From contig OZ281499.1 of assembly GCA_965637545.1 (NCBI GenBank), forward strand, positions 20,894,001-20,958,000: a stretch of DNA of 64,000 bases, read 5' to 3'. The notes under the pieces were generated by a model. It ran no database searches, was not told the DNA's origin, and saw only the letters and a list, made by a program, of their open reading frames with translations. This document shows, one piece after another, positions 1 through 64,000 of the stretch. Both the position numbers and the translations under genes were made by a program. The DNA is from Phallusia mammillata (lineage: Eukaryota). The first letter of the stretch is position 1. Every line of letters starts with the position of its first letter.

Positions 1-146
1 AGGGGAAAATCCTATTCCAACCCATCCGTTTGTATTTCCATGCACCTGTGTGGGCATAACGTTTAAATGAAACCTCTTACCAACGGCGACAAGTTATCAG
101 AAATGTACTTAAACTTCTTGTGACCATCAATGTCTGAAAACTTTAC

Positions 147-305
147 CTCAAATGTGATGTGAGTTTGGTTAAACTTCCAGTACAAGTGAATTTTTCCGTT
201 CGGTTCCAACTGGGCGTTGTGCGTAAAAGTCTCGCTCGGCCCCTGCTGTGATGCTGATATTGAGTTGAGCGAAAACAAAAGCAACAGGCACACTATTGAA
301 CTCAT
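147..305 (-). CDS. First coding exon of a secreted DOMON-domain protein (DBH-like monooxygenase / MOXD1-like); the gene continues off the left edge
   Basis: MSSIVCLLLLFSLNSISA signal peptide followed by FTHNAQLEPNGKIHLYWKFNQTHITFE, a typical DOMON N-terminus. The exon ends at GAG|GTAAAG (donor at 146). Confidence 0.75.
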
Positions 306-3300
306 CGTGTAAAGCTAAAAAGTAACTGACAACTTTTGTACAATGCCACTGTTTAGTTACAATGCAGTCAAAAGCATTGTGGTCAAACTACAAACAATTA
401 CAACTTCCTTCATTGAAAGTTGACAACGTTCTGTGCCTCAAAATACAAATTCGAATTGATTTTTCCAAACTGGAACACCTTTTCAGCAAAGGCAATTCTA
501 CACTTGACTGGTAACTAATGTAAACTATTCAACACAAAATGACTATTTTTGAAGGCTGCAATAGTTACGACTTTATGACCGTTAATGTTGTTGAAAATAG
601 TTTCTCCTAACATTGTTAATGTACAAAACTAATTTAAGACCCCTTTCAAAAAACTATAAATGCGTATCTCAAAGCTGATCTTCAAGTAATAGAATGGGCC
701 AGTTTCTTTTCGGAATTTCACTTTACGATCACTAAACCGTATAGTTCTACATTACATCTTCCCTAATAATGCAAATTCATTGTCTGTTTTCAACAAAACT
801 TATTATTTTGCTTATCGCCGCTTTAAGGCATGCTTTCGCAGCAATGAACTGCCGGAAATGGACTTTAACGTTTTCATGTATGACGTAACTAGATGGCGCA
901 GAAAAACATGACATGATCTTTTCAATTTGGTTTCAGCCTTGATTGCAACATTGTCATAAGGAATAAGGGCAAATCTGAAACAACTAGATTACTGCAAAAT
1001 AAGTAAAACTGTAACTGTACATACAATATAAAAATTATACAATATACATTATACCTGTAAATGTTTTTTCCGAAACTTGAAAAGGGTTAAACCAGTAATT
1101 CTCAACGGGGGCTATAGCGCGCAGGTAACACTAAACAAAACGACAAGTTTTTTTTGTTATATCTCTCCAGCGACCAGTAAAAGTAAATTTGACTAAGTAT
1201 TGACTGTGTCAGGTACTTTGTTTTGCTACGTGGTTTCAAAGATGATACAACACACTGCTTTTTGTACAAACCACATGCGTTAATTGTCGGTCAATATTTG
1301 CAGGTAGTAATTGAGTTGTACTTAGCAGAATCGAGTCAGAACCCATTTATACGGTGTTTTTTAATTATTATTAGGTCCATTTTCTTGTTTAAGAGGTCCC
1401 TTCAAAAGAGTTGTAGAGTCCCTTCTACATAGCATATCAGGCAAGCCGACGCTAAGAGAAATAAACAGCAACTAATTGAAAACTCTTTTGAATGAGCGTG
1501 TTCCCACTTATCGAGAATTTTAAAAACATTCACTTTTATTCTTTGGGACCAAACTTTCTTAAGTCACCAGTGAACAAATCACACGTTTAATTGTGATGTC
1601 AACAAACCCGTTTGTGACTTGCCTCTTAAACTATTGTGTAATAAGCAACTAATCAATTCATACTGTAGTTTTGCAGTGTCTGACGCTCGGCTTAGATACT
1701 GCAACCGAGCACCGCGCATCAAATCGCATCTTGCTCGGTACCGAGTACCCGGGCACGGTGTGTGGCCGTCACAATGCATTGAACGTGCTCGACCGAACAC
1801 CGAACGTTAATGTAAGATGCTCGGTGCTCGATCAAACAAAACAATTGCAGTTTTGGCCCATCATCGGGTACCAAGTTAAAAGCAATGAGCACTGTCTGCA
1901 GTGGTATCGTGTTAATTAACCATTAGCATGTTATAATTTTAAGTGCTAAAATATAGCTTAAACATTCGGCTCTCAATTATCGCATTAATAGTGTACGTGA
2001 AATAAAATAGTTTTGATTTTTGTCAGTTTTGAGTGGGCGTTTATAAATTATGTTGGCCTAAAAGGGGCGGTACAGGGAAAAAAAGTTAAAACACACGTGG
2101 TTAAACAATATAAAAAGATTGATGCCTTGTGCACCATCAGCAACTTACTTATCATTTATTGGCGTGATGATTTCAGAAATTCTACTGTCTTTTGTCATTT
2201 TGCAGTGATTGGCGACCAACCTTACTTTCTGCAATAGTTTTACGAAAACGTTTTGCATGTATTTGAAAATTACCCGATTTATTCAATGCGTTTAGAAAAA
2301 GGAACTTTTTTATCAAATTGTGCACTGGATGAAATTCTTTGTCAATAATATGAGAAGTCAAAACAAGAGCTTTTGAACCCTGTCATAAAATGTCCACATA
2401 ATGTGTAAAAATGTTTGTGTTATGATGCTTTTGTGTACATTTTTTAAGCAGGTGACTGTGTTCCAATTTGCTGTAATGTGATCAGAAAGCAAGTCCCAAA
2501 TCAAGTGCTGTCGCATAATAGTAATGTGTACAAAAAGTTGATTGTGTAGTTTCAGGGAACATCCTATGCCCGCGGGCACCCAGTCGCCCCTTGGATCCTT
2601 ATTATTCGCCCGTGGAACTTCCAAAACTGCAAGTTGCCCCTGCAGTTTGCCAAAAAAATGCTGCATCTCATGTAGATTCTATTTATTTATTTACCAGGCA
2701 CGGATAATCTGTTCTTGATAATTATCAGTTTTAAATATGTTATAAAAACGTTGTTTTTGTACTCTTCCATAGATTTTGTAACATATTTATGCTTTTGTCT
2801 TGAACTAGTAGCCCTCATGCCATTTTGTGCTCGGCTTTGAAAAGGTTTGTGACCGGTGGTATAGCTAAATCAATATGCACCACTAAAGCCACCACTAAAG
2901 AAAAATCCAAACAAAAAACAAACAACTCTTTGGGGCGTTTGCAAAATGTACAAAAATTAAAAATACAAAGCGCATTAGTGTTGTGATGTTGTGCACAGAA
3001 CCAGTTTTGCCGTTTGGCGACAACGAGCGGTGAACATATTTCATTTACTTTTGACACGTGGTACCATTATAACAAATTACACGCGTCATAACGTGGCCAG
3101 TCTGTGTGCAAGCTTTAGTGGTGTGCTAAACAAAACTACATAACGTTTGCGAGATTTAATAATTAATCCAAAGGCCTATATCTGGAAAGCAACTGGGCTA
3201 TACCAGCCTTTGCCGCCAACTTCTTGTCAACAGCTGCAGGGATGAGACTTAACAGATCAAAACATTGTAGCTTCTCTGCAGCAAACATAATCCTGTTATT

Positions 3301-3692
3301 AATATCGCTACGTATAGTTGTAATACTCAATTTTAACAAAACATCTGGTTTCTGCAATTGATCCAGTGGCTTGAAGTCACAACTACCCACCTCAGGAAAA
3401 TTAAATAGTACTTTTATTTAGGTTTTAAACAAACACAAACCAAATATACAGTATAAAATATATAAATATACAGTGCAAATGAATATACAGTATAAAATCG
3501 TTCTTCCAGACACTGTTAGATGGAGGTTTGATTCGAACTACTAGGATTGGGTTGTTAAGAAAGCAACATCTGAACGTAATTTAAGGCCAAGTTTAGGTAA
3601 CAATTTTAAATTTAGGGCAAATATATGTGATTGAGTTTTACATGCGCAACAGGCGTTTGTCGCATCGTTAATAAATTACCATATACCTGTTT

Positions 3693-4049
3693 CAGAGTTG
3701 TAAGTCGGGCCGGGTTCGGGCTTTGGTTTCTTTAAAAAGAAAGGGCCTGATTCGGGTCTGACTTTACACTCCGTGTCAGTATTTTTTTGTTAAATTTAAC
3801 TAGATAAGTAGCTAGTTGCTGGACCTGTCCTAATTTTAAACAGCCCTAAAACGCCTTGTTCAATACCAATTGTTTATTGTGTTTGTTGTCTTGGTCTTTC
3901 GTTAGGCTTTAATGTATGGACCTGTCAATCACATTTTCGGGCCGTAATGGACTTCTCAAATATAAATCGGGTACGGGTCAGATTTCGGGCTTGTACTTTC
4001 AGGTCCAGGCCGGGTTTGGGCTCCAGTTTCAGGTCCGTTTACAACTGTG
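3693..4049. mobile_element. hAT-type MITE
   Basis: TIRs CAGAGTTGTAA / TTACAACTGTG. 8-bp TSD ACCTGTTT / ACCCGTTT (7/8). A related fragment lies near 53866-53930. Confidence 0.7.
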
Positions 4050-4189
4050 ACCCGTTTGTCGACAAAGCGAGTATTATAAAACGCAATCAAAACGATAGGA
4101 GTCTTGCGTAATTTCAACCTTTTAGCCTAGGAGGGTTTAGTAGTACGGATGGTAACAAAAAGTCTCAAGTTGAATTTTCTTTTTTTTTA

Positions 4190-5405
4190 ATTGGACCAAT
4201 CTATCATAAATTATTTAGTCGTGAAGTTAAAATCAATACTAAATCTGCACAATACATTAATAAGATTTAGGAAAAGTTTTTTTTTTTACATAAGTAAACA
4301 GACAATACCTTGTAGGCACATTTGAATTAGATTTGACTAAGATGGTACAGAGTAGACAATTTGTATTTCCTAGCTTGACAGAAACAACACCTACGCATAA
4401 CATTCTAATTTGGTGAGTTTGTCACAAGGACAGTGTCACAGTTTCTAATAGAATGCTTAAAAAGGGACAAGATCCATTAAATGATGAGAAACACTGGTCT
4501 AGTGTATTACATGTTTCGTGGAAAAGCGTTTTTCAGGTGTGTGACGTGTTCTGTAGTGCAGTTAGCGGTCGATGTTTATGGGTTTTTTTATCCATTACCT
4601 GCCAGTTTTCGTTCGGGTTGTGTGTTGTTGTGCTTCCACTGTAGAGTCGTTGATGGTACGGTGTAGGGTTTCTTAAAATTGGCACTCTGGCTTACCTCGG
4701 GATTCCGGGACAAAAACAACGTCTATCCCGGGATTTTTCTAACATAAAACAATACACAAACTGTGTACTGAAGGAAAAACATTTTTTTTAAATCGTAAAA
4801 GTTGACGCGATTTTACTTACGGCGTAGTTAAAATTACTTTGCGGTACCTTATTATGCAGAAAAGGCGTGTTTTGCGCTTCAAAATTGTTTTAGTGAATAG
4901 TTGGGAATTTTTTGTAATAATCGGTAAATCGAATAGATGCGACAAATCGAATATTCGGTACATCACTGTTTCAAACCAATCGATGTGAAGAACTTCAGAA
5001 CGTCTGTAACTGCAAAACTTTGATGGAAAAACACAACTTTTTCAAGTACCAGACTACGATTGGTAAAAAGATGTAGTTTGTGCCACTCCCGGGATTTACT
5101 CTTGTCTCGGATTTTTTTTACAGTGAAACTGACTGGGATTTAGTGAAAGCAACTCTAGTACAGTGTATAGATGTGCGTAAAACCTCTTGACCATTTTGTT
5201 TTATCCGTGGTGACATACGTTTCGTAAACATACCGAAGCTGAAGGGAGTATGTGAAAAACGCTTAATGTTTTATACGTTTTATTCTGAAATTGGCGAGAC
5301 CTGCTAAAATGGGCAAGCCCGCTGGTTCACTGATTCATTTGCAGAAAATATAGATCAAACGTTTCATCCACCGAGTTAAATCATGAACAAACTTTTTACT
5401 CAACT
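4190..5405. repeat. Copy 1 of a ~1.1-1.2 kb local direct duplication
   Basis: Collinear, roughly 80% similar by eye to 6500-7565 (e.g. AATCTGCACAATACATT, GACAATTTGTATTT, GGCGAGACCTGCT shared). Confidence 0.85.
4664..5157. mobile_element. hAT-type MITE nested in the duplication
   Basis: TAGGGTTT...AACTCTA termini with subterminal CCCGGGA motifs. TSD GTACGGTG / GTACAGTG. A second copy lies at 6996-7414 at the same position in the duplicate. Confidence 0.65.
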
Positions 5406-6499
5406 GGTTTGACAAATACTTGTTAAAAGAACTTGTCATTTTACTGACGTTAAAACAGGTAAAACGGTAAAATTGCACATCTGAACAAAGTAGATCTCAA
5501 TTTTCGGGGTTAAATCGTCGTGGATTATAATAAAACTTGCAGGAAATGCAAATAAGGGTCATACATGTATGACGTCACATGTTAACTTACATATATGACG
5601 TCACAAGTCAACTTATTTTGAAACGACCTGCTGAACAACTTGAAACCAATATTTATGTTGAAAAATGTTTTAAAATAGTGTTTATTTTAAATACAGACAA
5701 AATGACGTCATTTCCTAGATGATGATGTCGTCCAATTTTTTAGGCTTTTGGAAAATTTCATACTTACCAACTTTCCCACAGAAAATTATGCGCTGTATCT
5801 AACCGATTTTGCCAGAAACTTTATAGAGTAGGGCCATGACTAAACGCAGGATTTTAAGAACAAGAATTCAGCAGTTATAGAAATGGTTTAAACTTTGGTG
5901 GCAATACAATATTTACTCTGATTATGACAAGACGTTGGAACTGTTCACGCAGAAAACAACACGCCAAAAGCTTTCGTTCAAGTAAATTGCGATGCAGGAT
6001 TCAGTGACTGGCTTCGACAAATATCCAAACACAATAAACTTTTCAGCTAGGGCATTTGTAACAGCGTAATTTCGCATCACTCTATCTGCATAGAGTTGTT
6101 GAGGAAGCAATATTTCAAAGTGATTCAAAACTAGGTTTAGGCGACAATTTTTAACTAAGGGAAAATAAAAGTTGTTTAGTCTTGCATGTGCCACATACGT
6201 GTGTCGCATCGCTATCAAAGGCGATGACAAAAGCGATAACAACGCAACCAACACCATAGTAAAATTGCGTCAACCTTTTAGTCTGGGACGGTTTAGTATT
6301 ACAGATGATAACAAAATTCTCAATGTCGCGTGGGACATGTATCGCGAAGGAGAGACCAGTTCGTACTTGTGTCGCGTTTCAAAATCTCAAGCATATAGTT
6401 TAGTTCCTCTTGAGATTTTGTAGGCAATGCTATGGTGCTTTTAACAGCAATGTTCTCGAGCCAATATAAAGTTAACTTTTTGTCATTTGCTGCACTTTA

Positions 6500-7565
6500 A
6501 ATTGGGCGAATCTATCGTAAATTGTTTAGTCGTAAACTTAAAATGAACACTAAATCTGCACAATACATTTAATAAAATTTAGGGAAGTTATATAAAAATT
6601 AGTAAGCAAACAATCACTTGTTGGTAAATTTGAATCAGATTAGTCTAATATTATACAGAGTAGACAATTTGTATTTTTAACCTAAATAAAAATAATTCAA
6701 ACATATTTGACATTTTAATTTAGTGAGTTGGTTATCAAAATTTTTTGGGGAACAAGGACGATGTCACCCTTTGTAAGGAATAAAAGAAAGGGCTACGATC
6801 TATGAAATGACGAGAAACACTGGTAGTGTATTATATGTTTCAGTGAAAAGCGTTTATTAAGATGTGGGAGATGTTCTGTGGTGCAGTTATCGGTTGGTGT
6901 TTGCACAATTCCTTTTATCCATTAGCGTCGAGTTTTTGATCGGGTTACCTGGTGCTGTGTTCTGTTTCCATTGTAGAATCGTTTATGGTACGGTGTAGGG
7001 TTTCTAATAATTGGCACTCTGGGAAATCCCGGGAATCCGGGACAAAAACAATGTTTATCCCGGAATTTTTCTAACATAAAAAATACACAAACTGTGTTTT
7101 GAAGAAAAAACAATATCTTCTTAAACATCGTAATAGTTGACGCGATTTTAGTCACTGTGTAGATTTAAATATCCTGCAGTACCTCATTATGCGAAAAGGT
7201 TTTGCGCTTTAAATTTGTTTTCGCAAAAGATTCGGAAGTTTTTGTTATAAAAAAACTGCTGGAAAACGACAACATTTAAAGTTATAGGCTACAATTAGTA
7301 AAAAAGGTAGTTTTTGCTACTTCATTTAAAGAGATGGCGTTTAGCAAGATCCCGGGATTGCCCGGGACAAATTTTTACACTGAAAATGACCGGGAATCCG
7401 CGAAAGAAACTCTAATATGGTGCATATATGTTTTATACGTTTCATTCTGCAAATGGCGAGACCTGCTGAGATGGGCAAGTCCGTTTGTTCAGTGATTCAT
7501 TTGCAGAAAATACTCATCAAACGTTTTGTCCACCGGTTAAATATTGAACAAGTTTTTGCTCAACC
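6500..7565. repeat. Copy 2 of the local direct duplication (contains MITE 6996-7414)
   Basis: See 4190-5405. Confidence 0.85.
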
Positions 7566-8093
7566 ATTATTTTAAAGAACTTTTTGCTGACGTTTCGCTC
7601 ACCAGACCATATGGGGCAGAACATGTAAATCGGTTGGTGTCTTCAGTATATTATTGTTTTTTGACAAATATGTCAAATTTTACAACGTAAAAACTGTGAG
7701 TGAGTTGATGTGGAGTTTATTTTTCTGGTTGAGGACAAAAGTATGTTAGCATGCAAAATGGGTCGTCGCTCTTACAGCTTTTGTAATGTGCTAAGAAGTA
7801 TCGTTACACAATGATAAAACAGAATGCAGTTTTTAAAAAACGCATTGAATGCTCAGACCATGCAGTGAATGTCCGATTGCAAGCTTGGTGTGACTTTGAA
7901 CGTAGTCATTACACTGTCTGTAGAAATATACTTGCGAAAAGCAAAAATAAAAAAGAAGATTTAGACTAGTTCACAACGAGAACGAAAGGATAGGACAAAT
8001 GTTTTAGTTATCTACTCTAAACATTAAACATTGATTTATTGCAGATTTTTCTTAAATAACAAACTTTGCTACAATTGTTCTGTTACTGTTTGC

Positions 8094-11000
8094 ATGATGT
8101 CAGGACAAGACGAAACGAGTAAAGGTAAGGTATTTAGCTGGCGAAAATTATAATCAAATGGAATAAGCCTGTTTCCCTTTTAGTACATTGACCTTGTTTG
8201 TTTTGCCAATTCTTCCAATTAACTGTTCAAGCGGTTTTCAGAGCTGCAGATAGCTTCTGTCGATAATGAAAAGAAAATTGTCTTTAACGAAGACGTCATT
8301 AATCAACTGTTTAACAATGACGAAGTAAAAAATGCTCAAATCTGCATTTACTCCATTGTTGGTGCATTGAGAAAAGGAAAATCATTTTTCATGTCGCTTA
8401 TGGTTCAGTATCTAGAGTACAAGTCCAAAAATCAGGTTTGTCGTGACAAATAAACTTACGCTTGGGGTATAATCAATTTTCTAAAAAATATACTTAATCC
8501 GTTGGCCCTGTTGAATGTCAGACTTTAACGGCTCTATATTAAATTCATTTAACATGACCCACAATATATTTAATTTAAAAAAAAAACTGTGCGACACAAG
8601 CAAAAGAGCGAAAAAAAGTAAAACGACCTAAACATCACAACATAAGGGAAATGTGTCTATTGAAAATTAGGTGTGTAAAACGGATTGGAGAAAAAACACT
8701 GCCTCTGATTTGAGCAAAGGATTTAAGTGGAAACATGGATCGAAAGCGCACACTAAAGGGATTGTTGTTTGGAGTAAAACTTTTTGGTTGGAAATAGCTG
8801 CTCGAAAAGTATATGATGTGTTAAGTTTGTACACTTGTAAATAATTCAACTTAAACAACAATTTAATGCAGGTTGCAGTTTTCCTTATGGACACTCAGGG
8901 ACTGTTTGATCAAGATGGTTGTGAGTCTATTGATATGCAACTTTTTACTTTGAGCACTTATCTGAGTTCGTACCAAATTTACAACTTGAGCGGTTATATT
9001 AACACAGCACACTTGGAAAAGTTTAAGGTAGTCTAAAATAAATCGACGAAACAAGTTTAATAGTCAAACCGTTTTTATTTTTAATCTGTGCAGATGTTTT
9101 GTGATTTTTCCGAACAAGTCACCGACAAATCATGCCAGGTACAAAGATTTTTTTTTCAAATAAAATAATGCTTTGATGATCTGCTCTATTATTCAGTCAC
9201 TTCTATTCCTTATCCGGGACTGGCAGAATATGGACTACGAATTCGGCCATGATGGTGGAAAGGAATATCTGACAAACTTGAGACAAGGCGCAACGTCACC
9301 CACGGTCTTTGCTCTACATCGCAAAATCAAAGAATCATTTGAGGTAGTTGATTGCGTTCTGATGCCACATCCTGGAAAAAAACTTACCCAACGCAAATCC
9401 GGTGAATCTACAACAACCATTGGTGGTATGTAAAGAAAATTTATGTTTTGGCAATTCCGCTAAAAATATTTACGCAATCAAAAACACAAAATAGATGAAG
9501 GAGAATACAAAATATCAAAGCATTTCATTGTGTCAACAGCTAATTATCGGCTTGACAAAAAACAGTCGATTTACAGCAATCATCATACAGCTGAAACATT
9601 AAAATCAAAACAAATAGGAGCGATAAAATGCTAAACGTAATTTTCCTGTTTCGTTGAGTCAGACATCGACGAGGATTTTCTGGAAGCTGGTGACAAGGTG
9701 CTTGAGAAGATGTTTTCCAACCCAGTAGTGAAAAAAATAGGAGATACACCAGTGGAAGGGGTAACCATTGCTGGTTTGACTTACGAAATCGCAGACCTTT
9801 TGCAAAAACATCAGTTGAATGAAAACGACATGCACAAGGTTGAAAATCACGTAAAACACGTCAAAATTATTTTTCGATTTAAGTATTTTTAAACGTTTTA
9901 GGCTTACGTGCAAGCTTACCTGAGACAAATTACAATTTGCTGCGAGGAAGAGTTTTTTGACTTTATTGAGGTCAGTGCTGCACGGAACCTGCCTGCGACA
10001 CTGTTTTAAGAAACTTTGTTTTTACGTTTACAGGAAGAAAAGAAACAGTATAAATCCAAACGTGAGCTCAAAGATGTTCATGACAAAGCTGTTGAAAAGG
10101 CAATGCAGACTTTTGAAAGCAAGAAAAAGGACGGAAATCCCAAGGAAATCCAGAAACACCATGACAATCTATTAAAGTCTTTGATTGACCGTGATTTCAT
10201 GTTATATTGCTATAACGACTACTTGCAGGTATAGCCACAACTAAAATATTAACAGTATTGTTGTTTTAACGTTTATAGTGACCAAATTTCAGGCTGGAAT
10301 AGAAGAACTTTATGGACAAATGATGGAGACCTGTGTGGACAGTATTCAGATATGATGGCATAAATATTTGTCTAAAGACAGTAAAGCGTGGCACGTTATA
10401 GGTGTACCTAAGCTGTTATGTTCCACAAGAACGGGTTATACATTACACAGTGCTCCGAAATTCTCATTTGCTTGTTACATGTCTATTTTCTTGGTAAATG
10501 GAAATGTAATATTTGCTACAGAGAAACGTGGATACAGACGTTACTGATATTCACAAAGAGGAAGCTTTAAATATGTTTCAACAAAAAACTGAGAAAAATC
10601 CACTTGATGCTGACATTCGAGATGAATACATGAAAACACTCGCCAATGTGCTTAAAAACAAAACAAACATAGACGACATCAAAAAAGATTTAAAACAGGT
10701 CAGTCTGTTAAACAAGAAGAGACTGTATGGAGTATACTGCAGGGGTTGGGAACCTTTGACTAGCAACCCAGATGTTGCTCTTTTTGTGAAATCGTCTGGT
10801 TCTCTGAGAAATCTTAATTTTATTTTTGACAGTATTAGTAATATATTTTAATGTGTTGGATTTTAAGGAAAACATGTTCTTAAAACAAATAATAAATTGG
10901 ATTTTAACAATTACACTGTGTTGTATTCTAAGTGAGTACATGACTCTTACTAAAATACATTTAAATATATCTGACTTTATTGACTTCTTTAACTAAAAGG

Positions 11001-11333
11001 TCCCCGATTTTAGGTATAATTGTATTTTATAAAAATAGGGTCACATACTTGGTATACACGCAACATTGGCTAATTTGTTTTTTTTCTGTTGCTAAAAAAA
11101 CAAACATTGGTATCTTGTTATAATTTGCGCGTGACAGTTTTTGTTTACGTTTTAAGGAAACCCTTAATCAAAAGGAGAAGAAAGCCCAAAATGCGGTGTT
11201 GTGGCAAATATGCAAAGAAATGCATCAAGTTAGTAAAAGATTTGAGCTCGAGCATATGTTAGCACCATATTTAAACGTGTTTGTGGTTTTTCAGCTGTTA
11301 CGTGGTCGAAAGCTTATTTGTATTGTTTTGTAA
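8094..11333 (+). CDS. Atlastin/GBP-superfamily large GTPase (atlastin-like G domain, helical region, C-terminal CaaX)
   Basis: Exons 8094-8124, 8242-8435, 8671-8808, 8872-9027, 9094-9138, 9197-9427, 9663-9838, 9902-9970, 10034-10228, (10293-10380 uncertain), 10522-10698, 11157-11228, 11295-11333. G1 GALRKGKS, GFKW..GS..HTKGI (G2 Thr), G3 DTQG, G4 LIRDW and LMPHPG match atlastin motifs. The protein ends LLRGRKLICIVL*. Confidence 0.85.
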
Positions 11334-12219
11334 ATAGAACAAAAATTAGGAAAAAAAAACTTGCATTTTTTTCTGAAAGCAAAAGTTGGATTTTTAGGAC
11401 TTTTTGTAAACAGCTTAAATTGAGAAACGGGGTATGCAATGACACCGGGTTAACCGCCGCAATAAATTATAAGCGGTTATTTAAGTTAAACAGCTTTATT
11501 TGATTTAAAAACAAGTAATATGCACTGGTGCAACTTTTTGCAAGATGTCTGCTAACTGCTGGGAACGTAATTGTCACCGACTTGTTCTGACTGACCAAGA
11601 ATTGGGTCTAGAAATTTCGGTCGGCGATGTTACCTTCGCCAAATAATCCAAGTCCTTGCAATCAGATATATTTCCCGATACTGTCTTCACGATGCCGTAA
11701 GCGTTTCGTATCCATACATAGCTGCTACGTCACAAGCATTCTTAACAACAACAAAGTATTCTATAAAACAAGCTTTCGTTGGCACTTAAAACTAGGCAAA
11801 CTAAGATATATTTTTCCGTAAAAGTGAGTTTTTGGGCATTTTCGAAAGATAGTGGAACATTTTTAGCCAACAACGAAATAGTGACTGGGTCAGATGCAAG
11901 AATGAAAATCTTTCGAAACCTGGTTTTCTGTTTACGACAACGGGACTACAAATTACAGAGCAGTAGGTGTTAATTCAGTCGCATTCTCAACAAGATAGTT
12001 TTTGTAAGGTGCACATAACCATTTTTTGTTGTTGTTTGTACAGATTAGCCTAACACTTGACAGCACGTAGAACTTGTATGGATACACACATTTTTGCCAA
12101 TCATTTGTAAAATCTTAAAAGTAAATAAAAGCATAAAAAACGTTAGGCAACCGTTTCTTGGCAACATTCAGATATACTATAACCAATTATTGCTCATCCA
12201 GCAGTTTTTATTGTAAACA

Positions 12220-12261
12220 ATCGACGTTTCGACGTCCTATACAGGACGCCTTCATCACGAT
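12220..12261 (-). ncRNA. Penelope-type minimal hammerhead ribozyme motif (core C3->G variant)
   Basis: Minus strand: ATC GTGATGA A GGCGTCCT GTAT AGGACGTC GAAACGTC GAT. 8-bp stem II, palindromic ACGT stem III, 3-bp stem I, followed by AATAAAA. Confidence 0.55.
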
Positions 12262-12699
12262 AATGACATAACTTGCGGGACAAAATTCTTATAAAGCGAC
12301 AAAACACACAAAAAAACAGCAATAAGAAGATCCCGCGGCTTTTAATTCAGATATACTACCACAGGTATTGGTTGACAAAGCGGCTTCAAACATTTCTGGA
12401 CGGTATGCAAGCGCAACCATTGCTCTAACAGTGCACATTAAATGTGTAAACAAATTAACAGTTTTGTGTTTGTGAAATCATGCTAATTTTATTTTCTTCA
12501 AATTTGTGGGTCTGGTTTCAAAAATGTTGACTTAAAACCACAAAAGTCCAAGATACCAAAAATACATTATCTGTTGTTTTAGCAAAAAACAGTTAGGTAT
12601 TCTATTAGGTTTATTGTTCATTAAGAGACACATATGGCGGGTAAAACTTGTAAAGTATGGTTACCGCTAGGTAGCGCGGTTAGAGAAAAGAGGCATATT

Positions 12700-12800
12700 T
12701 TTAACTTGGCCGAACGGTCTGGCGCGCCTGACCCCTATGCAGACACAAAAAAACTTGATCGGGATTCGTCCCCGGGAATGTCCTGGGTTCAAACCCCGTG
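12700..12800 (+). mobile_element. tRNA-derived SINE head remnant
   Basis: A-box-like TGGCCGAACGG (12707) and B-box GGTTCAAACC (12785). No complete cloverleaf. Confidence 0.35.
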
Positions 12801-12881
12801 AAAAAAATAATAATTACGCAAAAACGACGTGTTGCACTTTAATGTTTTGTTCGTCAGAAATCGTTATAAAATCACTTATTT

Positions 12882-13381
12882 CAGTGCTTCCCAACCTTTT
12901 CCAGCTCGCGGCCCATTTAAAAAAAAAATTTTTTGCGGACCACCGTTTAATATTTCAACAAAACCACAATGGAAAAGAACTAAAATTAACAAAAAAATAA
13001 TAACCGCACAAGCAATACTTCTGTTAATGTGAAGCCTGAGCTTGCTGATTTGATATGATTTATGAGATCACTACTACTTTCTGGGAAAAATAAACTATTC
13101 ATTTTGTAGCTACGCAAAGACCAAATAAAGCTAACAAAGACAGTTACAGCTTCAAGATGTTTAAAGTGAACTATTATGCGGCTTTCATAGTTAGTAATAT
13201 TATAATTTTGCGAAAAAAGGTTAAATTTGAAAGTAAATTTAACCTTTTTTCGCAAAATTATATAACAAAACTTTTTTTAACTTCTATATTGGTATGGTAA
13301 TAGTTTGAAAAGCTTCACGGCCCAGCAGAAAGTACGCCGCGGACCACCAGTGGGCCGCGGCCCACCGGTTGGGAAGCTCTG
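12882..13381. mobile_element. hAT-type MITE
   Basis: TIRs CAGTGCTTCCCAACC / GGTTGGGAAGCTCTG. Perfect 8-bp TSD ACTTATTT. Confidence 0.85.
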
Positions 13382-14845
13382 ACTTATTTGACCGATAAAC
13401 TCGGCAAACCAAAGCCTTAGTACTTTACTTATAATAGGTAAATGTTTACAGGCAGCAGTTTGCTATATGTCCTATATTTGACATGGCTCTTTATTTCATC
13501 ATCAGTTACAAAACAGGCAGCTGTTTGCGACTTTCTAACAATCCCGATGGCGTAATTTTGGGGTCAACAACGGTTTGATTAGCTAAGTAACTACGCTAAC
13601 TGAAAACCTGCACTTGATGTAGGGAATAGAAAAAATGTTTGTGACTTCAATCATTGGTTTTTTTAATATAAGTTACACATTTAGCTTCTCGGATATTGCA
13701 AACAGGGACCACAGTTGCTAGAAAGTTGCAATTGTACTGATTTGTAAAAATTAAAACAATTCGGAAACACTGGACCAAAAAAGGAAACTTTATTTAAAAT
13801 GGCAAGATATATCACTATGGGGGGGGGCAATATGATCCAAAATCTGCATTGAATAATGATGGTTAAAATCGCTATTTTCGCGAAGGAAAAATTGGCAAAA
13901 AAAGACGACATATTTCGTCTGCTTACATGGATTTTCAATGAAGTTGCACAAAGCGATTTAGCACAAGCAAATGCCGGCTTTCAATTCCACCTTAACCAAG
14001 CTGTTCTATCTCCCTCGCAACGAAAACATACTGAATGAAATTGGCATTGAGCGTGAAGCCACTGGTACCGAGGTTCCTGGGCATGCGAGGCCAAGCAAAC
14101 GCAAGCCGGTACAATCGGCTAAAACCTCGCAGTACAGCAAAAAAAAGCGTAAAAATAACTGGGAGGTCGCAGGTTTTTCGCAGTGTACATGTAGTAGTTT
14201 GGCTTTATCACATTTTGATGATCAATGTGCAGATTCAGAAATTTAACGTACATTTGTTGTCAGTTTATATTATTCCACAGATAAATGCAATTAACCAACT
14301 TAACTTTTATTATCGTTTTAGCACACGTTACTTGTTTTGTAAAATCGTATAGCAAACATTTTTTAGCATTAAAATCCCACGTTTGGAAGACAACAAATTG
14401 AGGTGAATCAAATGAAACTTTAGCATCCTGATTAGGGTCTGTATTAAAATGACTTTAGGTTAATTTTGATTGATAGGTGATGACATACTCTTCAATTGAG
14501 TTGAGTTTTTTTCGCCGGGCAAAATCGTAGCAGCACAATTGCGCTAAAATATTCACCAAGCCGGAAATTGTGAAGCTATATGTGGAGGAATCACTTATTG
14601 TTTTAGGAAGAAAATGCAAAACCATCAAAGTTAATGTCTGGTGAGTTTTGTAACCCACGAAACCAAAATTAATCGTGAACTGGTGTCTGTTGTCCTGACA
14701 AAAAATATCCAGATGGCTTTACAACACCATTCAAGCTTCCTCATCCAATATCTGTTATCATAATATTCAGATAACACCACCTTGCACATTTGACATTTTG
14801 GTGAAAAAAAACCTCACACCATACATTCTATTGCACCCAGTAAGC

Positions 14846-15146
14846 CAGGGGTACCCAAAGTGCGGCCCCGGCGGCATTTTACGTGGCCCGCGGCTGTTTT
14901 TACAAATTCTGTTGCGTAGGTTTGGATTAGGTTTTTGGGTTTTGGCGACTTGCCTCTCCACGCAAAAGCTTTCCATTGAACTTTATTTACCGGTAAAAGA
15001 TGTGTATCAATAAACTGGTAAAATGAAAGGTGGCAACGCAACAAAATCCCACATGTTCCATAAATCCCGTAAATTTGTGTTCATATTCTAAAAAACGTCT
15101 TTGTCTGGTAAATATTGACGCCCATTGAAAAGTTTGGACACCCCTG
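14846..15146. mobile_element. hAT-type MITE
   Basis: TIRs CAGGGGTACCCAAA / TTTGGACACCCCTG. Degenerate TSD CAGTAAGC / CAGTATTG. Confidence 0.7.
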
Positions 15147-15248
15147 CAGTATTGAGATGATTGAGATTTTTTCCTCCGCACAAATACAAATCTCTAGTCA
15201 AAACATCCCTGCCTTTTGCTTTTTTTGCAACCCAGGAGCTGATTTTAG

Positions 15249-18200
15249 TCATTTTAAAAGTGATTCAATATCTGGGCAGCATATTAATTTGTGATCCACA
15301 CTTCCTAAAACGCTGACATGTCCTTTAATGTCACTGGGACTGTCTTCAGGAGGAAGTTTGACAGATATCAGTTCCTGTAAAGAAAAAGCACATATATCAT
15401 GACTTGACTTTTACATGAGTCTAAATCAGTGAAATTCACCTCTGAAAAGCACGAGGACACTCCTGTTTTGAGGTTGAGAACAACATTTCCCACTATGAGT
15501 CGACATTTTCCTGACTTTAAAACCTGGATTTTTCCAATTTTACCCTCCGATAAACTTGCAAGGTCACATTTTTCCTCTTCTTTGTCCTGAAAGAATTGGT
15601 TCAAAATGAGTAAAGCACATTAAACTCAGCCCATTCCAAATTTTTATTCAGTTTGTCTTTGAGATATTATAGAACAGACTTTTGTTTTATTGTCGTCTTT
15701 CTTCTGAGTCCCAGGTTCCTGTTTAACATGAATTTTTTCATCTTCTCTAGATGGAACAATTCCAGGCAAAACATCAGGAAGTTGAAACACAACAAGTTTG
15801 TCATATTGATATCCACCACTGTAACATGTTAATTAATATAAAACACTTCATTTACTACCATATGACAAGGCATAGGCTAAAAAATCTAGCCTGTGGTGTA
15901 TTTTTTTTAATGTATGCAGATAGTTTAATATCCAAAACAGACAAACAGTAAAAAAATGTTACTTTTTTTAGACATTCCAAAATATTGCATATTACCAGTG
16001 GTAGAAGTGCTAATAAAGTTGTCATTACGGTAGTTGCCATAAATGCATGTACAATCTTTGAAAAAACACTATGACCAACATTTACATTTTCTCCTTGAGA
16101 TTCACTAAAAAGTGGTGTGGTATTACTGAATATGGATGAACACCCTTTACAACACAATAGATTTGATCGTACCTGAATATGGATGCACAATTTGAAGGAT
16201 GTTTCATATCTCCAATTATTCCTGCGTAACAAGAACACATTTCAGGTTCTTGTTTCATAAAACAATCACACTTAAAGCCAAGTTTCGACAAATGCTAACC
16301 CTATCCAACACATAGTAAAATTTTTATTGTAAATGGCTACTTTTAACAACACATTTATGTAAGTCTCAATCAACAAATGGCTTGGAGAATATGTTTTGCT
16401 GGTGTGCCCAAGAAAGCCGAGTGGCTAGTGCTGTTGCTATGTGTTGACAATGTTGTGTGTTCTAATCTTATGTCTTGTAATTTTTAAGAAACAGGTAATT
16501 TTAGGTGACATTGCTACAAACCACAGGAACCTATAGGTCAGAGGTGCAAACCCTACGGCTGCAGCGACGAGTTTCTGTGATCGTGAACACATTTATTAAA
16601 ATATTTATTCTGGCATCTGTGATGTAAAAAAAGACTTTTGCTAACTATTTTAATTTTCAAACTGCTTCAAACACATTTTGTGGGATTGAAAAGGGTATTA
16701 CCAGCCTAGCAGCCACATGTGTCAGACTTTTTGTACACATGTTGTGTGAAAATAATGTATAGATTATGATGTCATTTACAGTTAAGCTTGATAGCCAGAC
16801 TGCTTAGCTCAATCTGTACATCAAGTTAGAAATAGGGTTTTTAGAAATAGGGGTCTGGGTTTTTAGCTGCCATTAAATGGTATGTCTATATAATGTTTTT
16901 TTGATGTAAACATCAGTTATTTTGAAACAAGCAAACAATTGGTGGCCGTTAGGGAAATAAGGATCTGCAATGCGACTGTCATGGCAAAACGGTTGTGCAC
17001 CCCTGTCATAGGTTGAAAATAATGATCCAACAAACTACATAACAGGCAGCCCGGTGGTAAAAAACTTTATTATTGCATTAACAATTAGCAAAGTAAAATA
17101 CCTGGTTCAGTTTTAACTTTGGTGAAGTTTTGTGTTTGTGTACCTTGCATTGGCAAAGTGGTTGGTTTTAACTTTTCGTCATTTTGTAAATCAGCAATCA
17201 ACTAAAAACATTTAAAACATCACATGTTATAAGGGAGTAATTACATCACTAGCAGTCTTTAAACAAACATTTTACAATTTTTTTACAAATTTGTTTTACA
17301 AACAGTCCAGGTTATGCTAGAGAATATTCCTTATGAAACAATTACCGACAGATTGCCCTCCTCTAATCGTTTCATTACTTCCTCGGACTCTGCTTTTTCC
17401 AATGCTGGATCGAAACTATAATAAATGAAATGACACAAAAATATGGTAAAAGCACAATAGCTTATTTTAACCAACACCATAGTGTTTTTTTTTTCTTTTT
17501 AAGCATACAAAGTTAAAACATATTATTGTTTAGCAACAAGTTTGCTATGTGTCATTTTACCAAGTAAACTAAACTCAATTCAACATCATTTTTTTATCTA
17601 AAAAATGTGTGTTGGCCTGTTACTTGTGACACTACAGCACAAGAATTGTTTTATATTTTCGTTCACAAAGTAATACATACGAACTTGAATGAAAAAGCAC
17701 ACCTATTTTCATTAAGCATATTCATTACTAACATAATAAGCCAGAACTAAAAAACAGCTTTTTGGGCATATGATGGAACCAGACTCTTACCTCTCCTTTT
17801 TTATTGTTGGTTTTTGCATTTGATTTGATGCTGGTTCACTGTGACTTTGTGCATCTCGGCCTTTTCTATTTGCTTCACCTGCCGGGCCAGCTTCAAAAAT
17901 TGAGTGTGATTGGATTATCTGTCAATAAAACAGCTATTTGCAGTACACAACAGTGGAAAGATGTGCGCAGATTTCTCCACAGTAAACAACCACTTTGCCA
18001 ATTTTAAAAAAGTGATGACAATTTTTAAACAGTAACAGATATCTCACTAGGAAATGTTCTGATAATAAAACCAGTCCAGCACATAGTATTGGTGCTATTT
18101 TTCTATGATGTAGCTCATTGTGCTTAAGTTATTGATGCTATACTGGTGGCAACAGTAATTTTTGTTTTATTTGATTTATTCATTGATAAAATGTTTTCAT

Positions 18201-20000
18201 TAAATCTGGCCATAATTTTATCCAATTTTACTTCATTTCTCGATACATACCATTGAATTGATATAGTTTTTAAAAAAAAGCTGGGTTCCATGGTTTAGCT
18301 AATACCTCTTTGTTTCTAAACCCTCTCCCCCTTCCCCGTTGTCTGGGAGTGTTTGACCTTTCTGGCCTTCGTTGTCGTCCATCTGTTGCCGGTTTTACTT
18401 CTTGTTTTACTCTGCCAATCAAGTTGAATAATACCACATTGTTATGCATGACAAAGAGCAAGTTTGTGGCTAAGACATAACCATTCTGGTTTTTAGAGTA
18501 GTCAAGTTGGGAAAGTTTTTTTCATAAGATTATTTTCTAGCAACATTTCCTGGTTGTAAACCGGTGGTACTAAATACCACATGTTACCGCACATTATCAC
18601 ATGGTAGTAAGTAGCAAAGGACTTGAATATGCTTTTGTGAAATTATAATTTTGTAAACTTTTAAAAGCGTTGACAGTTAGAGCTATTTGGGTTGGGTGAG
18701 GGTTTGTAATTGAAGTAGTTCTGAAATCTGGTTGAATTTACACTTGTTGCTCTCACATGGAATATTCCAAGCGATATACCATACAGTATATACAGTATTT
18801 AGTACCACCGGTTGCAAACCCTACGTGTGTACTGAATCAGCTAAATTTCAGTTCAGCTGAAACCAAATATTTACACAGGGAGTCATGCGCTACACATTAA
18901 ATATAAAAGCACCAGTTTGTCTACCAGGCAAACAGTGCAGAATAGTTGTGTTTCATCCTCACATTAGTTATGTGGGGTTTAGCGTTGCCTCAAACATGAT
19001 TGCTAACCTGCCAATGAATTACTGAATTTTTGTCTACAGTGGGAAAAAATGATATTGTTTCATAATTGATGCATTTTTATTATGGTGTAATTGTAAGATT
19101 AGGTGGTGCCTGAGACTCGCTTTAAATATGAATTCATAAAAAATAGAGTTTCAGGTGAATCATAAAAAATTATTCGGCCAAAACTGAATCTTTGCAACAA
19201 TGCCCAAATCAGCCGAATAAATTCGGCAAACCGGATATTCGGTACATCTCTAGTAAACACTCCTCTACTTGTACTTCACATATATATGTGAGAATTGATA
19301 CTGTGAAATTAACTATTTGTTACTTACTCCAATTTTGTCCGATCTTTTCTAATGGGAATGTTGGGTGAAAATGTTTTCTGCAACCAATAAACATGTAAAA
19401 CTTTATTTCAACTTTACTTGAAATATTAAATGATATATTTTAGCTACATAGCACTTTTTAAAATCAAATTTGCAATTATTAACAAAGTTACAAACAAAAC
19501 CTTGTTAAAATTTGTTTTACAACTTCGGACAACAATCGGAAATGCACCTAATATCCTGAATATCAATCTGCTAAAAATCTTCAGGTGATAATTTATTACC
19601 TTTTTAATCCCACCAAGAGTTAAATCTCTAGGACCTCTCAATGATGGCAAACGATTGGGTGTTGATTCTGATGTTTTTTTGGAAGCAGATTTCGACCGAC
19701 CAGGCCGTGTTAAAAAAGCTTGATCTAAGAAAAGTGCGATCGTCATTAATAGTACAAACAAAATACGTGCTTTTCAAACAGGCTGTACAAAAACTTAGCA
19801 ACAGCAAAAGTACGCAACACTATGCAATGTTATACAAAAGGTTGCATTATAAACTAAAAATACAGCTAGCGATATTTTTCAAAAACCTTACTGATTTTAC
19901 AGTAAGTTTGTGAGTATTTGTACTCACCAGAAGTACCCGGTTCTTGTTTAATTACGGTCCCTGGTTCCTTTTTTATCGTAGGAGTTGGATTATCGCTCAT
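15249..20000 (-). CDS. POLR3D: DNA-directed RNA polymerase III subunit RPC4
   Basis: Exon 1 19928-20000 MSDNPTPTIKKEPG; exon 2 19600-19724 RLPSLRGPRDLTLGGIKK; RGRGRG exon ending at 18306; IIQSHSIFEAGP (~17790-17911); VVFQLPDVLPG (~15700-15800); EGKIGKIQVLKSGKCRLIVGNV (~15430-15590); last exon ...VLGSVDHKLICCPDIESLLK* (stop 15249-15251). Some internal exon boundaries were not resolved. Confidence 0.92.
16539..17005. mobile_element. hAT-type MITE in a POLR3D intron
   Basis: TIRs CAGAGGTGCAAACC / GGTTGTGCACCCCTG. TSD CTATAGGT / TCATAGGT. Confidence 0.65.
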
Positions 20001-23000
20001 GATAATGGTTTAGTAGCTCGTGTAATACCAAAACATGACAGCAAATATAAGTTAACAAACCACGCCGAGACGAAAATAGGTACTTCCCCTGTAGGTGCTG
20101 TACCTAATTTCTTACATTTCTATGTTTGCTGAGAAAATTGGTTGCACAATTCTCTTGCAGCAATTGCAATGATAATTTGGGCAAACTTTCAATATTTGTT
20201 TACCAAAAAAGTTTTTTGACTCGCTAGCCCAAAGCTTGCGAGAAAGATATAATTTGTGCAAGCAACTAAATCCTACTTTATGGACAAATTATGTTCGAAC
20301 TTTGTAATATTTCCTGTCACAGTTAATTAGGATGTAGAAGCGACTATGTGATGTGGTGTTTACGTGCTTTAACCGTATGTTTCGTCCCGTGCTGTGATTG
20401 GACGTTGCTTTGTGTGGGAATTGTGCGCATGTGTACGATTTAACGCGTTTTTTCGGGATGGATATATATATATATATAAATCCGCACTGGTATATTTGAG
20501 GTTTTTTTTCGTTTTCTTCATTTTTTGTCGAGAAGTAATGAACGAACGAACCGAAGTGCAAGACACCAGCTTGAGAGATTAAGGACGGTGGTACCTGATT
20601 AATTTGTAGTGACGCGGTCATAACCTTGAGACTCATTAGCGAACATTAATTAACATCAATTACTTTCTCTCTGTTTCGATCAGTCGCGCGCACTACAAAC
20701 TCATTTATGCGTATCAGAATTTCAATGATGAAATATAATTTCGTTACTTGTAATTAGTAATTTATGTAATATCCAAGCATTTGACGTTACTTTGTAAATT
20801 TGGGAATAAAAAATGCAAAACGTGAAAAAAACGACCACAGACAAAGAATGGTCGTAAGATTGTTTACATCTTGGACAAGCGGAAGTACCAAAAAGCCGGT
20901 TATCCCCCCCCCCCCCCCCCCCCCTACCTGTCGAAAGAAGGCAAGCATGTTTAGTACCGTTTTTTCTTGTTCGTTGACGTTGGTGTTCTTTTGTTTATTT
21001 GGGAGAAATAGGCTTGGTTTTGATTTTTTTATTGTGGGATTGTCAGAACAGAACAATACTATTTAAATCTTGCTTGACGTCTACCACACGTTGACAATCA
21101 ATAATGATCTGATGTTCACTGAGAATTGTTGCGGAAATACATTTAATTAGCGGAAAAAAATCTTTGAGGGGGCACAATTACACCGGAACTCCCGCCAGGC
21201 GGCGCACCAAAAGTCAGGGGTACATGACGTCATTAAACTTGACGTGGGTCGGGCATTGCACAATTGCCAGGCAGGTGTCCTCATTGTTGAACATTTCCAA
21301 TGACAGAGATTAACTTCGGGCCAGAATAAATCAATTGAGAGACGGCTGAAAATAGCTCGAGCGTTCACAGCAGGTTGCTTCCATACAAACAAACGCACAC
21401 AAGGTCACATTGTAATGTGGGACATGACGAGTTATAATGACTGCGAACATGTTTCGATTTTTTGCAGTCAAAAAGATCGTTCGCCGACTGTTGCACCTGC
21501 CCTAAGTCAATTACCTATGGCTTAAACTGACAACCGAAGCATGGAAGCGGTTTTACTAAGCACCAGAAGTACCGAAATACAAAAAAATCAAGCAGGGGAA
21601 TCAAACCTATCATTCAACACAACAAATTTTGTTTTACAGCAAAAAACGTTTTTAGTTTTTAAAAAATGTGCACAAATGGGCTGAGACGTAAGGATAGTTA
21701 AAAAGCCAAACCAACGTAACTTAAATAAATCTTTTATGACATGTGCTTAAATTAGTAATGTTAACACGAAACAAAATCTCTATAAACGTGATTTTTAGTT
21801 AAAGCTATTTATTCGTTAACATTAAAGTGTCACAATCCTGACTTTAAAGTTATGCATTCCAGCAACAGTTGCAAGTAATCAAAGTGGAATGATCTATTTA
21901 AATGCGTGAGTTGGCAAACACACAAGACGTTGATCGCTCTCCGTCAAATCCCTTTAAATTTGTTCCGATGCCTGCACGTTATAGGATAATCCGACCAATA
22001 ACCTTGTGCTGAAAAACTTGAATACAAGGTTTGACTGCTTGACAGATGGACCGACCCACATAGATCGCGTTTTTATTGAAATTAATTTTGCTTGTATCAG
22101 CATTATTGCGGTACGACCCTAAATGTATTTTTGCAGACCAAACTTAAATTAAAGCGAGTTTTGGTTACATCTAAATTTATTACAACTTATGACGCCGATT
22201 TAATAAAAATAAAGGGCTGTGTTACAATTCGAACGTACATGTGATAGAAGCTAGTTGTTAAAACCGTAATTGTGTACCGTGTCCATAAAATTTTGTTTCA
22301 CCGCAACTTTATACGTAACAAAATCCACACGGGCCGACTCAAAGCATAAATTTTGCAAACAGTTATGCTCGAAATGTCATTGTAGGTTGTTGCCATGGCG
22401 TTTATTTAAAAACAAAACAGTCAGATGACTTGTAACAGTGCATACGACACTAACTATATCAGTGCAAAAGTTCCTGACAACAGCAGTAAACAACAAACAA
22501 TCAAGATCTTGACTAGGGTGGGACGATTTTTTAGTTGATTAAATTGCACTTAACTTAAACCGAGCAAGTGTAAAAGCTAAGGGTTTAAGGCAAGCATTTT
22601 TCGGTGGTGGCGATTACTTTTCACTTTGCTGAAAATCAATACGACTTATAAGCGACCGAAAGTGATTCATACGTAAGCTGTTTTAAACAAATGCTGTTGC
22701 AGGTCAATCCGACACCACTAAGTTAAATTAAATGGGACCATTGGGGCAGCATCGTAACTAATAACTATGCAATGCTTTTAGTTTTCGTCGACAAGTAACT
22801 TAGTATTTGAAACCGAGAAAAAAATATATTAAGATTATTTATTATTAAAATTGGTTAAAAACTCGATGAACACAAAATCTACTGTTACTATAAATATGAC
22901 GTCATATGACACAGTTACAACTTTAAACCACTATGACGTCACAACAGACGTCAACTAGAAGTCTCACAAGGACCCCTGATTTCTAAAGATTACAATTTTA

Positions 23001-24699
23001 CGGTTAACTCGATTAACTGATCTTTATGTTATTAGGTCAGTGAAGCCCTTCGATATTCAAAGTCCCACCAGTCAGCAAGTGCTGCGTGCGGTTTCCCATT
23101 GACACGTAAATCGCGGTTGTTTAATCCAATTCCGGCTTGAAGAACAAGATCGCTTCCTACCGCGATCTATCGCTGCTCTCATAAGCGATTTTACAGCATC
23201 AAATGTCGACAAGCCAGTGTGGGAAAATGTGCTTTGTGATTTGACATATTGTTAAGTGCTATAAAGATAACAAACATTGGCCTTGATGGTAAAATATAGA
23301 AAGATTTAAATTGCCATTTAAGATCCCAAGCATTCAACTTGTTTTAGTTGCTAAAATGTTTAAATGATAAAGTCTTATAACCACAACCACCGACGAGCTG
23401 GGATTCGTCTGTTTAAAAACTAATACATTTTCTGCTGTAAATGTAGTGTTACTTATTCATAGCACGAACAAGCTGTCAAGATGTTCACATTAGTATAGTT
23501 AGGAGAAAATGTTTGGTTGAAACTGTTAAATTCTCGCGCCTTACATTACGTACATGACATAAAAAATCTTTAGTTTGGTTAAATTAAAATTAAGCACTCG
23601 ACCAGAAAAATACTTAAAAGAGTAAAAATCGTTCAAAACCAAACAGCAATCTGTCGACTATTCCTCTTGGCGATTTGAGGTAACACAATTCAATTGCATA
23701 AGCAGCCTGAGAGCGGACGTATTGAGTCTACTTGTGTGTGCAATAACCCGATGCCGCAATCCTCACTTCACAACTCACACGAGGAATTAGATGCAAAATC
23801 AAAATGACAAGCAATAAGCTCTGATAATTCCCCTTTATGAAGGGCGACGTTTATCTGCTTGCCGGGTTTTTCAAGTGTGTTGATATTACATGTGCTAATG
23901 ACGAATGCTCGATGCGACATAAGTCGGATTAGCGACAACCTTTTGCGCCCGTATAACCAGAGGTCATGCGAAGGTTTTTATGATTGGAAGGCTTACGCAA
24001 CCCTGCGTGCCACAGTTTGTCTGTATATTGCAAACCACCGTTTAAAATTTTGGTTTTTAAAATACATTTAATTTTTGGTTTCCCAATGCATTTGGGATGA
24101 AATGTTCTTTTACCTATGTTTTTTTCACACATCTTTTTCACTCAGCCTAAACCGGTGTTTTTTCATACAAAATCAATGCGTGGAATGAGTATTTTGTTTT
24201 GGCCTTCGAGTATTTAACACAAAGTAACTCGAACAACTTTTTTTAAAGCATTTGTTGCGACGAGTTTTTTTTACCATATTTGCAAGTTGTTAAAATTTAA
24301 GAAATTCTGGTTGGATATTGGGTTTTGGCCTAAATATTTTGACACTTTTTGGGCCAGTAATTATGATTCACTTTAGTTTGTGCGAACGTGTTTTGCACAT
24401 ACGTTTTACATCTACCCACAAACGAAAGCTGTTTTATTAAACAACTTGCATTTTGTATGCAGTCAAATTACTCAAGCATTAAAATAATATAAGTTAGTTC
24501 GCCAAATTTTCTTTAAAATCGATTAAACACTTTCGTTCTGCCCGAAGTTGCAACAGTAAGAAATCAAATCAGTTTTACTGTTGAATAAATAGCGGATTTG
24601 CTGTCGCTTTAATCGGCTTAAAGGAGACCGGGCGCGTGCTAATTTGTCGTTATGTGTAAAAAATAAATCGGAGGGAAAGAAGCATGCTGGGGAAGGGAG

Positions 24700-24707
24700 T
24701 ATTTAAA
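24700..24707 (+). promoter_or_regulatory. Candidate TATA box of the NR2E1 gene
   Basis: TATTTAAA in a locally GC-richer context ~360 bp upstream of the first in-frame ATG (25068). Confidence 0.3.
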
Positions 24708-25067
24708 GGTTCGCGAGAGGAATTCTGTTCTTATTTCAGCCACGAACGCCGCGCGTGTCTCTATTGTGACGTAACTATGGAAGATTAGGAAGGACTTGAA
24801 TTTAAGAGCAGAAGATAGATTGTTAACGAATAAATGAGTTGATTCCATCGCGGAAGCAGAAATCTGTTAAAAGTTATTCTTAAATTACAAAAATATATGA
24901 TTCAAATAACTTCATCAAACGATTAAAAAAGATTTGGTCACATAAAGCCTGAAAGAAAGCAAATATTGACGTGTGATTAAAATATCAACCGAAAAATGTT
25001 AATTTTTCAAGTAAAACTCCAATTTATACCAATAGGCATATTTTTTTCAAAGCAGTCTAATCTTAAA

Positions 25068-28000
25068 ATGACAGCAAACAACGAGATGTTGTTGAATTTT
25101 TCGGAGAGATACAGTATGGAAAAGAAATGGGAAAAACCGCTCTCCGCCGCTATTACAAGAGGGGAATCACCCACAACCACAGGATTTTTGGCCAAGAAGA
25201 GTAAGTGATTAAAACAGTTACAAAAACTATCGTTCGGTGTAACATTTTTTTATGAAAGGATTTGTTACAAAATAATATGTTAAAAAATTGATTTCAACTA
25301 ATTTTTAATTCCAGTTCATTTAAATTTAATTCTTAATTCTTTTAAAACTACAAACTATACAGAGCAAGTGTTATTTATGCTTAACCGCGATTTTACTTTT
25401 AAATATTGTTAGGTCGAATTCTGGACATTTTGTGTCGAGTTTGCGGGGACCGAAGTTCCGGAAAACATTACGGAGTTTTCGCATGCGACGGTTGCAGTGG
25501 ATTCTTCAAGAGAAGCATCAGAAGGAACAGAAAATATTTATGCAAGGTAGAAAAAATAACACCGAGTACATTGTGCCTACTAAGTTTTATCTAAAACATC
25601 TTTAGTCCCAAACTCAAAAACGCCTCGGGTTGTTTAAAAGAGATCAAGAAAAATACTGATTTAAAAAATATTTGTTGCTGCGCATAACAGTAATCTTTAC
25701 CCCTTTCAATACGTTAAATTCCCGAATTAATTTTTAAAGTAAAACAAACTGTAGTTAACGCGTCAACATGTTAAAACATATTTTAATTAGGTCCATATTC
25801 GTAGCTAAAATGTATCGCAAGGTGTCTATTTTACGACGTGTCGTCAAAAAAAACACTAAACCCGATTTGGGGCGGCGTTTAAAAGCAAAGGCAACTTACC
25901 GTTTATCTGTGACTTGCCTTTACCAACGCTTTTTTTATCCAGGGCTCGGTGGAGGGACAATGCAAAGTGGACAAAATTCATCGTAACCAGTGCAGAGCTT
26001 GTAGATTGAAACGTTGTCTTGCCGTAAACATGAACAAAGAAGCTGTACAGGTTCGTCAACTGACATAAAAATTCTGCAGAGCAAAATGAAAATGTTTCCT
26101 TAAGTGCGTCTTTAAATGTCAATTTATGTTTTACTTTGTTTTCAAGGACAAAATCAAATCGCATTTTTTAGTGGTCTTTGCCAATTTCTAAAAAACATTA
26201 TTTCTTTTCACCAATAAATTGGTTGTGTTTTTAAAATGGCTGACCGCATCTGCCTATCTGATTTTCAGCACGAGCGAGGGCCACGTAATTCCATCGGGTT
26301 GTCGGCCGAACTAATTCGCTTGGATTCCCGTGTGAGAGCTTTAGACATCCCGAAGAGCCCCAAAAGAACCCGAATTTCTCCGATCAAGCCGGACTCAGCT
26401 TCAGCATTGGATTCAAACGGTACAATTTCGTAACGTTCGTCACTCATGACAAAAAAAACAATATAGAAGCAACAAAAGTTAAACCATGTGAATTTGACTG
26501 GACAAGCAAAACGGCACAGTTAGGAATTTGCGTGTTTAATTTCTTTCAAAAAAGACCGTTTATTTTTAGACACTCGAGCATCATCTGGAAGTGGAATGGA
26601 ATCACCAGACACAACTACACATCAGATTTCTTCACCTCCTCACACAAAGTCACAAGTTACAGTGTCCCAGGCGCATGGTGGCGCTAAAAGCCACATCATT
26701 ACACATTTCGCTGTTGGAAACTATCTCAACTACATCAGTAACATTACAATGCCTCAAGGTAAAGGTGATATTATTGGTAGAATAACCGTAATTTAAAGAA
26801 GCTAATTTTTAAACCCATTGTCGCCAATATCAAACACACATAGTGGTCTTCCGAAAGAGTAAAACAATGGAATTCAATAGTAGTGTTGAGGTTTAAATAC
26901 GGAATTACCGATAAAGAATGAATACATTGTTCCACAGCTCCATCGAGTGTCAAACACACATCGGAAGATTTGTCCCTAGCAGCAAGGTTGGCATTAAACA
27001 ACAGCTTCCTGCCAACACTGAACTCGGATGTTATGTCGCAAAGTTTCGCAAGCATCTTCAATCAACACCTAGCAGCATTATTGGGACAGCAAAGGCAATA
27101 CACGCCTGTTCCAATGCCTTGGAATCACTCGTCCCTTGCCAATGTCGCCGGACTGTTTGCATCAGCAGGGTAAGAAGATAAACGATAAATGGCGTATTAT
27201 CATTATTTTTATTATTATGTAGAAAACTAAAAACAACGATATCGTAAAAATCCAGCTTTTTTCGGCATTTAAAGCTGCGCTCGTCCAAATTTACTTCATT
27301 TTGTTTTATTGATTACAAAGTTTGTAAAATCTGTAATATATGCTTTGCCAGGTTCAAGATAACCATTTTACCAAATACATACTCGTTATATATAATCATT
27401 ATCAGATTAACCAGTTAAAATGCACAGTAAGTAACTTTTATAAATATATGGAGATCATGATGCTTAATTGGTTAACCATGACACCAGAATGAAAATAATT
27501 AGAAACCTCTTTTTCAAAAATAAATCATACAATTCTGCTATAACAAACTCCACCAATGCCCGTGTTAGAGTTGTAAGTCTGACCAGGACTTTCGGGTCGG
27601 CTTTGAACGTATACTGGAAAATTATAATAAAAATATTGTTAAGTACAGTAAACCCGATACAAGTTCTGCCACAGTTGCGCGGGAAATCGTTTTAACTAAA
27701 ACGGAATCTAGGTCTAGCTAGGTCGTATGGGTTCGCATTTTGTAACTCGGGCTTAACATTTATACTGGCTGACAACCCGACACGACTCCCCTTGTATATT
27801 GTTGGAGCATTTAGGTAGCAGAGATTGAAACTAAATTTCAATACTTGTTTTACCAGATTGCTTCCCAAGTTAACAGAAACTAGCGATTGGGCAAATGATC
27901 GGACAGAAAGGGAAAACACCTCGAGGGACTTTCAACCTTTAGTCAACCCTTTTCTGAATGCAATGAGTGCTGGAAAACTAAACGAAATCGCTGTGAAAGC

Positions 28001-29613
28001 CCTCAATGACGTAATTGTGCGTTGTTTCGTCACAAAACCGTTTGACAAAATGGAACCCGAAGTGCAGGTGTGTATTCATCAAAAACAATAATAAGGAAGT
28101 AATGGGTAAAAACATGTGCGTATATTCGGTCTATTTCACCTTTTTTCATGGGCGCGTAGCAGGAGTTAGTATTCTGGCGTACATAATCATACGAAAATTG
28201 AGCATCCAGAAGTTCGAATTGAGCAATTCCGGGAGCTGACCTACAGCAACCTAAGACAGTTGCTTAGTGGAATATGTTGCATGATATAAAACCAAAAAGC
28301 GGGTTATCTAAATTCTAAATAAACAAATGTCAACCTTTTAAGCTTGACTTACTGCGTTCCAACTGGGGTTCAGCTCTCATATTGGAGTTGAGTCAATCCA
28401 CTGTCTCTCCGGATTATTCCACGATCATGCAAGGAATTTGCTACAATATGAACAAAACCGGTAAGACAGTAGATTTGTATGGTACGAAAATACTATTAGT
28501 CCCAGATATTTCAAGCCTCATTGGCTTAAGAAGTTTCAGCATGCATATTGTCCACTTGAAAGTAGAAACATTTTTGGACTTCAAAAACGATCATGAAAGA
28601 TTTTATTTATTTCATATGTCAAAAAAGAAGGTCATTGCTGTGGACTAGAGTACCAAACCAAACCATTTAAACGGAAGCAAGAGCAACCAAACGTGATGTT
28701 TTTTCAGGTTCAGCAAGCTGCAACACTGATGAACTCCAGGGCGCCACACAGCGGTTATACAGCACCATGTCTAACTGCCTTAAAGCAAGATTAGACAAAA
28801 ACGAGAGAGAGTTCATTGCAAGTCTCACTATTCTTGGTAAAAAATAACAATGTTTTAGATTGCTGTCAAATTAACACATTAAACGTAACATAACAAATTC
28901 AATTGCGACCATAAGGTGGCTAACTTTCCATTTACAATTTGTGGTGTTTTAAGGAAAAATGCTTCATGTGATAATTACCAATTTGAAATTAACCTAACTT
29001 TATATTTCACTGCAGGCAGAAACGAAAAGTTTGCGAACGAAGTGACCCAGGTACAGGATTCATTTACTTCATATTTGAAAAGCAAATCTAACGATCAGTG
29101 TGATCTAGAAGTGAGGTAAGTGAAATGTTACTTAAAGAGTTGTTTGTTTGGTTAAAGCTTGCTCCAAATTATTTTTTTTTGTTTTTAATGTCAAGAGTTG
29201 CTGACAAAAAAACAAACAAAAACAACACAACCATGATTTGTCACACGAAAGGAATGTTTAAATCTTAACAGTAGTAAAGAACCTTATTATTGGTTCAAAT
29301 CTCATAAATTGGTCACTACGCCTCCGATAGTCTTAAGTTCACCCTGTTCACACGATACACATGCTTTTCTAGCGGGATATTGTAAAGCCTCTAAAATACT
29401 GCACAAAAACATTTGAGCAGATTTTGCGACTGATATTAACAAATGATGTTCTTTGCAATTTCTAGACAAGTCGTGACTTCGAACGTGCTGAAAAGCATTC
29501 AGAACACATCCGAGACCGACGTTCAGAAGCTCTTCGTTCAACAATCAACCAACCCAGAGTTTGTTGACAGTTTCATCACCGCGGCTTACGCCAAGCTTCG
29601 GGCTGCATTGTGA
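25068..29613 (+). CDS. NR2E1: Nuclear receptor tailless/TLX (NR2E1) with a divergent ligand-binding domain
   Basis: Exons 25068-25200, 25413-25546, 25943-26050, 26269-~26410, ~26569-26760, ~26938-27169, ~27857-28070, ~28343-28461, ~28709-28836, ~29016-29115, ~29465-29613. [43 protein letters not shown], with the CDGCSG P-box of TLX, then [26 protein letters not shown]|HERGPRNS. Confidence 0.88.
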
Positions 29614-30811
29614 TTGTAAATACGCCCCAGAACATTTTTGCAAAAGTTCAAGACAAAAACCATACTGAAAAGACACAGGGACGGGAAAAAGGTTACAAAG
29701 GAAATATGTGTCATTTTGAAGGGTCTTCGATTTTCAAACAATCCCTGACATCGCAGTTTCCATGTACCTGTACCGGTTACGTGATTTGTTACTAATTATA
29801 ACTTTGAAACGACTTAAAAATGCTTTTGTTTACAACACATTTACCTGTCTCATAAACTACAAAATGAAGGTGCAACTATTGTCGTTAAAGTGTAAACATT
29901 TTGTACGTTACCTTCTTTCGTGTATTTATCTTGTGTTCCGCAATGAAAGTGTACAACATGCTGGTGGAGTCATTGTCAATTTGCGATGCAACGAATTAAA
30001 AAGCAGAGATTCCTTCCCGTAACACAAGTTGTTGCGAAAATACTACGAAAATTTTGCTTAATAGTTTATACAACCTCTAGTGATTCGGGCCTTAATGCAA
30101 TTAGCCGAGGTTGTTTCAAGTTCAAAAAAGGAAGCATTACAGGATGTAAACAAAGTTGTCAGTGTGTTGCCTTTTGCACCTTTGCAGCGATTGCAGACAG
30201 AAACTTTGAGCTCCACAGCAATGTAGAAAGTATGGTTTGGTCGAACAAGTAGCAAAAGAAACTGGCATCAACAAAATTAATGACCATTTAATGGACGTAG
30301 GTTTGTGACGGACAGAACCATTAATAGCTTATTTTTGTCCTTAAAGTGCTCGATCCCCAACAAGCAAATGGTACAGACTTTTGGTGGTCACATTGATAAC
30401 GCAAAGAACAGCTAAATGCACAAATGCAGCGACACGCACGTTTTTACGCTTTAAAAGTTCGTGGCAAATCACGACTGGGGCATAAGGAAGTTCAACGTAG
30501 TAACTCGACACCGCCGTCCCACGAGAATAGTTGTTTAAACCACACGCTGGATAACAAAGTCTCCGTGTGGTTGCAGCTTGTGAAGGTTTTAGTTATTTGG
30601 TGCAGCTTCCTGCTGTTGCGAACTGATAGCACAAAAAAAGAGAATGTAAGGACATGATGCAAGCTAATCGTATTGAAGATTGAAAGTTCTGCCGCACTGC
30701 CACGGCAAATGCGTCAAAAATACGAAAAGTCGGATTCAATGCCAAACCTTGCATTTCTGTTTGCACAGAAAATATATTGTACTATAACACCTTTGATGTG
30801 AGTGTTGGTCA

Positions 30812-33800
30812 ATGGAAAAAACTGGTGAAACACGAATCGACTATTCAACCGGTCGCCTTGTTACTGCTGATGAGAAAGAACCGCAAGAGTGTCATGTGAA
30901 AGGTAAGGAAGCATAACACAGAGCAAAGGTAACTAAAATATGAGAAACAATTAAGATGAGTTTTATCAAAGTTGTTCAAAGGTGACATGGCAGTAAGTTT
31001 AACATTTCAATCAAGTACGTTTCAACTCGCGTGTCCTATATCTTGAACTTTACAATCCATTTTTGCAGGATGTATTCCTGATTGGTTGAATGGAGATGTA
31101 CTGCGCAACGGGCCTGGCGAGTTTGAATTGGGACCTGACAAGTTTGAGCATTTGTTTGACGGACATGCATTCATTCACAAGTTTGTGTTGCGTAATTAGT
31201 CAAATTAAATTTTAAGTTTACTCCAACAAAGGCTGGTATACCCTAGTTAGAAAAATTAACTAGACATAAACCACATTGGGACAAAGTGCACAATGTCCAA
31301 GCAGTTCCATAAAACCAAAGCGGTGTGTTTCGGCACAGTGTCATATATCAGTATGAAAGAAAATGTGCATACCAATTTATTATTGTATCAGCACATTGCT
31401 TTTGAACTGGAAAGAACTTCAATTTTTAAGACCACTTTTTCGCGTTATAGTTCTATTAATAGCTGTGTTGACATTAACCACAGGGGCCATCTAGGGTTAA
31501 TGCAATTTTCGTTAAAGTCACAGGATGTGATTGATCGTAAATTGTGGCCCGAGCAATACGGGATCAATAACTTTAAATTACGTAATCATTCTCCAGGTTC
31601 AGTATCAAGAATGGCAAAGTAAAGTACTCGGGAAAGTTTGTTCGTTCGGAGAAATTTAAAACCAACCGACAATACAACCGTATTTTGTGTGGAGGATTAG
31701 GCACCAAGTCCTACCCTGACCCATGCAAGAACATATTTTCAAGGTTAAGGTTTATGATTTGACTATGTCATTTTTATCAATATATATTAAAGGCAATGTC
31801 TAATATCCGAGTTTCAAAACCGCAAAAAAAAAGTTTTGCACTGATGCAGTTATATTTTGATTTGATATGGCAATATGTACCGCAATAAAAAAGTTACAAA
31901 AACATTTATTTTCAGGTTTTTTACAGTTCTTACAACATCTCCACCCCTGGAAAATTGCAACGTAAATATAGCGTCGTTGGGAAATGTGCATTACGCTTTA
32001 ACCGACGGCAGTATTGCGTATCGCTTCGACCCTGAAACACTGGACACGAAAACAACAGTTAATATGATTGATGTTCTTAACATTCCCTTGAGCACAGCTC
32101 ACCCACACGTTGGTAAGTGAAATCAGACTCTGACTCTGAGAAATCAGATATGCGGACTTGAAGTTTTCTTTAAACAAATAAATTTATGTTTTTGAAAAAC
32201 GTTTTTTAGGAAAAAGTTGTGATGATGAACACACTGCTTATTTTGTAATAAGTGGCTTTTTAATTACGTTCTAGACAAGCTAGAAAATAGATTTGTGGAT
32301 TTGAAATTTATGTTTTTGAAAACTAAGTTTTAGAGAAAAAGGTTTACATCGCTGGATAGTGACAAAACTTATTTTTTGCAATTGCGTTCTTATCGCAAAA
32401 TTTTATGTGATCTATTTTTACTTTTTGAAAATAAGCCCAGTTTTATTGACCTGATATATTGACCTGAAAAATTTGGTTTTTTTCATAAACTTGAATCAAT
32501 TAACATAGCCTAAGGTTCATTATAGTCTTCATCCACCAAGCAACGAAATGGGAGATTCTAGTTTTTTCAGTATTGTTAAGCCAATTTGTTTCCATATTTA
32601 CAGATACCAATGGGGATTACTACAACCTCGCCGTAACATTCGGTCGAAATGCGAATTACAATGTGGTAAAAGTTCCAGCGAGTAGTTCAAGCAAGAAAGA
32701 TCCCTTGCAAGACATTAAAATACACTCAAGTATAAAAGTAGACAATCCCTTGCAACCAACCTACTTTCACAGGTAAGTTTTAAACCGTTCTCATTACCGT
32801 TTAGTAAGGATTGAAACAAACCGCATGTAACATACGATTATATTGTGAAGCTAATATCTTTTGTTGCCCGGTTGATGATTCTAATCATGCTCCTACTTTC
32901 GTACAATTCCCTGAAAAGTCTCGTTTTATTTTAGCAACCAATTCATCTTAACAAAGCTTAAATCAAAATCCCTAAAACGAAACACCCGTGACAGAAATAA
33001 ATGAGCGTAAATACTTCATAATTGCCACTTATTGTACATGTTTGTGTTAAGTGTAACCTAAATTGTCTGCTTATAAAACCGGCCAAATCAACTGGTTTAA
33101 AATTTTGTTTGTAGCTTTGCACTCACCGAAAACTTCATTGCATTCCATGATCAACCATATCGAATCCAAGTTCCCAAATTTCTGTGGAAACTGGCCACGT
33201 GGGAACCAGCTGTTGATTCATTTCGAGTCGACCCTTCAAGAAAGTCTCTGGTAAACAAAATGTTGGTGAAGTTAATGTGGGTGTTTGACAGAAAATAAAA
33301 CTACAGATTTACCCATTTCACCAAAAGAGTAATTATTGTTGCAAGCCGGGTTGAATCGTATAACAAGTTAGTAGACGAAGGACATTAACAGAAATATAAC
33401 CAAACTGTTTAAAATTTGCGAAAAGTGCAGTATTACATTGCTATTAATCACACGTGTAATAAGGATTCACTGCTTTAAAATTTTGGATATTGTGAGAAAT
33501 TATTCATAATTTTTTTGACAACAATCAAAAACAAATTTTGTGTTTTTAGTTTCATGTTATCGAGAAGAAGTCGGGTGCTCAAATTCCAATAAGGTATGAA
33601 ACTAAGGGGGAGTTTTGTTTCCACTTCGTTAACAGTTTTGAAACAAGCGTAGAAGGGAGAAACTTTTTGGTGATTGACTTGTGTTGCCCAGCAGTCGGCT
33701 ATTTGAATGAAGGGATTTTGTAAGTAGCCTATACGTGACAAAGTCTTTGTCCAAGAATAAAATATAATTTAAAACATGTTTTCAAACAAGTTAAAACGAA

Positions 33801-35165
33801 GCAATACAAACATGTCCTTTTTGCAGCATTTTAAAGAACCTGAGGAAGCCTATGGTGCCGTATAAAACGCCAACGAAATTTAATCGATACTTTCTCCCTT
33901 TGGAAGTGGATGAAACAACACCAAAAGGTAAAGGTTAAAGTTTACAAGTTGCATTACTAATACTAACATTTTGTAGTGGTTTCAATAAATGTAAATGAAG
34001 TTCAAATACTTAACAAAACAAAGAGAAATTATAGTGATTTTATTTTAACGGATTGCACATTATCAGTTATTTTTTCACCTTTAGACGTGAACTTGGTTAA
34101 CATCGAGGGCTGCATGGCGGAAGCCAAAGTACACGATGATGGGTCGGTTACTTTGACAGGAGATGTGGTTTTGGATATGCCAAACTCTGGAGTCTTAGAG
34201 CTGCCCCGCATCAATTACAACTACAATGGAAAAGATTATAGGTTGGCAAATAGCTGATTGGATCTATAACGTTAATACTATAGGCCTACTACAAAACTGT
34301 TTGTACATTTAAAAGAAGTTTCACAAACCATAACTAACGAATTTGATTTGTCTGATTTAAACTATTTTGTGTTTCCAGATATTTCTATTCCGTATCGTTT
34401 TTGGATGAAGACGGCGGTGGTCAACTAGTTAAGGCTGATATACAAACCAAAAGCGGAATAAAGTGGAAAGAAACGGTTTGACACGATGCTTATTAGTTTA
34501 TTCAACTGGCCATGTTCATAGAAAGAGTGCAGTCACGACAAAAAATTTTAATCATTAAGTTAAAAAATACTCTATTACTTTTTTGTTTCAAAAAAGCGAC
34601 AGAAAAGAATTTAACACAATTGAAAACAAGGTGAAAACAGACACAATAAACTAAATACTCAATGTTTTGTTTGCATTGGTACCTTTCAGTAGTACATGAA
34701 TAGGTTCTTACATATTTTGATGATAAGTGCTATTAAGAGGTTCCCAAGTTGTGTAAGTGGTGCAACAAGTTTGAAGAATCTAAGTTTCGTGTATTTAGGG
34801 ATGCATTCCATCGGAGCCAGTATTTGTGGAGAGACCAGGAGCAACAGAAGAAGATGACGGAATTGTACTTTCAACTGTTATAAACCAAGATCCTGACGAA
34901 CCCGTGTTTCTACTTATTCTCGATGCTAAAACATTCACAGAAATTGCCCGGGCAGAGGTATGACTACGTTTCGAATTTAACCCAAACAATGTATGGAATA
35001 AATAAATTTACTTGCTTCGAGAATGCTGTGAAACCAAGCTATATTAGTTTAAAACTATACTTAACGTCTGCATAAAAACTTGTTTGCTCAGGTCGTACTT
35101 TCATTTTATAGGTTAAAACGAAACTTCCATTGTCTTTTCACGGAATATTTGACGTTAAATCTTGA
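30812..35165 (+). CDS. Carotenoid cleavage oxygenase (BCO/RPE65 family), tandem copy 1
   Basis: 12 exons, in frame from [12 protein letters not shown] to [14 protein letters not shown]. Motifs [52 protein letters not shown]. All four Fe-binding His are present. Confidence 0.93.
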
Positions 35166-36759
35166 GGTTTTGGAAAATGGAAGTACATCAAACATCATTC
35201 AAATTGAACAAAATACCATCCACTACTTTGTGTGCAACTAACACTTGCACTATTCTCACATTTGATGCTGCAATTTATGCTCAAACCTTTTTGTACAGAA
35301 TGCTGAACCCAAATCAGGAAACCAGTAGTTTTTAACTTTAGCGATGAGCTTATATAGCAGTTTAGCCTAAATACTTTTGTATACTCAAGTGGGATTATTA
35401 TTTTTGTAGGATTACTAATAACTGTGTAAAATTAGTAGTGTCGTCTTTTCTATGTACAAATACATATTCATGCTCATAAAAAAGGTACCCAAAAACGAAA
35501 TAGTTAACGCAAAAAGCAGAAGCCTTACAGAATTCAATAGTTACCTTGCCAATCAATAGTAACCTTGCCCCGCGAAAATCAATGTTTAGAAATCAATCAA
35601 GCATAACGACTGAGTTGCTGGCCATGACGACTTTGCTAGTTTACAGTTAAGTTAATAAAGTATACCGAAGTAAGTAAATATTGAAAGATCATTAAAAAAA
35701 TCTGAGAAAAAATTAACTTGGCTGGGACAACGTGTGCAATTTATTTAGCAATGAAAGCACAGCACACTGAAACGACCTAAGTCACATTGTGCAAAAAACA
35801 TCAAATAAAAAAACTAACATATGGTCTGAGTCCATAAAAGATCCATTAAACGTGGACAAGGCTACAATGAGTACCAATTCATTACAGCCAAAACAAGCCA
35901 GACGCTGTATGCAGACAATTTGCTTACAAGCCTACCTTGTTACTATTACAACAGTCAAATCATGCAATTCAAATACGCCCCAAAGGCACCATTGTCCTCG
36001 AACTCATGCAGAGGCACAGTTATCCCTATTTCAAACATTACCCCAAAAACTAGGACAAGTAGTGAGTTAAGTAGCTTATGTATTTAATTAGGTATTAAGT
36101 CCAATTTGAGTCATTCTTCGCACGCAGACAAATCTGCATGTCCAACCTTCTATGATACTGATGAAACAGTTAAAGCCGCTATTCAAACATAATAAAAACG
36201 TGCGCCTGCTCTTAACTTATTGCCAGATCAATGGTTATCCTTTTTTACAAAACGAACCGCAAAAAACAGGCTCCAACGGCAGTACATTTTATTTAGCCCC
36301 TGTTCATTTGCGCTTGTTACCAGTCAGCTGAGATCAGGCATATAAGAGGTCGCACAGAAAAAGCAGTTTAGGTTGTAAACAAAGTTTAAACCAACACACT
36401 TAGAGCATTTATACGCAACCACTTCTTAAGCTACAAATTTACTGTTTTGAAGGAACAAATTTCTGTAGCTTTAACATTTTATGGCTTCCATAACAAGTGA
36501 TTTTCTTTGCAAAAACAAGCTGCGTATTGCGGCAAAATATAACCTTCGGTGGTGCAATTATCTTTTACTTCGCCATTGAAGTGGAATAAATGTGCCCTAA
36601 AATTCACTGTCGTCATTTAAGAGATTTCAGTAGCGCGTATAGCCTCTATAAGAATGCAGAGAATACAGTTTGGGTCAGTATTACTTTGCTTTTATGATTG
36701 CTGTCAAAATATCTTGGTGCAGATGAGGATTTTTTATTCTTGTTAATATCAAGTTAAAC

Positions 36760-36992
36760 CAGTGGTTTTCAACTTTTTTCATTTGGGGACTTATTTTAGC
36801 AACCCACTGTAACTGACGACCCCCTCCCCCCAAAAAAACTAGACCAAAGTTGGTATAGGCAAAAATTAAGTACCATAACATAACACTCGGTAAATTAAAA
36901 GTATAAGATAGTCAGCTTTTTATTATAGGCCTTCGCGATCCGAGTAAAACGGCAAATTCCCCCCAAGGCGTCGCGATCGAAAAAAGCCACTG
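36760..36992. mobile_element. hAT-type MITE
   Basis: Termini CAGTGGTTTTCAAC / GAAAAAAGCCACTG. TSD AGTTAAAC / AGTGAAAC. Confidence 0.7.
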
Positions 36993-37695
36993 AGTGAAAC
37001 AAACTTTATGTAAATCTTTAATGAGTAGAGCATAAAGAACGAGTCAACACAACGTTATGTCCACATTGTCGAGACAATGTAGCAACAAGCCATAGCCATA
37101 AAATCAACTTTTTTGTTTGCTACACGTTTGCATGATAAATTTGTTACGTCTAGTAAAAGAACTGTATGACCGAGCAGCAAGCGCACTGCTCTAGTCAGCA
37201 AGCGCACTGCTCTCGGGTGCATGTAAACCATCGGTCAGTCGTGCATCATGCTATTGATTATCAGACAGTATTCAATATCGGGGTGGTATTGGATATCAAC
37301 ATGGTGGGAGCCTATAAGGAAGAAGTACAGAATGTACACAAACATACCAGTAAAAATGAGCATCCCAGAATGCCACGCAATCATAAGATGCGTTCAGTAT
37401 AACGCCTGTCCAGTATAATGATAAGATGGTTGTGTACGAAAAGTCTAGAACCCAGCAAGCACATATATTTATAGAACAACTCACATGAAAACGGTCTGTT
37501 GATTTTGCAAAACACAAAAAAGGCTAAATTTAAACGCAGCGAATTCAAATATAATGAGATGTAAGAATTTTGATAAATCGAATAAAGTCTTAGTCACATT
37601 AAATTATCAATTCTATGTTGAAAGAAAATTGCAGAACTATGTGAACAGAGATGGCTCAAAGATAAGATGCTCAACGAACCGTGCAGTGCACAAGC

Positions 37696-37903
37696 AGCCG
37701 TCCGAGCAAACATGCAGGCAGGTTGGTACTTTTCCAGCAATAATGGCAAACCACGGCTAAGGCGCAGACAATTTAACTTAGTAACTGAACACAACAGTTA
37801 GCCGTCCGAGCAAACATGCAGGCAGATTTGGCACGTTTCAAGCACTAATGGCAAACCACGGCTGAGGCGCAGACAATTTAACTTCGTAACTGGACACCAC
37901 AGT
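37696..37903. repeat. Two-unit ~104-bp tandem repeat upstream of oxygenase copy 2
   Basis: AGCCGTCCGAGCAAACATGCAGGCAG...ATGGCAAACCACGGCT...GCGCAGACAATTTAACTT repeated at 37696 and 37800. A 27-bp doublet follows at ~37931-37985. Confidence 0.8.
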
Positions 37904-38232
37904 GACGTTCTATAACAATAGTTTTTCAGAGGGTAAACAAGCGCACAGAGGATTTATAGGTAAACAAGCGCACAGAGGATTTATATAGCAACTGACTGAG
38001 GCTGAAATTAGTGCATTTGTGCAGTTTTCTGCTGTTGTGAAATGATGAGAGAGGAACAAGGACACGAAAAATGTAATTTCTGTACAATTATGTTATGCCA
38101 GGGTAAATGCATAGTTGAAAAATTATAAATACAACTTGAAAAATCGGGTGGAATGTCAAACCTTGTATATTTTCTTTATACAGAACTGTCGAATATATCG
38201 TATCATACCACATTTATGGTAAGTTTTAATAA

Positions 38233-41200
38233 ATGGACAATACCGGCGAAACACTGATCGACTACTCAGTCGGTCGCCTTGTTACTGCTGATGAGAAAGA
38301 ATCTCAAGAGTGTCAAGTGAAAGGTAAAAAAGACAGGGTAAATGTGATTAAATTCGACTTGGTTTAAAGACTTGCATTGCATGTAGATCTTAACCACGCA
38401 TGTTTATTTCCATTTTTTCTATCCTACATTTCGCAGGTTGTATTCCTGATTGGTTGAATGGAGATGTATTGCGCAACGGGCCTGGCGAGTTTGAGGTTGG
38501 ACCTGATAAGTTCGGGCATTTATTTGATGGACACGCGTTTATTCACAAGTTTGTGTTGCTAAATTAGTAAACATTATTTTCAATTTTGAGGAAATAAATC
38601 AGAGCCTGTATTTGTGCACAAAATATGACTACGTTTCGTACTATTATCACTATCTAATGTCAACACTGCTGTTGATAATACAAACCTTTGAAAACGTCAG
38701 TCTAGCAGCTTTTATTAAACGAAATTTGAAAATAGGTACACAATGGACGGTTTTGAATGATCTGAGCAAAAAAATTCGAGCCTGTATTTGTGCACAAAAT
38801 ATGACTACGTTTCGTACTATTATCATCATCAGGTCGTCAGAAATAAAAACTTCGTGTAGTGCCTTTTTTAACGTTGTGCGGCAACTGGTTGCATGCCTTC
38901 TATTACTTTTATTTCTGACGACCTGATGATGGCAATAGTACCTGTCGAAACGTAGTCATGTTTTATACACCAATATAGGCTCGAATTTTTTTGCTCAGAT
39001 CATTCAAAACCGTCCATTGTGTACCTATTTTCAAATTTGGTTTAATAAAAGCTGCTAGACTGACGTTTTCAAAGGTTTGTATTATCAACAGCAGTGATGA
39101 CATTAGATAGTGCCACGTTTGTAATTTTTTGTTATGTTTGCTGTGTGGCTCAAAATTCTAAGTGGGCTGGAAATTTAGACCAAATCCAGATTTTAACAAA
39201 AAAGAAGCACACGAAAAGTTGGAGAAAGCGGCAAAAATGATGCCAGGCATGTAGGGTTTGTCAAAACTCAAGCTAGAACCCGGCCGGACAATTCTGGTGT
39301 AGTTACCGTTAACGTGGCCGACTATTACCAACGGATCTTTAACTCTGACATAACATGATACCGTTAAAGGTTCAGCATCAAGAATGGCGAAGTGACCTAT
39401 TCGGGAAAGTTTGTTCGTTCGGAGATGTTTAAAACCAATCGACAATACAACCGTATTTTGTGTGGAGGATTAGGCACCAAGTCCTACCCAGACCCATGCA
39501 AGAACATATTTTCAAGGTAGTAGTTTGTTTAATTTTAAACTACTTGATACCCTTTTTGATATGCCTACATACAATCTAAGCGCAATTTCTAATCCATATG
39601 CTTCGACTTTACTAAAGGAGAAAATTCAGTTGCACAATTTGTTGAATGTTGATTCAGACTTCTGTTGGGGGATATGCTATTGGTACAATGTATGAATGTA
39701 TTTTCCGAAAAACTAAGTTTTATTTTCAGGTTTTTCACAGTTCTTACAACATCTCCATCCCTGGAAAATTGCAACGTGAATATAGCGTCGTTAGGAAATG
39801 TGCATTACGCTTTAACCGATGGTGGTTTTGCTTATCGCTTTGACCCTGAAACACTGGACACAAAAAAGCTAGTCAGTATGGTTGACGTTCTCAACATTCC
39901 CTTGAGCACAGCCCACCCACACATCGGTAAGCGAAAATTCGAGTTTTCTAAACAATTCTTAGAATGAGATATGCGAATTTAAAATTTCGGCTATTGTGAA
40001 GAACAAATAAAAATTTTAAAGATGATTTTTCAGCAAACAAAAGCTGTATGTCGCAAATATATTTTGTGATCTAATCTTACATTTGTAAAAAGTTATCTCC
40101 AAATCAACAGACACCAACGGGGATTACTACAATCTTGCAATAACATTCGGTCGAAATGCTTACTACAATGTGGTGAAAGTTCCAGCGAGTAGTTTGGGAA
40201 AAGAAGATCCGTTGTTCGACATGAAAATTCACGCAAAGATAAAAGTAGACAATCCCTTGCAACCAACCTACTTTCACAGGTAGTTCTTTCGATATTTGCC
40301 TTGTAAGTATTTAAACAAATGACATGTAACATATAATAATGTCAGCCATGAAGCGTTCATGCAAATCAGCGATCATGTAAAGCTGGCATGTGCAGCATAC
40401 GAGGCATACAACTGTGCTTGTGATTCGACGCTTAGTTGGTAAAGTGCGATTCCCGGAAAAGCTTCAATCTTGGGTCTAAAGTTCACGGCACGCTAGATTT
40501 TTATAGTCCATGATTTGTCATATGGAAGTGCTTGGTGATTGCTGATTTACCATTACGCCTTTAATAGGCCTGGCGTACCATGTTGCAAAACGACGGTATG
40601 CTTAAGGTAAAAGTTTTAGTATGCAAGACTGTTGGTTCTAACCCTGCTGTTACTTTAAAAATCCTATAAGCATTGTCCTTACCTCAAAGATTCAAAAACA
40701 TACAAACTACTTCATTACAACGACACTTACGGACCTAACCGAAATAGTTGATGTTTTGCCAGAAATAGAGTTTAAGAAAAATAAATGAATTTACCCAGTT
40801 AAACACAAACGGTAATTTTAAGTTTTTGTCAAGTGAAGCCTACGTTGTGTGTTTTAGTGAACTGACCTTTAAAACAAAGGTATGTTTTTAGCTTTGCACT
40901 CACCGAAAACTTCATTGCATTCCACGATCAACCATATCGAATCCACGTTCCCAAATTTCTGTGGAAAGCGGCCACGTGGCAACCACTTGTTGATTCATTT
41001 CGGGTCGACCACTCAAGAAAGTCCCTGGTAACAATGTTAATAAAGTCACCATAGAGCATTTACCAGGAAAATTATTACACTAGTTTTATGCGACGCTAAA
41101 TTTGTCTGACTGTATCCGATAGAGTATTTAACCGAAAAATTATTATACTGGTGTAACACACTAAGTTTGTCTGACTTTATCTAATAAGTGAACAACCACA

Positions 41201-44200
41201 CTTTTTGCAATATCACTTTTTGCAATTTTTTGTGAAAGGGCAAAAAAAATCAACTATTGTTGTCCGGCATACAGCAGCAAGATTTATTACTCGACCAGCA
41301 GATTTTTTATTTTAATGTAACCGTCGTTTCGACGTCCTTTGCCTTCATTTGGGCAATGGAAGATTGTAGCACAATGACCGTTGGTGAAAGAGACTTAACA
41401 AAAAGTCATTAGGAAGAAAAAATATTTCGTTTATTCAACGTGTAGTATTGACTTGAATTACTGCGTTATAACATTGTGGATTTTAAAAAATCACAAAAAC
41501 ATTTTATGTTTTGTAGTTTTGTGTTATTGACAAGAAGTCGGGTGATCAGATACCAATAAGATATGCAACTGAGGGAGAGTTTTGTTTCCACTTTGTTAAT
41601 AGTTTTGAAACAAGCTCAAACGGGAGAAAATTTCTGGTGATTGACTTGTGTTGCCCAGCAGGCAAGAATATGAATGATGGACTTTTGTAAGTACATATGA
41701 GAAGGTTTTAGTCTAAATATGAAATGACTTCAGCTACATGCTTTCAAAAAAAGAACACAAATTAAGTTCATACAAAATTGTGCAAATGTGTGAGTTTTTT
41801 TACAGCATATTAAAGAATATGAGGAAGCCTATGATGCCGAATAAATCAACGCCAACGAAATTTAAACGATATATCCTTCCCTTGGAAGTTGATGAAACAA
41901 CACCAAAAGGTAGAGGTTGAACAAATTACAACGAAGTTTGATTAGCTTTTATTATTATCAGAGTGACGTTGTGTTGAACTAACAACAACAACTGATACTT
42001 GTTTTACATGATGTGCAACTACGGACAACTATAGCGTCAACGAGAAAATTGATTATATTTTTTCACCTACAGACGTTAACTTGGTTAACATTGAGGGCAG
42101 CATGGCAGAATCGAAAGTACAGGATGACGGATCGGTCTTTTTAACTGCGGAGTTGTTATTGGATGAAGCACATTCAGGCGTTTTGGAGCTGCCTCGCATC
42201 AACTACAAATATAATGGAAAAGATTACAGGTACGCAAAAACATTGATTGAATTTACGTATGCCTTGAGGTTTAGTAGTGAAAAACTGTTATATTTTTGGA
42301 TAACAAAGTCTACCTAACAAACGACATTAGTCTAATTTAACCATTTTGCGTTTGCAGGTATTTTTATTCAGTATCGTTCTTTGATCCAGATGGTGGAGGT
42401 CAATTAGTTAAGGCTGACATTCAAACCAAAACCGGAATCAAGTGGAAAGAAGCGGTATGTTACAATACTTCTTTGATTGGTTTTCGTAAGAAGCTTGGTG
42501 GGGCGTACAACACACCCAATCAGAAATTTATCACTACCCCAAGTTTGATTTATCTATAAATTATCGATCAGTCATACATGGGCAGTTGTTATAGTCCATG
42601 GATAAAATTGGGTTAGACACTTGTTTATACCCCTGAAATTTGACATCGGCCTTTTGATGGCCCACACTTGCATTATTTACTGCGCAAGTACGGTAACACT
42701 TGGGTGTTCCAAATATAAACATGTTAAAATTAAGATAACCCTTACATGTCCCAAGCCTAAACACGAGAAATCTACATATTTCTTTACCTCGGCGCATGGC
42801 AAAAATGACACAACATATTTATTTCGTACACTTTGTATTAAAAAGAACATTTTCGCTTTTAATCTTTTAATTCAATGTCAGTGATGGCCGTAGTGCACGT
42901 CCTCATTCCATTCCCCAGCTCTTGCTCACAGTGTGATAAAACATCTGTAAACAGAATGACTGCAAGTTAGTTCAGACTTCTAACACTTACACATGTGATG
43001 AGAAAAATAAAAGGCAAAAAAAAAAATAAAAAAAAAAATAAAAAAAAAAGACTTGCTGAAAAGTAGACGTCCTAATTCTGCAACTTATTACACACGCAAC
43101 AACTATTTTAGTCTATTTTGTTTCAACACAGTTAGTTAAAAGAACTTGAACATACAAAAAAGAACTTACCACTTATAACAGACGGTGTACATCACGATTT
43201 CCCAAACCTATGCTGGTACGTTTTATGCTTGAAGATTCTAAATAATTCCTTTAATATCACAGACTACACTGTTCGCCATTGTTGTATAGCAAACGACAAT
43301 TCCATTCAAGCTGTCTTAACAGTTGCTGACAAGGTTTCGAAAAAGTCATAACAGTGACACTGTAACACCTCTCACTCCAACTGCCAAACTTTGTAATAAA
43401 AACGAGGAACAAGTCGCAAATAATTAGCCTATCATATTCAAATACATACTCACGTGATTTCGTCAACCAATTACACAATAGGACGTTGTTTGTTTCACAA
43501 AGGAACAATTTGGACAAGAGTGTGGTTGCACACAAAGTTTCCAAACAATACCTGGGCGCTGCATTTATGTGATAAACTGTACAGTGAGGCGACGTGCACT
43601 TTATTTAAACAAGTCGATAGAATGACGCGAGAGCCACAACACCGCACATAAAAAGACAACACGAGACAATAAAGAAAAAGGTTCGCTTCGCGTCCTATGC
43701 ATGTAGGGAATTACAGGGTCGCTACATTACCCCCTCCAGAAGCGAACTTAACGAAAACGTACAGGCGGACGAATAACTCGACCAGTGCGCGTTTGTACGA
43801 TTTGCCGCTCCAAGTTACTGGGTGGTGCTGGTGGCGAAGTTCTATGCACAGGTGGTCTTCCACGGCGGGGAACCTCAGGCATGTGAATCGGCTGTGTCTC
43901 GTCAAGGTACGCTGGCTTCAGGCGATCGATTGAAATTGTCTCGTTACGTCCACCTATATCCAATGTGAACGTCTTGTCACTGCGACGAATCACCTTAAAC
44001 GGACCGTTGTATGGCGGCGATAGAGGTGGGCGATGCTTGTCAATTCGGACAAAAACATAATCACTCGTGCGAAGTGTTGTGGGAACATGTGTCTTTACTT
44101 CATTGTGTCGTGACATCGGCGGCGGGACTAGATGTCGGAATGATTCGTGCAGCGCTGGAAGTATTTGCTGTGGACACGTCGGTTTGTTTACAAAAAAATC

Positions 44201-47200
44201 ACCAGGAACGGACAGAGTTGAACCATAAACCAATTCAGCGGAGGAGGTTTGTAGATCTTCCTTCGGGCAAGTGCGAATACCGAGCATTACCCATGGCAAT
44301 TCGTCTACCCAGTTGGAACCTTGTAAGCGAGCCTTTAGAGAAGCTTTAAGATGCCGATGAAAACGCTCCACAAGGCCGTTCGCTTGAGGGTGGAAACTGG
44401 TAGTTCTGTGCACCCTAATGCCAAGTAGTTCGTTAAATGCTGTCCATAGAGCTGAGGTGAACTGAGGGCCTCGGTCTGAAGAAATGTCCTGCGGCAACCC
44501 AAAGCGTGAAATCCAGTTGAAAATAAAAGCACGTGCACATGTCACAGCAGTTGCATCAGGCATTGGTATTGCCTCTGGCCAACGTGTGAATCGGTCGACC
44601 ATCGTAAGTAGGTAGATGTTGCCCTGTGAGGGCGGCATTGGTCCCACTATGTCAATGTTGACATGGGTGAACCGGCCGCTGCACGTAGGATAGTTTGATA
44701 GTGGCGCACGGACATGTCTCTGAATCTTTGAACGTTGGCAACGCACGCATTGTTTGGCCCACAAACCCACTTGCCTTCGCAGGCCGTGCCACACGAATTT
44801 TGAGGCCATTAGTTTCTTAGTGATTCTAATGGATGGGTGGGACAATCCGTGTACCACGTCGAAAACTTTCCGCTGCCATGACGCCGGCACTATTGGACGG
44901 GGCGTGCCTTGAGAAGTGTCACATAAGAGCTTTGTGCCAGATCGTCGGACTTCAATGTCTTCAAGATTGAGGTTAGTTATCGCTGTGCGATAGGCTTGAA
45001 CCTCTGGGACAAGTTGAGCCTTCGCGAGAGCAACGTAATCCATATCTAAGGGAAAATGAACTGCATTAACTGCTCCACGTGAAAGAGTGTCTGCCACACA
45101 ATTTCGATTGCCGGCTACATGGCGCACATCCGTGGTAAATTCCGAAATGGCGGTCAGATGTCGCTGCTGACGAGCAGACCATGGAGAGGATACTTTAGAA
45201 AACGCAAATGTCAGTGGCTTGTGATCGGTATAAACCACAAACGGGCGACCTTCTAGAAAATACCGAAAATGACGTACCGATAGATATAACGCAAGCAGTT
45301 CTCTGTCAAATGCACTGTATTTTGTTTCCGGTAGACGAAACCGCTTACTAAAAAATGCCAGTGGACGCCACTTGCCCTCAATGAGTTGCTGCAAAACAGC
45401 GCCAGCAGAATGTTCCGATGCGTCTGTAGTGAGGGCAGTTGGAGCCTGAGGTAACGGGTGGTGCAGCATAGTTGCTTCAGCTAAAGCCTGCTTGGCGTCT
45501 TCAAAAGCTGAATTCAAAGAGGTACTCCACAAGAGCTTTTTTGGTTTTCCTGCAAATGCTGAGTATATAGGGGACATGATTTTTGCTGATTCGGGAATAA
45601 AGCGGTGGTAAAAATTAATCATACCCGCGAATTGCTGGAGTCCTTTAATGGTTGTTGGGCGTGGGAACTCTTGGATAGCTTTTACTTTATCCGGAAGTGG
45701 TTTTACCCCCTGTTTTGATACCCTATGTCCCAAAAAGTCAATTTCTGATACGCCGAATTTGCATTTGCCCACGTTAATAACTAAACCATGGATGGTAAGC
45801 TGTTCGAAAAGTTGCCTCAGGTGTGTAAGGTGCTCAGCAACCGATGTGCTAGCCACGAGGATATCATCCAAATATACGAAAACGAAATCCAAAGGTTGAC
45901 AGACAGTGTCCATTAGTCGCTGGAAAGCTTGAGCCGAATTTTTGAGGCCGAATGGCATACGGAGAAATTCAAACAGTCCAAAAGGAGTTACAACCGCCGT
46001 TTTTGCAATGTCTGCTGGTGCCATGGGAACTTGGTGATACCCACGCACAAGGTCGATCTTTGAAAAAACGTTGCGCCCCGCTAAACGAGCGGAAACATCC
46101 TGAACATGAGGAATCGCGTATCGATCGGGCAGTGTAGCTGCGTTCAAGCGTCGATAATCACCGCATGGCCTCCAGTCTCCCGAAGCTTTCGGGACCATGT
46201 GCAGTGGAGATGACCACGGGCTGGAGGATCGCCGTATAATTCCAAGTTTTAACATATGGTCAAACTCCTTCTTAGCAATCGCCAGTTTCTCAGGAGGCAA
46301 TCTCCTAGCCTTGGAATGTACAGGTGGGCCACTGGTGATGATAAAGTGCTCCACACCGTGTGTGGGAAATGCTTCACAGAAATGAGGAGTTGTTATTTGC
46401 GGAAATTCACCCAAAAGACGAGTGTATTGAGAGACACTGCTGGCTAGTGCGTTTAACTGTGGTGCTGATTGTTCCATCTTGCCGATAGCATTGCTAAAAA
46501 ACGTCTGGGCGTTGACAAGGCGTCTGTGTTTGATGTCCACCAACAACGCGTGTGCCCGCAGGAAATCCGCTCCCAGCAAAGGCTTCGAGACATCAGCGAG
46601 AATAAACGGCCATTTAAATTTTCCCAAAGGCAGATCCAATGAAACACAGCGTGTTCCATAGGTGCGGATCTCGCTTCCGTTTGCAGCAAGTAAAGTTTTG
46701 CCTGAAGGGTTCATGCGGCGTTCGCGTCCCGAGGGAGGAAAAACACTGACCTCAGCGCCAGTATCGACAAGGAAACTATGACCAGAAGTGCGGTCAAACA
46801 CGTGGAAAAGGCTGCTTGCTGTACCGGCCAACGCAGCAGCTAGCGCCGGTCGGCTTCCTCGTTTCCCGCTTGCCAAGAACATGGAGGGCGGCAAGTTCTA
46901 GCTTTCATACCAAATCGATCATGGTAAAAACACATTCCGCTTCCATCTGGATTTTTAGGTTTGATTTGCCGCATTCGTGGCTTAAAATTAAAACCAACAG
47001 CGTTCTCAGAATCACAGCGTCCGGCACGCAACAAAACATCAGCTGTCTGAGCCATAGCTCGATAGTCGGAAAATTTCTGGGCAGCAAGTCCCGTTCGTAC
47101 ATACGTTGGCATGAGTTGCAGAAACAATTCTTCAAACAAAAAACACTCTTTCTGTTCACCCAATAAAATTAGCATTTCATCCATCAACGCTGATGGCATT

Positions 47201-48502
47201 TTGTCACCTAAAGGAGGCATCTGAAGTAGGCGTTGTGCTCTTTGCGACTTTGTCAAAGTAAACATGGAGAGCAAACGTTCTTTAAGACTTACATACTTGC
47301 CGTCTTCCGGTGGATTGTCAAAAAGGTCAATTAACCGACCTGCCGTGTCTTGATCCAATGCCGACAGAACGTAATAGTATTTCGTGATGTCCGCAGTGAT
47401 ATTTCTTAAAGCAAATTGTGCCTCTGCTTGTTGAAACCATACTTTAAGCTGAGCTGGCCAAAAGGTTGGTAACTTTATGGCAACTGCGTTTTGAGATTCT
47501 GTGCTCATGTTATCACGTCGGTGGTCACCAATGAGGCGACGTGCACTTTATTTAAACAAGTCGATAGAATGACGCGAGAGCCACAACACCGCACATAAAA
47601 AGACAACACGAGACAATAAAGAAAAAGGTTCGCTTCGCGTCCTATGCATGTAGGGAATTACAGGGTCGCTACAACAGTCTTTTTAAATTTGTTTCAACGT
47701 TACCCAAAAGCTATTAAAAAACATTGCGCTTTTCTTCATCCGAAAGTCAGTTCCTGCTGTAGCTTGAACCAAATGGTGATATAATTTCACCAAAAAAACG
47801 ACGCCATTTTAACGCACTACATTTTGATTTTTTCGTCACATCAGACTATGAGATGTCCTATGATCAATTGGCGGAACCAGAAATCAGTCTTATATGTCAT
47901 ATGTTTACCAGTTTATGTTTCGACACATAGGAAATTAATCTCAACTCCCTGGGCCGCTTTGCTGTTGTACCTTTCATTAATGGACGATTAAGTTTTAAGA
48001 AACCTTAGTAAAATGTTTTCCTTGAGCAAGTTATGCATTCGTGGGATATAAAGGTGCTAGGCTATCCCACCATCACGTTATGGTTGTTTGTACGTTTAGG
48101 GCTGTTTGCCATCGGAGCCAGTATTTGTGGAGAGACCAGGAGCAACCGAAGAAGATGACGGAATCATACTTTCAACTGTTTTAAACCAAGATCCTGCTAA
48201 ACCAGTGTTTATGCTAATTCTCGATGCAAAGACATTCACGGAAATAGCCCGTGCAGAAGTATGAACAAGTTCTGAATTTAACACAAAACATCATAAGCAG
48301 GTTTTAAAACTATTTTATGCGAAATAAATCACCTTTTGCTCGTAGCACGCCAGTTAAAGAGTCTACAGTTTAGTAATTACAAAACTCTTTGAACTTGACT
48401 TTTGCCTAAAACTCCTTGCTATATAATTGGACGTAATCATATTTTTAGGTGGATACTAAACTTCCAGTATCATTTCATGGAGTTTTTGACATCAAAACCT
48501 AA
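38233..48502 (+). CDS. Carotenoid cleavage oxygenase (BCO/RPE65 family), tandem copy 2; intron 10 carries the Gypsy element
   Basis: [12 protein letters not shown]...[14 protein letters not shown], with the same 12-exon structure. Exon 10 ends at 42454 and exon 11 starts at 48100. No frameshift or stop seen. Confidence 0.92.
38648..39112. mobile_element. Penelope-like element remnant forming a long inverted repeat (pseudo-LTR-like arms)
   Basis: Arms ~38648-38848 and ~38907-39112 are near-perfect reverse complements. An extra truncated direct copy lies at 38602-38649. Each arm carries a hammerhead-like motif and AATAAAA. Confidence 0.7.
38920..38957 (+). ncRNA. Minimal type I hammerhead ribozyme motif
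   Basis: GAC CTGATGA T GGCA ATAGTACC TGTC GAAACGTA GTC. Intact core, 4-bp stem II, palindromic ACGT stem III, 3-bp stem I. Confidence 0.65.
40341..40570 (+). mobile_element. Degenerate copy of the tRNA-containing element at 51860-52223, with its 5' segment inverted
   Basis: 40381-40570 matches the minus strand of ~51865-52100. 40342-40377 matches the plus strand of 52164-52199. Confidence 0.7.
43748..46894 (-). CDS. pol: Pol polyprotein (PR-RT-RH-IN), in the -1 frame relative to gag
   Basis: FLVDTGA protease, YLDD RT, TDAS/DHKPL RNase H, HHCC and DDE integrase, GPF motif. Probably expressed by frameshift at 46861-46867 rather than from the listed Met. Confidence 0.96.
46840..47508 (-). CDS. 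gag: Gag of the Gypsy element (222 aa)
   Basis: [10 protein letters not shown]...WFQQAEAQF...TKYYYV N-terminus. C-x2-H-x9-C-x3-C ([18 protein letters not shown]), the CHCC signature of CsRn1-type Gag. Confidence 0.93.
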
Positions 48503-50966
48503 AGTTTAGAAGTGGAAGAATATCAACAATTCATTCAACTGAAGCAAAATGTCATTCCCCGCTTTCTATGCAACTAATTTCTAGTTTTACATATGTATAG
48601 TTAAAAAGTATTTTTACATACTTATGAACATAAGTCCTTTCATATTTTTTGCTACGTTATTGTACATTGGCTATCTTGTTAATAAACAGCGAAATAGCGC
48701 CTGGTCAGCATTTACAAGATGCGTATCCCAAATCGTAAAACCAGTAGCATTACAGTTTTATATTTAAGGTGGTCATCTTTAGGAAAAGAAACCTATCTTA
48801 TTTTCTTTAGAAATAAGTTGGTAAAATATAAAGTTAAACAAATTTGTCAGCTGTTCAATTGGGTTGTTTAACAAGCAAACCGTTTGTTCTTTTTGCATTA
48901 GGATAAATTAAGAACTCCATTAGGCTATAATGCACAGATTCAGCTTGATTCTATATGTACTAGCTTCATTTCGCAATAAAGTCACAACACCTGGAAACGT
49001 TCTGAATTCCTTTGTACAAATCAAAAAAGAAAACGGACAACGCCAATAAACGATACATTAAACGTAGTCAAGGCTGCAGCGAGATGTGTAAGTATCTTTG
49101 CGTAACGAAGCATTGAGTCAAATGTAAGTCATGACACTTATAACTGCAAAAACCGCTGCTGTTCAAATATACCAAATCGGTGTCACTGACATTGCCATGC
49201 AGACACAAGGTTTTATTCCAAACGTAACCCGCAAAACCAGAACAAGTTAGTTCAGCACCTTATTTAGCCGCTGGTCATTTACGCTTGCAATCAGTTATCT
49301 ACCAGTGCAGTAGGTGTACGGAGTTGAGACACCAAAGCCAGTATTGATAAATCGCACCGAGAAAGCAGCACATGATGTAAACAAAGTTGAAATTCCTACA
49401 CATGTGGAACATTGATATGTAACCGCTTTTTAAACAAGAAAATTATGCTGAGAAACATATTGTTATGGACTCATAGAGCTGTGTTGGACAAATTGTATTA
49501 GCGATATGGCCGGGCTGCCATCGACTTGTGCTACATGTAAGTTTTACTTAATCAAAGAAACTTTTACTTTATCAAAAGATTATTTTTCGGAAAAAATGGA
49601 ACTGTGCAATTAGTTTCAAAACGTTTATGCAAGAAAAGTTCTAAACTTGTACAGCAAAAGTACGTATCTAATCCAGCTACTGTGCTAATGTAACTGAAAA
49701 ATGCCTTTCTGTATTTTGTATGAGTAGAAACAATGCATTTCACGTTAACTCAAACAAAGGACGCAAGCCAAAAAATGATATTTCTTAGAAACAGGTCAGG
49801 ATGGCAACCCTGACTATATCGCTCTAAACCGGAAATAGCTGCGTAGCATTAAGGCGGAATGGAGAAAAAGGCACGATTGGCGAATAGAAGTAGAACGTTT
49901 CGGAGCTACACCATTGGAAGCCACTGTACGGGAGGAATTTGCTGCAAACTAGCTAGTCGTGTGGGTAAATAGAAGAGGTTTACACAGAAAAATAGACCGG
50001 TCGAAAGTTTTTTCATCAGACCTATAGGATCACTAACGAAATTTCTACATGATATGTTGTTATTAGATCGTAATTGACAGCAATGAAGAGGAAAACTTAT
50101 ACCCAGTGTTACACTAAACTAGACATGTTGCAAAAATGCTTAGTATTAATAATTTAGGTGCAAGCATTGAGATAATTTATCATGACTTGATAAAGCGATA
50201 CAGGAAGCAAGTGGTGATTTTGTATGTTTTGACTCGGTTACTATAGCTGTTTTACGCCACTACGTATGCATGAACAATAACAGGATGCTTTAAAACAATT
50301 TCGAATACTAGATTAGACGCACGGAAAACAGTGGATAAAGTCAGTACAACTTTACAATGTGGTTTGTGACAGTTTCTGGCAGATTAGGCATAAGGCAACA
50401 GATTTTTTACAATACATCGACAACACAAAAAGTCAAGTACGCAACAACCATTGTTTAGTACTGGACCATAGCAAGCCATAAAATATCAAAGCTTTTAGTG
50501 AACTGACTTTGGAACAGATGTATTTTAATTTATTCAACGGACCAAAAACTACTCAATGTAAGCAATTTAAGCCTACTACGTGCGACGAAATTGACACCAT
50601 ACATTGACGTCAAATAACAATGGTTGTGTGGGAGCAGTAAGAGGAAACTACACTAAGCACGCGTGAAGAATGTTAGGTCGAGAATATTAATAGCAACTTG
50701 CCCCCAGTGTGTGGAAGTGATTTGTTTTGTGCAACCTTCTATTGATCGTACTACCGATCAGGGAAGACAGAAACATTTAGATATTTACTGAGCTGAAGTT
50801 GTATCATTACAGATTTTAGGTAAGGCCACAGAGGAAGGTCAAATCCATGGTTGAACATATAATGTAAAAAGTCAGGGTCAATACTGAATCTTTAGGTTTT
50901 TTGTTTACAGAGGGCGGCTAACAGACATATATTGTACCATACCATCTATGTTGTAAGTGTTATTTG

Positions 50967-53900
50967 ATGGAAGGCACTGAGGAAAAACTAATTGATTTTT
51001 CAGCCGGTCGCCTTGTTACTGCTGATGAGAAAGAACCACAAGAGTGCAATGTTAAAGGTAAGTAAGCATGAGAGTGACACGGTGGGAAAACAAAACTTGT
51101 ATAAACGCAAACATAGAACTAGGTCTAATTTTATAATGTATCACGTACATCTTATTTCACACGTTCCGACGTATTTTTTTCATGTTAGGATGTATTCCTG
51201 ATTGGTTGAATGGAGATGTACTGCGCAACGGGCCTGGCGAGTTTGAACTGGGACCTGATAAATTTGAGCATTTGTTTGACGGACCAGCGTTTATTCACAA
51301 GTTTGTGTTTAGATTGAAACTAATAAACAGCCTTGTCTTGACTTGCTTTTTAGTCCCTTTTTTAAATTTACGTGTTATTATGAACTGTGTTAAGAATATT
51401 AGTTTGGTTCTCGTTAAACTTTTAAGACATTCGTGTAATCGACTGCTATGTGACCAATATATAAACGTTTTTTAATCAAGCTATAATTTCAAATCAAGTG
51501 ACGATGTACCAGGTTCAGCATCAAGAATGGCAAAGTAATATACTCGGGAAAGTTTGTTCAGTCGGAGATGTTCAAAACAAATCGGAAACACAACCGCATT
51601 TTATGTGGAGGATTTGGCACAAAGTCCTATACTGATCCATGCAAGAACGTATTTTCAAGGTTGAGGTTCCCTCATTTTCGCAAAAACCTTTTGCAGCATA
51701 AACACTTAAATATATTTCAGTGTAATTGTAAAACAGAAATTTGCTGAGAATCGTTTTAGACTACTATTAAAAATGTGTGTTGTATATTTCTTGTAACAGT
51801 AATAATAACTGTGACTTGTGTACCTGATTTTATACTTTGTTGCAACACAACCAATCATACATCACAGTACGCCAGGCCCATTGAAGGCGCTATACCGAAT
51901 CAGCCGGTCACCAAGCATTCACCACCATATGGCAAGGCGTAGGTTAGAAAAATCTAGCCTGCGGTGGGATTCGAACCCACGACAGGAGTCTTTCCGGGAC
52001 TCGCGCTCTACCAACTGAGCTACACAGGCTCAGTGGAGAATCCGCCGAAAGTCGAATCACAAGCACCGTTGCCTGCCTCGTATGCTGCACATGTCAGCTT
52101 CGTAGTAGGGGATCGCCAGATTGACCAGTATCAGTTAAGATGAACATAAATTCATAACTGGGATCAGCCCTGAAGCGTCTATGCAGACCAGCGATCACGG
52201 CACACTCATATATAAATCACAGTACAACCAATCATAATTATAGACGGTTTAGTTTTGGTAATGCAAAATTTAACTTACGAATATTTCCAGGTTTTTTACA
52301 ACTCTTACAACAACACCGACAATTGACAACTGCAACGTGAATATCGCGTCGTTAGGAAATGTGCATTACGCTATAACGGATGGTAGTATGGCGTATCGCT
52401 TTGACCCTGAAACCATCGACACCAAAAATCTGGTCAATATGATGGACATTATCAACATACCTTTGAGCACCGCACACCCACACTATGGTAAGTAAAGTAA
52501 AGTATTGTTTTTCAACATTTAGAATCATGCGAGCAGCTAACAAACTACGTTTGGTTATCGGTACATCACTTTTCAAGACGAAAACCGCAAAAAACTAATA
52601 TAATATTTTCTTTTCAAAACCAAATTTCAAAGAAATTGTCTATAGTTTTTATAAGAATTGAAAGTGAATCGTAAAAACTGATGTTTTTATATTTCAGAGT
52701 ATAGGCTTCTGACACACACGGTACCAGAGTTTCTTTTGCAAATGTTTTTGTAAAGCGTTTAAAGATCTTAATAATACGAACAATTTATCTACATATCTGC
52801 AGATACCAATGGGGATTACTACAATCTTGCAATTACTTTTGGTCGAAATTCCTACTACAATGTGGTAAAAGTTCCAGCGAGTAGTTTGTGCAACGAAGAT
52901 CCATTGCAAGACATTAAAATACACTCAAGTATAAAAGTTGACAATCCCTTGCAACCAACCTACTTTCACAGGTGACTCAAAAATGTTCTGCATGGTGGTA
53001 TGTTATAATAATCAGTCTCAAGCCATATTCACTACCTTACATAGAAGGCTTAGCGAGCATAGGTACAAGGCATTACGTAAAGAGAAACTAACACAGCTAA
53101 TGGTCACAAAATTGTGAACACGATCACTGACCTTTTTGTTAACTTATCGTTTCAGCTTTGCACTGACTGAGAACTGTATCGCATTCCATGATCAACCGTA
53201 TCGAATCCAAATTCCCAAATTTCTGTGGAAAGTGGCCACGTGGCAACCAGCTATTGATTCATTTCGGGTCGACCCTTCAAGAAAGTCCCTGGTAAAAAAA
53301 TACTGTTTTTAAAGGAAGCCGTAACGGGATGTTTGGTAGAAAAGCATATACTAACATTCCCTTTGTTTTGCTCATTGCTTGAAAATATTAGGAAACTAAA
53401 CCTTCTTTAAAACTAAGATCAACATGTTTATACAAAAATCACAGTACGACAGACCTATTAAAGATTCCATACCGAATCGAGCCGGTTTCCCAAGCATTAA
53501 TTTTTAAAGCTTCGGGTAAGGTAGAGCCAAAAATTCGGATCCAGAAGGTAATGACGCTTATTAAGCTTGGTATTGTCATTACTACACCGATAATTTTAGG
53601 CTGGTTGTAAAAAGCATCACGTATTTATTTTTTCAGTTTCATGTTATTGACAAGAAGTCGGGTGTTCAAATTCCAATAAGATATGCAACTGAAGGGGAAT
53701 TTTGTTTCCACTTCGTCAACAGTTTTGAAACAAGCGTAGAAGAGAGAAAATTTTTGGTGATTGACTTGTGTTGCCCAGGAGTCCCGGACATGAATCACGG
53801 CCTTTTGTAAGTAAGATTAACACAAAACAACTTTTGATTCAAAAATCAAGCATGCACATTATGCAAAGTTGTAAAACCGGCCCGAACCTTCATTTTTAAG

Positions 53901-55796
53901 AACAAATCCCGAATTCGGCCCGAAAGTTTACCAAGGTGCAAATGTGGATAAGTGTTAAGGGTGGTTTGAATCGAAGCCGTTTGGGTAAAAAGCTCAAATC
54001 CAACCTAAAACCCTTGGATTAACTCCAGTACGCACAAGATTTAAAGACATTTTTTAATCATCTTGCAGCCTTTTGAAAAACATGAGGAAACTACAGACAC
54101 CAGACAAAGGTTCAACGAAATTTAAACGATACTTTTTGCCTTTGGGAGTTGATGAAACAACACCAAAAGGTAAAGGTTGAACAAACTATATTTAAAGTAT
54201 CTTGTGTTTGTCATAATTAGACGACACGTCGTATTATACCAACAGTAACATTTTGTAGGTTTTAGGATGTGCATGTCTAGATTTCCATTTTGGTCAAAAC
54301 TCTTAACCAAAGAATAATGATTATATTTTAACCAGTAGTGGGATTCAAATTTTTTGTCAGGCGGTTCTATCACAAAAGTCATGTTTTTTCAGCCGGTTCT
54401 GTTACAAGCAGTCTATTGACATTAACCAGTAATGCTAACCGGTTCGCTGATCTCATAAAATTTCGTGAGACGGTTCTATAGAACCGGTGCGAACCGGCTG
54501 AATCCCACCACTGATTTTAACCAATTGATTAAGGCATGTTTTTCACCTTTAGACGTGAACTTGGTTAACATCGAGGGCAGCATGGCGGAAGCCAAAGTAC
54601 AAGATGATGGCTCGGTCTTGTTAACTCCAGAGGTCTTGTTGAATGATTCGTGTTCAGGCAAATGGGAGCTACCCCGTATTAATTACAAATACAATGGAAA
54701 AGAATACAGGTAGGCAAAATGTTGAATGCTTAATAGGTTGAAAAGTGCGTTTCAAATTCTAATAATAAAACTCTATAAATTTCTTTGTCTGTAATGGGCG
54801 CCAAATAAAAACTAAACTTGTTATTTTTTTGCATCATCAGATATTTTTACGCAGCATCTTTCTTTGAGGAAGACGGTTGTGGTCAACTAGTTAAAGCTGA
54901 CATACAAACCCAAACCGGAATAAAGTGGAATGAAACGGTTTGTGAACATGTTGGTCATGGGCGCCGGCACGTAGGGACAAGAGGGGGCACTTGTGTGTAT
55001 TTGTCAAAAATTGACCCTCCGTGAAAAAATTCTGCCGGTGCCTATGATGTTGGTATTGTTTTTTTGTTCAGTATTTTGCTACATGGGGTGTCACTGTCAC
55101 CACCTCAATTAGCCCTGCTGATCTATTTTTCCTCAAGAAGTTGGTAAAGAATGTGCACCATCTACTTCAAAAAGGAACCACTAATAAAAAAGAATGCATC
55201 TAGAAACAGTGTGATTATGATAAAGTAAAGAAAACCAGAAGAGGTCTTATTGATATCTTGCTCCCCAACCTGAGCGATGTTGATCATTTTATACATGTTT
55301 TGTGTATTTAGGGTTGCATTCCATCAGAGCCAGTGTTTGTGGAGAGACCAGGAGCAACTGCAGAAGATGATGGGATTGTACTTTCAACTGTTATAAATCA
55401 AGATACGGACAAACCAGTATTTTTACTAATTCTTGATGCAAAGACATTTACAGAAATTGCCAGAGCTGAGGTAAACACAGGTTCCAAATTAAGCAAAGAT
55501 TTTGAAACATCTTTCCAATTAGCAGGTTGTTTGAAACTATTCTTAATATATTAGAGTCCCTTATAGCTAACAGTGATTTTATGAACACATTTATTATTAG
55601 TATTTTTTAAATAATTTTGACAAAACCGATGATAAATCTTTGGTGACAAATTGCCACATACATACTTTCTCCAGCATTGTCATACTTTGTCAAGCATAAA
55701 AGTACAATTTATGATAAAATTGTGTATATTTGTATTTCATAGGTGGACACCAAACTTCCACTTTCTTTTCATGCTATTTTTGATGTCAAACATTAA
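50967..55796 (+). CDS. Carotenoid cleavage oxygenase (BCO/RPE65 family), tandem copy 3
   Basis: [12 protein letters not shown]...[14 protein letters not shown], 12 exons in frame. Variant motifs TDPCK (instead of PDPCK), FDGPA, IDN and FHA. Confidence 0.92.
51860..52223 (-). mobile_element. 364-bp retroposed element with an internal tRNA-like domain
   Basis: 13-bp TSD ACAACCAATCATA (51847-51859 and 52224-52236). Short terminal direct repeat ACTGTGAT. Cloverleaf at 51956-52029 followed by TTTTT. Confidence 0.8.
51956..52029 (-). ncRNA. tRNA-like cloverleaf (loop CCGGAAA, nominal GGA anticodon); probably TE-borne and not a translational tRNA
   Basis: GCCTGTG TA GCTC AGTTGGTA GAGC GC GAGTC CCGGAAA GACTC CTGTC GTGGG TTCGAAT CCCAC CGCAGGC T. 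All four stems pair, with A and B boxes. It has C33, an extra nucleotide at 26/27 and a short variable loop. Confidence 0.65.
54333..54513. mobile_element. hAT-type MITE (181 bp)
   Basis: TIRs CAGTAGTGGGATTCA / TGAATCCCACCACTG. Perfect TSD ATTTTAAC. Confidence 0.88.
54956..55046. mobile_element. 91-bp MITE with 8-bp TSD
   Basis: TIRs CATGGGCGCCGGCA / TGCCGGTGCCTATG. Perfect TSD ATGTTGGT. Confidence 0.85.
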
Positions 55797-57395
55797 AAAG
55801 TGGTGGTAAAAGACATGAAGTGTTTACAATTTACATAGTCCATTCTACCTTCCATGTAATGATTCATCTAAAATGATTTTATGCATTCAATAATCAAACA
55901 CCATTTATCCATGATAAATTCCTCCCTTGCATCAGTTGTAGTGCAATATTTAGTATTTGCCATCCAAGCTTTTACAACATATCTTTTTTTATCATGTATA
56001 TATTTTTCTTTTAATCATGTTTTAATTTCTTTTTATTGTGTGTGAAAGTATGTTCAAAGTATATATGAGTAAACTTGGCAACAACAAGTAGCAGCTATAT
56101 CAATATCAATGGTAAATTAGACCTTTCATGATAAATTGGCCAATGAAATGCTGTTAGAGTTAGCAGTTGATCTCTTGAACTAAAAACCCAGGTTATGAAC
56201 AGAGGCTGAGACAGGAAACAGAGTAAAAATGGACAAATTCTGACCAAACTTTCAGCACCAGACTTAAACTTACAGTAAAGAAAATAACCAACACAGCCAA
56301 TAGCTATACATTTTTGTTTCATGGACTAACCTTTGTAACCATAAAAATATTCCAATTTGCTTTGAATGAGAACTTTATTGCATTCCAAGATCAACCCTGT
56401 GCATTTTACTTTTCTAGACAGTTCCTAGTTTAAAAAACACATATAAGACGATTAAAACACACTACACATGCAATCAGAAATTAAGTTGCTTTTTTGAGGC
56501 TGGTTATAGGAAATTGAATCTCATGTACAAGTATATTCACAACAGATGTAACTTGGTAAGTTTATAACTGCTGGCAACCAAGTGTAACATTAATCGATAG
56601 TTCCGTGACCGCTACATGATCAATAGGATTATTTTGTTTCTAACATTAAAGTGTTAATGTCAACACTATTCACTGAAAAACATTCCAACACATTGCAACT
56701 GTTATCTTGGTGATTGTCTACAACAGTCTATTTTGCCATATTGTGTATATTTGTGTAATATTATGTATCATTAAATTAAACTGTCTAGTAACAATTCTTA
56801 TCGTTTTAATTGTCAGAAAAAAATCATGTAAGGCAGGCAGGCAGCATGCTCCAACGGAAAAAATTCACTCTTTTGGCACGTCTTGCAGACAGCCTTTTGC
56901 GTTGGAAAAAAACAACATGAGACAAAAGATAAAGACTAGAATACCACTGAAGGCTCAAACTATCCTAAGTTACAAACTTCACACTGTGCAGAGACATTTA
57001 CGGTAGATTAATAAAAAATTTATCGGCATTTCAACGGTATAAATTCATACAAATCAAAACCCCGCAAAAACATAATCCCGCCACACTTTCACAGAATTGT
57101 TCATGCATAACCGCTACGTAATGTTTTTCTGTTTTTCGAGTTGAAAGGGAACAGAAATTTAACTTACCCCACAATTGCTTGCAAAATACGGATCTTTTGC
57201 GATGGTTATTACATATTTTCTGAAGGATCAATACTAACCGATACAACTGTTAAAATGTTTATGTAAATTTGACATTGGAATTGTTTATTAAAGTCATTGA
57301 ACCATGCATTGTTTTTGTTTTGGGAAAAACCAGGCTTTTTTAGTGAAGTTTTAGATTTGTTTTTGTTTGTGGTGGCCATGTGCGATCTGTAAAAC

Positions 57396-60300
57396 ATGGA
57401 AGGTGAGAATTCTCAAGCTGCTGGTGAACTGCTACTCAGCTACAAACCTCCCTCTGAGCAATCTGAGTAAGTTTTGTTCTTTGACTGCAAGTGATTTTGA
57501 AACATTTTATTGTTTATTAGTTAGTTTTGTAACAAGTAAGTACTAGTAAATTATTATACCCTTCATTACTTAACCAAGCATGCTTGGTAATAATACAGCA
57601 GTATTAATAATCCAGTTTGCATAGTGAGCTATACTGACTTATTTTGTTTATTAAATTTATTGCACTTAACGAGAATGTAACATTAAATTAATAGAATTAA
57701 AACTGTCTTTTTTAGAAACAAAATAGAAAGAAAAATCACTCCTGAAGATCTATTTGCTGATAGAAGTGATGGGCCAGGCAACATAAAACCTAATGATACT
57801 ACAAATGCACAACCCAATGGGTAGGTTTAAATCAACACAATGTCAAAACTTACAACTTCTTGATTGTATGTTTGTTGTCACGAAACAAGAGTTTTCAAAG
57901 TGCTGAAAGCAAAAAAAAGTAAAATATGTTTGCAAGGTTGTGGTCTTATGATAAAAATACTCTGAAAATGAAAAACCACAAAATTTAATGGCCTGTTTAG
58001 GTTTTACATTGCATTAAGGAAAGATTTTTTTCCAGAGTGTTGAGAGTAGACGCAAGTGGCAATGAGGGCAGTGAAGGAAATCGAACATGGGAAGGAATTC
58101 AAGACACAAGAAAGTTTGGTCCTGTGAAATATAACATGAGCTACAAGAAACGAGGATGTTTTCTTATATTCAGCCAAGAAGTGAATTTTGTGAAATATTT
58201 TTGCTGTCTGAAGCAAAACTTCCTGTTGGAGACATATTATGTATTATATCTTGCTCTGTTTCAGAATTTTGACAATGGCATGCCAACTCGCAAGGGTACG
58301 AAGATTGATGCCTTCAACATTTTTGAGGCTGCAGCAAAACTTGGATTTGAGTTTATCAATACTTTTCATGACTCGAAGAAGAGTGAGATTTTAAATTTGC
58401 TGCACAGGGGTAATTACTAAAAAGATATAAACTTCATAATAAAATCTTTTGGTAATTTTTTTACAAAACTCATTGTGAACAATTTTTTTGAGGCTTATAA
58501 GGGAATCTTAAAAGACATCAGTTTGTTAATAATAAATTGTTGTGGAAAATGTGTTGTTATAGTTTTTTGATTGGTGTGGTAGCATATTGTGACATAAATA
58601 TGAAGCAAACTGTGTTTGTGTTGCTAAATGTTGTAAATTAATGTCAACTGTTTTTTTAGTTTCAAATGCCACCCATGCTGAGTATGACTGCTTTGGCTGT
58701 GCAATTTTGACACATGGTGATAAAGGGGATGTACTTTATGCTCGAGATGCAGCAATGAAGCTTACAGATTTTACTGAACCATTTACAGCAAAAAGATGCC
58801 CATCTCTGGTGGGAAAGCCTAAACTCTTCTTTGTACAGGTTTGTGTAACAAAATCTTTGTCTCCTGCAATTATTCATTATCAAGCTGTGTTTATGTTATC
58901 TATAAGTCTGTGTTTAATATCATAAAAGCACACCAAATATATATGCAGTGGAAAATATGTTAAGTTTCTTCGAAATTTTTAATTTATAAAAGTTTTGACT
59001 TGACAAATGATAATTTGAAATTCCATTTTTGTCTAAAAAGCATTATCATGTTCTGCCAAATTTTGTAAACTTTTATGCTAGATATGAGCTTTTCAACTTC
59101 AAGTACACAGACTTAACTGGGGCTGCACGCATAACAAAATATTTTTATTGTAATACTGTTTCAGCCATTTCTCTTTCATTAAGATCCTAGAAGGTTATGC
59201 GAAACCAAATTCGGAGATAGCAATAATCCTTCCAATTTCAATTTTTTGAACATAGGCCTGCAGAGGTTTAAAAATGGATGAAGGAGTTGAGGTCACTCAA
59301 AACATGGACGTGGTTGATGGTGCTGAAGATGAGAATGATTCTGTTTTAATTCCTAACGAAGCAGACTTTCTGCTTGCCCAGTCAACAGTGCCAGGTAAGC
59401 CAGGTAAACAGTCCTAACACAATATTGTCTGGGGGTAAATTTGCACTGTAAACTTGATCCAAAAAAAAAAAAACTGCGAAGTAATTATGGGTCCCCTTCC
59501 CTGAAGGGAACACATATTGATTTTACTCAAAATGTTTGTTTGTTTTTTCTTTTCTTTTTTCCTTTTTTTTTCTTTTTTTTTTTCTTTCATTTTTCTTCTC
59601 CCCAAAGTTTGTCCGACTCGTTTTTCCATCAAATCCTTGATGGATTTGGATGAAATTTACACAGATGGTAGATGTAGTTATGTAGATGTGCATCACACTT
59701 TGTTTTTGTTGATAACTCCAGTATTTACCCCGCTAGCCCCCTAAAATGGGTATTTTTCCCTGAAGTTTGTCCGACTCGTTTTTCCATCAAATGTTTGATG
59801 GATTCAGCTGAAATTTACACAGACGGTAGATGTAGTTATGTAGATGTGCATCCCACTTTGTTTTTGTTGATAACCCCAGTATTTACCCCGCTAGCCCCCT
59901 AAAATGTTTTTTTTTTCCCGAAGTTTGTCTGACTCGTTTTGCCATCAAATGCTTGATGGATGTGGCTGAAACTTATACAGATGGTAGATGTAGTTATGTA
60001 GATGTGCATCCCACTTTGTTTTTGTTGATAACCCCAGTATTCACCCCGCTAGCCCCTTAAAATGGGTATTTCCCCCCGAAGTTTGACCGACTCGTTTTTC
60101 TATCAAATGCTTGATGGATGTGGCTGAAACTTATACAGATGGTAGATATAGTTATGTAGATGTGCATCCCACTTTGTTTGTCCGGATAACCCTAGTATTT
60201 TCCCCACTAGCCCCCTAAAAGGGGTGAGTTTATAAACAATGTCAGAATTGGCTAAAATTTGGATAGCTTGTAAAGTATGCCAATTATCGTTATTGCGTCA

Positions 60301-62658
60301 TTGCAGTTCGGGGGTTGTTAACAGCCCTTTGACGTCAGAAACATTAACAGTTGTTGCTCAAAACACCTCTAGTGGTTGAAATTTTAAACGTTGGCAGATT
60401 GGACTGAAATTTTGCAGTACTATTGATTGAGTACATTGTGGTTTCCTTCGTTTAAGTTTGTGTGTGTTGAACCTCAATTAGTTATCCTACTTACTCATTG
60501 TTATCTATTGAAATGCATTATCTACAACTTTGCATGTGTGGGGACCCATGAGTTTTTGCTTGCAGAAACAACCAAGGTTATAAAATACGATGGCTAATAT
60601 AGGACCCAATATAAATAAGTGTAGGAAATATATTAATGTTTCAAAATATGCTATAGTGTATGTGCAAGGGCAATATGTGCTAAGCCACCCTTCTAGTTTT
60701 CCAAGGTTTTAAAGTTTCAAAACAAGCCGTTACTGATACTGAAATGAGGAGAGGCATTTACTTTAATGTTACATGTGGTTTGTAAATATACACTCAAGTC
60801 CTGGATATATGACCTGTGAAGTTAATAAAAGACTCAATTTTAAATGATCTTTGTATGGTTTAGTTTATCATCCACTATGATGTTTTAATAATGCAAAACA
60901 TGTTTTTAAAGCTGAAATATGTTGACTTTTGTTTTTAATGACTATTAAGCATTGTCTTTCATCTCTTTGACACAGGTTTTGCATTACAATTTCTCAAACT
61001 AAAATTATTTTTAAATAATAGGTTATGTGGCATGGTTGAATTCTAGCAATGGGTCTTGGTTTGTGCAGTGTTTGTGTGAATGCATTCATCGCTTTGGTGG
61101 CCACATGGAAATTATGCAGGTAGAAGAAAATAAGCTTGGTTCCTGATTTTTTGCTGTGAAACTACCCTATTGTGGTTTATCAAGTTCCAAGTTTTTGCTT
61201 GCAAGCACATAAAGAACTAACTTAACTTTATACACTTTATGTTATAGATCATGACCAGAGTCAACAATATGGTTGCATACCAGTTCAAATCAAGCACCCA
61301 AGATGGAAAGGATAACTACAAGCAAATTCCATCCATTACAAGCAGACTAACTGCTGAACTCTATTTCTTTAGGGAAGCTGTTGACGATGGGGCAGTTCAA
61401 CAAAGCGAGAGTCAAGTATGCTTGTCATGCAACGATTTTAAGTTAACCTGTTTGACTGTAGTAAAAACATCGCAGTAAACATCTCAATAATATGTTTAGC
61501 TAACCAATTTTAGAGAAAGGTGCAGTTCGTATGTAATAACAGGCTGAATTGGCAATGTCAGTTTTCAGTTGTACAAAACAAATGTAGTTTGCAGGTTGAT
61601 TTATTGTGGTTAAGATGCATCACTTTGTTTCAGATCCAAATGGTGGCAGATGAAATTGAAGTTCATCCCAGTCAGTCGGAGCAAACACCACAACTAAGGT
61701 AAGAGAATGCCAATAACCAAACATTGCTTGTACAAAACATAAATCAAGTATAGCAGAAAAGCAACTTCTTTGGTGTAAATGTGATTTTACGAAACACCAA
61801 ACACCTGGCCAAGGCCCTTTACAAGTTAGTGGGACATTTTTTACAGGACAGCACAGAAGCAATGCAATATGCAGGCTGTGCCTACATAGCATTTATGACT
61901 ATCAAGACAACTATCTTGCTAGGGGGAAGTACCCTATTGTAGGTAACCAAACAGCTCATAATGACTGATGCGTCATGAATTTGCATGCACCTAATATTAG
62001 TTAATTTGTAACATCGGACTTGAACCGGTCTGTAGCATGAAAAGCCAACACCTCGCTTATGCCTTGTCTGCACATTTGATGTGTTTAACATTAAATTGTG
62101 TGTCAGTAGTCAATTCTGGTTCACTGGATTGTACTCTTACACTACTGACCGAGGTGACACATTTGCAAGTATAACTAAAATGACTGCACGATTGCTAAAC
62201 ATAACGTTGTGTTTTCATTTGACTCATTGTTTATGTCTCTTATGGTTAACCCTTTGAACTTTTCCTGTTGTTTTAACTTCGATAACACAGCGCATTCTAA
62301 CAGTACAGCTTCAGCACGTTAAACTTTGGTTGACAATCTTGTTTTTCATGACACTTTTTCTCGCTTTCAACTTTTTTTTCAACCAATTTGTGCCCACCTA
62401 TTTCCGTCTGTCCAGTTGTTTTAGTGCTATGGTGTCGTTACGAGCTATAGTCGTATAAGTTGTGCCCAAAGTTATTCATTTTAGGATTATTCCGTTGTCT
62501 CATTCAATAGCAGTTTACATTTACATGTGTTTCTTGGCTGAACTTTTTTTAATTTTCCATTGTACAGTGACACAGAACCCCCTCCGAAGTTAAAAAAGAA
62601 ATCTTTGGTATCGCGGATTCGCAAAAGCTTTCGTAGAAGACGAGGAACAATGCCTTGA
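57396..62658 (+). CDS. Effector-type (caspase-3/7-like) caspase with a C-terminal extension
   Basis: Exons 57396-57466, 57716-57820, 58036-58180, 58265-58409, 58660-58838, 59256-59394, 61022-61119, 61248-61415, 61634-61698, 62568-62658. Motifs TRKGTKID, ILTHG, GKPKLFFVQACRG, DVVDG linker, EADFL, GSWF, KQIP. Short prodomain ending LRVD/A. The last two exons are less certain. Confidence 0.9.
59474..60570 (+). mobile_element. Helentron-associated (HINE/DINE-like) non-autonomous element in a caspase intron
   Basis: 10-bp subterminal inverted repeats ATGGGTCCCC (59487) / GGGGACCCAT (60540), a 3' hairpin GTTTTTGC-TT-GCAGAAAC (60552-60569) and an internal tandem array. Confidence 0.5.
59598..60226. 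repeat. ~158-bp tandem repeat x4
   Basis: Unit AAGTTTGTCCGACTCGTTTTTCCATCAAAT...GATGGTAGATGTAGTTATGTAGATGTGCATC...CCCCGCTAGCCCCCTAAAA, recurring near 59600, 59760, 59917 and 60075. Confidence 0.92.
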
Positions 62659-64000
62659 CACTAATCTTCACCACGATCGATGTGGTCATGATAGAGATTT
62701 TGCCCTTGTTTGCATCGGTTGCGGTTGGGGTGTGTTTGTTGACGACTATTGTGTTGATTAGTTGATCATTAACTGCCTTTGCCTACATCACAAACCCGTG
62801 TCAATACGAGCTACCATTACATTTTAGGTCACACTACCTTCTGAAAATTTACGATGTGTTTAAATTATACAGTCCTACCATTAATAGTTCCCAACGTTAG
62901 CTGCAAGACTACCTAAAAAATTGCGCAAACTTACGCAAAATCATAAACAAAACGCAAATCAAACGTGTGATTACTTGTGAATGCGAAATACTACCTATCC
63001 AAAGACGTGAAAAGAATGCTCTACTATTATATTCACGAAAATTTTGACTGTAGCTTTTACGTTTGTGTCTTGTACCCCTTCATGTGACCAGAAAATATTG
63101 TATGACCCAATTTTTATGAATTGCTTTGTTTCCAAGTGCCTATACACCGTTTTAGTACAATTAACTTGTTTTCAAATAGTTCAGTTTCTCCGCAGTCACC
63201 GTAGCATAAATTTAGGGACATTTCCATTCACTCATTGTCACCCATTAGGCGGTAGTGACGTAGAGAACATCTGACGTTGCGTCACATCCGATTTGGTGAA
63301 TATGCATAGTCACGTGATAAGGTGGTGGGAGTTTCGCTCTACGTAGCAAAATACAATACAATAGTTCATCATGGTACACCCAATCATCGCTACTGTACAT
63401 ATTACTGTAATGCTTAAGTTGTTTTGGTTGCGTTGACCCTAACCAATGCTAAATAAGTTCCATAGCTAAGCTGTAGCCTCATTTCTTGATATTTCGTTTT
63501 ACTCCCAGTGATGTACATAGAGCTGGGTTGCTTGGTGTTCACAACAGTTACTGAAATACTGGTATTGTCAATCCTCTTTTAAGACGTCAAACTAACTGTG
63601 ATTTATATTTTATGAGCTGTAACTGTTACCGTGCTTTTTCACTTTCATTTTATCGTTTTACGTTAAGACGAAATCTCTTCATAATATTTTACTGACAAGC
63701 TTCATGAAGCATTACTAAACTGTCAATTTCGTGTGTTTTGTATCATATAAGCCAACATTGCTTTTATAACGCTGGTTTCGAAATATCTTTGTGTATTAAA
63801 CCACGGTAAACGTGTATTCTAATGAATTTAGCGTTTTCTATGGTTCTAAAATAACTGCACAGAGCTTGTATAGAAACCCCCTTTGTGTGTGAAACGGCAA
63901 ATTTTCATTTTGTTGATTTTTGGGAAGAAATGTTTCAGCGAAATGTACATATCTTTACATTGAAATATGATGAGTCAGATAAAGCAATTTTGCACCGTCA

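Follow-up and report, generated by a model that had tools for sequence, protein, structure and literature searches.

A caspase-3/7-like gene of Phallusia mammillata with leucine at the position of the second S1-pocket arginine

What defines a caspase is that it cuts strictly after aspartate, a property that depends on three pocket residues. Arg179, Gln283 and Arg341 together make up the basic S1 pocket, in which the P1 aspartate is bound (PMC2064784). Relatives from the same clan, CD, can be built differently: in para- and metacaspases the Arg341 position is occupied by Asp or Glu, Gln283 is replaced by Asp and Arg179 by Leu, giving an acidic pocket and a specificity for Arg or Lys (PMC2064784). 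In the vertebrate pseudo-caspase c-FLIP(L), which has a caspase fold, the substrate site is disabled and the protein serves as a regulator; its catalytic positions are Arg315 and Tyr360, the dyad being lost, it carries two DEDs (PMC7586951), and a conserved residue, Leu413, adjoins the pseudo-active site (PMC7586951, PMC5668880). The arginine corresponding to Arg341 is also the target of the bacterial effectors OspC3 and CopC, which ADP-riboxanate R233 of caspase-7 (peptide 233-RSPGRGSWF), R413 of caspase-8, R355 of caspase-9 and R314 of caspase-4; the modifying activity of CopC is needed to block host apoptosis (PMC9239266).

The gene described here, from the ascidian tunicate Phallusia mammillata, encodes a protein that shares with vertebrate caspase-3 and caspase-7 (e.g. 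PDB 1F1J and 5JFT) the QACRG motif, the catalytic histidine, the first S1 arginine, the S1 glutamine, the GSWF motif, a short prodomain and an aspartate site in the linker. It differs from both in having Leu267 in place of Arg207 (caspase-3) or Arg233 (caspase-7) and valine in place of the S2 tyrosine (GYVAW vs. GYYSW), and it also has an AGELL motif, specific to tunicates, in its N-terminal part, while its C-terminus is extended by 65 residues, the last of which form the basic tail RIRKSFRRRR. In contrast to c-FLIP(L), it keeps both His and Cys and has no DED. A pseudo-caspase of the c-FLIP type was rejected on this ground, since loss of the catalytic Cys and/or His characterizes that type. 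We also rejected a para- or metacaspase-like identity: those relatives likewise have no arginine at the Arg341 position, but their pocket is acidic, whereas in Phallusia a single S1 residue is changed, to a neutral one. The caspases modified by OspC3 and CopC have the same arginine neutralised; there, however, the change is post-translational and made by a pathogen, while in Phallusia it is encoded in the germ line. A literature search, with the urochordate survey of Weill et al. 2005 outside its scope, returned no paper on the Phallusia protein, nor one describing a natural caspase whose residue here is hydrophobic.

The gene occupies 57.4-62.7 kb of the window (the whole 64,000-nucleotide stretch analysed) on the + strand and has ten coding exons, which were read from the sequence and then followed in spliced contigs from four public P. 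mammillata runs, belonging to four different studies. The coding sequence is 1206 bases long, i.e. 401 codons and a TGA stop at 62656-62658. Every splice junction in the contigs showed GT..AG and fell where it had been predicted (57466/57716, 57820/58036, 58180/58265, 58409/58660, 58838/59256, 59394/61022, 61119/61248 and 61415/61634), and a loose transcript end past 61698 resumed at 62568. The exons were searched individually, and exon 5 recovered a 401-residue database protein of the same species, annotated as 'Uncharacterized protein LOC100178691' (P0002 below), which matches all ten exons and departs from the window at 6 residues; it stood in for the full-length protein in all full-length searches. 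No caspase query had a match at E below 1e-3 in the window outside 57-63 kb. A weak tblastn match at 13962-14156 (E 0.51) was considered as a caspase C-terminus and was not supported.

Exon 1 (57396-57466), identified by tblastn of P0002 and the 57466/57716 joint, runs from Met1 to Glu24 and includes the sequence AGELLLSY (57420-57443), common to tunicate caspase-3/7-like proteins. Exon 2 (57716-57820) encodes the prodomain and was confirmed by tblastn of P0002 and by GT..AG joints in the four runs. Spliced contigs and tblastn likewise define exons 3, 4 and 6. Exon 3 (58036-58180) contains the LRVD/A site, with Asp64 at 58049-58051, and is where the caspase domain begins (YNMSYKKRGCFLIFSQE); exon 4 (58265-58409) holds the first S1 arginine, Arg116 in TRKGT (codon CGC, 58289-58291), whose alignment column is invariant; exon 6 (59256-59394) encodes ACRG, with the catalytic Cys217 at 59259-59261, followed by the inter-subunit linker, where Asp236 of DVVD/G lies at 59316-59318. 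Between the last two, exon 5 (58660-58838) has the catalytic His174 of THG (58713-58715) and ends with the Gln215 codon (58836-58838); it is seen in the spliced contigs, matches Pfam Peptidase_C14 with an E of 2.5e-14 and aligns to caspase-6, caspase-3 and caspase-7 in the PDB.

The small subunit begins in exon 7 (61022-61119; GYVAWLNSSNGSWF...), which matches the Pfam profile with an E of 1.8e-05, aligns to caspase-3 and caspase-7 in the PDB and has its two joints, 59394/61022 and 61119/61248, in all four runs. Exon 8 (61248-61415) encodes the remainder of the subunit (IMTRVNN...KQIPSITSRLTAELYFF), as judged from its joints and from PDB matches to caspase-3. The C-terminal extension starts in exon 9 (61634-61698), which is fixed by the 61415/61634 joint and by a match to P0002 at 100% identity, and is completed by exon 10 (62568-62658), encoding the basic tail PKLKKKSLVSRIRKSFRRRRGTMP up to the stop codon; the latter exon is marked by the loose transcript end and by a motif conserved in orthologues.

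At the level of the whole protein, P0002 matches Pfam PF00656 (Peptidase_C14) with an E of 2.9e-53 over profile positions 3-233 of 233, and the Pfam search found no domain besides this one, the short prodomain having neither CARD nor DED. The closest solved relatives are caspase-7 (E 5.6e-61) and caspase-3, with E values of about 1e-60 and about 40% identity over the catalytic domain. The AlphaFold model has a pLDDT above 90 for residues 90-335 and is of low confidence in the prodomain, the linker and the C-terminal 65 residues. Its core matches caspase-7 with a TM of 0.95 (Foldseek) and lies within an rmsd of 1.0 Å of the DEVD-bound active form. Pfam, AlphaFold and Foldseek thus all point to the p20/p10 caspase-hemoglobinase fold. 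The catalytic dyad (His237/Cys285, with QACxG) is represented by His174 in THG and Cys217 in QACRG, and the short prodomain, the grouping with caspase-3/7 in trees and the putative linker aspartate site place the protein, on sequence evidence, in the effector subfamily. Of the basic S1 pocket (Arg179, Gln283 and Arg341), two of the three residues are present, Leu267 standing at Arg341.

Translation of exon 7 (+ strand, frame 1) gives GYVAWLNSSNGSWFVQCLCECIHRFGGHMEIMQ, in which Leu267 is encoded by TTG at 61036-61038. Against the PDB, the exon gives gap-free alignments with the caspase-3 and caspase-7 small subunits, the leucine facing the arginine of GYYSWR(N/S), and the domain survey described below places it in the same column. 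In the full-length alignment Leu267 pairs with Arg233 of caspase-7, the residue numbered 207 in caspase-3 and 341 in caspase-1. The codon is free of variants in all four transcript data sets, each of which covers exon 7, and the same leucine is found in P0002, an independent database sequence. No alternative exon coding for SWR...GSWF exists on either strand between 55.6 and 64 kb. Because of these three observations, we conclude that the leucine is genuine, that it is expressed and that it is, at the least, common within the species. No arginine codon can be reached from TTG by changing fewer than two positions, and all three separate it from the AGA of C. intestinalis and Clavelina P0266. 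The other key residues, Arg116, His174, Gln215 and Cys217, are intact, and their columns are invariant across 40 homologues.

An earlier, sequence-only reading of this DNA had anticipated much of the above. The small-subunit exon it placed at 61022-61119, with TTG at 61036-61038, is exactly exon 7 as joined in four studies, and its statements that the catalytic His and Cys, the first S1 Arg and the Gln are intact, that TTG is at least two positions away from every arginine codon and that the putative processing sites LRVD/A and DVVD/G are present in the sequence were all borne out. It had also asked whether cDNA might use a different exon with WRN; the transcripts use exon 7 only, and the finding survives. 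A private mutation, which it had allowed for, is excluded by the occurrence of the leucine in the assembly, in P0002 and in the four transcript data sets.

Maximum-likelihood trees gather the tunicate caspase-3/7-like proteins into one clade (support 100/99), beside vertebrate caspase-3/7 and hemichordate caspase-7-like proteins. P0002 falls in an orthogroup with Ciona intestinalis P0154, C. savignyi P0023 (H2ZDS2) and two Clavelina lepadiformis proteins, P0266/P0027 and P0028 (support 98/96 in a first tree and 90/93 in a second). Synteny was not conserved; the Ciona and Clavelina loci have other neighbours and no RPE65-type gene. The orthology therefore rests on the trees, on exon borders and on shared motifs. 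An exon 7 homologue with the same borders is present in genomic DNA of C. intestinalis and for Clavelina P0266. All members have the N-terminal A-G-[DE]-[ILV]-L motif. A basic tail, R-[IL]-R-[KR]-S-F-R, occurs in Phallusia, in C. savignyi P0023, in Clavelina P0266/P0027 and, for C. intestinalis, in an exon located downstream of the gene model as it now stands; Clavelina P0028 showed no such tail. The linker site DVVD/G (residues 233-237) is shared with Clavelina and absent from both Ciona orthologues. A profile search with five orthogroup members brought in no further members, and the 43-aa exon 7 piece, searched by itself against a word index, gave no candidates. These data indicate that the Phallusia gene is a tunicate-specific caspase-3/7-like paralogue, rather than a 1:1 orthologue. 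The identification as a caspase in the sequence-only reading stands, but an ordinary caspase the protein is not, having its own conserved N-terminal motif and basic C-terminal tail.

The orthologues also speak to the direction of the change. The position of Leu267 is occupied by arginine in C. intestinalis and in both Clavelina genes, encoded by AGA in the genomic DNA of C. intestinalis and of Clavelina P0266, and by asparagine in C. savignyi, the sister of C. intestinalis (support 96/96), where the residue comes from one database gene model. Leucine is thus confined to Phallusia in its own orthogroup, and the proposal that W-L-N would be conserved in orthologues has to be abandoned. Since C. 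intestinalis and the Clavelina genes have arginine, the comparison indicates that arginine is ancestral for the orthogroup and that leucine arose on the Phallusia branch after its split from Ciona; the asparagine of C. savignyi would be an independent change. AGA and TTG have no position in common, and the path between them must therefore have passed through at least one intermediate non-Arg residue, unless the ancestor had a CGN codon. The S2 tyrosine of caspase-3/7 (in GYYSW) is replaced throughout the orthogroup, by V, S, I, M or A, which suggests that the substrate groove had diverged before the arginine was lost.

To see how rare this pattern is, caspase domains were cut from 300-odd retrieved homologues and aligned to one profile; 245 had all five key columns filled. 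The complete R-H-Q-C-R set was found in 228 of the 245, and the last arginine was missing in 10, seven of which keep the other four residues. These seven are the Phallusia protein (L), Ciona savignyi H2ZDS2 (N), a tunicate-like protein from a JGI contig, P0079 (I), and four others with H, H, Q and K, which are domains of tandem-caspase proteins of thrips and dragonfly, plus one unnamed sequence. P0079 was considered as a member of the orthogroup; its long branch prevents placement, and it counts only as another tunicate case. A domain with everything intact except Arg341 is therefore rare (about 3%), yet not unique. Together with the similar insect cases, the alignments suggest that tunicate caspases have repeatedly given up the second S1 arginine (L, N, I) without losing their catalytic residues, i.e. 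that this is a recurring evolutionary route and not a one-off.

We then asked whether the Phallusia gene shows signs of decay. Its frame is open, and its introns are correctly removed in the transcripts of four studies. Between the window and the transcript contigs there are 13 variant sites, 9 synonymous and 4 non-synonymous, a small sample. Under neutrality, roughly three non-synonymous changes are expected for each synonymous one. In addition, 56 alignment columns were defined as near-invariant (23 or more of 26 family members agreeing). At 3 of the 56, P0002 has a residue other than the consensus, within a family range of 0-6; one of the three is the arginine itself, and another is polymorphic, the window allele having the consensus residue. 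The Arg-bearing Clavelina orthologues have terminal branches at least as long as that of P0002 (0.66-0.69). On account of the intact frame and splicing, the synonymous excess, the few near-invariant losses and the ordinary branch length, the gene is apparently not decaying, and the evidence argues for purifying selection. The earlier suggestion of a caspase with altered or relaxed P1 specificity, or of a near-pseudoenzyme, would fit with such selection and with the intact catalytic residues.

What we regard as established is the gene structure, its expression, the identity of the residues, the orthology and the direction of the change; it is from these that we infer activity. The explanation we favour, albeit tentatively, is that the protein is still an effector-type protease whose recognition of aspartate at P1 has been weakened or relaxed. 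Once leucine replaces arginine, only Arg116 and Gln215 would be left to bind the P1 carboxylate; recognition of aspartate would become much weaker or looser, with the catalytic chemistry untouched. The conserved DVVD/G site in the linker would probably be cut in trans by another, Asp-specific caspase. Given a weak grip of its own on aspartate and the retention of DVVD/G, the simplest scheme would be trans activation by a normal caspase; the absence of this site from the two Ciona orthologues counts against it. A narrow set of substrates is probable, and the conserved basic C-terminal tail may set the site of action. It should be noted that, with one of two charge partners gone, useful catalysis could have disappeared altogether and not just become weaker, and that conserved catalytic residues are no proof of catalysis.

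Another possibility, which we judge unlikely, is that the S1 defect makes catalysis negligible and that the protein is a regulatory near-pseudoenzyme, pairing or competing with active caspase paralogues or inhibitors in the manner of c-FLIP(L) and caspase-8. The arginine lost is one of only three S1 residues, its covalent modification by CopC, a blocker of apoptosis, suggests that it matters for function, and the conserved N-terminal motif and basic tail would be compatible with non-catalytic roles. However, the Phallusia protein, like the independent Asn and Ile cases, retains His, Cys, QACRG, Arg116 and Gln215, whereas neither dyad residue survives in FLIP(L), the known pseudo-caspase (PMC7586951); nor does the Phallusia protein have a DED or other domain for pairing, the Pfam search giving Peptidase_C14 only. 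Rather unlikely, in our view, is a true switch at P1, by which an S1 pocket lined with leucine would prefer a residue other than aspartate (neutral, smaller or hydrophobic) and the caspase fold would follow a new cleavage rule. That S1 residues set the P1 preference in clan CD (PMC2064784) is in keeping with such a switch, as are the repeated remodelling of the position in tunicates (L, N, I) with catalysis-related residues kept and the replacement of the adjoining S2 tyrosine throughout the orthogroup (V, S, I, M, A). Yet Arg116 and Gln215 would still form a positively charged pocket compatible with aspartate, the protein's own linker still has an Asp site, and Leu, Asn and Ile are chemically so unlike that their occurrence looks more like relaxed constraint than convergence.

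A further reading is nearly neutral drift in a redundant paralogue of a birth-and-death family, the leucine being without adaptive meaning and either tolerated or part of a slow loss of function. Tunicates do have many lineage-specific caspase-3/7-like copies, and the nearest orthologues keep the arginine, but we consider drift distinctly improbable in view of the intact frame and its correct splicing in four studies, the excess of synonymous changes among the variants, the small number of near-invariant columns lost and the conservation of the tail and linker motifs. An artefact of assembly, base calling or annotation can hardly be the explanation: contigs of four independent studies, P0002 and the window all have TTG, the exon borders hold up in the transcripts, no other candidate exon exists, and we found no point in support of this reading. 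Weakened or relaxed recognition of aspartate by a functional protease thus continues to be the account that we prefer, with the caution already expressed.

An expressed and apparently constrained caspase lacking one S1 residue offers a ready-made experiment on the share that each arginine has in specificity, with the Arg-bearing Ciona and Clavelina orthologues as natural controls for swaps. The Phallusia case bears more broadly on whether the animal caspase fold can be re-tuned to other cleavage rules, or to regulation, with its dyad kept. A bolder proposal, which we think quite improbable, is that tunicates have repeatedly remodelled the S1 pocket of intact effector-type caspases and that the Phallusia enzyme is active without needing or preferring aspartate at P1, which would make it a natural 'non-aspase' caspase. 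More speculatively, loss of the arginine would also remove the residue targeted by the bacterial ADP-riboxanating effectors.

Replacement of the second S1-pocket arginine, Arg341 in caspase-1 numbering, is also found in insect proteins that carry two caspase domains (P0043 and P0058 from Frankliniella occidentalis, and P0013 from Ladona fulva). In each, one domain has Gln, His or Lys at this position, while Arg179 and the active-site His, Gln and Cys are intact. These insect replacements are the same type of change as the Phallusia Leu and have arisen independently.

Allelic diversity of the Phallusia caspase gene is high, as is typical of ascidian heterozygosity. The window differs by six amino acids from P0002, the Phallusia database protein, and 13 variant sites were seen in transcript contigs (window 58049-58054, 58333, 61074, 61369 and others, comparing the window with P0002 or transcripts). 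Among the six window/P0002 differences is the P1' residue of the putative LRVD/A processing site, which is either Ala or Thr.

Two short motifs lie near the ends of the protein. The N-terminal AGELLLSY (window 57420-57443), predicted to form a small helix (pLDDT 70-80), has the form A-G-[DEN]-[ILV]-L, common to nearly all retrieved tunicate caspase-3/7-like proteins across several paralogue groups. Near the C-terminus, the basic motif R-[IL]-R-[KR]-S-F-R-R (window 62584-62655) was found in Phallusia, C. savignyi, Clavelina (P0266; L002 12514-12600) and C. intestinalis (locus L001, about 14873), where its exon is left out of the current NCBI model, P0154. It resembles a kinase site set within a polybasic patch.

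The next gene upstream of the caspase gene (+ strand, window about 51100-55600) has several exons and belongs to the RPE65/carotenoid oxygenase family, with four ORF pieces matching Pfam PF03055. This RPE65-type neighbourhood was absent from the Ciona and Clavelina caspase loci compared. In Ciona intestinalis, a second caspase gene (L001 1-4549), encoding a 733-residue product, lies about 5.5 kb upstream of the orthologue; caspase genes are therefore clustered there.

In intron 6 of the Phallusia gene, a 158-bp unit is repeated four times in tandem (window 59599-60225), and the copies are 89% alike. Depending on the run, contigs from transcript-type runs covered it 10 to 100 times or more as deeply as the flanking exons, and the units are therefore part of a dispersed, transcribed repeat family.
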